A stretch of DNA of 64,000 bases from Mobula birostris (Eukaryota). Position 1 is the first letter of the stretch. Every line of letters begins with the position of its first letter. The stretch is from positions 37,663,770 to 37,727,769 of the forward strand of contig NC_092373.1 of NCBI RefSeq assembly GCF_030028105.1, in the 5' to 3' direction. The position numbers and the translations under genes were made by a program. This document shows positions 1 to 64,000 of the stretch, piece after piece. The notes beneath the pieces were generated by a model. The model was not told the origin of the DNA and searched no databases. It worked only from the letters and a program-made list of their open reading frames with translations.

Positions 1-187
1 TCCCTCCCCCTCCTGTCTTCTCCTATCATTTTGGATCTCCCCCTCCCCCTCCCACTTTCAAATCTCTTACTAACTCTTCCTTCAGTTAGTTCTGACGAAG
101 GGTCTCGGCCTGAAACATCGACTGTACCTCCTCCTAGAGATGCTGCCTGGCCTGCTGCGTTCACCAGCAACTTTGATGTGTGTTGCT
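1..187 (+). mobile_element. Penelope-derived terminal repeat carrying a hammerhead motif
   Basis: Near-identical to the reverse complement of 25077-25255 and to the arms at 17.5 and 18.1 kb. Confidence 0.8.
88..123 (+). ncRNA. Minimal type I hammerhead ribozyme motif
   Basis: AGUU-CUGACGA-A-GGG(UCUCGG)CCU-GAAACAUC-GACU. Confidence 0.65.
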
Positions 188-1720
188 TCCACTTCCTCAA
201 CCAAGTCATTTATAAAAAATCACAAACAGCAAGGCTCCCAGAACAGATCCCTGTGGAATATCAGTGGTTACCAAACCCTAGGCAGAACGTGCTCCATCTG
301 CCTTCTGTGAGCAAGCCAATTCTGAATCTGTGTTGCCAAGGTTCCCTGGATCCCATGCCTCCTGACTTTATGAATGGGCCTACCATGAAGAACCTTGTCA
401 ACAGCTTACACCATATCCACTTCTCTACCTTCATCAATTTGTTTTGTCACTTCCTCAAAGAATTCCATCATGCCCCTCTCAAAACCATACTATCTCTCAT
501 CAGACTATGCTTCTCCAAATGCTTGTATATCCTTTCTAAGAATCCTCTCCAATAGTTTGCCCACCACTCATGTAAGACTCACTGATCTATAATTCCCAAG
601 ATTATCCTTATTACCTTCCTTGAACAAAGGAATAACATGTTCCATCCTCCAATCTTTTGGTACTACCCTTGTGGCCAGTGGGGACATAAAGATTATTGCC
701 AAAGATGTAGTAATGTCTTCCCTCATTTACCTTAGTAACTGGGGTATATCCCATACAGTCCTGGGGACTTGTCTATCCTCTGTCTTAATGTTGCTCCTGC
801 ATATTAGTCTGATCTATGCTGTCCTCACATTTGCCAAGGCCCCTCTCACTGGTGAATACTGAACCAAAGTATTCATTAAAGACCTCCCCTACGTCCTCTG
901 ACTCCTGGCCCATGTTTCCTCTTTTATCCTTGATGGGTCCTACCTCACTTTAGTCATCCAACTGTTCTTCCTGTACATGTAGAATGCCTTGGGGTTTTCC
1001 TTAATCCTACTCGCCAAGACCTTCTCATGTCCCTTTCTAGCTCTCCTAAGTCCCTTCTTAATCTCCTTCATGGCTATCTAATAACTCTCAAAAGCTTTAT
1101 CTGATCCCTGTTTCCTAAAGCTTAAGTATGTTTCTTTCTTCCTCGTGACTAAATGTTCTGCATTTCTTGTCAACCATGGTTCCTTCACCCTACCATCTTT
1201 TCCTTGTCTCAGTAGAACAGAAATATCCAGAACTCCATGCAAGAGCTCCCCCAACAAAATCCACATTTCCATTGTGTTTTCCCTTGAGTACATTTGTTCC
1301 CAATTTACACTCCCAAGCTCCTGCTTAATAGCATCATAATTCCATACCGTGTGTTACCTGACCAGGTTCATTGCCTATTAATAACTTCTGTCCCATCTGA
1401 ACCTTTTGCACTAAGGAGGTGCCAATCAATATTAAGGAAACTAAAGCCTCCCATGACAACAACCGTTATTTTTGCACCTTTCCAGAATTTGCTTCCTGAA
1501 CTATTACTCCATGTCTCTCTTGCTATTGGAATGTCTATAGAATAGACTCAATAGAGTGATTGTTCCTGTCCTGTTTCTGACTTCCACCCACAGCGACTCA
1601 ATAAACAACCCCTCCACCACATCCTCCCTTTCAGCAGCTGGGATTCTGTCATGAATAGGCCTTGGGAAGTAGGTAAAAGAGATGGGGGAGTGCTTTGCTA
1701 ATCAGGAATAGTATCACAAC
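188..1720 (-). mobile_element. CR1-type LINE ORF2 fragments
   Basis: Decayed EN/RT sequence (KEPWLTR..E.LV.RKKE.Y; SPGL.GIYP). Confidence 0.7.
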
Positions 1721-2411
1721 TGCAGAAAGGGAGGATGCTGTGGAGATGTTGTTACTGGAACATTGAAACATCTAAACCCTGGAACCATTCCTGCCCTTGT
1801 GACAGCCGAGTATGTGAGTATACATGTGTTGTATACTAATGTGTATAGTATACGTGTTTAATATAATTTCACTGCTTCTCAATATCTCCTATTGATGACT
1901 TAAGACACCATATTTTAGAGTAATTAAATATTACTCACTTTAATTAGATCAACACAAACGCATTTTGTAGTACTGATGCTAAATTAGCATTTCATGAGGA
2001 TTGATGCCATTAGCACACTTCCAGCATGAGATGAATGCATGCCCCTGAAAGCCCCTGAAAACGGGCGTACTGTGCACAAACATGTACATGGGTATATCCC
2101 TCTTGAAATTCCAGTCATATCGCTACCCACAGTGTCCTAACAAAGAGCAATTTCACAACCAGGGAGTTTGTAGCCTTCCTATTCTTCCTACAAAAATGTA
2201 TCTTAAAACTTATCTGCAGTTAAAAATGTTTGCCAATTACCTGTGATTTTTTAAATTTATTAACCGCTAAATATTTTGCTGTAGATTCTTTTCAGAACTA
2301 ACTGTACCACACTTAATACTGCTAGGCAAGTTTGAAATTATACCTCTTATTCGAATCGAAAGTACAAAAGAATAGACCTTTGTAAAGTCAGATAATAAGG
2401 AGCTTTGAAAC

Positions 2412-2493
2412 CTGTTGTTCTGCCTCCTTTTCTTCCTGTAAATTTTGCAGCTGATTTCTCAGAGCTTTGACTTTCCTTCTGCCTTCTTCTTCC
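2412..2493 (-). CDS. IQCG: IQCG coding exon 5 (EEEGRRKVKALRNQLQNLQEEKEAEQQ); later exons not found, presumably left of the window
   Basis: CAG acceptor in phase 2. Matches recalled EEKGRKQI..LQKQL. The donor CAG|GTTTCA is weak, but read-through hits a stop after 7 codons. Confidence 0.82.
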
Positions 2494-2745
2494 CTGTTAC
2501 ATGTATATCAAAAAGTGAGTACTACAAGCCATGGCAATATATACCATTAACCACACAAGCCTGTGGCAATTCATTGTTTAATCTTTGAAGTTTCGGTAAA
2601 ACTAAATGTTTAAGATTTAGAGTTACTGTAATCAGAAATCCCAATAACCAGGCCCATACCACATTTTGAATTTTGGTTAGCACGATCTACTTTACTGCAT
2701 GTGAAAATCAGAAAAGCAGCTTTGAAGTGCTTTTTGGCTTTAGAG

Positions 2746-2823
2746 CTGGGTTCCCAACCTGGAGTCCACAGATCCCTTGCTTAGTGATAATGGTAATGGT
2801 ACAAAAAAAGTTGGGAAGCCCTG
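2746..2823. mobile_element. 78-bp hAT mini-MITE
   Basis: CTGGGTTCCCAAC / GTTGGGAAGCCCTG ends; near-perfect 8-bp TSD CTTTAGAG/CTTTCGAG. A partial copy lies at ~58167-58210. Confidence 0.7.
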
Positions 2824-3176
2824 CTTTCGAGCAATAACATTTAACAATGTAGTCCTCTGCTCTCTTCATTATTCTGTTTTTGAAACAAGGAACTTACTCC
2901 TTTAATTAAAAGGTGGAGATAAATATAGTTGACCATTTCAGTTAACACACAGAGATTCTAGTCCAAGATTTGCTGTGAGAAATATGGCTAAGTTTGTTCC
3001 AGAGTCTAATAAACGGGATCTGAAAGTATAGTTTCCCAATTTCCCTCAGGATCAATAAAGTATGACTATGACTAATTTACAGTTGGGAATACAGTGAGGC
3101 AGTCAATTGGAGAGTAAAATCTGTTCATGTTGACCTCGATATAGGCATTAAGACAACCATTGATAACAGGGCTCAC

Positions 3177-3305
3177 CTAATGATGGCATTTTGCATGTTG
3201 ATTTTTTTCTGTTTCTCCCTCTCAATCACATCCAGTAGAGTCAGGAAAGTTCCTGACACGTGCAACTCATTCAGGGTATTAGTAATCACATCTAAAGCAA
3301 ATTGC
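3177..3305 (-). CDS. IQCG: IQCG coding exon 4 (QFALDVITNTLNELHVSGTFLTLLDVIEREKQKKINMQNAIIR)
   Basis: 129-nt phase 2-2 exon with TAG acceptor and AG|GTGAG donor. It aligns with recalled human RQF.SDVIADTI.EL..S.T..SLL.....E. Confidence 0.9.
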
Positions 3306-4452
3306 CTATTAAGAGAATAAAAACTAGTAACAGTTTAATAATCAGGAATATATTGGTCTAAAATAAAAATGTCCATGTTATATTTAATTTCTAAATGGTA
3401 GCTTGAACAGATAGTGAAATAAATTAAACTATTAAGCCCATTTTAATTATGTCTTTTTTACCATTGCCACTGTAATAGAACAATGTAGACTTAAAATAAA
3501 TAAATGGATCAGTACAAAAATGTTAGAGACACTCAGCAAGTCAAGCAGCACCCGTGGAAAGGAAAAGAATTCTAGTTTCATTAAATGATGACTGACATGT
3601 TGTTTCCAGCATTTTTCTGTTTTTATTTCAGAATTCCAGTATCTGCAGCTTTTATTTTTAAACTTGTCGCATGTATCAATATGACATGATGTTGAGAAGT
3701 GAATCCTGTTGGTTAGTTACGTAGATTCTACAGATGTTGGAAATTCAGAATATGCACATAAAGCGCTAGAGGAACAGGCGGTACCTATGGAGAGGAATAA
3801 ACAGTTTGTATTTCAGGCCAAGACCCTTCATCAGGTTAGTTAAGTTGAAAGGATGCTAACTGCAAAGAATAACCTGAAACAGAATTGTGTTTAACATTTA
3901 CAGATTGTGAAATCAGGGCACTAGCTTTGACCAAGGTGCTATTCTGAGATTTGATAGAGGTTTACAAGATTATGAGGGTATTGATAGGGTAAATGCAAGC
4001 AGGTTTTTTCCACTGAGGTTAGGTGAGACTACAACTTGAGGTCGTATTTTATGTGCTGGGAGCCCTGGTGCTGCAGGTTATATTTGGATGTTAATCGGGC
4101 AGAGATTTTGGACAAAGTGGGAGTAATTTCATAGAAATTGGGAGCAAATTAGGTGGAAGTTCTTCATAGAGAGATGGCAAATCTTTGTAATTCTCTACTC
4201 AGAAGAGACAGTAACTGTTCATAAAAACAGAGTTCAACAGATTTATGAAATTAAAAGAATCAAAGGATTTGTGGACAGTTGAGGGAAATGGAGGTGTTGT
4301 AGAAGAGCAGCTATGATCTTGATAAATGGTGGGAAGCAATTCAAAAGGGTCAGACAACTTTCTCCTGCTCATAATATTATGTACTTATTAATTATTATAT
4401 TTTTAAACAAAAATAGAATTAATACTTAAAATGTTTGTTGTTGTGATCTCAC

Positions 4453-4700
4453 CTGTCAGTCTGTACCTTGGCCAGATTATCAGCACTAAGTGGATTCTGT
4501 TTCAGGGATGTGTTGAAGAGCTGACTACTCCTCTTCAGGTCTGCTGCAGCTTCTTGGATTTGCTCCCTCAGCCCCGTCAATTGGTCTGTAGGAAGCCTTC
4601 CAGCCTCCTTGTCCTGTGACCTCAGAGTCAGAAGATCCTGATATTTTGACTCCACTTGTTTCTGACCCTTCAGTATCAGGTCAATTTCATTCCTGATATT
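4453..4700 (-). CDS. IQCG: IQCG coding exon 3 (NIRNEIDLILKGQKQVESKY...NPLSADNLAKVQTDR)
   Basis: tttttcatctccAG acceptor and AG|GTGAG donor. 248 nt, phase 0 to 2, open frame, coiled-coil-like. It ends in the K.Q.DR motif of DRC9. Confidence 0.88.
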
Positions 4701-6749
4701 CTGGAGATGAAAAATGTGAGATTTTCATTTGCAGTAAAAAAAATTCAGTAGCACTCAGGGTTTTCAAAATCTTTACAATTTTAAGGAATATAATTTATAA
4801 TTTAAAATTTTGTTGATATATGGAATATCATCTGGTACACTACACACTTTAACAATGTGACAATGCCACATGTATTTTACAGACATAAAATCATTTAAGA
4901 CAGAACTGTAAGACTCTTATTAACTTGTCCTCTAGTCCCAATGAAAGGTCTCAGCCCAAAACGTCAACTGTACTCTTTCCCATAGATGCTGCCTAGCCTG
5001 CTGAGTTCCTCCAGCATTTTGTGTGTGTTGCTTGGATTTCCAGCATCTGCAGATTTTCTCTTGTTTGTGATTGGACTCTTATAACTTGTTTGAACTGAAA
5101 TACAGTGGTGCAATCAACACTTAAAGCTGTGTGGACCATTGAGTTTGAAGAGTCAATTTATACAATAAATAAACTTAAATGATAAAGAGAGGATAAGGGT
5201 GAAGATAAATTATGAGATTCCACTCCTACAAAATGCACTACTGAGATATGTGATGTTACCTGTTTGAATAGGCAAGGTGGTACCCATGGAACTATTCTAC
5301 ATCAGGCAGCACTGCCTGAGGGGTAGGGGAAAACTGCAGATGCATCAAAAATAGTTTGGAATTGGTGTGTATCTACTTAACATGTCACAGTTTATATGCA
5401 TTCAATAATCACAGCATCGTTGGATAAAATTAACTACACAGCAGAGATTTGTGTCAAGGGTTTACTGCAAATTAAACTGATAATTATCAGTGTGAGAACT
5501 GCAACTCATGAGGTTTGTAATTATAAAATAGAAAGTGTTGTAAAGGCTCACAGGCAGGTAGCTACTCTGGAGAGAAACAGAGGTAACAATTTGTTCAAAA
5601 GATAGAAATAAAACTAACTTTAAATTCCTGACAAATGGGGAGAGGCAGAGGAAATAAAAGGGAAGCTAAAGTCTACTTTTAATTTTATAGTATGGATACC
5701 AAAATTGTACAAAAGTGATGTGAGGAACATAATTGTACTGTACTTTTCATTTTCAGACATGCACAAAGTTAAAATAGACTATTTCTAGACAACTATCTTT
5801 TGACTAATCACAGATAACTATATGATTAACATGAAGGAATATTGTGTTAATTATTTTAATGTGCTAACTATACCTATTGATGATGGAATGCTGCGAGATC
5901 ACTAACTAGGGAAACAAGTTTTGATAAAGAGAGGAAGAGGAGGGAGTGGGGGAAAGATGGAAAGGATGGGTAGATATATACATTCTATTGATGTTTGACA
6001 GGAGAAATTGATATTTGTTCTACTTTGCAAGACTTTTACATGACTCCCTTTGACTCCAGATCTCTGGGTTCTGAGGTGATTGAAAAACCCGTCTGGAAAC
6101 CACAGACACTCCACAAGTGGAGCTGGAGTTTCCAGATGGATGGTGGGGGGACCGGTCATTTTAGGGTTGGTTTTCTTCTTCTGCCCTTTGTGTTGGATGT
6201 TTGTGTTTTCCTAATGCATTGAGCTGGGTTTTCAATAGCACCCTTAGTGTTCATGGTCCACTTTGAATGACTTCCAGGTGTCACTGGGGTTGTTGCATTT
6301 TTCAAGGAAGCTTTGAAAACATGTTTTTTTCCCTCTCTCTCTGTCTAACTGTTATAGGTATTCCAAATCTCAGACATGGGTATAAAGGCAAAAGTAGAAA
6401 TTGATTTTGTATCAGGCTTGAGGCACTAATCTTCAAACAGCCAAAGGTCATGCTTGATAGCTGAAGGTTGTGCTGAATTTCTTCACTGACATTAGCTTTT
6501 GTAGAGGGATGGCTCCAGAGACAGAATAAACACACAAAATGCTGGAAATACTCAGCAGATCAGGCTGCATCTATCGAACGAGAAACAGCAATAATATTTC
6601 AGGTCTAAGAATTAACATTTCAAACCAAAACATTAACTCAATTTCTCTTCTCGCAGATGTAGCCTGAACTGCTATTTCCCACACTTTCTGCTTTACTTTA
6701 GATTTCCAGCGTCTGCAGTTCATTTTTTATTTTAAATTTAGAAATATTA

Positions 6750-7345
6750 GACCATAAAACATCAGAGCAGAATTAGGCCATTCAGCCCATCAAGTCAGCT
6801 CTGCTCTTCGATCACGGCTGATTTATTTTCCCTCTGAACCCCATTCTCCTGCCTTCTGCCCTTAGCCTTTGACGCACTTACAAATCAAGGACCTATCAAC
6901 CTCCAATTTAAATACACTCAGTGAAGTGGCTTCCACAGTCATCGGTGGCAATGAATTCCACAGATTCACCACTTTCTACTAAGGAAATTCCTTCCCATCT
7001 CTGATCAAAAGGAACATCCTTTATAGAAGTTAATAAAATCATAAGGGGCAGATAAGTCTTTTTCCCAGGATGAGGAGTCCAGAAGTAGGGGATACAGGGT
7101 TTGTGAGAGCAGAAAGGGGATATGAGGGGCAAGTTTTTCCACAGAGAGAATGGTGTGTATATGGATCGATCTGCCAGAGGAAGTGGGGAAGGTCAGTACA
7201 AATATAATGTTTAAAGATTTTTAGGCAGGTACATTGATAGAAAAGGTTCGGAGGGATTTGGGCAAATGGAATTTGCTCAAGCAGACACCTTGGTTGGCAT
7301 AGATAAACTGAGCCAAAGAGCCTGTTCCTCCTGTACAACTCTACG
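6750..7345. mobile_element. CR1 3'-end fragments (minus, then plus)
   Basis: Typical tails (gaattccacagattcaccact; gggcaagttttt..acagaga.tggtg). Confidence 0.65.
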
Positions 7346-8069
7346 CTGCTGGACCTATGTTTCCAGCATTTTCTGATTATCAGATTTCCAGCATCTCCTT
7401 TTTTTTTTTGGATTTTTTTTCCAACACGTTAAAAACCCCTGGATCGTGAACTTTCACCTATTCAGAGCAAGGTTCTGTCAGTGAGACTACAGTCAAGGCC
7501 TCAGAGGAATCTGGACAGGTTGTTAGTTCAACATTTGTACAAGTGATATCTTAAATGCAAGGAGTCTAACCAACCAGGTGCTGTTGGAAAGAAGGTTGCA
7601 GGGATTACCTGGTAAAAAGGAGTACCACACAAGTGCATTTGTAAATCCATGCTCATTTGGGAAGCCTACAATTCAGTCAAATCCCCGAGTATCCTCCACC
7701 TGCACTGGTTGGCTGAAGGAAGAGTAGAACTTTCCTCTACTTGGGTCTGGGTGCCCTCCCTACACGAGCAACAAACTGTGAAGTATGACATGGATCAATA
7801 GCAGTAGCCTGGAGTGGTCCTGAGCAAAATGTGACTCGAGTTCAACTGAGGACAGCTCAGTCATGTGCGTGAGGTTGCAATGAGATCAAAAGATCTCACA
7901 AAGAAATGCCCGTTGAAATAAAGCCTGCAAAGGCGTTGTTGTAGTTATGGTCATACAGCAGAAAACGGGCCCTTCCGCTCACTCTGAGTCTCCACCGACC
8001 ATCAACCACCAACTTACACGGATCATATTTTATTCTCCCCATTACCTTCAACTCCTCCCAGATCCTACC

Positions 8070-8290
8070 CCACACCCACACACTAGGGGTAATTTACAGC
8101 AACAGTTAACCCATTGACCTGCACGTACTTGGGAGGTGGGAGGAAACGAAAGCAACCAGAGGAAACTTACATGATCACAGTGCGGATGTGTAAACTCCAC
8201 ACCGACAGTGCAAGAGGTCAGCATCAAACCCAAGTCACTGGTGCTGAGAGGCAATGGCTCTGCTAGCTACACCACTGTGCCATCTCCCAA
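8070..8290 (-). mobile_element. V-SINE (HE1-like) tRNA-derived SINE
   Basis: Head ggcacagtggtg..., V-domain gtgtggagttt...gtttcctcccac, and gtaaattacccctagtgtg. Confidence 0.7.
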
Positions 8291-8395
8291 AGCCCACATA
8301 GGAGCATGACCCTTTGAAAAGGCTGAATGGTTACTGCCTTGTGTAATGAACCTTTCTATACCTCCTCCACACGGCTCTTTGATCATTTTTCCTAA

Positions 8396-8870
8396 GTTGT
8401 GTGCAGAGTGTATTGACTGGCCTGGTATGGAAACACCAATCCCTTTGAGCGGAAAATGCTGCAAAAAGTAGTGGATTCAGCCCAGTACATCACGGGTAAA
8501 ACCCTCCCAACCAACGAGCCCAACCACATGAAACATTGCCGTAGGAAAGGAGCATCCAGCATCAAAGAGCCCCTCCACACAGGCCATGCTCTTTTCTCAT
8601 TGCTGCCATCAGGTAGAAGGTACAATTCTATTTCTGGTGTTCCCACAACCGATGGTCTCACTTTATGGACTCCTGATCTTATTATTTCATACTCTCATTG
8701 TTTATTGCTATTTATTTATACTTACATCTGCACAGTTTATTGATCATTGATTCTGTTTACAGTTACTGTTCTATAGATTCGTTGAGCATACCTGCAGGAA
8801 AAAGAATCTCAGGGTTGTATGTGGAGACACGCATGTACTCTGATAGTAAATTTTACTTTGAACTCTGAAC
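8396..8870 (+). mobile_element. Rex1/Babar-type LINE 3' end
   Basis: LQKVVDSAQYITG...HTGHALFSLLPSGRRY; tail tttactttgaactctgaac. Confidence 0.75.
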
Positions 8871-9829
8871 TTTAATGTGAGGAACAGCAGCAGCCATTGT
8901 AACTTAGCAAGACCAAGGCTGGGTGATGGGTCAAAAGTTCAAGTGGAATGGTGATATCTAAATCAGTGCAGCTCTCACTCACTGATTAATCTGCTAGAGA
9001 AGCAGCCTAGATTATGTACACAAGCCATAGGGTAATACTTGAACCTACAATATTATCTGAGCCGTGCAGGAAGAATCCCAGGCCTCTGTGTAGAATTAAT
9101 ATACAAACTGTGCTCTGGGCTAACAAGATAAAGGTTGCCAGCATCATAAACTACTGTGGATCTGCCAAATTCAAGTTTTGGAGGATCATATTCAGCACTG
9201 GGGTTGGAGGGACTTTCAAACACTCATCATCACACATGACACTTGGGAGCCACTGCAACTCCAAAGGAAATAACGTTTGGATCAGAACTTTTCTTCAGGA
9301 AGTCAAAATGACCTCTTTCACCAAATATTGTACCTGATACGGCAAGAAATTAAACAGTTAACAATGTTTAGAGGCAAATAAGCTGATAAGGTAACAGAAA
9401 CTGAATATCGCTACCATGGGTTGCTGGGTGGTGTGCTGCAGAACAGCCTGTCCCATGCTTTATCTAAAAAACTGAGGGCAACTCCAATACCAGAGATTAC
9501 TTCACATCCGCACAATGATCCATTGGCAACGACAACTTCTTTAATATTTGTTTTACCTTTTAAAGTGATGCTTTCTCCTACAACTTACAAAGTACGTGTA
9601 AAGTCCAACATAGGGACAACTACACAAACCAGCAAAGCCCCTGTTAAAATCCCTAGTCTGTGCCACAATTACTCTTAAACCTTTGGGTTATGGGAGATAC
9701 ATACGCACATCTCTCATAGCTCATTCTTCAGTGATCTTCCAGTGTCCGTGCTTTATTGACAAACACAAGCAGGATTTGGATTCCAGGGAAAACCTCCTGA
9801 CCATATCACAATCACAGGATGATTACAAC

Positions 9830-10580
9830 ATACAAAAAAACACTTAGCTAAATGAGTCCATACTTGGTCTAAGTAAGAATAATTGAGTTAATCCCATTTC
9901 ACAATCCTCTCTCCACAGCCCTGCAAATCCTTTCCTTTGAGATATTTATCAGCTCGCTTTTGAACACAACAATTGACTCTGTCACCACTACCACCTCCTC
10001 ACAATGCATTGCAGGCCCTCACCTCTCCCTGCATTTTAAACAAAATCCTCATGTCACTGTTGGCTCCTTATCCAACCACCATCATTCTATGTCCTTGAGT
10101 TGCTGACCTACCACCAATGTTTCAATCAACTTTGTCATGATCTTAAATACCTTTCTCAGATCCCCGCGTAACTTCCTCTGTTCCAAAGATGAGAACCCCA
10201 GCTTCTCCTGTCTATTGATTGAACTAAGCTCCCTGGTCCCTGGGATCATTTTTGTAAATCCCTTCCATACCCTCTCCAAAGTCTCAATATCCCTTCTAGT
10301 GTGGCCCAGAACCGGTTAATACTTCAGTTATGTCCAAACCATTATTTTATGAAGATTCTTTGTGATTTCCTTGCAAGTAGTTTATATCTCTCTTTATGAA
10401 GTCCAGAATCCCATACACTTCAAGCATTTTATTAAAACGCACTACTACTATCAATAAACTCTGCATATATACCCTCTGTTCTTATATCCTTTTTAGGATT
10501 GAATCTCTTGGTTTATATTGTTGCTTCCTATTCTTCCTTTTAAAATGTGATATACTTTTCTCAGCATTAAATTTCATTGA
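9830..10580 (-). mobile_element. Old CR1 3' fragment
   Basis: ERV...FTKMIPG.R.L....R.EKLG.SSLEQR.LRGDL..VFKIM. Confidence 0.65.
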
Positions 10581-11160
10581 CCTGTCTGCCTATTCAGCCT
10601 AATATTATAGGGGGTTATATTTTCCAATGTTTCACCATAGCAGATCAGTTTTCCAGATATTGAGTATGAATCCCATTCTTTTGTATGCTTAAAGCATTTA
10701 CAATTTTCTTTTTTTGTAATTTACACAATTTATGATAATTTTAAATTGCTCACAAATTTTGTAACCACATGCTCACAAAAGGTATGAATTTTGCCAAGAA
10801 CCTATTAGCACTTTGTGCAAATAGATGCAGTATCCTTGCGTGGCACACTTTAACACAATTGAAAGGATCAGTAGGTAGAATTGCTAGGTCTGTTGGAATC
10901 AGTTAGTTTAACAACATTAAAGTACAGAAATAAAAAGGGAACTGAGGAGGTAATAGTTTCTAGACTAGCATCTTAAAAAGTTCACCTTTCCACTAATTAC
11001 ACTTAACTTCTCTTTGTTGCTACAGGTCTCCCTGAATTATTCCTCTACGTGATAAAAAGAGTCTATACCCACAATAAAACTGATCATGATCTGGCACACA
11101 GTTGATTTATTAGATCCTTTGGTAGACGCAGATACAACATAGATTTATGCTATTGCTTAC

Positions 11161-11290
11161 ACGTGTTGCATCTGGCTTTTCTTCATAGGAGACTGGCATA
11201 ATGAGGCCAAGAATGGTTAATTGATCGATACAATCTTCCAGAACACTGCAAATCCGGAGAATGTCACTCTGGGAAAGTTGCTTCATCGAC
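11161..11290 (-). CDS. IQCG: IQCG coding exon 2 (SMKQLSQSDILRICSVLEDCIDQLTILGLIMPVSYEEKPDATR)
   Basis: Polypyrimidine tract + AG acceptor and GTAAG donor. VLEDCIDQLTILGLIMPVSYE matches the recalled IQCG motif LED.xDQL.IL.xIMPV.YE. Confidence 0.88.
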
Positions 11291-11965
11291 CTATTCTCAT
11301 TAAAGGAGAAGAAAAAAAGACAATGCTAAATTTAACCAAGATAAAATTACCATCAGTCCAACAATTTGCTGAGATAAGGAAAGTTTAAAATAACTTCTTG
11401 TGATTGGACAATAAATGAAGAAGCTGTTAGACTGGATTAACAGCAGGCCAAATTCCATCTGAACTCAGGGTCGCTGTTTAGTACTAGTGAATGGTGAGAT
11501 GTGGTTTTGCATCTGTTACTACGGAAAGGTCAATAACTTCAATGGACAGGCAACTCTGTGCAAGACATAAATTCTTGTAGCTTGCTGGAGAGAGATTGCC
11601 TGCAATAGCAATAATGAGAAATTATAGCGTAAATAACCCAGGAGAATTAAGGGTGCATAGTCATAAATGTGAAGTTACCCTTTTGCTGTAAGTTATCCAG
11701 TGAGGTAAATTCCACTTCTGTGCACATGATTTTAACTAATGACATCAAATCAATTAACAATGCACTTCAAAGTAAGAAATATAACCGTAAATAATAGACT
11801 TGCCTTTACGTAAAATGATTTTATGCCTCCTTCAAGACATGGTAAAGCACTTCACTACAGACACTGGGGCTAACTCCAGCACTTCCATTGCAGCAGAGCC
11901 ATTGTGGATCATTTTGGCTGAGTAACACACTAGGTAGTGCATCTACCGAATTGAGACACTGTAGC

Positions 11966-13172
11966 AACACTCACAACATGCTGGAAGAACTCAGCAGGTC
12001 GGGCAGCATCCATGGAGACGATCAGTCGACGTTTCAGGCCGGAATGCTACGTCAGGACTGTAGGGGGAAGGGGCAGAGGCCCTATAAAGAAGGTGGGGGG
12101 AGGGTGGGAAGGAGAAGGCTGGTAGGTTCCAGGTGAAAAACCAGTAAGGGGAAAGATAAAAGGGTCAGGGAAGGGAGGCAGGGAGGGGATAGGCAGGAAA
12201 GGTGAAGAAAGAATAGGGGAAAACACAGTGGGTAGTAGAAGGAAGTGGAACCATGAGGGAGGTGGTAGGCAGCTGGGGGAGGGGGCAGAGAGACATAGGG
12301 ATAGAGGAAGGGAGGGGGAGGGAATTACCGGAAGTTGGAGAATTCTATGTTCATACCAAGGGGCTGGAGACTACCTAGACAGTATATGAGGTGTTGCTCC
12401 TCCAACCTGAGTTTAGCCTCATCACGGCAGTAGAGGAGGCCATGTATGGACATATCTGAATGGGAGTGGGAAGCAGAGTTGAAGTGGGTGGCTACTGGGA
12501 GATCCTGTCTGTTTTGGTGGACGAAGCGGAGGTGCTCGATGAAGCGGTCCCCCAATCTGCATCGGGTTTCACCAATGTAAAGGAGGCCGCACTGGGAGCA
12601 CCGGATGTAATAGATGACCCCAACAGACTCACAAGTAAAGTGTTGCCTCACTTGGAAGTACTGTTTGGAGCCCTGAACGGTGGCAAGAAAGGAGGTGTAG
12701 GGACAGGTGTAGCACTTGCGCTTACAGGGATAAGTGCCAGGTGGGAGATCCGTGGGGAGGGACGTGTGGACCAGGGAGTCGCGGAGGGACCGATCCCTGC
12801 GGAAGGTGGAAAGGGGTGGAGAGGGAAAGATGTGCTTAGTGGTGGGGTCCTGTTGAAGGTGGCGGAAGTTGCGGAGGATAATGTGCTGGATCCGGAGGCT
12901 GGTGGGTTGGTAGGTAAGGACAAGGGGAACTCTGTCCCTGTTGTGGGAGGATGGGGTGAGGGCCGAAGTGCGGGAAATGGAGGAGATGTGGGTGAGGGCA
13001 TCATTGATGACGGCAGAAGGGAAACCACGATCCTTAAAGAAAAAGGACATTTGAGATGTCCTGGAACGGAAAGCCTCATCCTCGGAGCAGATGCGGCGGA
13101 GACGGAGAAACTGGGAATAGGGAATGGCATTTTTGCATGTGGCGGGGTGGGAAGAGGTATAGTTGAGGTAGT
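11966..13172 (-). mobile_element. 5'-truncated Penelope-like retroelement (RT C-terminal region + GIY-YIG endonuclease + terminal repeat), young copy in IQCG intron 1
   Basis: About 280 uninterrupted codons (13172-12325) with YLNYTSSHP..CKNAIPYSQFLRLRRICS and VIYYIRCSQCGLLYIGET...RF.EH. CpGs are retained. Candidate TSD TGTAGC at 11960-11965 and 13173-13178. Confidence 0.9.
12023..12060 (-). ncRNA. Degenerate hammerhead motif in the terminal repeat of the Penelope-like element
   Basis: CAGUC-CUGACGU-AG...CU-GAAACGUC-GACUG. Helix I (5 bp) and GAAACGUC are intact; A9 and helix II are mutated. Confidence 0.55.
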
Positions 13173-13220
13173 TGTAGCTATTGACGTGCAAACCTGCAGC
13201 ATTAACACCGAGCAACTCAC

Positions 13221-13297
13221 CCTCTTGCCTCATTATTTACAAGCGATTCATTGGGATCAGCGCAGAGAATGTCCCCCGGCGCCCTCATCCCAGCCAT
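13221..13297 (-). CDS. IQCG: IQCG/DRC9 probable first coding exon (MAGMRAPGDILCADPNESLVNNEAR-G)
   Basis: ATG at 13297 (aacaATGG) lies just downstream of an X-box. The exon ends GG|GTGAGT (phase 2) and joins the next exon in frame as GG|G TCG ATG AAG. Confidence 0.7.
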
Positions 13298-13306
13298 TGT
13301 TGTTTT

Positions 13307-13320
13307 GTTGTCATGGAAAC
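13307..13320. promoter_or_regulatory. RFX X-box in the IQCG proximal promoter/5' region
   Basis: GTTGTCATGGAAAC matches the palindromic X-box consensus GTTGCCATGGCAAC at 12 of 14 positions. It lies about 10 nt before the IQCG ATG, and IQCG is a motile-cilia gene. Confidence 0.75.
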
Positions 13321-13660
13321 AGTGCGGGACCCACATTGGACACAATGGTGTCCACACAGCTGGCCTGAAATATACACAGGCAAGTTTATCATGACCAAAA
13401 GCATCCATTTATGCATTGATAAATTAAAGCTTTTACACTGTGTAAACTAAAATCATTTAAAAATCACTTTAAATCCTTAAACCTTTAATTTTCAAGAACA
13501 TTGTTTCCCAATTAGAATTTGGTTTTATAAAAATCTTTTCGACAGTTTAAGCAAAATAAATGTATTTGTATTCATAGATATTTCGGCGCAACCCGCCCAG
13601 TGTCGTGTCCGCCGGCGCCTGGGGTTGGTCTTCCAAAGTCCCAGGGTGCCGTGCGGCGGC

Positions 13661-13692
13661 CTCTTCCTCCATCTTGGGTTTTCTGGCAGGCT
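13661..13692 (+). promoter_or_regulatory. RPL35A: RPL35A TCT/5'TOP start site and non-coding exon 1
   Basis: Pyrimidine tract CTCTTCCTCC followed by the YY1-like CCATCTT in a CpG-rich patch. The GTGAGT donor is at 13693. Confidence 0.8.
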
Positions 13693-13915
13693 GTGAGTGT
13701 TGAGTGCTGTGACTATTAACTAACTGTTAAGACATAGTATTGATCTTAAGGCAGTTCAAAGTCGTTTGGGCTGGTGCAGGAGTGTTCGTGCGTCGGTTAT
13801 TTGCTGTTGGGGAGGGTGTGTGTTGGCGGATGTTTTTGATACTGAGCGGATTGCACTTGGTGGTTAAACGCCTCTCGCTGTTTTACAGGGTCCGGCTGCC
13901 TGGCGCGCACTCACA

Positions 13916-13926
13916 ATGCCTGGAAG
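13916..13926 (+). CDS. RPL35A: RPL35A first coding segment (exon 2 = 13889-13926; MPGR)
   Basis: ttttacAG acceptor; cacaATGCCTGGAAG|GTAAG. The 11 coding nt join exon 3 in phase 2. Confidence 0.93.
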
Positions 13927-14473
13927 GTAAGAGGCCATGGGGTCGGATTATTCACTGAATGTCCTTACGGGGCTTTAGTTAAAGTTCCTTCGAGCTGTAC
14001 AGAGAGAGCGAACAGCACCTATATTCAGTATCTGAAGTGGGGGGGGGGGGTGTAAGGGGTTATGGGGTATTGCTTTCTAGTTCCGTGTGCATCCCTAAAA
14101 TGAACGATGACAACTCAATAATTGTCAATTTCTATACGTTGACCCATCTTCTCGTTATATCCCACATTCTTAACTGCCAAATTTGTTTGATGCAAAATTC
14201 TCGGCAAATTGCTTGAAACTTTGGCTAAATGAGCTTGCCTTCTTTGAATGTCAAGGTAATAATTATATCGGGCTATGTGATCAATTTGGAAGTTACTTGA
14301 TACCGTCTTTTTAAAATTGAAAATGTGGATATATGTATTGATATCTGAAAAGATCTGGTAAAATGTTAAATGAAATATATAAATTCTATAAAGCTATATA
14401 ATGTTGCTATGTCAGAGGTCAGGTTGTCTTAAATGAAATAATTTTTAAATGACATTTACCATTTTCACTTTAA

Positions 14474-14635
<162 letters not shown>

Positions 14636-14759
14636 TGAGAATACCTTTTGATTCACTAGTAAATTATCCTGTTTATGTTTTCTAATTGTTATCGATGCAA
14701 CAATTTCTTCATTGCTTAGTGAAATGTGTATTTGTTATTGTAGCTTCCTAAGGACTGCT

Positions 14760-15760
14760 CGTCCTTTTTCTTCTTGACTAATTGCATCACCTCACTCACT
14801 GTCCAAGTTTCTCTTACCTTGCCATCTTTTTCTGTCCTCACTGGAACACATCATCCTGTATTCTGTGCATTTGTTCTTTAAGCACCCTCCACATGTCAGG
14901 TGTGGGCTTGCCCAAAATCAGCTGTTCTCAATTTCCCTAATCCCTGTTCATGTACCTTCATAATTTTAATAATTTGCCCTGCTCCTGTTTAGTACTCTCC
15001 CACAAGGTTGAATTTAGTCTTACCTATACCTATCTTAAAATTTAAGGAGTTGTGGTCATTGCTCCCCAACTGCATGTCCACTGAAAGTTTGGTCACCTGG
15101 CCAGGCTCGTTACCTAACACCAGATCAGCACCACATCTTGTTGGACTATCCACATGTTGATTTAAGAAACCCTCCTGGGTGCACATAACAAATTCTGCCC
15201 CATCTAAACTACTTGCAATAAGAAAGTCCAAGTTTGCATTAGGAAAGTTGAAGACCCCATGACAATAACTGTATTTTTTTTTAGACCTCTCCTTAATCTG
15301 CCTGCGTGTCTGTTCCCCGATATCCTGGTGGCTGTTGTGGGTGGGGGAGTGGTCTGTAGTATAATCCCATCAGTGATTGCACTCTTTCTATTTTTGAGTT
15401 TTACTCATTGTCTCAGTGGATGAGCTCTCCATTATGTCCCCTCTGATTGATTGGCCCTGAACAGTAGTACAGTGCCCCCACCCCTTACCTCCTTCCAGCA
15501 GTATCCAAAGGGGTATGCTGTACTCATTGCTGAGGGGAGTCCTGCATTGACAGCTTACTCCCCATATTTCTCCTGGTGGTCACCAGTCTGTTATCTGAAG
15601 CCTGCACTCTGGGTGTTCCCTCACAGATGGTCTTGAGTATATCCAGCTCCAGTTCCTTGATTTTGTCCCCAGCTGAACTTGCAGATGTAGTCAGAGAGAT
15701 TGTCAGGTACTCCGATAGCCCACATCTCCCAGGAGGAGCATTCCACTGCCTCCACTGAAC
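14760..15760 (-). mobile_element. CR1-type LINE fragment (ORF1 end / endonuclease)
   Basis: EGFLNQHVDSPTR.GA.DLVLGNEPGQV...LGSNDHNSL.F (endonuclease C-terminus). Confidence 0.75.
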
Positions 15761-16139
15761 TAAGGATTTACAGATGGTAAAAAAAGGCTTGCTTTTTCTT
15801 GCCTGTGCCTCTCTGAACCTCTGAGTTTTGCACTCACTTGGGTCACTTTCTCTTGTTGTGTTTATTCTGTCTTTGGGTCCAACTTCTCAAGCCAAAGCTT
15901 CATAATCAAAACAAATGATGAGAAATGACACAGCACCCTTAGCCTCTGCTTCTTGTCACCAGAGCCTGACTACTCTTAATGCTGGCCCACTCCCACAATG
16001 GCCACTCTGTTTACACCTCCCTTTTTATTGGCTTAAATATGACTAAATCCTGACAAGACTTGTTCTTTTCAAATGGCTCTTGCCTTGCAATGATACCATT
16101 CTCTCACTTGCTAATTTAGTTAATAAAAATATAAGATTC

Positions 16140-17120
16140 GAAGTGCTCTTGTAGATCAGAGTAAAAGAGAGATAACAGTCGACATTGGACTGCTTGAAGA
16201 TCATGCTGTGGAAGTAATAGAGAACACGGAATTGGTAGAGGAGATAAATAAGTATGTTCCATCAGTTTTCAGTGGGGGGGCAGCACAGAGAGGGAAGCTA
16301 AGAGTCAACAGTGGGTAAATGACCTGGACCAGATGGCTCTGCCCCAGAATTCTGAAAAAGATAGCAGGATATTAAGGAGACATTAATAATGATCTTTCAA
16401 GAATCACTGGAATGGGTCCTGGGGATTGTAAAATCACTATTGTAATGATATTTAAGAAGCGAGGGGCAAAGACTGGAAATTTTAGGTAAATTAGTCTGGC
16501 CTTGGTGATTGGTAGGATTTTAGAGTAGTACTAAGTATGACATTTCACCGTACATGAGAGTATATGATATAGGATAAAGTCAGCGCTGTTTTGTTAAAAG
16601 GGAGCTGTTGCCTGACCAATCAGAATTCTTTGAGGATGTACCAAGCAGGTGGATGTTATTTACTTGGATTTGCAGAATTCTTTGGGTCACAGGCACTCTA
16701 TAACAAAATAAGAGACTGATATTAGACACGGTACTAGCATAGATAAATTGCATAGATTGATTGGTTGAAGTCAGAATGGGAGTAAAACACACCTTTTCAG
16801 AACTGCTTCCAGTGACTGGAGTTCTGCAGGGGTCACATTTAGGACAGCAGCTTTTCATTTCGAGATCGAGATGGAATCATGGCCATTTTTGCAGATTATA
16901 TCAATGTAGGTGGGGGATAGGTGTCGCTTGGGGTAGGGAGTTTGCCAAAGGACTTGGACAGGTTGAGAGAGTGGGTAAAGTAGTAGTAGATAGAATACAA
17001 CATAAGTGTGGGGTTATGTACATTTTGGTGAGAAGAATTAAGTGTAGACTATTTTGTAAATGGAGAGAAAATTCTGAAATCTATCGTAAATAGATTTGGG
17101 AATCCTGGTTCAGAATTCCT
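16140..17120 (+). mobile_element. CR1-type LINE RT fragment
   Basis: V.SGV.QGS.LG..LF-like motif and CLTN..EFFE.V remnants. Confidence 0.65.
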
Positions 17121-17445
17121 TCTTCTATATCTTAAACAAAACTGCACTTTAGAATTGTTAGTAATTTGGTAAATTGGATTGTATTTCAACAAATTTATTT
17201 TTAGATCCTTTTTATTATAATCATGAAATACGTGTGCAGGTATACTTGCTGATCATGCTTGGTGCACTGTTTTATGGCTGGTGAAATTGTTAATTTGTTC
17301 TATCGCAGATGCTTGGATTTTTGGGCCTGCGCATAGAGGATTGGGCATGTGATCCTGTTATTTTAAGCGTTTCTCTCAAGTTGTAAAATATGAGCTATTT
17401 GCATTACTTTGATTTCATATAAAATAATAAACCTGTAATTGGTCG

Positions 17446-18216
17446 CAAACACGAGGAAATCTGCAGATGCTGGAAATTCAAGCAACACACAAAGTTGCTG
17501 GTGAACGCAGCAGGCCAGGCAGCATCTATAGGAAGAGGTACAGTTGACGTTTTGGGCAGAGACCCTTCGTCGGGACTAACTGAAAGAAGATCTAGTAAGA
17601 GATTTGAAGGGGGTGTTCGAAATGATAGGAAAAGACAGGAGGGGAAGGGATGGAGCCAAGAGCTGGACAGTTGATTGGCAAAAGGGATATGAGAGGATCA
17701 TGGGACGGGAGGCTGTGGATAGACATATCAGAATGGGAATGGGACATGGAATTAAAATGTGTGGCCACTGGGAGATCCTGCTTTCCCACACTCAGGTTGG
17801 AGGAACAACACCTTATATTCCATCTGGGTAGCCTCCAACCTGATGGCATGAACATTGACTTCTCTTGACTTCAGTTAATGCCTCTCATACCCCATCTGTT
17901 ATTTATATATAAATATATATATTTTTTCTTTCTCTCCTTTTTCTCCCTCTGTCCCTCTGACTATACCCCTTGCCCATCCTCTGGGCTTCCCCCCCCTTTC
18001 TTTCTCCCTGGGCCTCCTGTCCCATGATCCTCTCATATCCCTTTTGCCAATCACCTGTCCAGCTCTTGGCTCCATCCCTCCCCCTCCCACTTTAAAAACT
18101 CACCATCTCTTCTTTCAGTTAGTCCCGACGAACGGTCTCGGCTTGAAACGTTGACTGTACCTCTTCTTATAGATGCTGCCTGGCCTGCTGCGTTCACCAG
18201 CCACTTTTATGTGTGT
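17446..18216. mobile_element. Penelope-like 3'-end insertion with an inverted two-arm structure in RPL35A intron 3
   Basis: The minus-strand arm (17446-17780) and plus-strand arm (17781-18216) share the terminal repeat. GIY-YIG C-terminal remnants LPVATHFN and LRLEEQHLIF.LGSLQPDGMNIDFS are present. Confidence 0.85.
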
Positions 18217-18378
18217 CACCTGTAGTTGGTATTTTCTATAATGTTTCAGTTGAATTACTTTTCATTTTTAACTTTGTTTCTCTCCACTTGCTTGATTCGG
18301 GTATATCTTATTTCTTATTTCAGATGTTCACCATCTATAGTTTTTGAGGAATTCACATTAAATAAATGGATGTGTTGA

Positions 18379-18594
<216 letters not shown>

Positions 18595-19562
18595 TGATTA
18601 TTATCAAAAAAAAGTCAAGTTTATTGGTTATTTAATTTGTACATCTTAATAGTTTGCAGTTTAAACATTGAGTATGAGAGATAGAAGGGGGTGGTGTAGT
18701 AGCATAACAGTTATCCTAACACTTTTCAGTTTTAGCTGTGTGTGTTAGGGTTATTGAGTTGTGGGCATTCTATGTTGGCACTGGAAGCATGACAACACAT
18801 GTGGACTACCTAGCACAATCATCATTGATTTGACACAATGTATTTCTCTGTATGTTTAGATATACATGTGATATATAAGATATACAAGATTAGATATACA
18901 AGTTAATATATATAGGCATTGTGCTGGTTGAATCAATTAAAAGTTTATGGTAAATTGTAATGATTGGTAGTTTTGGATTTATTTGGATCAGAACATGTAA
19001 TTACAGTCTGTACATTTCCCCATTGCCCAGTATTTACCTGGCCATCTGAAAATTAATCTGAAATATTGTTCACCAAGTTTGATAGTATTACTGATGTTCA
19101 TTATAGATGTAGAATTATTAGAAACTTAGACACATTTTCAAACCGGGGACAGAAACCAGTTTTCCATTTTTTAATTATGCTCCTGGGGTATGGCAAAGCA
19201 TGGTCTGGTAGAAATGCTTGGTAAATACTATACTGCGCTCTGCTTCTACTGTTGTTGGGCAGTTTTCAGTAAAATAACTCAAGCTAGGGGACTTTGCTGG
19301 CTGCAGGTGCTTTGACTGTCCTTAGTTGTATAAGAAGTGGACACTGTAAAACATGGATTTGGCACTGAATAAATTTGGAGTTAGGTAACTGCATATTCCA
19401 CGAGGGATAGTTAAATGTACTTAAAGTTCAAAGTAAGTTTATTATGTCGCCATAAACAACCCTGAGAAAAATTTGTTTTTATTGAGAAGTTTAATTGAAG
19501 CTTTAAGCAGTTTGTGGATGTTTCATTTTCTCTAATATTCTTAAATTTATTTTCTTCTGCAG

Positions 19563-19586
19563 ATGCTGTACCCATCAAGAATTTAA
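19563..19586 (+). CDS. RPL35A: RPL35A last coding exon (MLYPSRI*)
   Basis: ttttcttctgcAG|ATGCTGTACCCATCAAGAATTTAA. Total CDS is 11+153+145+24 = 333 nt = 110 aa. Confidence 0.97.
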   Translation: MLYPSRI

Positions 19587-19609
19587 AACAAAGCTGTACA
19601 TAAATTGAA

Positions 19610-19615
19610 AATAAA
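19610..19615 (+). terminator. RPL35A: RPL35A polyadenylation signal
   Basis: AATAAA about 24 nt after the stop codon, followed by T/GT-rich sequence. Confidence 0.8.
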
Positions 19616-22305
19616 TAGCCAAGTGGTTTAAATTGTCTGGTTGAATGCCTTTGCTGTTTTGTTATTTCATATAGTACAGTACAATGGCAACTAAAGAAAC
19701 CCAAGAATTTGTATGATTGATGGGTGTTAAGCGATCTTCGAATCTACTATTCCCTTAGTATTGAAACTGGCAATAGATGAGTGTTTTCCTCGAGCAGCTG
19801 TGTCAACTGTTCCAAGTAAAATTGAAAAACTGCCCAGTTTTAAATTTTATTGTAGAAAGTCCTTTCTTTGGTGTTTAAAATTTCAGTTCTATTGTTAAGT
19901 GATACAAGCTGACAGATTTTAATAGTGAAGGAGTTAGAGTTTGTGCACAAAATCTTTGTAGGTTGTACAAGCTCCATGAGAGTGTGGTTGAAGCTCAAGT
20001 CACTAACTGCATTTAATTATCTTGCTGAGCACTAGAATTGCATGGGCATGGAAGACTGTTGAGAAGTCCTGAAGTAGGGCCTCAGCCCAAAATGTCAGCT
20101 GTTTACTCTTACAGTAACGGAGGCCGAAGCATAGAAGAGATTTATTGACAATTAGATACAGTTGGACTGATAATGCTTGAAACATTTAGGTCAAGTGGCA
20201 TATGTGCAAAGAAATGGCCTGGGTTTCAGGTCAACGTCTGTCAAGGCAGAAAAGGTTGTAAATCAAATCAGTTTGAAGTTCTAGAAAAGGCGGGGGGGGG
20301 GGAGGGTTGAAAGAACATAAGTGAAAAGGTAAAGGCAGACGCTGAACGTTCTAATATGAAAATGTATAAATTATGAGCTCCTTTTACCATTTAATAATAC
20401 AGCAAAATTGCACATTCCTGTTGGTCAACAGCAACCAATGACTCCAAACTCCTCTCTCTTCTCCCCCCCCCCCCCCCCCCCCCCGGTCAAACTCTCAATC
20501 TTATCAAGCAACTATCCCTTAAAAATAATTAAAAAGTTGCTTCCATCTCCCTTTGAGGAAAAAGTTCCAAAGACTAGTGTAGGTCTGGAAGGAGAAAAAG
20601 GAAAACTTCAATGTTAAACAGGTTCCTTGGATATTTTTCCCCTCTCCTACGGATTCCTCATAAGAGGATTGTCCTTTTTACATCCATTCTTTATAGTCCC
20701 ATCTGGCTCTTGTACGTTACAACCAGTTTTCTAAACTTCAGTACAACCTTTCCTTTTTTATTTGCCAACTCCTTATTAGTTGAGTAACCTCTACTAAACT
20801 CTAATGCCTTAATATGCTTAATTAAGCAGTCCAAAACTACACAATATCCTGAGTGTCTTACCATTTCCCCATATAACTAACATAACCTCCCTCTTGCATT
20901 TAATTCCCAGCAATCTGCCTTTTGGATGTGAGGTGGAAACCTCTTGCCCATCAAACAACCTGTTTTTGTAGTCTTACTACAAAAGTAGCCACCTTTCCTA
21001 CTTGGTGACATGAAATTTAATGACCACACCTTTTATGCTTAGACCCAAGTTATAAATTACAAAATGTATTTCCATGACTTAATTAAATGTCAACCAGAAA
21101 AAGAACTCTTGGATTTTCCCTTTACAAAACCTGCATGTGCCTGATTATTTACAACTTATGTAATTATGATGCTGGAGCACATTTAATAATGGCTTAGGAG
21201 TTAAAGATGAAATGTGTGAATATGAGAACAAAGTGGAAATAAATTCCAGCAGAGGTGATCAAATTTTCAACATTACAATTATCAACATACCAGGGGTTAA
21301 TGGTTTTATGGAAGGTTGTGTGTGTGAAAGGTAATTTGCTCCATAACCCCAGGAAGAGATGGGGAATCCTGGACAGAAACAACCAAACAAACCACTCAGC
21401 AAATTAGATAGCATCAGTGGCAAGCTGCTGGGAATACATTTAGTCAAGTGAAGTTCATAGTGTAAGGTGACCAGTGGGACCTTTGAAAAGCTGGAATTTT
21501 CCTTGACAGAAAAAAAGGCTAAAAGGATATTTCATAATTCTCTAAAAGAGCAAAGAAATTGGGTAATTGGTCTATATTTAATGTTACTAGTGGCTGAATG
21601 ACGATTACCATGGATTTATGACAAAAGACAAAACTAAAGCAAAGCCACTAGAACAGAGCACAAGATGTTTTAGCCTATGATGTGCCAAACTATAAGATAA
21701 TGTCACCTAGCCTGGAAGACTAGCAAACCATCAGGGCGCTGGATTTTCATGGCTCTGAAGACGGACTGATTCAAGGCCGGTGCCCCTGACTGAGGTGTCA
21801 CAGGAGAACACAACATCGGGAGCAGTGGGTTAGCTGCCGGCTGTGTGCCCAGAGGCCTAAGCCTCAGGGCCAATTCTTTGGGCGCAGGGTTCGGAAACGG
21901 TAACGCAACAGACTTAACATAAATCAGCGAGTTGTTTGTTATATCTCCCCTCGATGTGAAACAGGGGCACCTCTTTTTCCCTTATTAGGGGGAGAGAGAG
22001 CGTCTGTGATATGTTGAATTACCAGGTGAACAAGTAGTCTTCACAGTACCAGGATACTGCAAGTCTGTCTTGATGCTGTGCTGCACACTTGAGTGCTCAG
22101 TGGAGGGCACTGATGTTTATTTTTGCTGGGAGGGAGTCCTTTGGCAGTCTAACATATAACTGTCATTTAGTCTTTGGGGGGCACTCTTTGTGGACGTTTG
22201 TAAAGAAAAAGAATTTCAGGATGTATATTGTATACTTCTCTCTGACATTAAATGTACCTACTGAACCTAATCAAACTAATCCTGCATGCAGATGGTCCAT
22301 TATAA

Positions 22306-22999
22306 CAGGGGTCCCCAACCTTTTCTGCACCACAGACCCGTTTAATATTGACAATATTCTTGTGGGTAGGGGGTGTTCAAGTAGGGTTAAAGGGTTAAAC
22401 TCACCTCAACATGTCTTTTACAATTAGGGTTGCCGACTTTCTCTCCCAAAAGTAGCAGTCAAATCCTGGGACACTTTACCCCAAGAAAGACTACCATAAC
22501 CATGAAGCCTTGCGCGGGCACCTGTGTGTGCATGCGCATACGCACTGATTTTTCCCCCCACAAATCTGTTTTGCCTTTATCTTCGGGACTAGACTACATA
22601 CATTGTTTCTACTTTATACAGGCTGTGTATTTATCATATCATTCCTGGTTTTATGTGTTTGGTATGATTTGTTAGGTTATTTTTTGGGTCTCGGAACGCT
22701 CAAAAATGTTTGCCATATAAATTATTGGTTTTTTGCTTTACGCCATTTCGGCACGAAAGGTTTCATAGGAATGCTCTACCTTAGCGGGGGAAATACGGGA
22801 CAAGGGCGGTCCCGTATGGGACAAACCAATTTAACCCAATACTGTATGCGGGATGTCACGGCAAATACGGGACAGTTGGCAACCCTATGTTCAAGTTCAA
22901 CAGTTTGTGTCAGGGAATGAGGATAGGTGCAGCTGGCTCATATCGTTTTCTCGCGGACCGGTAGCATATGCTTTGCAGTCCGGTGGTTGGGGACAGCTG
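22306..22999. mobile_element. hAT (Charlie-like) MITE
   Basis: TIRs CAGGGGTCCCCAACC / GGTTGGGGACAGCTG; perfect 8-bp TSD CATTATAA (22298-22305, 23000-23007). Confidence 0.88.
22382..22887. mobile_element. Second hAT-type MITE nested in the first
   Basis: Ends TAGGGTT...AACCCTA; perfect 8-bp TSD TGTTCAAG (22374-22381, 22888-22895). Confidence 0.8.
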
Positions 23000-25076
23000 C
23001 ATTATAAACGTCAATAGATTAAGGATATGCTCCTTTTGCCTCATTGGTAGGATCTCAACCCAAATTAGTGACCATCCTTTTACCTCTGCAGATGCTGAGC
23101 TGCTGAGAGCCTCCAGCAGTTCATAGAGCAATACAACACAGAAACAGGCCCTTTGATCCAACTAATATGTGCCAGCCTGACCAGAGCTCTCCACACCCCT
23201 CATCCAGGATCCTATCCAAACTTCTCTTAAATGTTACAATTGGACTTTCACCTACCACTGCCATTGACAGCTAGTTCCACTCTCAGTGGAAAGATTACTT
23301 GCAATGCAACTTCCAGAAGTAAATACATGATTATAATTACCATTATGTATCTACTCAAACTTACAAACCCTATATTTACTGAAATTATTTTTAGATCGCA
23401 GGAAGCAAACTGGCTAAAGGGCAGAAACCAAAAAGGTGTAATAAATTTTCTTTTGGACTATGGGGAGATGTTGGCACTGTGTTGGTTTATTATGACCACT
23501 GGTCCATTATGTCGCTTAAAATGTATATTATCATTGTTAAACTGGAGTTTCAATATTTGTAAATTATGCTAAGCTTAAAAATGAAGCAAATGAGTAGAAT
23601 GGTAGAAGACAAAGATGGATAGAAAATGCATTTTACCACGGGTGTGATGTAAAAAGTTGAATATATTATCATGTGCAATTATTTATGCACAGGTAAGAAA
23701 ACCACTTGGAGCAGTACATGGTATATCAGCAGTATTCTCAAGATTAAAAAAACCAGTTTTTACATAAAGGGGTTCTTCCTGCCAGATGTTGGACCAGATC
23801 TTCCACTTGAGCACATGCTTCCACCTTGTCCAATCTCCCTGCTGCCCATTCCTACTGTCCTCGAGGTATGCATTTTCTTGACTGCTGCTCGCACCTCTTC
23901 CTGGACAAGTTTGTGTCTGGTCCTGTCAAAACAGGTTGAAGGGAAGCTGCCAAGTCCTGCCTAACGGTGCCACTGTCCCAATCAGATCCCTGTGACTCAG
24001 CCATCACCAGGTCCTTAGCCTTTCATTTCTTGTCAGCAGGCATTGAGGTCTGGACAGACAAGTCTTTAGGGATGCTGGAATCTGCACAGCAACAATTGTC
24101 TTGCATGGAAAAGCATGAACTTGTTCAGGGTGCTGAAGGGAAGCAGCAGTTTATTTCTCTTCCCATACAGTGCAATGCTGCTCAGGTTATGGGAGGCCCA
24201 GCCATCTTCGAAGATAGCCATTGATCTTTCTTTCAAGAGCCTCAGCTGTAAGTGTGGGTATGTCATGCACCAGCATGGAGCAGAGGATACCAAGCTGGTG
24301 GATCCAGGCCTTGAACTTGCCAGGTAGGCCCAACTCATCTGCACTGGCGAACCAGACTTGTAACTCCTTGGTGGTCTTCCGGGTGGCAGCCGAGTCTAGC
24401 CCGCAGTCAGACCTTCTCCAGACAATATCAACTCATTTCTCAGAAATTGATGAGATAGCAATCCCATTCAAAGAGAAACAGAACTTGTCGGTGAAACTGC
24501 CTTTTATTTCAACAGCAGAGACCTGGATTTCTCTGGCTTAAAGCTCATCTTTACCCATGTGTTGAGCGTCATTGTTCCCTGGAGGATACATCTGCAGCCT
24601 GGGACTGATGTAGTTGTCGCCATGTGGTCATCCATGAAGGCTCTGATTGGGGTTGCTGTACGCCTGTCTTAATGAGACAGCCTCTACACTCTTTGAACCT
24701 AGTTGTGTGGGATATACCCCAAGCGTTGAAGATGTTTGATTATAATTCTCTTGGAGTAGCGCCTCCTGTAGCTACCAATATTGGGGAGGCATGTGCCCAT
24801 GATGCTTTGGGCAGAGTCCACTACTCTCAGCTTATTACGTTCCTGTGCATTCAAACTGCCGTACCAGACTATGTCACAACCAGTCAGGATACTTTCAACA
24901 GTACGTCTGCAGAAGGTTGTTAAAAGTTAAATAATAAGCTGAACTCCAAAGAAAGTAAAGATGCTGCAACATTTATAGGCCAGATCCAGGACTGGTCATC
25001 CAGTATGTTCAAGCCCAGGAATTTAAAGCTGCTGACTCTCTTCAGAATTAATCTCCCAAAGTAGATGTGTACATTC

Positions 25077-25320
25077 AACACACATAAAAATTGCTGGTGA
25101 ATGCAGCAGGCCAGGCAGCATCTATAGGAAGAGGTACAGTCGATGTTTCGGGCCGAGACCCTTCGTCAGGACTAACTGAAAGAAGAGATAGTAAGAGATT
25201 TGAAAGTGGGAGGGGGAGAGGGAGATCCAAAATGATAGAAAAAGACAGGAGGGGGAAAGGGGAAGATCTGCCCAATCAACTTTCTAGCTCTTAGGTCCAT
25301 CCTTCCCTCTCCTGTCCCAA
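25077..25320 (-). mobile_element. Penelope-derived terminal repeat with hammerhead motif and a short inverted segment
   Basis: Same family as 1-187. Positions 25270-25317 continue the consensus in the opposite orientation. Confidence 0.75.
25138..25173 (-). ncRNA. Minimal type I hammerhead ribozyme motif (best-preserved copy)
   Basis: AGUC-CUGACGA-A-GGG(UCUCGG)CCC-GAAA-CAUC-GACU. Helix I is AGUC/GACU, the core and helix II are intact, and the cleavage triplet is AUC. The helix III palindrome ACGU is mutated to ACAU. Confidence 0.75.
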
Positions 25321-26850
25321 TCTATGTGCAAGTTAAAGACTCCCATGATAACTGCTGTTCCATTCTTACATGCCTCAGGTATTTCTCTGTTTATTGCCTG
25401 TGCCACCGTAATCTTATTATTCGGTGGCCAATAGACAACTCCCACCAGTGATTTTTTTTCCTTTTACTATTTCTAATCTACCCAGATGGATTCAACATTC
25501 TGCTCCTTGGATCTTATATCATCTCTATCACCCTGATCCCAACCTTAATTAAGAGCGCTACCCCACCTTCCTGCCTATCCTTCCGTATTACCTGATATCC
25601 TTGGATATTTAATTCCCAATCCTCTCCAGCCTGCAACCACGCTTCTGTAATGGCCACTAAATCATACCTTTTTGTACTGATTTGTGCCACAAGTTCACTG
25701 ACCTTACTTCGAATACTATGGGCATTCAGATAGTGACCTTACACTCATTGTGGTTTTAAAATCTTGTAAACTTTTGCACTTGACTTTTCTTCACTCCACT
25801 CTTACTTTTCTCTTTTGCTTTTTTAACTTTATCCTCACATCTCTCTTTTACTTTATCCATACTTCTCCAATCTGTTGAACGCACCCCTGTACTATTTAGT
25901 TTAAAGCCTTATCCACAGCCCTAGTTATGCGATTCACTGGGATCCAAGTCCCATCACAGTTCAGGTAGAGCCCATCGCATTGGTACAGCTCCCTTCTTCC
26001 CCAATACTGTGCCAATTTCCCACAAATTCAAACCCACTTCTCCCACACCAATCCTTGAGCCACGCATTTAACTCTCTAATGTTCTTGACCCTATGCTAAT
26101 TTGCACGTGGCTCAGGTGGTAATCCAGAGATCACCACTTTTTTGGTTCTGATTTTTAATTTAGTCCCTAGCTGCTCAAATTCCCTCAGCAGAACCTCTTT
26201 CCTCATTCTACCTATGTCATTGGTACCCACATGGACCACGACAACTGGATCTTTCCCCTCCTGCAAATCCCTCTGCAGGTCAGATAAGATATCTCAAACC
26301 CGGGCACCAGGCAGACAACATATCCTTCGGGATGCTCTATTCTCATGACAGAGAGCTCTGTCTATTTCCCTGAATATACTATCCCCAAATACCACCACAT
26401 TTCTCTCTCTTCCCTCTCTTGAAATGGCTCCCTGAACTACAGTGCCAGTTAGGTAGCTTGTCCTTCCTACAGCCCCCACTCTCATCCACACAGGGAGCAA
26501 GAATCTCATACCTGTTGGACTGAGGCTCCTCCAGCACTGTCTCTTGGATCCCACTTCCCACCTCACTCGCAGTCACACCCTCTTGCCCCTGACCACAGAC
26601 TGAATTTGAGGCAGCTAATCTAATGGGTGTGGCTACCTCCTGAAGCAAAGAATCCAGGTAACTCTCCCCCTCCCTGATGTGCTGCAGTGTTCGAAATTCA
26701 GATCCCAGGTCATCAACTTTGAGCCTGAATCCCTCAAGCAGCCAACACTTGCTGCTAAAGTGTGGTCACCAGGAACCACAATGGGGTCAACCAGCTTCCA
26801 CATCATGCAGCTACAGCACATCAGCTGATCCTGCATCATCCCTTTATTTA
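25321..26850 (-). mobile_element. CR1-type LINE 5' region with ORF1 (Cys-rich N-terminus, SGNH/GDSL esterase) and start of ORF2
   Basis: CCSCMMW.LVD...VPGDH; NVVVFGDSIFREIDR.LC...CCLPGARV; VVVHVGTND. Confidence 0.8.
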
Positions 26851-27746
26851 ATTAGCTGTAATTTAGTGACTTTTTATTCAACCACTACAACAGCCTTACC
26901 TGCTCCCTACCTGTGCCTCCCTGCCAAAGCCTCAAGTTCCCTCTCCTACACTAGTCCACTCACACAATGGATGTTTTGGATGAAAGTTTGACCAGAGAGA
27001 AAAAAAAATGAGCAATGGGATCTGGTTATACAGAGAGAAAAACCTAAATAATGGCACTGATTTACTTAAGGCCTTTAAAGAAAAAAATATATTTCTCTCA
27101 TTGACCTGTTTTCAACATGGCAATCACGGCAACCCTGACCTCACCCTATCAAAGATATTCCCCTTGATTGTTGCTCAAGATAGTGTCAAGCTGCGACCTT
27201 CGTTGAGGTTGCAGCTCAGTTTTCGTTGTATTGTTTGGGTTTGTGGGGATGGTTTTGGGAACAGAGGAGAGTTAGGTGTTAGGTTATGGTTTTTGGGTCA
27301 GGGATGTGGAGGAATTAAAGGACAAGTCAAAGTCTGCTCTGAATTCAAAGGACAGCAATGTAGACATGGGATATCTGTGGACCACTGGGATGTCAGACTG
27401 ACTGACCAGTGTGGACGAAAGCTGGAAGCTCTCCCATGGTCAGTGAGCTGTTGGTGTGTTTTGGAATTAGAGTATCAGGAGGGTGGAAGAACTAGGTGCG
27501 ATGACTCCCTGGGATTGTGAATCAGTGAGTCTGGAGTTTGCGGTTTGGTGATTGGCAAGTCCTGTTGTCAATGTAGAAGATCAAGGCCCAAGGGTAGAAT
27601 CAGAAGTCTGGAAGTCAACTCCTTTTGGCTGGAGACCCAGATCTGTGAATCTCTGCAGGTTCACTGGAATAGTTGAAGCCCCAAGTCCATATCCGAGTCT
27701 ACTGGAAGCTGAAGAGGATAGACTGTGGTTAGAGGACTATGTATGT

Positions 27747-28258
27747 ACCTCTGGTGGGGGAACATGTCGCATCCTTTTCAAGGTGGTTAGTCCACCTTTG
27801 GTCCCCACCTGGCACTCAGCTCTCACCTGTGGCTCTTCGTAGCTGTTTGCATGCGACAGCGGCCACACCCCGGGCAACGGCTTCAACAAGTCGGCTAAAC
27901 CAGGTGAGGGTAGCCGACGGGTCTCAAACCCTCGGTGAGATAGGGGGTTGTCTATCGCAGGATGCGAAGATAGACTCCGGCTGATTGAGCAGACGAGACC
28001 AATGGAAGGTCCAATGGTCAAGAAGGCGGTCTCTGTGGAGCACGACAAGACACAGAAGATGTTCTGGTCATCCACTGTGCCTAGTCCCATCTCCAGCCAT
28101 CTCGACTCTGTCTTGCCACTAGATCCAGATGGGAATTGGGAAGACAGAGTGAGGCTGATGCTGCACAACTCTCCCTCACTTAAATCCAAATCATGCACTA
28201 GTCTTGACACCATCAATGGCGTTGAGGTCTTCATCAACAACAACGATGGACGAACAAC
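27747..28258 (+). mobile_element. Related ~510-bp non-coding retroelement, slightly 5'-truncated
   Basis: Imperfect TSD ATGTATGT (27739-27746) / ATGTACGT (28259-28266), a (CAA)-rich tail, and the same ribozyme-like 5' region as 62117-62591. Confidence 0.7.
27822..27908 (+). ncRNA. HDV-like ribozyme core lacking the 5' strand of P1
   Basis: P2 CUCACCUG/CAGGUGAG; P3 GGC/GCC; L3 UCUUCGU; P1 3' strand ACACCCC followed by GG; P4 CGGCUU/AAGUCG; GCUAA with C27895. Confidence 0.6.
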
Positions 28259-30689
28259 ATGTACGTCAGTGGGAGGGAGGAACGGGAGTAGTTTTGCTGC
28301 TGCTGTTTTGTTGTTTGGTGTATTCTGTTTGTATGTTGTTCTGCCAAGAATTGTGATAATCAAATCAGCAATTGGTGGATATACTCAGCAGGTTCAGTAG
28401 TATTTGTGGAGAGGGAAAAGGATTAACATTTGAGCCCAATGACCTTTCACCTGATAATTATAGGGTTTTAATGGAAGGACAGAAAGGAGAAGAGCAAATT
28501 AAGAGGATATCAAATATAATAATGTCACTAGATATAATTGCATTCTTCACCCAGAAAATTCTGAGATCATGGGGTCTCCTTACTATAGGAAAAATAAAGA
28601 TAAGAAAAGTCAGCTAACGTTTAAGGCTTGAGGAAAGATAATTATGGATAAAAGTTAGCTTGAAATACAAACATGAACAAACTAGGCATATTTAGTCTGC
28701 AACCAGGTAAGTACTTTAAGTATAATGCCCAGAATTCTGCTTTTATTGATTTTGAAGTGCTTTCAAAATTAACAGTATTATTAAAATTCAATTTGCAATG
28801 TTGTATTAAACAAATCATTTGAAGCTGTCAGATTTTACAGCAGCACTCTGTACTGTAGATTCTTCTTCCACTTACTGGCTGAATTCTCTTTTGGGGGGCG
28901 GGGGAGGACTTGAGCAGCTGAGTGTTTCATACAAAGTGATCTCCACTGGAAAGTTTCTTTTGCTAATCAAGGCCTTGCCAGAATATGGCTGGGAAACAAA
29001 CTATCTTGATACAGTGCCAGATTTAAACAAAGGTTGCTTTTAGCCAATTCATTGTGGGACATGTGAAGAGTGAAGTGTTAAGATTGTTTATTTAAAAAAT
29101 GTAAACGCTTTTCTATAATTAGTCTTTTTCTAAGCATGTCATTAGACCTTAATATGATGACCAGAAAGAGAATTCTGTCAGATTCTATGCAGTTGGTAAG
29201 TTTTTCTTAGGTGTGGGGGGAGGGGGATTAATTCAACTTTCAAACCACTTTCCCCTTCAAACTTTAGTTGCTGTTTGTGACACTGAAACATCTGTGATTT
29301 TTAAAGATATCTACAACTCGCTTTCCCTGTGTTTACCATTCAGTCTTATTACTATTACAGCATTGTCACTGTTTCATATCTCACAGTTACCCATTCATCA
29401 GTCCTTTACCAAATTAATACTCTACCCATTCTGTATCACTCATTTCTTCCAAATTTCACTGTTCACTCTTATTTAGCAGCTGCCTCTCTCAATGTGTGCT
29501 TCATTTAGCTTATCATATGCTCTATGACCTCTCTTGCTTATAATGTCATTATTTGAAAAAACGTGCCATTAGAGGAATTATGTGACTTAGTCAATAGCCC
29601 ACCTTTGTAATTTACGGCAGTTTAATGAATGACAAACCATAATGTCAACATTGAATTGTTTTAAAGGACAACACAAAGATGTACAGTTTACTCCTTGGTC
29701 AAAATATATATAAGAAATAGAAACATAAGAGCTGGAGTAGGTTGTTAAGCCTGCTCCACCATTCAATAAGATCTTTCGACTCAGCTCCACCTACCTGCCC
29801 TTGCCCCACAACCCATAATTTCTTCGGTATGCAAAAAATTTATATAATTGTATCTTAAATACTGTACATTTAATGTGGTAGATTCTACTACTTTGGGCAG
29901 AGAATTCCACAGATTCACTATTCTGTGGGAAAAGAAGTTTCTTCTCATCTCCATCATAACCTATTCCCCCATTTCTTTTGGCTTTGTCCCCTAGTTTGAG
30001 TCTCATCCATGGAAACAACTTCCATGCCTCTATCTTACCTGTTTCCACATCTTTGTATTTTCTCTAAAGATAATTCTAAGCTTTTGTATTATAATAGACA
30101 TATGGACCTTTGTTTTTAGTATAGGATTGAGCCGCCTTCAATTGCAAAACCTATTTTTGATATACTGAAGTTTGCAGGAATTACCTAACTTATTCCAAAA
30201 AAAAAATTTTGAATAGGTTAAAGTACTTTGGTTTATGCACATCGATCAAAGTTTTTAATGGTTGATGCACCATTGGATCACTGTCTCACTGTCTGTAATT
30301 CTACAGTGAAAACGAGAACCTGATTCTTATCAGAAATAAACCATATTTCATTTGGGGGTTCTGCTGAGGCATTGTCAAATAACAGGAAAATCTGAGCAGG
30401 TGTTAAAACCTCAAAGAGGAAGAAAGAAAAACCAGATTTAGATATTTAATGTAATTTGATCTGAAACTTAGTACAGTCTTGCGAGACCATGGTACATATG
30501 GTACATACAAATTTATATGTACAGTAGGTAAACAAATATTGAGACTCACTCCACTGTCTCCAAATGAATTAATTCAATTTTCAAAATCCTGAAATGTTTT
30601 TTCAGAGATTTAAAATATTAAAATATGTGTAAGTCTGTTAAGAAAGAACTTGAGCCAAAATTAGGATTTTATTAAACATGTGATCTCAA

Positions 30690-30975
30690 TGGCTCTCCAC
30701 GCAGCCGTAGATCACCTGGACTATACAAATACCTATGTCAGAATGCTGTTTATTGACTATAGATCAGCAATTAACACCACCATTCCTACAGTGCTGATCG
30801 AAAAGCTACAGAATTGGGCTTCTGTACCTCCCTCTACAACTGGATCCTCGATTTCCTAACCAGAAGATCACAATCTGTGTAGATTGGTAATAGCATCTAC
30901 ACATCATTGACGATCAACACTGGTGCACCTCAGAGATGTGTGCTTAGCCCACTGCTCTACTCTCTATACCCATGA
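30690..30975 (+). mobile_element. Rex1/Babar-type LINE RT fragment
   Basis: [27 protein letters not shown] and TGAPQ.CVLSPLLYSLYTHD motifs. Confidence 0.8.
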
Positions 30976-33720
30976 CGCTTGCTTTGGCATGAACGTTAGG
31001 AAATGCCAACTGCTTTGCAGCTTCGACAGTGCCAGCGTACCGGGACATCAGAGGTCCGTGAACACCATGGGTTGCACCTGCCAGGGCCATCTACTGTTCA
31101 TTACAAACACCCTCTCAGGGCAACCCTTCCTGTGTGACACAGATGCTCAAGTGAGTGTGCTGCCAGCATCACCTATTGAAAAGAAGGCAAAGACCAATGA
31201 AACCTCACTGGAGGCTGTCAACAGCGGCAAGAGCCAGACTTGCAGGACACGATGGGTGACATTCTGCTTCAGTGGGCGATGTTACACGTGAGACTTTATC
31301 CCGGCTAAAGTGCCTAAACCTCTGCTCTGTGCAAATTTCCTGTGTGCCCAAAGGACTATTAGTTGATCTTAAAAACTGCTGGCTTGTGGATGTCAAGGAT
31401 TTTGAGTCATTACCCTGTTCCCCCAATAAGTGGTTCCCCACAACGATTCTGCTAAGCGCATGTACCACCGCATGTGAGTTTGCTCGCCTGCTGGGCAAAT
31501 TCCCAAACCTCAACAAGGCCACATTTTCCACTAGTCGCAAAACATGGGGTTAAATATGTACCACATTCCCACTACTGGCCCCTAATAAGCTGGCAACCAT
31601 GAAAGCTAAGTTTGCCAAAACGGAAAGAAAGACTTAGCATTGTATGCTGGTCAAATAGTCCCTGGACTTCCAGGTCTGAAGATGGCTGCTGCCCAAGTGG
31701 CAATCAGGTACCGATGCCCTAAAGTGACCACTGCCCCAATCATTACCTGGCCCCACACAGCCAAGGCTTTTTAGTACAGTTAGACAGAAAGTTAATTTCT
31801 TCCAAAGTTGATCTAGTTAGGGGCTTCCATCAGGTGCCTGTGCGCTTGAAGAACGTTCCAAAAAAAGATATGATCACCTTGTTTGGCCTCTTTGAGTTTC
31901 TGCGTATGCCATTTGGTCTGAAAAATGCAGTACAGACTTTCAAGTGGCTGACAGACTGTCACCAGTGCATCCAAATCCAAACACTCATCTCATCTCTGCA
32001 CAGTTTTAATACTTAAGCCAACATGGGTTGATTAATAACCCTGCTAAGTGCCAGTATGGGTTGTCAACCACTGACTTTCTCAGCCAGCAGCTCTGTCTCC
32101 CGAAAAGGAACTGCAGCACATTTGACTGTGAGCTTCTTGGTCTCTATCTGGCTGTCCCTCATTTTCATTTTCTTCCAGAGAGTCACCATTTCACAGCATT
32201 CGTAGGCTACAAGCTTCCTTGTGTACATGGTGGCCAAGATACCAGAATTTACCACTGATATACAACATTAAGAGGATATAGAATACCGCGGCTGATTGCC
32301 TCTCACAGCCAGCCATTGAGGACATACACACAGGGGTTGACTATGCTGGCATAGCAGCCGACCAAGCTACTGACCCAGAGGTCCAGGCTTACCGAACAGC
32401 AGTCACGGGCCTGCGGTTGGCTGACATTAAGTTCGGGGGAGCTGGGGTTTCTTTCCTCTGCGATGTCTCAACCAGTCGCCCATGCCCTATAGTGCCCGCG
32501 AACTGTAGACAGACTGTTTTTAACTCCATATGCAGCCTCTCACATCCAGGTTGGAAGGCCTCAGAAACAGGGTGCACTAAAGTTTGTGTGGCACGGCCTT
32601 AGAAGGAACGTGTGTGATTGGACTGTAGCCCTGTGTGGAATGCCAGCAGGCAAAATGAACAGTAATGTTCAGGCAGCTTTTAAGGTCGGAGTGTTGGTTT
32701 GACCACGTCAATGTGGACCCTGTTGGTCCCTTTCCCCCTCCTGCAGTTTCACGCACCTCCTTATTATGGTGGACCGTACCAGGTGGCCAGAGGTTGCCCC
32801 TCTAGCCTCGATGTCAGCCGTAGACCCATCTGATATTTCCTCTGACCGTCATCCCTAATTCATATCAGACCTCTGGGTCGCGATGGCTCAAAACCTTAGT
32901 GTTATTACACCATGGCTTACCACCACAGTCCAATGGCCTATGCTAGTGGTTTCACTGCTCCTTAACGGATGCTCTGATGCATTATTATTGGCATGATCGA
33001 CTCCGTGGGTCCTGCTGGGGCTCAGTACAGTTCCAAAAGAGGATCTGCAGTAATCCGCGGCTGAGCCGTTATGAGTGCCAGGTGATTACATTCCTGACAC
33101 CCTGCCTGTCTGGTCAGCCTCTGAACAGCATTTCACCCTCCTCGGTAAATTCAATTCCTTTGCACCTATTCTACTTCCCATCATGGGATTCTTGGGTTCT
33201 GTCGCCCTACATTCCGCCATGATGCACACCAGCATTCCCTTAGGCTCCCTTGCATTGGCTAGTTTCACCTTTTGGAACGTGAGAAAAGACTTTTATCATA
33301 GAGGAGTAAACCTGAACGTGTTATGGCAGATCACCTTAAACAGAGCATATGGAGTTAAAGAGGTGTGTAAAATAAAGTTTTGGAGGATTCCGTTACCATC
33401 CCCCTGCCGTCACGACGCGGCCATTAGCGTGTCAACACATCTCCGGACGAGCCAGACGCACCTTTTTTTTTCATTCCTCGACCTATGGAACATAGAGCAC
33501 AAGCCGGGCACGTCCAAGCTCTATACAGGCTCACAACGGCAACCGGTTTCGTGAATTCTGCCGGGGGGGGGGGGGAGGGTCTGTATCGGGTAATGTAATT
33601 GGTGAAAGCATACAGAATTAACAACCACTAACATTGAGTTGGGGTCCTCTTTAAGAGGCGGGTCTGACGTGATTTACGTAAAGTACTTTAACCGCGTTTT
33701 GTCTTCAGTTTTCTGGAGTC
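30976..33720 (+). mobile_element. Decayed Ty3/Gypsy LTR retrotransposon (protease-RT-RNaseH-integrase remnants, PPT, start of 3' LTR)
   Basis: FLCDT.AQVSVLP (protease), FGLFEFLRMPFGLKNA.QTF (RT), STFD.ELL.LYLAV.HF (RNase H), SLSHPG.KA and FDHVNVD (integrase), in Gypsy order. G-rich tract at 33563-33579 precedes TG at 33582. Confidence 0.88.
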
Positions 33721-34189
33721 CAAAAAATGAGTTGCAAAAGTTTTTTATGAAATATAAAATGCCTCGTCGTTTTACTTGCAAAAACCTACAACACTACCTC
33801 ACTAGTTTTTATTTGTTTTGCACTATTTATTTAACTATTTAATAATATACGTATATATACTTACTGTTAATGTCTTTCCTATATTTATCATGTACTGCTG
33901 CTGCGAAGTTAAACAAATTTCACGGCATATGCCGGTGATATTTAACCTGATCCAGATTCTAAACCCACCAGTCTGTTACATGTCAAAAAGTGTCAACGTT
34001 GTTTATCTTACTTAGCTAAACTTGATCGCATGCCTTTCCATTTTATTTTTTGTGTTTGTCGACTGTTGTCTAAGCTCTTTGGCTGCTCGGGAAATTTCTC
34101 TTTCGAAGGGGAAATTGGTTGAAATTCACAATCGCGCCATTGCAGTTTCCACGTCTAACACCTTCCCCACCGTGGAACCGATGCGGCGG

Positions 34190-34340
34190 GCGGTCGTTGG
34201 GTGAAATCAGGGGGCGTGATTTCCTACCGACTGTGACATCACAGAGCAGTAACGGCACCGCCCCTTGTGAAATGACCAATGGCCAGTCAGCTGGAGTTCG
34301 AGGCGAAGCCGGCGGGGGTTCACAGCTTTCGCCCGCAGTC
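34190..34340 (+). promoter_or_regulatory. CpG-rich promoter of the C2orf72 orthologue
   Basis: GC box (GGGGCGTG ~34211), CRE-like TGACATCA (~34234) and CCAAT (~34276) upstream of ATG 34369. Confidence 0.55.
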
Positions 34341-34368
34341 GGACAGCAATAAACTAGAAAGTGTGACA

Positions 34369-35020
34369 ATGGATATGGATGCAGAATGGACCGAGAGGGA
34401 GTTCCAGGAGGTGGTCAAAACTATCGGAGGTAGAGAGAACATCTTCCTGATCGGGGAGGTGTGCGATAACAGGGACCTGATGTTTCAGTTTGTGAATAAC
34501 ATGTTTTCACGACCGGGGAAAGTTTGCAGTCGAATTTCGGACACGAAAAGCAACCATGAAATGATTGAACCGCAATGCAAGGAGCAGAAGTCCGAGACTG
34601 ACAAAGAATGGGAGTTTGAATCCTTAATTGATTCTTCCGTTAAAGTGACACACATGGTTAATGGGAGTAAGGAGCAGAGACGTATCAAAGCCCGGTTAAT
34701 TATCTTCCTTTTCCATCAAGATTTTATCTGTGACAAACAAAACGACCTCGTGATCCAAGAACTCCTGAAAGATGTCCGGCAAAGGTCGAGTTCCTGGGAA
34801 GATGTACCCGCGCTCATCGGGGTGGTGCACGCTGACGCTGTCAGCGGGAACCTAAACATTGCTGTCCGCCTCGTAGAGTATTACCTGCGGACAGTTTTCC
34901 ACAGGCACCCTGCCGAGTGCGTGCAGGCACTTCCCTTCATCTCCAGCCAGCCAGCCTCTATGATAGAACTGAAAAAGACCATCAGTGTTATCCTCCGAGC
35001 TTTACCGAGCATCACAGAAG
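34369..35020 (+). CDS. C2orf72: C2orf72 orthologue (uncharacterised protein), coding exon 1
   Basis: Motifs FQEVVKTIGGRENIFLIGE, LIIFLF, ELLKDVRQR, PALIGVV, RLVEYYLRTVF and VQA..F...PAS are collinear with recalled human C2orf72 (FQALVEAAGGRGQVLLVGE, EMLRDVRGR, AALVGVL, RLLEALLRAVF). Donor GAAG|GTATC. PSMD1 is the neighbour, as in human. The start could instead be the upstream ATG at 34279. Confidence 0.88.
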
Positions 35021-35504
35021 GTATCGAGCTAATTATTGACATAATAGGATTCCGCATTGTAATTTATCGTGTTTTTTTTAAAAAATCATATGTCCCTGAA
35101 TTCATTGTACACAAAAAAATTGATAGATCTAATAAATCGTAGCTATGATATGAGGAGAGGTTGGATGAGCTGCAGTTGTTTTCTATGGAACAGGGAGGCT
35201 GAAGGAAAACTTAATTCAGGTGTCTAAAATAAAGTGACAGCAATTACGTTTGGTCTCCTTACCTAATTCTTCAGTAAAGAGACAGAACTCCCCACCTGTT
35301 GTAGAAGCCGGGGAATAAGTGAAAATTCGACTTATGTGGAAACCCAGCCTCCCTGGAACCAATGTAAAGAGATTGGATGGGTCTGTATTCTCCACAATTT
35401 TGAAAGAATTCTCATAGAAACTTAGAAAATTCTTTGACAGGCTTAATGTGAGAGATGTTTCCTTATACAGGAATTTGAAATCAAGTGTTACAATCCTTGA
35501 CTTC

Positions 35505-36500
35505 CTCATTAAGAGACAACAGTCAGTGAGGACTGGTAATACATCTTACTGACAACACAGGTGCACCTCAAGGATATATACTTAGCCACTGGTCTACTCT
35601 CTCTACACTCATGGCTGTGTGGATGGGCACAGCTCAAACACAGTTCACTGATGACATTACTGTTGTTGGCAAAATCTCAGATGGTGATGAAGAGTGAGAT
35701 ATATCACTTCAACAGCCGATGTTGCAACAAAAGCCTTGCAAAGGTCAGTAAGGCGAAGGAATTGATCGTGGACTCCAGGAAGAGGAAGCCACACCAGTCC
35801 TCATCAAGGGGTCAGCAGTGGAAAGAGTGAGCGGCTTCAAGACCCTGGGTGTCAACATCTCAGAGCATCTATCTGAGCCAAACACAGTGATGCAATTAAG
35901 AAAAAGGCACTACAATGTCTATGCTTCATAAGGAGTCTGAGGAAATTTGGTATGTCACCAAAGACTCTAGCAGATTTCTGCAGAAGTACAATGTGGAGAG
36001 CATTCTGACTGGTTACATCATTCCCTGGTATGGAGGCAGCAATGCTCAGGATTGAAAGAAGCTGCAGAAGGTTGTAAATTCAGCCAGTTTCATCTTGGGA
36101 GCAATCTCCCTCACCATTGAGGACAACTGCTGGAAGGTGGCATCCATCATTAAGGACCCTCACCATCCAAGGATATGCCCTCTTCTCATTGGTGAGGAGG
36201 TGCAAGAGCTTAAAGAACCACTCATAATGTTTTAGGAACATTCTTCTCAGACAGAACAGTCCATGAACACCACCTCACTGTTGGCAGAATCTCAGCTGAT
36301 GACAAGGAGCAGTACGGGAGTGAGACAGATCAACTACTTAAGTGGTGTTGCAACAAAAGTCTTGCATCAATATTTATTTGTGGTACAGTATAACATGTAT
36401 GTGTAACTTGTAGTGATATTTATGCCTTGCACTGTCCTGCTGCCACAAAACAACACATTTCATGATATATGTCTGTGATAATAAACCTGATTCGGATTCT
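35505..36500 (+). mobile_element. Rex1/Babar-type LINE 3' part
   Basis: K.KELIVD.RK, LGVNISE.L and ESILTG.I..WYG remnants; tail ...aataaacctgattcggattct. Confidence 0.75.
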
Positions 36501-38757
36501 CAGAATGAGGAAGAGGTCCCATCCAGTCTACGAACACCCAACTTGTACAATCCATCCCAACGTATGGGATGGATTTTCCAGCCGCTACATGTACGCAGGC
36601 ATCTTATGCTATGTGGGAACTTGGTTCATGGTCACATTTCTGATGAGTGAACCGTTTGGGTTTGAACCCTGCAACAACCTAGGGACAACCTGTACACTGT
36701 TTAGAACTAAGATGATAAGTTTCTCTAATGAATTTCTTGTCCTGAAGGGCCATAAGGGCTTGGTCATTTAATTCAAAACAGATTGTTAGACTTTTGTTAC
36801 GGTAATCATGGGATATGGGGACTGGGCAGAAAAGTGGCACTGAGGCAAAAGATCAGCCGTGTTCTGGATGACGGGCGGAGCAGGCTCAAAACACCAATTG
36901 GCTTAGTCTTGCTCCTATTCCCTACTTTCTTACGAAGGTCCTGGATAGAGTAAATAAGGACCCATTTCCTTTAGTTTAGAGGTAAATCTGAGTGAGATCG
37001 ATTTAAAATAATTAGAATTAAGAGGGATGATGAAGATAATACTTTTTCACTGTGAGGATGGTAGGAGTCTGGAATTCATCTGAAAATCTGGGGACAGCTA
37101 TAACCCTCAGAACATCGAATCATTACTTGGATGTGTACTTGAAGAGCTGTAAACTTCAAGGCTGTGTCCTTGTGGTGAAAGGTGGGATTAGGTTTCTCTT
37201 TGGTGAAGACAGGCACCAATGGATTGAATGGCCTTTAGGTGTTAGGGTTTTCTATGATTGTATTTGTATCGAGAAATAATATAATATTATTCTTCCCAAT
37301 AATTGTTTGACTAACCCAAATAATTGTGCATACATGACCAATAAAAGCAGGAAGAAATGTAACATTCTTAAACCATAGGTTTTTCTAGGATTCATTGTAC
37401 ACATTAATTTACTCTGAAGAGAAAATGAACGGTTTAGACTTGCACTTCCTTATTTTTGATTTTTCTTGTATGACAGTTTGTGTCACCAAGACATTCAGTC
37501 AGCACACAACTTGCTACAAGTGGGATTGGTATGAACAGGTCAATTAGCTAAACTAAAATATCAAAGTATCAGCAATAAACACTATAGAATTAGTTTGAAG
37601 ACCTTTTTAAAACAATATGTAATATAGGGAGCAAAATAAAGATTGAATTGAGAGACAATAAAGATAATAGAATTGTAACTGAAATTGAAGAAGTGAATCT
37701 ACTCAATTGTTAATGTGTTACGGACAGTTCTAATTAAGACTTATTATCACACTGAATAAGGGAAACTTCATACCAGAGTAAGAACAATTTATGTAAAAGT
37801 AAAATTCTGTATCTGTTGGAAATTTGAAACAAAACCATAAAATACTGAAAATATTTAGCTGCCTGAGTAACATCCAGGGAGTAAGAAATGTTGCCTGTTG
37901 ATCTGTCTGTTCTGACAACATTTTATATCAAGTTTAGTTCACTACAGTGAGGCTTTGCAGATTGCAGACCAGGTGCCTGCCACTGGAATTAGTGTAAATG
38001 GGCAAAATGGTCAGCATGGACATGGTGGGCTAAAGGGCTGTTTCTCTGCAGTACAACTCTATTCTGTGGTTCTATGACATAAATATCAGTACCTTTCACT
38101 ATATTTGAATAAAGAATTAAATAAGAAAAGCAGTAAATTCTTTCCATGGGGGGCATGTTTGACTGTTATTTCTATTTCATGTAACCCTGGTGAAATTTGC
38201 TGTGTGGTTTGTATGGAAATATTGTTTGGTGACACTGTTCCCTCTAAGCTGTGCGGGTGAGCACCCGGGGAGTAACTGAAATGCTCCCACGCACATAGCC
38301 TTTGTAGTCATGCAGCTGGAATTTCCCTTTATATAATGTTTTATTAAAGCGCTGTGCAGTTTACAGGCTGGGTTTAAAAACAAGTTCCTGCTTAGTGATG
38401 GTTGGTCCTTGCAGCTGTTTTAAAAAAAAATTAGAGGGAACATTGGTGTTGCTAGCATAATCCAGGTCAGTATCTTTTTGTTTAAGTTTTTTAAACTTGT
38501 GTGTCTGGAACAGCAACGAGCAATGGTGCTAGAAGAACTCAGAAGGTGAAGCAGTATCTTGAAAGGAAATGTTGACACTGGGTTGAAACCTTGCATCAGG
38601 ACAAACACAGGGTTTTGGACTGAAATGTTTTGTATATGTCCAATTTGTCTTTTGCATGTCGGTTATTTGTCAGTCTTTGTGTGCAGTTTTTCATGGATTC
38701 TGTTGTATTCCTTTGTTTTCCTGTAAATGTCTGCAAAAACTGAATCTCAGCATAGTA

Positions 38758-40975
38758 CAGTGGATTCTGATTAATTGGGCCATTGGTTAATTGGCGCGGC
38801 AGTTTATTCGGGGCAATACTTAACAACAACTAATTAAGAAAATAACCAGGATTCCCTTTGTTTATTTGGGACACTATGTCACTAAATTGGGAGAGGAGGC
38901 TGTTGCCAAACAGTTTCTAACCTATGTCAGGTGCTTGCATTTGGGTAGCCGATAGTTTTAAATAGCATCAATTGCGTGTATTTGTGTTCAAAAAGCAGTG
39001 ATTTTTTTGTCTGTGACGGGTGGCAAGAAATAAGCAGTAAGACAATTCAGAGCTGTTTTGCTCACTGTGGTTTCAAGCATTCAGACTTGGAGATGCCAGA
39101 CATGAGAAAGTCTGCAGATGCTGGAAATCCAAAGCAACACACACAAAATGCTGAAGGAACTCTGCAGGTCAGGCAGCATCGATGGAAAAGAGTAAACAGT
39201 CAACATTTTCAGACCACAGCCCTTCTTCAGGACTGGAAAGGAAGGGGAGAAGTCAGAGTAACAGGTGGGGGGAGGGGAGGAAGAAGTACAACGTGGTAGG
39301 TGATAGGTGGAACTGAGGGGGGGGGTGAAGTAAAGAGTTGGGATGTTGATTGGTGAAAAAGGTAAAGGGCTGGAGAAGAGTTATTCTGACAGGAGAAATT
39401 AGAACATGGAAGGGGGGGAGTACTTAGAGGAAAGAGATGGGTGAGAGAGGGTAAAGGGAATATTGAAGGGAGGGGGGCAATTACCAGAAGTTGGAGAAAT
39501 CGATATTCATGCCATCAAGTTGGAGACTACCCAGAAGGAATATAAGATGTCGCTTCTCCAATTTGAGTGTGACCTCATCATGGCATTAGAGGAAGCCATG
39601 GACTGACATATCGGAATGGGAATGGGAAGTGGAATTGAAATGGGTGGCTCAAGGGAGATCTCACTTTTTCTGGTAGGTGCTTGGTGAAGCAGCTTCCAAT
39701 CTAAGTTGGGTCTCACAGATATACAGGAGGCCACACCTGGAGAACTGGATTTAGTACATGACCCCAACAGACCTGCAGGTGAAGTTTTGCCTCACATGGA
39801 AGGATTGTTTGGTGCTCTGAATGGTAGTGAGGGAGGAGGTGTAGGGGCAGGAGTGGCACTTGTTCCACTTGCAAGGGTAAGTGCCAAGAGGTAGTTCAGT
39901 GGGGAGGGACGAGTAGAAGAGGGAGTCGCATTGGGAACGATTCCTGTGGAAAGCGGAAAGTGGGAAGTGAGTTGGTGAGGGGGGGATCCTGTTGGAGATG
40001 GAACAAGTTACGGAGAATTATGTGCTGGATGCAGAAGGCTAGAGGTATGCAGATATGAGTTCAGTGGGGCAGGAACAAGCAGAAGCAATGGGTCTACCTG
40101 GACAGGCAAGTTTAATGGATTTTGGGTAGGAGGCTGAAATGGGAGGAGAGGGGTTAGGGAACTATTAGGTTGGTGGCAGTGGATGGGAGATCTCCAGAGT
40201 TGGTAAGGTTGGGATGGTGTGGGAGACAATGACCTGGTGCTCCTTAGTGGGTCCTGTTCAAGGGGTAAATAACAGGAGGTTTCTGAGAATTGTCACCTGG
40301 CCTCAGCAAGACTTGTCAGTCTACCAGACTTCTGGAGCACCATCCTTTATCTGTGGTTTGATGGTGAGGTTAGGATTGGTGCGGAGAGAGTGAAGAGCAG
40401 TGCGCTCAGAAGGAGTGAGGTTAGATTTGAAGAAAGGAGTGCTACAGTCAGGATGGTTGTTGTCTCATTGGCAGTTAGCAATAAAAAAAGATCTAGAGCA
40501 GGCAGAAGACCAGAGTGGTATGTCTAGAAAGATGGGAGAAACAGCTGAATGAAAATGAATTTCAAGAAGTTAGGAACTACGGAGAATTTGAAGGTATCAA
40601 CAGTCATCTTGAATGTTACAATGAAAGTGAAGATTTGGAGGATGCAATTGTCAAAAACAATTGTATGAAGGCAGTCCGTTATCTGCACGAAGTGTCTGCA
40701 CTATTCATTTACAGTCAATCAAAAGAACATGGCAGTGTACACCAGATGAATTCCTCTGATAACTGTATTAGGAAGTAATACAGTTTTGTAGTTTTGCAGT
40801 AGTATTGGTGGTATAATCTGATGTGTATTTCACTTAAATACATAATTTGTTACTCAGTTAAATGGTAGTTTGTCTTTTTTATGCCTGTTAACTATTTCCA
40901 TAAAACTTTGGCTAATTGCAGTAGCCACTTAATTGGGCCAAAATGGGCTGGTCCCAATGTGTTCCAATTAACCAT
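38758..40975 (+). mobile_element. pogo/Tigger-like DNA transposon remnant split by a Penelope-like insertion
   Basis: TA-CAGTGGATTCTGATTAATTGGG start; WQEISSKTIQSCFAHCGF (pogo C-terminal W...TI..CF..GF motif). A related copy in opposite orientation lies at ~61890-62690. Confidence 0.6.
39105..40530 (-). mobile_element. Decayed Penelope-like element inserted into a pogo/Tigger remnant
   Basis: Homologous to the 12-13 kb element (ttaccagaagttggagaaatcgatattcatgcc...) with frameshifts. The same terminal repeat is at 39105-39240. Confidence 0.8.
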
Positions 40976-43954
40976 ACATGGTAATATGTGTTTGTGTAAT
41001 ATATATATATACACACACACTTCAATAACAAATTTACTTTGAATGAAAATGTCAATGACGACAATGTTAAGATTCCACCTTCAGAAAAAGTTAGCATCAG
41101 TGTCCCTCAAATCAATTTATATTTGCAGTGCCCCCAGATAGGTGCGGTTCACAAAGGAACACTAAATGAAATGTAAAGTGAAATAAAAAACAAATAGAAG
41201 AGTTGTAAACAAGGGTTACCATTCCTCCTTAGATCCTCATCCAATCTTAACTGATTCAAATGACTCAATGTTCTAAACTATAGAAGTCCCATTTTATCTC
41301 TCTTCCATTCTCCTTTACAAATCATCCACAAAACTCTTGGCTCTTTGACAGAACTGCTTAGATCCTTAAAATATGTTCTTTTTATCAATTATTGACCAAT
41401 TTGTTAAAGACCAAGTTACTGCCGTGTTATTTTACAGAATTGCAAGACATTGTTTAATCTTTTATTCCAAAAGTTCAAAACACAATATTGAAGTTCCTGT
41501 TCAGTCTTGTCATAACTAACTTTAAGAACTGTTAGTATCTGAGTTATTTTTACAGAAAAACTGACCCAGTACCTTTTGTAACATATTAAAAATATAGAAG
41601 GAATCAATAGCAGTGTTCAATCATTAGACTGGTGAATAAAGATGATCGTAAAAGAAATCTAATGATTCTGATCTGGTTCACTGAGTGAAATGACCCTACA
41701 TGATGCCAGTTGGTTAGGATTTTGGCAAGGAGTTGGAGATGGAATTTTGACCGAGAGAAGATTAAGATGATTAATCCTCATAGTGTTAGGATCTGTATTG
41801 CAGATTGAGTATAATTCCTGTTTCCAGATCTTAGACAATCTCTCTTCAGAGTTTAAATCTATGTCCTACAGATTGTTTTGGCATGTAGGGCCCCTTATAA
41901 ATGAGATTAATAAAGAACCATAAATGGGGTCAAGAGACAGGTAAAAACACAGACTTATCAATACTTACTGATGTGCCTATTCTTGGATCTTGTTATTCAC
42001 CCCACCATTTCACCAGTGCTTCAAGTTCCAAAATTTACAACTCCTTCCACTTCTACCTTTCTCTCTCTATCTTCAAAGCACTGTTTAAAATCAATTGACC
42101 ATGTGCACCAAAGGTATTCAAGTTGGATCTGCCATTTGTATGGTGAGGTATCTTGAGATGCTTTGCAATGTGTTTACTTTATAAAACGGCATTGTTGTTG
42201 CATAGCACTTACACATTATGTGGCTTAATATTTACCTTGGTGGATTTGTTTGTAAAAATACATGTATATTAATGCATTTGTTTTATACCAAAGATGATGT
42301 GTTATTTGACCAAAGTGCAAAGAAAAACCTGCCTAGGTAAGATGACTTTGAGCTTAAAGATTTTACTGCAAGGAAATTAGATTTTCACAACGACTCCGAT
42401 ATAGTTGCATACACCAAGAATGGTCATTAGTACTGCAAGCCTTTTGTTATACCTAAAATCATAGCTCTGCAAGGAGCGCAATATTGCAATTTAAATCCTC
42501 TAGTAAATAGTGACTAGATAGCATGTTTACTTAAATGTTTTTTTTATAAAACCTCAGAAACATAACAAGTCTTTGAACTTCACCTTGGTTATAAGCAATG
42601 GAAGTCCTGATGGATTGAATAGGTACTTTTGACAGTTCAGTAATTGCCTTAGAAGAATCCTTAGTGGGCCGCACCATATGGATCATCTGTGTCATGAACC
42701 ATATCACTCTGGCCATCTGGGTCATGATATCATTTGCATGATCCATATAACTCATCTTTGTGGGTCAAATGGATCCATACACACACTTTAGGGCGTATCT
42801 TGACTGATGTTTGTGTTTGAGACTTGATTCATTTTGATGAAATGTTCAGAACTCTGCTTAAACTCTCGATCATCTAATTTATCTTCTGATAACTCAGCAA
42901 CTAAAATTGAAGGGGCATGATAGGAAGTTCTTTCTCTCACATAAAAACCTATTATAAGTGTAAGCTGTACAGTTTTTGGTTGCTAATTCCCTATTTGTCC
43001 ATTCAAAACCTTTCATTAATTTTACTCCTCTAAACAAATCATTTAACCCAAGAGGAGGTAAAAAACTGATAATTTGCAAAAAGAGCAAGTATTCATGAAA
43101 AGCTGATTACACAAGTCTTTTCTATGAATTTAATTTATTTTAGGGCACTGGAAGCATCCTTGAAGAAATTTAAATCTGTCATTAGAAAATGAAAAGGAAA
43201 ATAATGAGAATATATTTGTTGTAAGAAATACATATAAAACGTTTCAGATCAAAAAGCTCCTTGTCAGCTCTGGGAGAGTGACAAAACAAGTTAGTTTTAA
43301 ATTGCAGAGAAAATAGGTGAAAGATGGATAGGTCAATAATCTCTGATAAGATGAGGCCATGGAGATAAGTTCGGCCTTCTGACAGTAATGGCCATTTCTA
43401 GTACAGACAGAGAGCATTAAGTTGCCTGAATATGCAGAATTTGATATTAAGTGTTGAAAGCTGTAGTATGCCTGAAAGGAAATGAGGTACTGTTCAGAAA
43501 GCTTGGGTTGAACACCATTTTTAATGTGCAATAGCAGACTTTTGCTGATATATTAGTCCTATTTCTCCCCCTCTCCTTTTGCTTTGCCTGACCTGATGGG
43601 TTTGTTCTTCAGACCTGCATTTCTCACCTTTTCACATTTGCTTGTCTGTATACTCACTCTCTAACCGCCTTTACCCCAGAGCTTTGGATCCATTTCTTTC
43701 ATTCTGACTTCCCTGATTAACTCACCAATCAGATGATCTTTACAATTTTATCCCAAGTCAGGCTTGACCTCAAAGTATCAGAGGTGCTTCCTTTGGCCCA
43801 TCCATTCATAGACGTTTCTTGACCTGCTCACTATCTATGGAATATTTTGTTTTTATTTCATATATCTGGCATTTGCAGCTTTTAAAATTTTCCTTCATCA
43901 GAAAAACACTTTTTAAAAATCTTTCCTCTATGAAAATGTATTATTCAGTAAATA

Positions 43955-45526
43955 CAAACCCCATTTCCAGAAAATTTGGGATATTTTCCAAAATACAATG
44001 AAAACAAAAATCTGATATGTTAATTCACGTGAACCTTTATTTAACTGACAAAAGTACAAAGAAAAGATTTTCAATAGTTTTACTAACCAACTTATTTTTT
44101 GTAAATATGCACAAATTTAGAATTTGATGGCTGCAACACACTCAACAAAAGTTGGGACAGAGTTAAAATAAGATTGAAAAGTGCACAGAATATTCAAGTA
44201 ACACCGGTTTGGAAGACTCCACATTAAGCAGGCTAATTGGTAGCAGGTGAGGTATCATGACTGGGTATAAAAGTAGCGTCCATCAAAGGCTCAGTCTTTG
44301 CAAGCAAGGATGGGTCGTGGCTCACCCCTTTGTGCCAAAATTCGTGAGAGAATTGTTAGTCGGTTCAAAACGAACATTTCTCAACGCAAGATTGCAGAGA
44401 ATTTAGGTCTTTCAACATCAACAGTACATAATATTGTGAAAAGATTCAGAGAATTCAGAGACATCTCAGTGCGTAAGGGGCAAGGTCGGAAACGACTGTT
44501 GAATGCGCGTGATCTTCGAGCCCTCAGGCGGCACTGCCTAAGAAACCGTCATGCTACTGTGACAATTATAGCCACCTGGGCTCGGGAGTACTTCGGAAAA
44601 CCATTGTCACTCAACGCAGTCCGTTGCTGCATCCAGAAATGCAACTTGAAACTGTATTACGCAAGGAGGAAGCCATACATCAACTCTATGCAGAAACGCC
44701 GGTGAGTTCTCTGGGCCTGAGCTCATCTCAGATGGACCGAAAGACTGTGGAACTGTGTGCTGTGGTCAGATGAGTCCACATTTCAGCTAGTTTTCGGAAA
44801 AAACGGGCGTCGAGTTCTCCGTGCCAAAGATGAAAACGACCATCCAGATTGTTATCAGCGAAAGGTGCAAAAGCCAGCATCTGTGATGGTATGGGGGTGC
44901 ATCAGTGCCCACGGCATGGGTCAGTTGCTTGTATGTGAAGGTACCATTGACTCTGAGGTGTATATTAGGATTTTAGAGAGACATATGTTGCCATCAAGGC
45001 GACGTCTCTTCCCGGGACGTCCATGCTTATTTCAGCAGGACAATGCCAGACCACATTCTGCATGGGCTACAACAGCGTGGCTTTGTAGACACAGGGTGCG
45101 TGTGCTTGACTGGCCTGCTGCCAGTCCAGATCTATCTCCTATTGAAAATGTACGGTGCATCATGAAGAGGAGAATGGAGACCACGGATTGTTGAGCAGCT
45201 GAAGTCTTATATCAAGCAAGAATGGACAAAATTTCCAATTGCAAATCTACTACAATTAGTATCCTCAGTTCCAAAAGGATTAAAAGGTGATGTACCACAA
45301 TGGTAAGCATGCCTCTGTCCCAACTTTTGTTGAGTGTGTTGCAGCCATCAAATTCTAAATTTGTGTATGTTTACCAAATACAATCAAGTTGGTCAGTAAA
45401 ACTATTGAAAATCTTTTCTTTGTACTTCTGTCAGTTAAATAAAGGTTCACATGAATTAACATATCACAGATTTTTGTTCTTATTGCATTTTGGAAAATAT
45501 CCCAACTTTTCTGGAAATGAGGTTTG
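43955..45526 (+). mobile_element. Full-length Tc1 (DD34E) DNA transposon with long IR/DR-type TIRs, inactivated
   Basis: TA TSD on both sides. TIRs of ~210 bp (43955-44162, 45313-45526) contain internal direct repeats AAAA(T/G)TTGGGA. TATAAAA at ~44266. Confidence 0.96.
44310..45306 (+). pseudogene. Tc1 transposase pseudogene
   Basis: HTH region, GRKR linker, [14 protein letters not shown] and SPDLSPIE, with 34 residues between the second D and E. In-frame TGA at 44703 and 44718; frameshifting deletion near 45175. Confidence 0.93.
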
Positions 45527-46759
45527 TATAATCATCCTAAAATAAGTTTTTTTTCTGCAACGGCTATACAGTTTCAATCACTTCTAATTTCTCCTACGTT
45601 AACTCTGAAGTTGCAATGGTTTTGTGAAGTGGTACATTACTCAGTGAACCACTGTGTTACAACAGAAACCCAGAAGACAAACAACAAATAAGAACAGACA
45701 CAACAATCTGAAATTTTAAACATCTGTCTCTGGATTTTACTTCTTTGCTTACTTATCATTAATGATTAATATTTAGTCAATAGCAGACTCCTAACAGAAC
45801 CTAGTGATTTGAAAGGATCAATTGGACTTCCAGTCCAACTGTTACATGAATTCCTCTTTCTGTATGTGAATTGCACCTAGCTAACTAAAATCAAACATTA
45901 TTAAATGGATGAAAATTAGCACCCTTTTCCAATTTTCCCTAGCTTCAAAACTCAAAACCACTCCCTCAAATAAAACTTTGGCCTGATAGTTGTGATAAAG
46001 GATTCCGGAAACAGCAATACTTGTACCAATGAACCTTACTCAAAGGACAGAGATCTGATACTGTGTGATTTCAGTCTAGTCACATCTAAGTTCCATAAAC
46101 TCAGAATGAAAGAGAAGCCAGATCATCCATGATCTTATTGAATGGTGGAACAGGCTCAACAGGCCAGATGGTCTACTCCTGCTCCTATATCTTATGTTCT
46201 AAAATATAACAAATGAACTGAGGTCTAGTGTCTTTAACTGTTTCACTTCACCAGGGCAGTAGGATTTCTCCTGAGATTAAGTATCATACAAGATTGGGAG
46301 ATATATATTTTACATATATACAGAGATATATACAGTACTTTATATTTTTTAAAAAAGGGTAAACTGCAGGTAGGACTGATTATAAATAATAGAATAAAAG
46401 CAGTAGAAAGAAAGGAGCTAAGAAACTGCAAAGGGTAGAACACATATTGTCTATTGGCCCATAAACAGTAATGTGAAGTGGTATTAAACGATGGCAGTGC
46501 TTTACTCGGGCTTTCAACCTCTGGTTTTCTCTTTCCCACTTCCAGCCACAACTTCTGCCGCAGATGCTGTTAGTTCCTTCACATTTTGTTGGGCAAGAAG
46601 AAAAACGTTAAATATGTTTGGAGAAAATTAACATTTATTATCCTATTGTCCATAAAGACATTGTGCATGTTACGAACAAAAAGCAAAAGGGACAACTACA
46701 AATTTTAAAGAAACATTTTACTTTGAAATCAGAAATCAAGAAACGTGTTTTGTCTACAG

Positions 46760-46876
46760 ATGTAAAGAAAAGAAGGCATACATGTTTTCCTGGATTGTTC
46801 TGCTTCTTGGGCAATACCAGAAGACGAAGAGAAGACTGGGATGTTAATAACATTCGGAATAGTATTGAACAAGAAG
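46760..46876 (+). CDS. C2orf72: C2orf72 exon 2 (DVKKRRHTCFPGLFCFLGNTRRRREDWDVNNIRNSIEQE)
   Basis: ttttgtctacAG acceptor and AAG|GTAC donor; 117 nt, phase 1-1. Resembles recalled PGLLACF.W....RR.... Confidence 0.8.
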
Positions 46877-47449
46877 GTACATGAAAACGACAATATAACT
46901 TTGTTGAAAGATGTTAAATTTCACATGTAAAAATTTGCTTTTGAAAATGAATTTTCCCTGCACCTCTGCCAACATTTTTCTTTATTTACGTATTTCTTTT
47001 TGATTCAGCATTCATCAGCCTACATAGCAGTGTATTCCAAATCCTAACCAGTCATTGCTTAATATATTTGTTTCTTTGTGTCATCTTTGTTTTTCATTCA
47101 AGTTATTGATTTCTTTTAACCAGTGGAAGCAATTTTTCCTTACTCAGTCTGAATTCTTTATGATTTTAAATATCTTCATCAAATGTTTTCTTAACCTTAA
47201 TTGATGTAAATGTGAAAAACACTAATTTCTCCAACTTGTTCACAAAACTCCTCATTTCTTTTGTGGAACCATTCTGTTAAATATTAAACGTAGCTGTTCC
47301 AAAACCTTCATATCCTTTGTACAGTGTGATGCTAAGAATTGGATCCAGTTCTCCAGTTCGACCACATTGTTTTAAAATACTTATAGCATAACATTTTTTT
47401 GACAACAAAAAGGTTACATGGCCTTGTTATAACTGCCTATTCCATGTTT

Positions 47450-48690
47450 ACTTAGAGCAGTCCATATTCCAAACCTAAACAGACCAATCTCTAACTCATC
47501 CTTCGCTACATCGTTGTGCATTGATGCCACTTCCTGTATCCACGCAGAATCTTATCAATTTTATCACCAACTTCTATTCTGCCCTCAAATTCACTTGGTC
47601 CATCTCTAACACCCCTTTCCCCTTTCTTGACCTCTGACTCTATGTCAGGACATAGATAATCCACCAACATCTACAACAAACATTCTGACTCCCACAGCTA
47701 CCTTGCTACACCTCCTCCCACCCTGTCACTTATATGGATGCCATTCCTCCTTCTCATTTGCTCTTTCTTCGCCACATCGGTTCTTGAGATGAGACCATCC
47801 ATTCCAGGATATCAAAGATGTCTTCCTTTTTCAGAAAACAGGGTGCAACCCAACTATTGTTGATGGAACCCTCACTTGCATCTCCTCTGTTTTCTGAACT
47901 TCTGCCCTCACAGAAAGCGGAAAAGGAATAGAGTTCCCCAAGTCCTCACTTACCAGCCCACCAGCCTATGCATTCCAGCATACCATTCTTCGGACCTTCC
48001 ACCAAAGACATGATCCCACCAGGACCTCATCTCCCCCTCCATAGAGACCACTCTCTCAGTGACTTCCTGTCTGTTCATCCCTCCACACCCATTTCCCTTC
48101 TGTCCCAGGCACTCTTCCTTGTAACCATTTGTCCCTACGCCCCTTCCCTCACCACCATCTAGGCCATAACAGCCCTCCCAGGTGGTGCATATCCCCCATC
48201 TGATGCTCCTGCTGTGGCCTCCTCTACGTTGGCTAGACCGGACACAGACTGGCTGACCACTTTAATGAGGATTTGCACCCCATTTGTTGTGACTTTCTGG
48301 AACTCCTGCTTGCCAGCCATTTTAATTCTCCTCCCCTTTCCCACACCTGCATGCCTATCGTCTGCCTCCACTTCCAAGATGAGGCTAAATACAAACTGTT
48401 GGATCAGCACATACTCTGTCCAGTTAGTTTCAAATCCAATGATATGAACTGAAATTAGAGAATTTACTGTAGCGCTTCCTCCCTGCCCACTTTCAATCTC
48501 ATCCAGATCTACCTGCTCATAGTGTCTCTTTTCTCTTCTCCACCCTCTCCACATGCCCTTCACTCACACACTCCTCCCACTGGTTCTCCTCACCTACTAT
48601 TCCCAACTGTCCTCTCCACCTTCTGTTTCTATCAGATTCTATTATCTTCAGCTCTTTCACTTCCATCTATCACCTCCTAGCTTCTGCCTA
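47450..48690 (+). mobile_element. Decayed Penelope-like element
   Basis: Remnants of L.FTWSISN..L.FLDL, DSHSYL.YTSSHP and RVP.VLTYQP plus the GIY-YIG region, with many indels. Confidence 0.75.
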
Positions 48691-49164
48691 TAAGCCATGA
48701 TCCTAACGAATGGATTTACAACAGAGCCAACCTCCATGAAGACCAGTGCCAATCAGACTTGTAATATCAGCTACCATAAATAAACTTGTGTGTGTGGAAG
48801 TTTGAATGCAAGTATTTTAAATGAGTTGTCTGTTCAATATGTGTTAGGAATTAATTCATGTTAATTCTGCAGATAAATAATTTTGACTAATATAATTATT
48901 CTGCCACAACTTCTGCCCACTCGAGATTAGTTCATTTTTGAGAACCGAAACCTTCTTTAAATACTTAGATAATGTTGGGATGTGGTTTTGCATCATCTTG
49001 AGAACAGTATAAATTATATACATGGTGTGGGCTTGCAGTTATATCTATGGAAAACAGGGGTAGTAGAAAGTAGGTACTGTACCTTAGTCCTTTCCAAGTG
49101 CTAGCCCAAAATATGACTTCGAATTCAACCTCTGGATTGCTAATTGATTGCAACAACATATAGT

Positions 49165-49194
49165 AGAAGAAGAAGAAGAAGAAGAAGAAGAAGA
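49165..49194 (+). repeat. (AAG)n microsatellite
   Basis: agaagaagaagaagaagaagaagaagaa. Confidence 0.9.
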
Positions 49195-49612
49195 ATATCT
49201 TTATTGTCATTGTTGTGGAGCAATGAAACACAGCTTAGCAGCTCAACGTTTTGCAACATGACAAAGAATATGTACACTGAATATAGATATGAATACACTG
49301 AATCCCACTGAATATAGGGCAGCAGACTTGCCTACATGCTGATGTTCCTTAGTTGGGTGTGGATTGTGAAGGGGAGATGATTTTTTTTGAAAAGGTTATT
49401 CCAGTTATAAATAAATATTGAGGATTAGGTTAATTTTTTTTTAAATAACTCCTGCTTATCTTCTGATCATTAGAATTTTTCCTAAAGCAATTTAGACATC
49501 TGGGTGTGTGATAGGTTGAAAATTTTGACTTAATAATTGTTTTAAAAGTCTTCTGTAAAATGAGTTGATGTTGCCTCTTTCCATTTCCCACTGAATAAAT
49601 CTTTTAATTGTT

Positions 49613-49912
49613 GGCGCGTGGTCATGTGGTTAAGGCGTTCATCTAGTGATTTGAAGGTCGCTAGTTCGAGCCTTGGTTGAGGCAGCGTGTGTGTCCTTGA
49701 GCAAGGCACTTAACCACACATTGCTCTGCGACAACAGTGGTGCCAAGCTGTATGGGTCCTAATGCCCTTCCCTTGGACAACATCGGTGGCGTGGAGAGGG
49801 GAGACTTGCAGTGTGGGCAACTGCTGGTCTTCCATACAACCTTGCCCAGGCCTGCGCCCTGGAAACCTTCCAAGGTGCAAATCCATGGTCCCATGAGACT
49901 AACGGATGCCTA
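49613..49912 (+). mobile_element. tRNA-derived SINE with CORE-like domain, apparently full length
   Basis: A-box-like TGGTCATGTGG, B box GTTCGAGCC, and gtgtccttgagcaaggcacttaacc (MIR-core-like). Confidence 0.75.
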
Positions 49913-50208
49913 TATAAATCTTTTATTAATGGTGTGGTCACAGAATGACACAGAGGCATGTTTTCCATATCAGTCCATTTCCCTTCTGACATTCAACTCT
50001 ACCTCTTTGTAAAAAGCCTGACTTCATATCTACTGCTTAAAAAATGGGAAAATATTCTGTTTTTGTCTGTCATATTAATGAGTATGTCAAACAGAATGAC
50101 GGAAAACTGACAATGTGTAAATTTGGAATCTGTATGACTTGCAAACAAATAAATTCATAATCATATTTGAAATAGTATTTCACATTATCTTAATTATACA
50201 TTTTCTAG

Positions 50209-50345
50209 GTATATCGAAGCATGTTGAGAATGACGTTGCTTCACAGCAATTGACAGTGGACGCAAACATGGCTGATGTTTGTAAAAGTGATCTGCAAATT
50301 GACACCAATGGAAATACCGCGCTGAACATTGAAACCGAAGTTTAA
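50209..50345 (+). CDS. C2orf72: C2orf72 probable last coding exon (GISKHVENDVASQQLTV...IETEV*)
   Basis: cattttctAG acceptor in phase 1, open to TAA, with AATAAA downstream at 50829. Sequence conservation is low, so the call rests on structure. Confidence 0.65.
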
Positions 50346-51486
50346 ATAATTTGACCCTTTTTTCTAAATCTGCATATTCATTACAAAGTACTAGAACCTG
50401 CTGAGAAAAGCAAATTATATAGCTAACTTTCCACAAGTGATATTTCCCATTTCTGATTCTATTAGTTGGGAAGAGTTGTTATTTCAAAACAATGTGAAAT
50501 GTATTATGAATATATACAAACAGTAGATTACATGGTTAACTAACAACAAGGTAATGGTATGCGCATTCATTTTCTAGATTTGTTTTTCACTAAAATCCAG
50601 TTACCACTTGTAATAATAGTTGGAGTCCAAAGTTATGCTAGCCCACTACTATTGAATTAACTCTTGTTGACAATGACAAAAAGATGTATTTCTGCCTGGC
50701 TGACTTTAGCCAGATTTGCAAAAAAAAGAAAGGAAACTGTAAGAGGTCTCCTGGGAACCATTTGAAACCTCCTTCTCTTCTGTTATTATAATTTTTTTAA
50801 TAATAATGTACTTGAATGAAAATTATTAAATAAAGACCATGAGGATACCTAATATACTATAGGGGTAAACCTATAATTTTCTAATACTACTTTAATATTT
50901 TAAAAAGAGGTTTGCATTGCGTCAGCAAACTTTTACCAACTAGTCTGCTGTTGATGTAACTTTTTAAAATAAAGTTAGCTTATTCCTGTTACTTGTTTAT
51001 TCAGAAACAGAATATCGCCTGTTTAGAATAATTTTAATATAAGGGTTTTGAAATACTACATAACTACCTGTTGAAAAGTTGATGCACAAAATTAAACATT
51101 TGAGAATCACTAACAGTATAAAATTGCAGTTTTAATAATGGTGTTGCCATTAAACAAAAATATGTAAAAGTGATTGGTTTGTGAACAAAACAGAAATGGG
51201 CTCCCTTGAAGGCAGCAAAATTTTGAACATGTTTACTATAGATGTATAGAGGAACTATTTTATCCTTTGGACAGAATTCTCTGCAAAACTGGAGGATTTG
51301 TTGTTTCTGAAAATGGTGAATGAGATGCAAACTCATTGCAGAGGTCTGAGTCAACATTGTCAGGTACTCCAAGTATAGGATGACCCACACTTGGAAGAAC
51401 ATCACCACGAGTTGAGGTGCAGCACTGCACTACTAAAAATATTTATTTAGGGCCGTATTTTAAAAAAAATAAAGCAATAAATAAAG

Positions 51487-52460
51487 AGTGCAGAGGAGAT
51501 TTACAAGGATGTTGCCTGGATTGGAGAGCATGCCTTATGAGAATAGGTGAAGTGGACTTGGCCTTTTCTCCTTGGAGCAATGGAGGACAAGAGGTGTGTA
51601 AGATGATGAGAGGCATTGATTGTGTGGATAGCCAGAGGCTTTTTCCCAGGGCTGAAATGGCTAACACAAGGGGGCATAGTTTTAAGTTGCTTGGAAGTAG
51701 GTACAGTGGGGATGGCAGGGGTAAGTGTTTCACCCAGAGATTGGTGGGTGCACGGAATGCACTGCCAGTGATGGTAGTGGAGGCAGATACAATAGGATCT
51801 TTTAAGAGACTTTTAGATAGGTGCATGGAGCTTAGAACAATACAGGGCTTTGTGATAGGGTGATTCTAGGCAGTTTCTAGAGTAGGTTACGTGGTTGGCA
51901 CAACATTGTGGGTGAAGGGCCTGTAATGTGCTGTAGATTCCTATGTTCCATGTTGTAATTGTCCATTCAATTGGGTTGCTAGATATTTGAGTATACAAGT
52001 AAATAAAATATAAAATTATCAGCTGATTACACACCAACATAATCAGATGGTTCTGAGGCTATACTCGCTGGAGTTTAGAACAAAGAGAGGGGATCTCTTT
52101 GAAACCTATTGAATATTGAAAGGGCTTGATGGAGTGGATGTTTCCTGTAGTAGTTCAGTATAGGCCCAGAGGGCATAGCCTCCAAATGGAGGGATGTCCA
52201 TTTAGGACAGAGTTGAGAGATTTCTTTAGCCAGAGGCTGGTGAATCTGTGGAATTCATTATCACAGATGGCTGTGGAGACAGAGTATACGTAATATACTT
52301 AAAGCGGAGGTTAATAGCTTCTTGATTAGTCAAAGGTAACAGGGAATAGACAGGTGATTGGATTTGAGAGGGCTAATAAATCAGCCATGATGGAATGGCA
52401 GAACTGACTAAATGGGCCAAATGGCTTAATTCTGCTCCCAAGTCTTTATGGTCTAATATT
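51487..52460 (+). mobile_element. Two CR1-type LINE 3' ends
   Basis: VCKMMRGID.VD..LFPRAEM.NTRGHSFK and FTQR.V..WN.LP motifs. Confidence 0.8.
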
Positions 52461-55400
52461 ATTAGTCCCTGCTGCATTTATGATAGCCTATTCATTACCA
52501 GTTTGGACTAAAATACTTGAAATGAAGTTGAATCCCATTTACTTAAATCCACTTTGTGTCTTAGTTCATCAGCAAATTTAGATTACGCAGATAGTTTTAC
52601 CAACTCCATTTATATCTATACAATTTAGGCAAAATTGTTTCAGTAATTTAACTTAAAAAAGCAATAGAGCTATATGTAATTTTTAATTGTTTCAACAATG
52701 GAGAGTGGGAATCATTTTGTGTAGATAAACCTGGGCACGTTAATACTGACACCAAGAAATTGGAAGTTAATTTATCACTCAAGTGAAGCTATTAATAAAC
52801 TAAGCTAAATAAATGAGTCATCTTTTATTTTGCTAGAGGATTACAGGGATAATTTATTTTGAGGATGTGTGGGCTTTGTTTTTCCACAAGGAAAATCTAC
52901 ATAAAAATCTTTTTTAATCCATTTACATTTTATAGCTATTGAATTTCTACATAATGTCTAATTCGTCTAAAACTTAGGTCCACAATAGGAATTCAGATAT
53001 TTTACATTAATCAAATACAAAACAGCATTTCAGAGGGAATTAGTTTTAAAACTTTCTTAAAAATTTTCTTTTACTCTCAATAATGTACTCTATTGGAAAA
53101 GTACATGTTTCCTAAATGAAATCTATCCATGTACTGTAATGAAATGTATATATGAATCACTAAATAATTTAGATAGTATTGATCATTTTATGGCAATTTA
53201 TGCTTTCACTGACTGGCACTGACAATCTGAAGTAAACTGTCTATGTTCAATGTGTTTCGAAGGTGAGAAAAAAATCAGTATAAAATACTTCAAATCAATA
53301 ATAAAATACATCAATACATCAGACTCTGGATCTTTTAAAACTAAAGTATGAAAATACTTTTATTAGCCATTTTGACACATAGCTATTATAGATTGTTCTT
53401 AATATAACCCTAAGTGAAAGTCTTAAAAAATTCTGAGGCACTTCCACATTTATGAATCAGTTAAAATATTAATAAAGAAATTACTCAATAGCTTTCACCA
53501 ATCTAAAACAAATTGGGTAACAATCCTGTGGTTTAGCTAATTTAAATTAAAGAAGAAATTCAGTAAAGGATTATGTAATTTTCACTTGCTTCAACAGAAG
53601 AGATAATTTGATACTTAACAAAACAAAAATCATTTTTAGGTTGTTTGTACAGAGTCCAATTGTCTGCATTTCGGGTGGCTTTTGAAATACTACATCAATA
53701 GGAAGAAAATCGTATAAAAGTGAGAACTTACAACCAGGTAACTTAACATTGTTTAATAATAGTTCAAGACTCTTGAGCAGATACTCTAGTAATCAACACA
53801 AAAACCCTGGATGAACTTAGCAAGTCACGTAGCACCTACAGAAGAAAATGGACAGTCAATGTTTCAGGTCCAGATGATTTAAAGGGAAAGTAACTGGTAT
53901 ATTTTTTTAAAAAAGCAGAGGGAAAAGTGGATTAAGAGCTACACCAGTCCTGAGGAAGGATCTTGATCCAATACATTGACTCTATTTCCTTTCCGTAGAT
54001 GTTGGCTGACCTGCTGAGTTCCTCTTCCAGCATCTGCAGAATCTCTTCTGTTTATGGAGATAGAACTGGCAAGTGATAGGTTCTCTATATTCAAATGACT
54101 GACTAATGTTCCTGCTGGGGCACAAGATAGAATGATCAATTGGGTAAAGTATCAGAGAGCAACTTGTGCTCCCCAGCAATAAGTCAAATGTTTTCAGAGA
54201 AAGAATGAAGTCAGATTGCAGTCTGTTTGCTGTGAAGCATCAGTTTATGTATTCTGCCATAATGCTAATATTTCCATTAGTTTGTAAGATCTGCATTAAA
54301 AACAAATGAACAGAAATTCTTCTTCCAGATACACTTCAAACTTTTTGAATCAAGTTACTCAAACTGAAAAAGTATCAGAGTGATTTGTATGTGATGCTTG
54401 ATTAAATTAAATCTTCCATTGAAATAGTGATGGAACTAATGTATTAACGGTAAGTTAATGCAACATTTGTACCTTCACTAATATGACAGGATTACTTGAG
54501 AAAGCAGTATTTATTCGCACCTATATATTTTCAAGTGATCTAAATGGAACCCGATTATAAATAATGTGTATTTTCCGTGATTCAATGACAGTTACATCTT
54601 TAATGAGTCAAAACTAAATTATCAAGGTTTATCCTGTGAAGTTAAATTTTGAATTTTAGATATATTGAGTACTGAAAATATTTGGAGTGGAGTATAATTC
54701 TTATACAGTATTATTTTCTATGAGAAAAGTAGTGGGAAATTAAGGATTTGCTCTTCACTAATTATTTAAGCTTCATTCATCAGTCAACCTTGTATACACT
54801 TTATTCTGTATTTTACTGTGTTCCCTTTGGGTTTAGTTTATGGAATTGAGATACTGTAACTCCACTATTTTCAGAACAAAGATACTGTGAGCATTAATTA
54901 AAATCGCTTGACAATTTGACAAGCTTTATTAATTCTTAGCCACACACCAATGGCAAGATAATTTATATTAAAGGGAAAGGCCATCAAAAACATTAGTAGT
55001 AAAATTATAAAATTACCAGTCTAGTTACTCAAGAGTAATTGGAGATCCCGTAGCTTTTTTTCCTCTGAGTCTATTTCCTGGTTGATAATTGGTGCACCTG
55101 TAATAAGGAAAGAGCGTGTAATAAGACAGGAGTACTGTCAACTTTGTTATTTATTTAGCGATACAGCGTGGATTGAATTGAATTGACTTTATTTTTTACA
55201 TCCTTCACATACTGAGTAAAAATCTTTACGTTACGTCTCCTTCTGAATGTGCGATGTGCAAATTATAGTAATTTGTGATATGTACAGTAAGATACAGTAG
55301 ACAACAGAATAGTCAATATAGCTTTGAGATACGATTGTGTCAGCGTGAATTAATCAGTTTGATGGCTTTGTGGAAGAAATTCGTCCCAGAGCCTGTTGGA

Positions 55401-55504
55401 CCTGGCTTTAATACTGCGCAGGCAGTAGCTGGAACAGTTTGTGGTTGGGGTGACTCCTGTCCTCAATGATCCTTCAGGCCTTTGAACCACGCCGGCTCAG
55501 CAAC

Positions 55505-55710
55505 TCCCGATTAACCCTAACCTAATCACAGGACAATTTACAATGACTAATTAACCCGCCCGGTACGTGTTCAGGCTCTCTTTAAACTGGAGCACCCAGG
55601 GAAAACCCACGCATTCCACAGGGAGGACTATGGACTCTTTACAGATGACACCAAAATTGAACTCCGAAATGCCCTGAGCTGTGACAGTGTCGTGCTGACC
55701 GCAACGCTGT
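55505..55710 (-). mobile_element. V-SINE fragment
   Basis: tgcgtgggttttccctgggtgctccagttt V-domain. Confidence 0.6.
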
Positions 55711-55774
55711 CTTGGCGTCCTAATCCAAAAGTGTCTATACAGCATGAACTGTTTGATAAAGTGTCAATTCTTAA

Positions 55775-56510
55775 CATCATGGTAATCCTCATCGAGGGAT
55801 CAGAAGTGGAGAGAGTGAGCAACTTCAAGTTCCTGGGTGTCAAGATCTCTGAGGATCTGACCTGATCCCAACATATCGATGTAGTTATAAAGAAAGCAAG
55901 ACAGCGGCTATACTTCATCAGGAGTTTGAAGAGATTTGGCATGTCAACAAATACACTTAAAAACTGCTATAGTTGTGCCGTGAAGAGCATTCTGACAGGC
56001 TGCATCACTATCTGGTATGGAGGGGCTACTGCACAGCACTGAAAGAAGCTGCAGAAGGTTGTAAATCTAGTCAGCTCCATCTTGGGCACTAGCCTACAAA
56101 GTACCCAGGACATCTTCATGGTGCGGTATCTCAGAAAGGCAGCGTTCAATATTAAGGACCTCCAGCACCCAGGGCATGCCCTTTTCTCACTGTTACCATC
56201 TGGTAGGAGATACAGAAGCCTGAAGGCACACACTCAGCAATTCGGGAACAGCTTCTTCCCCTCTGGCATCCGAATCCTAAATGGACATTTAATCTTTGGA
56301 TACTACCTCACTTTTTAAAAAATATACAGCATTTCTGTTTTTGCACGTTTAAAAAAATCTATTCAATATATGTAATTGATTTACTTGTTTATTTGTTATT
56401 ATTTATTTAATTTATTATCTTTTTCTCTGCTAGATTATGTATTGCATTGAACTGCTGCTAAGTTAACAAATTTCACATCACATGCCGGTGATAATAAACC
56501 TGATTCTGAT
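55775..56510 (+). mobile_element. Rex1/Babar-type LINE 3' part
   Basis: VERVSNFKFLGV.ISEDL, KARQRLYFIRSLKRFG and HPGHALFSLLPSGRRYRSL; tail aataaacctgattctgat. Confidence 0.82.
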
Positions 56511-57109
56511 AGACGTGATTATAAAATTGCAGATACAAACCTACAACTTTTAAAGTCGTGAATATTCAACCTAAATATCAAGAGTTATATAAATTTTAAC
56601 TAACGAATAGGTGACAAATCTAATTTGTATAGTACAAATAAAAGTACATTTAAATTTTCTGAATAGGTTTGTTGCTTTTATCACAGATCAATAGATTGAA
56701 ACAATGCACAAATCAATTACAGTATTGAGTATTGTGATAGGTATCTAAGTGTATATCGCCATCAAGTGGCATAATACAAACTAATCTCGCTTTTGCCAGC
56801 AATGAATTCCTGGGCTATGGCAGACTTGCGAGAGCTGTGAAGACGTTTCCATTGTTGGCAGACAGGACAATAAATGTAATTAAAGGGATTAAAGTTATTT
56901 ATAAATAAGGAGAGAGTGCCCGACGCCAGTCCCCTAGGCCTGAGTCGACGTAGTAGTAGAGAGTGATTCTGAAAAAAATACATTGTGTTTAAAGTTACTG
57001 CATCCCGTTGTTTAATACTTAATCATTACATACAATATGACAGATTTCAAGGTAACTATATTCAAACTATATTAGTATTTTATATCAGAAACAGATTAAT
57101 GTTTATAGT

Positions 57110-57680
57110 CATACTTTATTGATCCCGGGGGAAATTGGATTTTCGTTACAGTTGTTCCATAAATAATAAATAGAAATAAAACCATAAATAGTTAAATAGT
57201 AATATGTAAATTATGCCAGGAAATAAGTCCAGGACCAGCCTATTGGCTCAGGGTGTCTGACCCTCCAAGGGAGGAGTTGTAAAGTGTGATGGCCACAGGC
57301 AGGAATGACTTCCTATGACGTTCTGTGTTGCATCTCGATGGAATGAGTCTCTGGCTGAATGTACTCCTGTGCCCACCCAGTACATTATGTAGTGGATGGG
57401 AGACATTGACCAAGATGGCATGCAACTCAGACAGCATCCTCTTTTCAGACACCACCGTCAGAGAGTCCAGTTCCATCCCCACAACATCACTGGCCTTACG
57501 AATGAGTTTGTTGATTCTGTTGGTGTCTGCTACCCTCAGCCTGCTGCCCCAGCACACAACAGCAAACATGATCGCACTGGCCATCACAGACTCGTAGAAC
57601 ATCCTCAGCATCGTCCGGCAGATATTAAATGACCTCAGCCTCCTCAGGAAATAGAGACGGCTCTGACCCTTCTTGTAGAC
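57110..57680 (-). mobile_element. Rex1/Babar-type LINE 3' end (second family, well preserved)
   Basis: ORF 57240-57611: MFYESVMASAIMFAVVCWG...SHPLH...R...T.RHRKSFLP.AI.LYN. Confidence 0.8.
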
Positions 57681-58784
57681 ATAAGTTTAATTGAAGTATA
57701 AACAGAAAATGCTGAAAATATTCAGGAGCTCAGTAGAAGGAAAAACATACAGATTTAAGATTCACATAATCTATTTACAATCCTCATATTTGCATTTCAT
57801 TTCTCCTTGAAACATGTTCCAACGTTAAAAAAGTGGTATGCTTAAATATTTATTTTCAATCCTGACCTAAAGTAAATGAAAAGGTGAACAATCTTCAGAT
57901 TCTGAATATATGTATAGCATTTCTGAATATGCTTTAAAATTTATAATTTTCAGTTCTTTGTTCTTGTTTCATTCGTATATGGTGTTTAATGAATATTATT
58001 TAAAATAAGCGAATGAGAAGTACACCGGACGGGAGAAACTGCAGGTGCTGGGATCTGGAGCAACCAACAACCAGCTGGAGGAACTCAGCGGGTACAGGAG
58101 CTGTCGACCATCAGCTTTAAGACTCGGCATCGGGCATAAACGCAAAACGTCGAAGTTCCTCTCCCGCGGGGGTTCCCAACCTTTTTAATGCCATGAACCC
58201 TACCATTAACGACGAACCTGTAAATCACAGTCCATTGCTTGAAGCATCGTCATGTGGCAAAAGTATAAACTGGATTTCTGCCTAATTTTGTCTATAATTT
58301 CAGAATTATTTTATAATTCATAGCCTCGGACCCATTCACAGTAATTCCCCACCCATTTGACGCCGGCTCCATTACTCCAAATCACAGCCCGTGTCGCCAT
58401 CCGGCACCCGCCAAAGGCGGGGCTTCAACGCAGCTGTCTATCGAATGCCTGTGACTAAAAGAGTAGAGCTGCGAAAGTATTTTATATATTGCCATAAAAT
58501 AGATAATAATAATAATAAGTTGTTTTAATGAAATAAAAGGTGCTACTTGTGAGGTAATTGCTGTGACGGGAGAAGCAGGCGGCAGCAGGGGTTGCGAGGA
58601 CCCCAGGGGGGTGAAGCAAGTAGGGTTTGTAAGTGAAAACTCCTGAGTCAGAGCGGCGGCGAGTCCCGGCACCGGGCAGGCGGTACCGTACCGAGCGCTG
58701 TGCCGACCCACCACAAACCGAGCGGGCGGCGCAACATCGAATCTGGGCACCGGCACACTTAGCGGGCGGTAGAGCGGTTACAAC

Positions 58785-58800
58785 ATGATTACCTCGGCCG
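58785..58800 (+). CDS. PSMD1: PSMD1 (Rpn2) first coding exon, MITSA(A); later exons not seen in the window
   Basis: caacATGATTACCTCGGCCG|GTGAGT in a CpG island. MITSA is the recalled PSMD1 N-terminus, and the gene is syntenic with C2orf72. Confidence 0.88.
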
Positions 58801-59102
58801 GTGAGTAAGGCTGCTCGAGTTCGCCCCTTCTCCCTGTTCGGTGCCCGGCTGAGCCTGAAGATGCTGCCGGCTGGTTTGAGATCTGCGTGACCGTTAATAC
58901 AATAAGAGAAGGCTAGAAATCCTCGACAGCATTCTCTTATTATCTGGAGAGCTACACATACACACGAAAAACAGGTTGATGTTGCATCTTGTGAACTGGT
59001 CAGTTGTTGCTTTGTGCGCTTGATAGCCTGCGCCCGCACAGGCCTAGAAAACCTCACTTTGGCTCGTTTGGAGGTGTTAAATATTCGCTAGTAGTTGCCT
59101 GG

Positions 59103-59121
59103 GACTCAGCAGCTGAGTCAT
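59103..59121 (-). promoter_or_regulatory. ARE/MARE-like site (ATGACTCAGC) within a GACTCAGC-A-GCTGAGTC palindrome, PSMD1 intron 1
   Basis: Perfect RTGACTCAGC core on the minus strand. Proteasome genes are known NFE2L1 targets acting through AREs. Confidence 0.55.
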
Positions 59122-59319
59122 TGAATGAATGAGGCCTGAGAACGGGCTTCGCACCCGGGGCCGCGCGTTAATCGGCGCCTTAGTGCAACAGGAAGAGGTT
59201 CATTTGTGGGAGAACGTGAGGCTAGCTAGAGTGCGCGATGTGTCTAAAATCAAGAGCCGTGTCATTATGTTGACGAAAGAGTCCGGGGCAGAGTTTTCAT
59301 ATGATCGGTAACTCCGAGC

Positions 59320-61185
59320 AAGAAACGGACCAAGTTACTCATGAATCAGAGGCTTATAAGGCATTGGCCAGACCACATTTGGAGTGTTGTGAGCAGTTCT
59401 GGGCCCCATATCTAAGGAAGGATGTACTAGCATTTCAGAAGGTCCAGAGGAGGTTTACGAGAATAATCCCGGGTTAACGAAAGGTTAACCTGTGAGGAGT
59501 GTTTCATGGCTCTGCACTTGTACCCGCTGGAGTTCCGATGAATGAGGAGGTATTTCATTAAAGCCGACCCAATATTGAAATACCTGGATAGAATGGTTGG
59601 AGGGACGATGCTTCCAATTGAGGGCGAAACTAGTACTAGAGGACACAGACTCAAAATAGAAAAGGACGTCCCTTTAGCACACAGATAAACATGAATTTCT
59701 TTATCCAGAGGAGTTGAATCTGTAGAATTCATTGCCACAAACGGACAAGTCATTTGGTATATTTAAAGCGGAAATGGATGGGTTCTTGATTAGTTAGAGT
59801 GTCAAAGGTTACCGGGAGAAGGTAGCGTGGGTAACCTCAATCTTCTCAACTCTGAATTGATTTTACAACATATGGATTCACTTTCAAGGACTCAACAATT
59901 CATATTCCCAGCTTTGTTGTTTCTTTTTATATGTGCAGGTTGTATTCTTTCGAACAATTGTTTATCAATCTTTGTGTGATTTTTCATTGATTCTTTTATT
60001 TCACAAAGAATACCCACAAGAAAATTAATCTCAAGGTAGCATAGTGATGTATGTGCTTCGATAATAAATTTACTATGAACTTTTGAATGGGATTGAGAGG
60101 GGCTGCTCAGTTGCCTGGCGATTAGCGTGACGCTTTACAGCGCAAGGGATTGGAAGATTGGGGTTGAATTACTGCAGGTGACTGTAAGGAGTTTGTGCAT
60201 CTTGTGACTGGGTTTTCTCCTACTTTCCTAAGACATGTGTAGGAGTCACGTATCTAATTATTGTCTGTCGGAATTGTATTTGTGTTGCGCATCCTCACTC
60301 TGCATTAAGGTACTTTGTCACCTATCAACTTCCCCTTTAAAAAATACCCAATCACTTGGCCTCCACCGCCATCTGTGGCAACGAATTCCAAAGATTAATT
60401 AAAATAATTTCAGATTCACCAATGTCTGGCTAAATAAATTCCTCCTTATCACTGTTCTAAAGGGAGAACCTTGTATTCTGAGGCTGTGCCTTCTGGTGGT
60501 AGACTCCCTTCCTATAGGAAAATCCTCTCCATGTCCACTCTGTCTAGTCCTTTCAATATTCCATTGGCCTCAGTGAAATCTTCCCCGCCCCCCAATTCTT
60601 CTGAACTCCAGTGAGTACAGGATCACAGCCATCAAATGTTCTTCATGCATTAACCCTTCCAGTCCTGGGATCATTCTTGTGAACCTCCTTTGGACCTTCT
60701 CCAATGCCAGCACATCTTTCCTTAGATAAGGGGCCCAAAACTGTTTACAATCAACACTCCAAGGATGTTGGCTGGATTGGAGAGCATGTCTTATGAAAAT
60801 AGGTTGAACTTGGCCTTTTCTCCTTGGAGCGATGGAGGATGAGAGATGACCTGATTGAGGTGTATAAGATGATGAGAGGTATTGATCGTGTGGATAGCCA
60901 GAGGCTTTTTCCCAGAGCTGAAATGGCTAATGTGAGGAGGCATAGTTTTGGAAGTAGGTACAAGGGGGATGTCAGAGGTAAGTTTTTCACATAGTGGTGG
61001 GTTCATGGAATGCACTGCCAGCGAAGGTGGCAGAGGCGGATACAATAAGGTCTTTTAAGAAACTCTGAGATAGGTACATGGAGCCTAGAAAAATAGAGGG
61101 CTATGTGGTAGGATAATTCTAGGCAGCTTCTAGAGTAAGTTACATGGTCGGCTAAAGGACCTGTAATGTGCTGTAGATTTTCTGT
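59320..61185. mobile_element. Cluster of CR1 3' fragments in both orientations plus SINE pieces (PSMD1 intron 1)
   Basis: Plus-strand copy at 59320-59830, minus-strand copy at 60320-60755, plus-strand copy at 60760-61185. Confidence 0.75.
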
Positions 61186-62116
61186 CTTAATTAGTCCTGA
61201 TCTTTATAGAAGGTGACACAGACTTTGAAGGGCGAGTTGTCTCGTCTTGATATTACTGTGTGAGTAAGGTGATGGTATTTTTTTTGTCCAGAGTTGCTGA
61301 GAAAACAAGATATAATAAAAGGAAACTGAAGTTTTTGCTGTTCTCAAAACTATCAGCTTTGACTTGGAAGAAGTTTATTATGCATGATTTTATGCTGGAT
61401 AGGTAGTTTGATTAGAATTCTTGTTGTGTCATAGAAATTGATGCCGTAGAAGGAAACCATTCAGCCCATCGTGTTCATGTTGGCTAAAAATGGGCCTAAT
61501 CCCATTTCCCAGCTTCTGGTTCATAGTCTTATAGGTTATGGTTCTTAAAGCTGTCATTCAAGTAGTGATGATTTCTTTCATCATCTTTTCAGGCATTGAG
61601 TTCCTGGCTTATTGAGTAGCACTCTGGTTATTAGACTGAAAGCAGATAGCAGGACTGAACAGATTGTTCTTGGGCCTCAGCTATTTGCAATTTTTGTCAA
61701 CAATTTGGCTGAGGTGACCAAATGCGATTTCCCCCCCCCCCCCCAGATTTCCTGTTGCTATTAACCTAAGTGGGATTATTAATGCAGAGGTGTGTTTAAA
61801 GAGCATCAAGGTGATATGGGCAGGATCTGTAAGAATGTGGCAAATGGAATACAACGTGGAGGAATACAAGGTCATTTATTTTGATGTACCATGGATTCCA
61901 GTTAACTGGAACACATTGGGACCTGCTGCTGGCCCAAGTAGCCAAAGTTTCATGGAAATAGTTGAAAGGGTATAAGTAAAGGCAAACTACTGTTTAACTG
62001 AGTAGCGAATTATGTAGTTAAATGAAATACAGAACAAATTGGAACACCAACAATACTACTGCGGTACTATACTACTGTTATCGACAGAGGAATACATTGT
62101 GTGTACGCTGCCGTGT

Positions 62117-62591
62117 GGGGGGTGTCCAGGGAGGCACATCAGGAGGAGGAGTTGTCTTGCCCATTCTGGAGTTGCTCACTCACCCTTGGTTCCCACCAAG
62201 ACACTCAGCTCTCATCTGTGGCTCCCAAGTAGTTGTTTGTATGCGACAGTGGCCGCACTCCGGTGCACCTTTTCAGCAGTCAGGCTAAATCAGGTGAGGA
62301 TTCATACCCCAGTAAAATATGTCCGAGCATGTGAAATCGGCTGTGGCAGACTGGATGGATACAATGAATAGTGAGATCCAATGGCCAAGAAGGTGGTTCT
62401 GCAGCACTTTGCGGAGAATGAAGCCATGATAAGGCACAAAAGTAGTCATGGCTATCCACTGTAACCAAGAAAACCACTGGATCCAGACTTCTGAGGTCAG
62501 AAGAGTGGAACTGTCCCCTTGTAATGGCTTTTCCACTTTATAAACTCCTTCACAGGTTTCACTGTCATGGGACACGACAGATAACCAACGT
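62117..62591 (+). mobile_element. Non-coding ~475-bp retroelement (probably RTE-mobilised) starting with an HDV-like ribozyme fold
   Basis: 10-bp TSD GCTGCCGTGT at 62107-62116 and 62592-62601. Homologous to 27747-28258. Confidence 0.75.
62119..62298 (+). ncRNA. Candidate HDV-like self-cleaving ribozyme
   Basis: P1 GGGGUGU(62119)/GCACUCC(62255); P2 CUCAUCUG(62211)/CAGGUGAG(62291); P3 GGC/GCC; P1.1 CC/GG; J4/2 GCUAA with C62285. Confidence 0.6.
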
Positions 62592-62689
62592 GCTGCCGTG
62601 TTCCTTTTGTTTGACTGTAAATGAACAAAATTAGCGCAGACACATAATGCAGATAATGGATTGCTTTCATACAACGCTTTTACAATCCG

Positions 62690-63440
62690 AATCAGGTTGT
62701 TTTGTGGCAACAATACATTGCAATAGATGATAATAAAAACTCTCAGAAAGAAGTATGTATAAAAAAATTAAGTAAGTAGTGCAAAGTAAGAGAGAAATAT
62801 AGTGAAGTAGTGTTCCATGAGTTCATTGTCCATTTAGAAATCTGATGCTGGAAGGGAAGAAGTCTGAAGTATTGAGTGTGTGAATTCAGGCTCCTGTATT
62901 TCCCACTTGATGGTAGCAATGAAAAGAGAGCATGTCATATGTGATGGGGGTCTTTGATAATGGATGCTGCCTTTTTGAGGCATCACCTTTTAACGGTGTC
63001 CTCAGTGCTGGGAAAGCTATTGCCCATGATGGCGTTGGCAGAATTTACAACTTTCTGCAGCCTTTTCTGATCCTGTGCCGTGGTCCCTCTGTACCAGATG
63101 GTGATGCAACTTGTTAGAATGCTCTCCACTGTACATCTCTAGAAATTTGAGAGAATCTTTAGTGACATACCAAGTCTCTTCAAACTCCTAATGAAAAATA
63201 GCTGCTGTTGTGCCTTCTTTGTAATTGCATCAACATGTTGGGCCCAGGATAGATCTCCAGAGATGATGACACTCAGGAACTTGAAACTGCTTATTCTTTC
63301 CACTGCTGATCCCTCATTGACTTCCCCTTCCTGAAGTCGACAGCTGCTCCTTGATCTTACTGACGCTGAGTGCAAGGTTCTTGTTGTGGCACCAGCCGAC
63401 CAGCTGATCTGTCTTGTTCCTGTACACCACCTTGTCACTG
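62690..63440 (-). mobile_element. Rex1/Babar-type LINE 3' part
   Basis: AVERISSFKFL.V.IS.DLSWAQHVDAITKKAQQ.LFFIRSLKRLG. Confidence 0.8.
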
Positions 63441-63627
63441 TTAGAAAGTATACTGGAGTTAAATGAATATGGCAGATATTAATTCAAACAAGAATCAGGC
63501 TTCAGTTCTTATTGTAAATGTAAGTAAGTTCAGGAAGCTTACAAATAGCTTTGTTTTTTATGTAAATTGCAGCAGTAAATTGAAGTTAAAAGCACAATCT
63601 GCTCCACAGACTGAGATTGCATATGCA

Positions 63628-63697
63628 AGTCAGTCAGTGGGTGCCATCCCGAATCTGGGGTTGGCGGCTATGCACCTCCATCTTCTTCGATCTTGCG
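63628..63697 (-). mobile_element. Extreme 3' tip of an RTE-like LINE
   Basis: Encodes QDRRRWRCIAANPRFGMAP, like the xQDR..WR..V C-terminus of RTE ORFs, and ends in an (ACTG)n short-repeat tail. Confidence 0.55.
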
Positions 63698-63859
63698 ACA
63701 GCACCGAGTACAGCCTCTCCTCCAGTTTGTTCTCGCTGGCCGCCTTGGCACCGCCCGCCGAACTCGAGCCCAAGGCTGTGTCGGCCTCCAGCTGTGGCCG
63801 CTTCTTCGAGCTCGGCCCTTCCTTAGGCGGAGGCCTTGGGCAGGTCCAGGCACACGGTG
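63698..63859 (-). pseudogene. ZFTRAF1: Circularly permuted fragment of CYHR1/ZFTRAF1 coding sequence
   Basis: The minus strand reads [10 protein letters not shown] (63858-63829) followed by PKEGPSSKKRPQLEA...[12 protein letters not shown] (to 63699). The recalled native order is [25 protein letters not shown]. Confidence 0.8.
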
Positions 63860-64000
63860 AGTGCCCAAGTTCACCATTGTCTCTTCTAACTAGGTGCATA
63901 GCGTACGATTTATAGATAAGTGGTGAGGCTTTAATCTCTTCCATGGAAGATGGCAGTTGGCTCACAAGGAGCTCATCTGCCCTTTGTCAAGTCTTGTTTT

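What the first reader, a model, noticed from the sequence alone, without database searches (positions are those of the whole stretch)
62107..62601. TSD-flanked non-coding retroelement whose 5' end is an HDV-like ribozyme with an extra hairpin in L3
Seen: a 10-bp TSD (GCTGCCGTGT) brackets a ~475-bp element with no recognisable retroelement ORF. Its first ~180 nt contain the HDV nested double-pseudoknot strands in the correct order: P1 GGGGUGU/GCACUCC, a long J1/2, P2 CUCAUCUG/CAGGUGAG, P3 GGC/GCC, P1.1 CC/GG, a P4 region, and J4/2 GCUAA (the antigenomic HDV J4/2 sequence, with candidate catalytic C62285). The predicted cleavage site G62119 is only 2 nt from the TSD-defined 5' end. Established: R2 and RTE retrotransposons use HDV-like ribozymes to cut their 5' ends, and R2 has short non-autonomous derivatives that keep the ribozyme. 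Unusual: a ~19-nt hairpin (GYUGUU...GACAGY) is inserted at the 3' side of L3, at the HDV C26/U27 position that is extruded and dispensable, so standard descriptors would miss it. Inference: a promoter-less SINE-like family that releases itself from host transcripts (here sense to PSMD1 intron 1) by self-cleavage. This copy's L3 (UCCCAAGU) and P4 look decayed.
Basis: partly seen in the sequence, partly recalled or inferred. Interest (0 to 1): 0.85.

Follow-up and report, generated by a model that had tools for sequence, protein, structure and literature searches.

The report
Ribozyme-headed short LINE deletion copy
A 475-base jumping-gene remnant in a ray gene intron begins with a fold like the self-cutting hepatitis-delta RNA, inherited from a parent LINE; such elements are known, but this lineage has an unusual extra hairpin in the catalytic loop, and this copy looks worn out.

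Summary
Window 62117-62591 is a real 475-bp insertion. Its 10-bp duplication is matched by an uninterrupted paralogue of the host repeat at 40727-40758 and by many family contigs that lack the insert.

The P1 heptamer starts 2 nt inside the element's 5' end (chance about 7e-4).

A metagenome contig (L003) carries an intact APE+RT LINE headed by the same fold, with the same L3 hairpin. It passes a strict descriptor that 0 of 400 shuffles of the window pass. Copy A's interior matches that LINE's 5' UTR and ORF1 start, and its last 15 nt resemble the LINE's tail. It is therefore a SIDE-like, internally deleted, non-coding derivative.

Limits:
- No Rfam HDV model matches.
- With four sequences there is one compensatory pair (in P4) and no significant covariation.
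- J1/2 has no conserved structure.
- Cleavage is untested.
- Copy A has a deviant L3, a broken P4 and two wobbles in P1. A second species shares it, so it is old and probably inert.

The scan has already flagged this family many times elsewhere in this genome. Verdict: a known kind of element, with a new structural variant of the ribozyme (the L3 hairpin).

The parts
62107..62116 (+). 5' copy of the 10-bp target-site duplication
   Evidence: Present once in the paralogous empty site at 40727-40758 and in host-family contigs.
62117..62118 (+). Two extra G between the duplication and P1. Read as untemplated or microhomology bases at the 5' junction (inference).
   Evidence: P1 cannot extend to them, because the facing bases are the G-G of J1/4.
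62119..62125 (+). P1 5' strand (GGGGUGU). The predicted cut is 5' of G62119.
   Evidence: Identical to the heptamer heading the L003 LINE (7/7).
62126..62210 (+). Long J1/2 linker (85 nt), poorly conserved.
   Evidence: 39-49% pairwise identity against 66-85% in the core. No conserved structure.
62211..62218 (+). P2 5' strand
   Evidence: Pairs with 62291-62298.
62220..62222 (+). P3 5' strand (GGC)
   Evidence: Invariant in 4/4 sequences.
62223..62231 (+). 5' part of L3, including the P1.1 cytosines 62224-62225. One base longer than in copy B, L003 and L004, and lacks their C-G at the recalled C24-G25 place.
62232..62250 (+). Extra hairpin inside L3: 5-bp stem (62232-36 / 62246-50) and 9-nt loop.
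   Evidence: All cells with letters pair; 2 of 5 pairs change on one side (G-C/G-U, C-G/U-G). Family contigs read C at 62233 and 62240.
62252..62254 (+). P3 3' strand (GCC)
62255..62261 (+). P1 3' strand. Here it makes two wobbles with P1 5'. Most family contigs read A at 62255 and C at 62259, which gives a fully Watson-Crick P1.
62262..62263 (+). G-G of J1/4 (3' side of P1.1)
   Evidence: helix 4: 4/4 sequences pair.
62268..62283 (+). P4 region. It is a 6-bp stem with a tetraloop in B, L003 and L004. In this copy only 3 of 6 positions pair.
   Evidence: for the stem in B, L003 and L004. The 3 of 6 for this copy is my own reading of A4.
62285..62290 (+). J4/2, with the candidate catalytic C62285.
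   Evidence: The block G-G-C-U-A-A-A is invariant in 4/4 sequences.
62291..62298 (+). P2 3' strand
62327..62461 (+). Remnant of the LINE 5' UTR and the first codons of ORF1.
   Evidence: Local alignment to L003 5186-5323, 91/127 identical.
62473..62591 (+). 3' module ending in the LINE-type tip (62575-62589). Upstream of 62473, 78 family contigs continue with unrelated sequence. This is the candidate internal-deletion joint.
   Evidence: loose end 'before 62473', agreement 0.7. (last 15 nt: 11/15 to the L003 tip, 10/15 to copy B).
62592..62601 (+). 3' copy of the target-site duplication
27749..28258 (+). Copy B: second, 5'-truncated copy. It lacks the P1 5' strand and has a better-kept L3, P4 and P1 3' strand. 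It is flanked by a 6-bp repeat only.
40727..40758 (-). Paralogous empty site of the host repeat

Best explanation
Window 62117-62591 is an old, fixed copy of a short non-coding retroelement. The element arose from an APE+RT LINE by internal deletion. It keeps three things: the LINE's 5' head, a stump of 5' UTR and ORF1, and about 120 nt of 3' end.

The head encodes an HDV-type nested double pseudoknot (P1, long J1/2, P2, P3, L3, P1.1, P4, J4/2 with a conserved C). It differs from classic HDV-like ribozymes by a 5-bp hairpin inserted in the 3' half of L3.

Inferred mechanism. The element is read through from a host or upstream promoter. The head cuts the RNA 5' of the first G of P1, which gives the element RNA its defined 5' end. 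The LINE's protein, supplied in trans, recognises the shared 3' tip and copies the RNA into a new site by target-primed reverse transcription. That leaves a variable duplication (10 bp here) and a few extra 5' bases.

What is shown: the insertion, the fold's strands, homology to a LINE head, and the loss of coding capacity.

What is inferred: catalysis, read-through transcription, and mobilisation in trans.

This particular copy is most likely inert. Its L3 deviates from the motif kept in the other three sequences, P4 is broken, and P1 has two wobbles.
For: 1. Real insertion: a paralogous empty site and many family contigs without the insert.

2. The fold sits exactly at the terminus. The only heptamer in 62000-62204 able to pair with 62255-62261 starts at 62119, 2 nt inside the element (p about 7e-4).

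3. Homologues in other organisms. L003 carries the same head directly upstream of ORF1 (110 aa) and an intact 1090-aa ORF2 with Exo_endo_phos and RVT_1. That head passes a strict descriptor (7-bp P1 starting with G, 8-bp P2, 3-bp P3, L3 U-C-Y-N-C-G, G-G, C in J4/2). None of 400 dinucleotide shuffles of the window passes it on either strand.

4. Conservation pattern. The core is 66-85% identical between sequences and J1/2 only 39-49%, yet the terminal heptamer is identical in A and L003. That is what a long-range P1 predicts.

5. Family contigs read A at 62255 (30 contigs in X1, 31 in X5) and C at 62259 (23 and 23). This makes P1 seven Watson-Crick pairs, as in copy B and L003.

6. Pair counts: 92.7% of 123 cells pair, against 38-52% when partners are slid by 1-3 columns. 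There is one compensatory pair in P4.

7. The pseudoknot-free minimum-energy fold of the L003 head contains P2, P3, the L3 hairpin and P4 (z = -2.1).

8. Copy A 62327-62461 aligns to the L003 5' UTR and ORF1 start (91/127). The 3' 15-mers match 11/15 (A) and 12/15 (B) to the L003 tip.

9. Precedent from passages I read. R2 SIDEs keep only the ribozyme and 3' UTR; R2 ribozymes can have J1/2 of 216-498 nt and no P4 (PMC3774820). RTE and baggins elements carry HDV-like ribozymes and lack promoters (PMC6765202).
Against: - No Rfam HDV-family model matches A, B, L003 or L004, even at E <= 10.
- Covariation is not significant with four sequences. P1, P2, P3 and the hairpin never change on both sides, and 108 of 500 shuffles reach the observed covariation score. 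The structure was drawn from these same sequences, which favours it over the slid controls.
- J1/2 shows no conserved helix. PMC4908430 (passages) reports that long-J1/2 ribozymes gain almost three orders of magnitude in rate from a structured J1/2 domain.
- Copy A's own fold is no more stable than its shuffles (z = -0.07).
- In L003 the 5' heptamer can also pair with a conserved block just before P2. That is a competing helix.
- The DNA 5' end is 2 nt upstream of the predicted cut.
- L003 has the heptamer twice, and the 5' borders of L003 and L004 are undefined.
- The partner LINE of the ray itself was not seen in this window.
- Cleavage has never been assayed.
Confidence: 0.75

Rival explanations
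1. The conserved head is a LINE 5' UTR element with another job (internal promoter, translation-initiation platform, binding site for the element's protein). It only resembles the HDV fold and does not cut itself.
For: - No Rfam HDV hit.
- No significant covariation.
- Unstructured J1/2.
- A competing helix for the 5' heptamer.
- A large insertion in the catalytic loop, which I did not find described for active HDV-like ribozymes (one search found 3 papers holding the terms and listed 2; neither is on this by title or abstract start).
Against: All HDV parts are present in the right order and spacing. L003 passes a strict descriptor that 0 of 400 shuffles pass. The J4/2 block with its C, the P1.1 partners and the L3 motif are conserved across sequences that differ by 50-60% in J1/2. 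P1 links the very first bases of the element to the core. These other roles also do not exclude cleavage: HDV-like heads of R2 and L1Tc are proposed to act as IRES as well (PMC6765202).
Confidence: 0.15
2. Copy A is still an active ribozyme and cuts the host gene's intron-1 RNA wherever the gene is transcribed.
For: The element lies sense in the intron. P1, P2, P3, P1.1 and the J4/2 C can all still form. P4 is dispensable in some HDV-like ribozymes (PMC3774820).
Against: - L3 is one base longer and lacks the C-G kept in B, L003 and L004.
- P4 pairs at 3 of 6 positions (my reading of A4).
- P1 has two wobbles where most family contigs have Watson-Crick pairs.
- The insertion is shared by a second species with about 2% difference (records 29 and 30), so it has been decaying for a long time.
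Confidence: 0.08
3. The element is an ordinary pol III SINE, or a plain 5'-truncated LINE fragment, and the fold is a coincidence.
For: It is short, non-coding and TSD-flanked. The relaxed descriptor hits 28 of 100 shuffles.
Against: - No tRNA.
- No 5S, 7SL or tRNA match at E <= 10.
- No A-tail or tandem repeat.
- The element has both the LINE's 5' head and its 3' tip, so it is not a 5' truncation.
- The head is conserved in a second window copy and in two contigs from elsewhere.
Confidence: 0.02

Closest known systems
R2 SIDEs (short internally deleted elements of R2; Eickbush & Eickbush 2012. Seen as cited and described in passages of PMC3774820, and as an abstract start)
   Same: Non-autonomous derivative made by internal deletion. 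It keeps only the HDV-like ribozyme head and the 3' end that the parent's protein recognises. It is processed from a co-transcript.
   Different: R2 and its SIDEs insert site-specifically in 28S rDNA. This family inserts in dispersed sites (here inside another repeat in a gene intron) with a 10-bp duplication. The parent is an APE-type LINE, not the R2 restriction-like-endonuclease type. L3 carries a hairpin.
L1Tc / NARTc and the Pr77 hallmark of the trypanosomatid ingi clade (PMC3185411 and PMC4035085: abstract starts only; PMC6765202: passages)
   Same: An HDV-like ribozyme in the first bases of a dispersed APE+RT LINE, shared with non-autonomous relatives. It releases the element from longer transcripts.
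   Different: Pr77 is a compact 77-nt ribozyme that also serves as a promoter. The head here is about 180-190 nt, with an 85-100-nt J1/2 and an L3 hairpin. Hosts are animals, not kinetoplastids.
HDV-like ribozymes of RTE and baggins LINEs, and the mosquito drz-Agam-2 type with a long J1/2 (PMC6765202; PMC4908430. The primary paper, Ruminski et al. 2011, PMC3308841, is not held)
   Same: Ribozyme at the exact 5' end of promoter-less LINEs that sit in introns. A long insert between P1 and P2.
   Different: In drz-Agam-2 the J1/2 insert forms a stabilising helix (P1.2). No conserved J1/2 helix is detectable here. I found no L3 insertion described. Whether the present LINE belongs to the RTE clade was not testable.
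Genomic and antigenomic HDV ribozymes and CPEB3 (Rfam HDV-type models; details of their loops are recalled)
   Same: Same order of strands, 7-bp P1 opening with G, 3-bp G/C P3, a U-C-Y-N-C-G start of L3, two-pair P1.1, a 4-nt spacer before P4, and a C followed by A-rich J4/2 before P2.
   Different: No significant score against any Rfam model. L3 is 26-29 nt with an internal hairpin instead of 7-8 nt. J1/2 is far longer.

Membership tests
HDV-like self-cleaving ribozyme (fold class) | Nested double pseudoknot with strands in the order P1-P2-P3-L3-P3'-P1'-P1.1-P4-J4/2-P2' | tested here: met
   A relaxed descriptor finds exactly this site in the window. A strict descriptor is met by the L003 head, with 0 of 400 shuffles passing.
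HDV-like self-cleaving ribozyme (fold class) | 7-bp P1 whose first base is the G 3' of the cut, at the 5' end of the processed RNA | tested here: met
   P1 is 62119-25 with 62255-61 (5 WC + 2 GU), 2 nt from the TSD-defined end. It is 7 WC pairs in L003.
HDV-like self-cleaving ribozyme (fold class) | Short L3 with conserved U-C-C..C-G and a two-pair P1.1 to J1/4 | tested here: inconclusive
   P1.1 pairs in 4/4 sequences. The L3 motif is present in B, L003 and L004 but not in copy A. In all four, L3 is interrupted by a 5-bp hairpin, which the classic definition does not allow.
HDV-like self-cleaving ribozyme (fold class) | Catalytic C at the start of J4/2 | tested here: met
   C62285 lies in a block invariant in 4/4 sequences. 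Its role is inferred.
HDV-like self-cleaving ribozyme (fold class) | Helices supported by compensatory changes | tested here: inconclusive
   With 4 sequences, 1 of 33 pairs changes on both sides (in P4). The shuffle control reaches the observed covariation score in 108 of 500 shuffles.
HDV-like self-cleaving ribozyme (fold class) | Match to a curated HDV-type covariance model | tested here: not met
   No HDV-type family at E <= 10 on 61500-63200, L003 or L004, and none at gathering score in the whole window.
HDV-like self-cleaving ribozyme (fold class) | Mg-dependent site-specific self-cleavage abolished by mutating the C | not testable with these tools
   This is a bench assay.
SIDE-like internally deleted non-autonomous LINE derivative | 5' end homologous to the 5' end of an autonomous LINE | tested here: met
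   The head and the following 135 nt align to L003, upstream of its ORF1 and ORF2. L003 comes from another organism.
SIDE-like internally deleted non-autonomous LINE derivative | 3' end shared with the LINE | tested here: inconclusive
   The terminal 15-mer is 11/15 (A) and 12/15 (B) identical to the L003 tip. Seventy-eight family contigs share 62473 onward but differ upstream. The ray's own LINE was not seen.
SIDE-like internally deleted non-autonomous LINE derivative | Loss of the reverse-transcriptase ORF | tested here: met
   The element is 475 bp, and the + strand has no ORF over 36 aa inside it. Only the first codons of ORF1 remain.
SIDE-like internally deleted non-autonomous LINE derivative | Retroposition footprint: target-site duplication and an empty site | tested here: met
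RTE clade of LINEs | RT-domain phylogeny placing ORF2 with RTE reference elements | not testable with these tools
No reference LINE library is on hand. Pfam shows only APE + RVT_1. The named relatives are uncharacterised proteins of Branchiostoma and a catfish.
pol III SINE (tRNA, 5S or 7SL head) | Head derived from a pol III gene with internal promoter boxes | tested here: not met
   ARAGORN finds no tRNA. Rfam shows no tRNA, 5S or 7SL match at E <= 10.

The most novel reading that the evidence does not exclude
The L3 hairpin marks a distinct, catalytically active and so far undescribed subclass of HDV-like ribozymes. It heads a widespread animal LINE lineage (ORF2 relatives at 50-74% identity on many contigs, including amphioxus and catfish) and is invisible to current covariance models and descriptors. 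The loop's invariant 6-nt palindrome is functional. It could act as a kissing contact between two element RNAs, or pair with the conserved block that lies about 30-50 nt downstream of P2.
Probability: 0.3. Interest if true: 0.6.

Novelty: new variant of a known kind. Interest (0 to 1): 0.42.

Why it matters
The core of HDV-like ribozymes is thought to tolerate length changes only in J1/2 and P4. A natural, conserved hairpin inside the catalytic loop L3 would widen that definition. It would also explain why descriptor and covariance-model searches miss whole LINE lineages, and it would offer a new insertion site for engineered switches.

For genome annotation, it gives a defined 5' boundary for an abundant ray repeat family and links short non-coding copies to their LINE parent.

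For this locus nothing functional is expected. The copy is old, shared between two species and degraded.

Tried and rejected
Approaches that gave nothing or were uninformative:
- Rfam at permissive thresholds gave only chance lncRNA-type matches and nothing at gathering score.
- A relaxed HDV descriptor proved too permissive to serve as evidence (0.3 hits per shuffle). I replaced it with a strict one.
- nhmmer with each copy and with a two-copy profile found no third copy in the window.
- Terminal inverted repeats that would suggest a DNA transposon: none at the ends.
- tRNA head: none. Tail repeats: none.
- J1/2 consensus folding: nothing conserved.
- Copy B's flanks have no paralogous empty site in the window.

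Attempts to collect more copies for covariation:
- The metagenome scan gave 4 loci, of which 2 are true.
- The viral-contig scans gave 8, 0 and 1 loci, all chance (checked).
- The search for related loci with ORF2 in viral contigs found none.
- My genome contigs pattern was too loose.
- The search for homologous proteins gave 1734 ORF2 relatives at E <= 1e-50 among the 8000 candidates scored.

Things I did not do:
- I did not test whether removing the hairpin lets an Rfam model score, because that needs a changed sequence.
- I did not determine the LINE clade.
- I did not build a covariance model.
- I did not ask for any supplementary file. Figure S2 of PMC3774820 (18 further R2 ribozyme drawings) and the unheld Ruminski et al. 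2011 could show L3 variants that I cannot exclude.
- The claim that an L3 hairpin is not in print rests only on searches and the passages read.
Full report
THE OBSERVATION

The 10-mer stands at 62107-62116 and at 62592-62601. On its own that means little, because the window has 76 exact 10-mer direct repeats 100-600 bp apart.

What makes it a target-site duplication is an empty site. A blastn of 62000-62750 against the window showed that both flanks match one other repeat copy, at 40647-40855 on the minus strand. The left-flank match ends at 40727 and the right-flank match begins at 40735, so the two overlap by about the length of the 10-mer. Aligned, that paralogue runs through the site with the 10-mer present once.

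Laying Logan contigs of two DNA runs and two possible RNA runs at 80% likeness gave the same answer at family scale:
- Contigs of the very abundant host repeat skip from 62038-62115 to 62604-62612. Fifteen joints are listed and 244 more are not shown.
- The consensus of the loose ends before 62604 (119 contigs in X1, 86 in X5, 15 in X13) ends in the letters of 62101-62116.

So 62117-62591 (475 bp) is a true insertion.

Contigs of a second organism (run X5) bridge both junctions with 8 and 4 differing letters (records 29 and 30). The insertion therefore predates the split of the two species.

THE FOLD IN COPY A

- P1: 62119-25 with 62255-61 (two G-U pairs).
- P2: 62211-18 with 62291-98.
- P3: 62220-22 with 62252-54.
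- P1.1: C62224/5 with G62263/2.
- A 5-bp hairpin: 62232-36 with 62246-50, inside L3.
- C62285: opens J4/2.

My relaxed descriptor found this site and no other on either strand of the window. The same descriptor hits dinucleotide shuffles 0.3 times per window, and 28 of 100 shuffles have a hit. The match alone is therefore not evidence.

The evidence is positional. Only four heptamers can pair with 62255-61 using at most two wobbles. Between 62000 and 62204 one occurs only at 62119. The chance of one within the first three bases of an independently defined element is 7e-4.

Two G (62117-18) lie between the duplication and P1. I read them as junction additions, which is inference.

RELATIVES

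The window holds one more copy, at 27749-28258. It lacks about the first 22 nt and so has no P1 5' strand. Its P1 3' strand is the perfect complement of copy A's 5' heptamer.

Family contigs agree with this. They read A at 62255 (30 contigs in X1, 31 in X5) and C at 62259 (23 and 23). They also read C at 62233 and 62240, in the hairpin stem and loop. That table shows 40 rows and leaves 66 unshown, so silence at other places means nothing.

One scan of metagenome contigs, with a gapped pattern of the P3/hairpin region, returned four loci. Two are GC-rich bacterial chance hits. Two (L003, L004) are clear homologues.

L003 is decisive. The head at 4950-5140 is followed by:
- a 110-aa ORF1;
- an intact 1090-aa ORF2 with Exo_endo_phos and RVT_1 domains;
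- a roughly 60-nt tail ending at 9063.

L004 is a decayed copy of a similar LINE.

The L003 head passes a strict descriptor: P1 of 7 bp opening with G, P2 of 8 bp, P3 of 3 Watson-Crick pairs, L3 starting U-C-Y-N-C-G (a motif I recalled from HDV), G-G, and a C before P2. None of 400 shuffles of the window passes it. Copy A fails on L3, copy B fails for lack of the 5' strand, and L004 fails through decay.

HOW WELL THE STRUCTURE IS SUPPORTED

On the four-sequence alignment, 92.7% of 123 cells pair, against 38-52% when the 3' partners are slid. The structure came from these sequences, however, which favours it.

Only one pair changes on both sides (P4, C-G to G-C). P1, P2, P3, P1.1 and the hairpin are invariant or change on one side, keeping a wobble. 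The shuffle control is not significant (108 of 500 for the covariation score).

Points that do speak for the fold:
- The core (P2 to P2') is 66-85% identical between sequences and J1/2 only 39-49%. Yet the terminal heptamer is 7/7 identical in A and L003.
- P4 is a 6-bp stem with a tetraloop in B, L003 and L004.
- The pseudoknot-free minimum-energy fold of the L003 head contains P2, P3, the hairpin and P4 (z = -2.1).

Points against it:
- No Rfam HDV-type model scores on any of the four, even at E <= 10.
- J1/2 has no conserved helix. Long-J1/2 ribozymes are reported to depend on one for speed (PMC4908430, passages).
- Copy A folds no better than its shuffles.
- In L003 the 5' heptamer can alternatively pair with a conserved block just before P2.

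WHAT THE ELEMENT IS

Copy A 62327-62461 aligns with L003 5186-5323, the LINE's 5' UTR and first ORF1 codons (91/127). After that the homology stops.

From 62473 onward, 78 family contigs match while carrying unrelated sequence upstream. I take this as the internal-deletion joint with the 3' end of a longer relative.

The last 15 nt of A and B match the L003 tip at 11/15 and 12/15.

There is no tRNA, no tail repeat and no ORF over 36 aa on the + strand inside the element.

This is the anatomy of a short internally deleted element: LINE head, stump and LINE tip. The ray's own full LINE is not in this window. Earlier scan notes say it exists and call it RTE. I could not test the clade.

MECHANISM

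Inferred from the anatomy and from passages read in PMC3774820 and PMC6765202:
1. Read-through transcription from a host or upstream promoter.
2. Self-cleavage 5' of the P1 guanine.
3. Recognition of the 3' tip by the LINE protein in trans.
4. Target-primed reverse transcription, with a variable duplication.

Copy A lies in sense about 3.3 kb downstream of a + strand first exon (ATG 58786, six codons, donor at 58802). That this gene is PSMD1 is my recall of how that protein starts, not a test.

Copy A itself is probably dead. Its L3 is one base longer and lacks the conserved C-G. P4 pairs at 3 of 6 positions (my reading of A4). P1 has two wobbles where the family has none. The copy is also old enough to be shared by two species.

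COMPARISON AND NOVELTY

Ribozyme-headed LINEs (R2, RTE, baggins, L1Tc) and their non-autonomous derivatives (SIDEs, NARTc) are established. So are very long J1/2 and missing P4.

What I did not find described is a hairpin inside L3. This rests on searches. Ruminski et al. 2011 is not held, and I did not ask for supplements. The hairpin is present in all four sequences from at least three sources, and the 6-nt loop palindrome is kept in three of the four and in the majority of family contigs at copy A's deviating position. It is thus a lineage feature, not damage.

The scan has flagged this family many times on other DNA of the same genome. A word search found 49 notes holding 'HDV ribozyme', and follow-ups s1-145255, s1-145075 and s1-145449 reached the same kind of verdict.
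- the empty-site proof for this copy;
- the null models;
- homologues outside the genome, with an intact LINE;
- the P4 redefinition;
- the honest failure of the covariation test.

VERDICT

A well-supported member of a known kind of element, carrying a new structural variant of the HDV-like fold. The copy at hand is a fossil. Interest is moderate.

Noticed in passing
window 62237-62245; 27847-27855; L003 about 5079-5085; L004 (same column block in A4): The loop of the L3 hairpin holds a 6-nt palindrome (G-C-A-U-G-C) in B, L003 and L004. Copy A differs at 62240, where most family contigs read the palindrome's letter. Flanking loop bases vary. A conserved self-complementary loop could make a kissing contact between two RNAs.
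   Followed up: partly
window 62327-62338; L003 5186-5199; L004 (homologous block about 330-345): A conserved 12-14-nt block 30-50 nt downstream of P2 begins with five or six bases complementary to the hairpin-loop palindrome. This may be a long-range pairing. Not tested.
   Followed up: no
L003 4951-4956 with 5044-5049; window 62201-62207: The 5' heptamer can also pair with a conserved block (G-C-A-C-U-C) just upstream of P2. The pseudoknot-free fold of L003 uses that helix to close the J1/2 domain. It could be a competing or regulatory alternative to P1.
   Followed up: partly
L003 4941-4956: The P1 heptamer occurs twice, 9 nt apart, at the head of the intact LINE, and both satisfy the strict descriptor. 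L003 and L004 also share 4-5 similar bases just before P1, so their true 5' borders are unclear.
   Followed up: no
L003 5141-5165; window 27911-27940; L004 about 285-310: A hairpin directly after P2 is kept in structure but not in sequence in B, L003 and L004. It is largely deleted in copy A (read by eye).
   Followed up: no
window 61977-62116 and 62592-62735; paralogue 40647-40855: The repeat that hosts the insertion is extremely abundant in both DNA runs and is also present in the possible RNA runs. The window holds at least one more copy.
   Followed up: partly
window 58786-58803: A first coding exon on the + strand: ATG, six codons (MITSAG), then a GTGAGT donor, inside a G+C-rich stretch.
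   Followed up: partly
window 44298-45194: Two adjacent + strand ORFs with Sleeping-Beauty-type HTH domains and a DDE_3 domain. This is a Tc1/mariner-type transposase remnant.
   Followed up: partly
L003 326-4744 (minus strand): Upstream of the LINE lies a run of long minus-strand ORFs (275, 402, 193, 250 aa, among others) that look like another retroelement. Not searched.
   Followed up: no
window 62225-62370: Some family contigs join 62225 directly to 62370 (2 contigs each in X1, X5 and X14). A subfamily may lack the 3' half of the ribozyme.
   Followed up: no

Follow-up and report, generated by a model that had tools for sequence, protein, structure and literature searches.

Bipartite non-autonomous RTE elements and RTE-derived SINEs, such as Bov-A, RTESINE1/2, and WALLSI3 (Kojima 2018, PMC5786205), are the closest described relatives of the element that we report here from Mobula birostris. 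As characterized in the part of that article devoted to them, they join the 5′ part of a LINE to its extreme 3′ end, finish in a microsatellite tail, encode no reverse transcriptase (RT), and share the genome with a partner LINE, all of which applies to our element as well. Unlike them, it carries a permuted fragment of a host coding exon between the LINE parts, and its head consists of the LINE 5′ end folded back on itself; whereas bipartite RTE elements in the strict sense are built solely of LINE 5′ and 3′ parts, ours also contains 178 nt of host exon and an inverted duplicate head. The element works like a bipartite non-autonomous RTE element but is a variant. A two-part RTE body preceded by a GC-rich head is also known from the AviRTE SINEs BuceSINE and ManaSINE2 (Suh et al. 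2016, PMC4844689). In our case, the head derives from the 5′ end of the LINE itself through an inverted duplication and A-to-G changes, and the passages of that paper on these SINEs mention no host exon.

Three further systems resemble the host part of the element. Host exon sequence in reversed order, without a poly(A) of its own, is typical of circRNA-derived pseudogenes (Dong et al. 2016, PMC4897178), for which the main text describes whole exons joined by back-splice junctions and reports at most 33 high-confidence copies, and for which reverse transcription across open, structured RNAs is named as an alternative. Here, in contrast, the junction lies inside a first exon and not exactly at splice sites, exactly one turn is present, and the product is a mobile family of hundreds. 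In LINE-1/mRNA chimeras (10.1101/2025.02.02.635956), as in our element, a cellular RNA has been joined in sense orientation to the 3′ end of a LINE, through ligation or template switching, but in the sections of the preprint that describe them they are separate colinear insertions, and neither “circular” nor “permut” occurs in its main text. Finally, microDNAs are described in the relevant sections of PMC9527254 as circles of 100 to 400 bp enriched in 5′UTRs, exons, and CpG islands; the size range and the origin in a CpG-rich first exon agree with our host piece, but microDNAs are free circles in cells, whereas the element is a germline-fixed, amplified linear permutation. Within the literature searched, we found no description of this family or of SINE heads fixed after editing by ADAR, and an entry may exist in repeat databases, which like subscription journals lay outside the search; CYHR1 combined with retrotransposon returned only unrelated work and ZFTRAF1 combined with transposable element returned nothing.

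A retroposon family with one copy in PSMD1 intron 1

The window is a 64,000-nt stretch of the M. birostris genome (GCF_030028105.1, NC_092373.1, positions 37,663,770 to 37,727,769), in which the original prediction had placed a host exon fragment fused to an RTE-like 3′ tip at 63628 to 63860. That interval belongs to a non-autonomous retroposon of ∼570 nt, and the stretch at 63629 to 64000 is, with near certainty, one copy of a family of such retroposons (Table 1). The predicted extent was too short, the unit running ∼320 nt further in the 5′ direction and past the window end. In the family unit, a fold-back head is followed by LINE 5′UTR, by pieces B and A of ZFTRAF1 (CYHR1) exon 1, and by the LINE 3′ end with its (ACTG)n tail. 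The minus-strand order read from the window, namely piece B, then piece A, then an RTE-like tail with ACTG repeats, was correct, and the tail is LINE-like as proposed; the host piece, however, sits between LINE 5′UTR and LINE 3′ tip and not merely on the tip.

Table 1 Parts of the element and neighboring features (window positions unless a contig is named)
Feature	Position	Strand	Remarks
Likely 5-nt target-site duplication, 3′-side copy	63626-63630	-	5′-side copy past the window end, at G000:C5:37727955-37727959; 5 nt alone could be chance
Last ∼70 nt of an autonomous RTE-like LINE with (ACTG)n tail	63629-63697	-	Majority sequences of element and LINE identical over 63 nt; 197 matches to the tail pattern without host piece
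ZFTRAF1 exon-1 piece A	63698-63823	-	126 nt here, 138 nt in the family majority; 12-nt deletion in a GGC run; natively the upstream half
ZFTRAF1 exon-1 piece B	63824-63862	-	39 nt here, 40 nt in the family majority; natively the downstream half; ends 4 nt before the exon-1 splice donor
3′ part of LINE 5′UTR and first codons	63863-64000	-	7-nt and 10-nt deletions relative to the LINE majority
Rest of element, past the window end	G000:C5:37727829-37727949 (head in the window copy)	-	∼59 nt more of 5′UTR, then the 128-nt fold-back head
PSMD1 exon 1, coding part	58785-58800	+	Context only; the element lies antisense in the following intron

A pattern spanning the B|A junction gave at least 404 exact matches across many contigs of the genome and none for the reversed control. 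Because it recovers 34 of 48 copies that were selected in other ways, we estimate ∼570 copies, probably too low a figure. When the stretch itself was used as the query, 1856 first-look candidates were obtained; the best 40, which were scored, all span nearly the whole unit, and the 39 matches other than the stretch itself do so at 89 to 94% identity. Searching with the 5′ end revealed a fixed start, and 27 of 29 fetched loci continue through the host piece to the tail (one of the others stops inside piece A and one before piece B). Among 30 loci picked by pattern, 29 end in the tail and the 5′ starts are variable, six of them no more than 5 nt from the full 5′ end and another 11 between positions 25 and 35, in the left arm of the hairpin described below. 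Direct repeats of 6 to 12 nt were found in 54 of 76 copies with an intact 3′ end and of 5 nt in 10, with none in the remaining 12, in a count made without a chance control and with one locus counted twice. Many copies, flanking repeats, and 5′ truncations, the marks of a unit that moves, are all present.

Thirty-two full-length copies diverge from their column majority by 3.1% outside CpG and by 19% at CpG sites. With 2.5% and 21.5%, respectively, the window copy is typical of the family; 31 of its 58 CpGs are intact and six are gapped, so that the argument from intact CpGs to a recent insertion fails. A single recent private insertion is ruled out by the number of junction matches, by the copies of nearly the whole unit, and by this family-average divergence. 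Contigs from four other runs, which carry different organism labels (A, B, D, and G), cover the insert, and among the pieces listed, contigs of run X10 bridge all three junctions and those of runs X2 and X13 the A|tail junction. These contigs support the family, not the PSMD1 locus.

Two copies, L044 and L049, are alike in their changes at the beginning of piece B and in having a G instead of an A at the B|A junction; the G is present in four of the 100 junction matches listed, and the shared changes suggest a minor subfamily. Many full-length copies (for example, L053, L061, and L067) start with CTTCCGG or a close variant, which we take to resemble an ETS-type Pol II start motif, the transcription route being putative.

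Two halves of ZFTRAF1 exon 1 in swapped order

A search with piece A returned 26 candidates, including three ZFTRAF1/CYHR1 proteins of cartilaginous fish, and in these A precedes B. Native ZFTRAF1 exon 1 lies on the minus strand at G000:C4:228441936-228442262, with piece A directly upstream of piece B; it is colinear and intact in the assembly, and the matches to A and B are the only two in the 150 kb around it. The proposed swap relative to the native gene is thereby borne out in the same genome. Of the two adjacent, swapped matches in CYHR1 exon 1 with microhomology at the junction that had been anticipated, adjacency and swap were found and microhomology was not. The reading frame of piece B encodes 10 residues of the host protein and that of piece A KEGPSSKK...ERLYSVL.

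In the column majority of the 32 full-length copies, A and B together make up 178 nt (71% G+C, 20 CpGs) that tile the native exon with three substitutions, and every nucleotide at the opening point is present exactly once. The ∼4 nt thought to be missing there stem from a miscount and from damage in the window copy, in which a 1-nt deletion unique to it and a CpG change fall at this point. With hundreds of copies, the founder junctions can be resolved at the level of single bases, a precision that a lone circRNA pseudogene does not offer. In a plain reading, all three joins are blunt and without clear microhomology; the TCC-G microhomology suggested for the internal junction is not visible in any of them.

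A second reading exists. With B ending just short of the splice donor and A starting with AG, a 180-nt circle closed by joining the donor to an internal AG, followed by a later loss of 2 nt, would give the same junction. A pattern search of the genome for copies that keep the 2 nt predicted by such a donor junction returned a single match, which is a 1-nt insertion. The would-be acceptor lies inside a first exon, in a purine-rich context without a pyrimidine tract. The ends of the circle share no direct repeat in the 178-nt reading and one of 3 nt in the 180-nt reading.

An assembly chimera or an internal duplication of the native gene has a negligible chance of explaining these data, being excluded by the junction matches in the hundreds, by the colinear exon without a duplicate in 150 kb, and by the bridging contigs of other runs. 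No processed ZFTRAF1 pseudogene was found either; only the two native exons were matched in the genome.

The partner LINE

Of the loci matched by a tail pattern that excludes the host piece, 30 were fetched, and 29 proved to be 3′ ends of one LINE family. Two long copies of this ∼3.2-kb LINE were found, both broken by stops and frameshifts, and the one scanned (L136) gave domain matches to PF03372 (APE endonuclease) and then PF00078 (RT). The LINE is putatively assigned to the RTE clade on its architecture (one long reading with APE endonuclease followed by RT, a length of ∼3.2 kb, and a microsatellite tail), not on a tree, and partly on C-terminal motifs that we take to be RTE-like.

The 5′ part of the element is 86.8% identical to the two long LINE copies over 212 columns, and it differs by four substitutions in 190 aligned positions from the majority of 24 of 30 LINE 5′ ends. 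The element is a two-part derivative of this LINE, with a ∼2.9-kb interior replaced by the host piece. LINE copies diverge by 2.8% outside CpG and by 20% at CpG sites (25 of 30 loci, five being left out for truncation or indels) compared with 3.1% and 19% for the element, and because these values match, the two were likely active together. Two LINE copies, L153 and L154, share the 7-nt deletion that the element has in its 5′UTR, and L153 also has the element's T near the junction, which points to a sub-lineage close to L153 as the likely parent.

The thirtieth locus (L119:1505-1580; G000:C3:207898998) is a bare LINE tail that starts at the exact first base of the element's tail, with no host piece and no evident flanking repeat. 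This single case among 30 loci may point to a site at which the LINE RNA breaks preferentially. The search for other host pieces on the LINE tail, proposed in the original prediction, came back empty for the 30 loci fetched from the 197 tail matches, 100 of which were listed, and for one extra locus, the latter being a family copy with a deletion.

A fold-back head enriched in A-to-G changes

Positions 1 to 128 of the family majority fold into a hairpin of ∼55 bp with a folding energy of -104.5 kcal/mol, compared with -70.1 ± 4.1 kcal/mol for 200 mononucleotide shuffles. The LINE 5′ end with a 98-nt deletion makes up the right arm and loop, and the left arm is an inverted copy of the already deleted LINE sequence. 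None of 30 LINE 5′ ends has the left arm, so the fold-back is not native to the LINE. A tRNA, rRNA, or ribozyme origin of the head was rejected: two Rfam matches in the element lie far below the gathering score, and five LINE 5′ loci lend no support. The head is accounted for by LINE sequence and not by a Pol III-transcribed small RNA, as a SINE in the strict sense would require.

The head shows 19 differences from the LINE, of which 15 are sense-strand A-to-G changes, and these occur in both arms. Fifteen of 23 parental As are now G in the head, as opposed to none of 55 in the rest of the 5′UTR (Fisher p = 1e-10, with sites that are not independent). Opposite the changed bases, the left arm still has Ts, complementary to the original As, and A is therefore the ancestral state. 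A-to-I hyper-editing of double-stranded RNA followed by reverse transcription leaves A-to-G changes of this kind, and the pattern suggests that ADAR likely hyper-edited the head and that reverse transcription fixed the changes ahead of the family's expansion. ADAR avoids a 5′ G neighbor, but the expected avoidance is only weak here (five of 15 edited As have a 5′ G compared with six of eight unedited As). A pattern search of the genome for a head that is still unedited gave one match, the left arm of a family copy read on the other strand.

The head provides an internally controlled case of RNA-editing-type changes turned into genomic sequence, and it suggests that unexplained GC-rich SINE heads are worth re-testing as edited fold-backs. 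If the edited fold-back reading is true, it offers a general, testable origin for the GC-rich heads of RTE-driven elements.

How the founder may have arisen

Most likely, either a small circle made from a host coding exon or a copy equivalent to one turn around it entered the germline and was amplified within a mobile element. The family was likely spread by the LINE's proteins and founded by a single joining event, and we lean with modest confidence toward capture at the RNA level, because the host piece is in sense orientation to the LINE, is wholly exonic, and ends at the exon boundary, and because the joins are blunt and the adjacency is exact. In such a founder, the LINE RT would have copied ∼70 nt of its own tail and jumped without homology to ZFTRAF1 exon-1 RNA. 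Exactly one turn would then have been copied, either from a circular template opened by one nick or by a jump to the 3′ end of the exon and a stop at its own start, before a further jump onto LINE 5′UTR RNA. Ligation of the three RNA fragments before copying would give the same product; RNA ligation is reportedly a route that joins a cellular RNA, U6, to LINE-1, and the resulting U6/LINE-1 chimeras are said to carry the cellular RNA in sense on the LINE 3′ end. Separately, the 5′ end would have folded into the hairpin, been hyper-edited by ADAR, and been fixed by reverse transcription before expansion.

The lack of any loss at the opening point and the blunt joins fit homology-free template jumping or RNA ligation, and the position of the B end so close to the donor fits a donor-to-AG junction with a later loss of 2 nt. 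Template jumping without homology was demonstrated for the R2 enzyme in PMC8857657, whose relevant section also doubts that it has a physiological role; here, it would have to be ascribed by analogy to an RTE-like enzyme. Against an RNA-level event stand the nature of the would-be acceptor, the failure of any copy to keep the 2 nt of a donor junction, and the lack of a surviving intermediate: apart from the unedited head, an insert-less parent joining 5′UTR to tail with a gap of up to 30 nt had no exact match in the genome, a search that could miss a diverged or single-copy parent.

The length of 178 to 180 nt, the high G+C content, and the CpG count of the host piece would suit a DNA microcircle equally well. 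Under this rather unlikely alternative, a microcircle of 178 to 180 bp from the CpG-island exon of ZFTRAF1 was cut once and patched a double-strand break that deleted the LINE interior, and the product then spread as a retroposon. Size, composition, and exonic 5′ location agree with microDNA as portrayed in the sections of PMC9527254 cited above. The 3-nt repeat at the ends in the 180-nt reading can be added, and no splice acceptor is required. End joining usually trims or adds bases, however, and both circle ends are intact to the base, which the microcircle explains less well than RNA-level joining does. A simultaneous deletion of ∼2.9 kb would also be needed, the sense orientation and the end 4 nt from the donor would be coincidences, and the native exon is intact in the assembly.

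Replication-type template switching can give multi-piece templated insertions, and a break-induced event with several switches could have copied two neighboring exon segments, their order swapped, into a broken LINE, with neither a circle nor RNA. The other rearrangements of the element, that is, the 98-nt deletion and the inverted duplication, would be in keeping with this route. We nevertheless consider it improbable, as the base-exact adjacency of A and B has no explanation under it, and the microhomology that it usually leaves is absent.

Returning to RNA-level capture, the permuted geometry first proposed holds and is tighter than was thought, with exact adjacency, and the two mechanisms put forward with it, a circular template copied once around and a switch of the LINE RT from its own RNA to CYHR1 mRNA, remain the leading ones for the founder; the PSMD1 locus is not the capture site. 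The more specific combination, in which a circular host-exon RNA copied once around by an RTE RT became the body of the family and ADAR hyper-editing of a fold-back wrote its GC-rich head, is one that we put forward only tentatively. If the circular-RNA reading is true, the family preserves, as a fossil in the germline, a capture of circular RNA that was then amplified hundreds of times.

The copy at the PSMD1 locus and related LINE sequences

The location in PSMD1 intron 1 was predicted correctly, with exon 2 near C5:37740681, exon 3 near 37741440, and further RPN2_N exons behind; exons 2 and 3 were placed with peptide motifs that we take to be those of PSMD1. The locus is an ordinary later retrotransposed copy, and the setting is incidental to the capture. 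As one copy among hundreds, it is uninformative on the capture in its recency, its host gene, and its own junction details. The antisense intronic copy is probably neutral in PSMD1. One contig of run X1 matches the 3′ flank junction of this copy without differences, but with fewer than 31 letters inside the element. At L001:1537-1557 and 2126-2150, contigs of all four other runs join both flanks and skip 575 to 602 nt, and the window copy therefore likely interrupted an older repeat.

As had been proposed for the host fragment, piece A shares its frame with the last codons of the LINE. In the family majority, a 93-aa frame (window 63630 to 63986, minus strand) runs from the LINE ATG through piece A, including the basic KKRPR stretch of the gene, to the LINE stop. 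It is open in 36 of 73 copies, a raw count without a neutral control that is evidence neither for nor against selection.

The genome also harbors several other RTE-like families, which have DUF6451 and different microsatellite tails (L072 to L101; 2301 candidates), and the ends of the element are not shared by the DUF6451-bearing families among 30 loci fetched of 150 matches. Similar LINE matches are clustered at regular spacing at G000:C11:57.28-58.20 Mb and C38:14.8-17.3 Mb, and these clusters are likely large tandem or segmental duplications.
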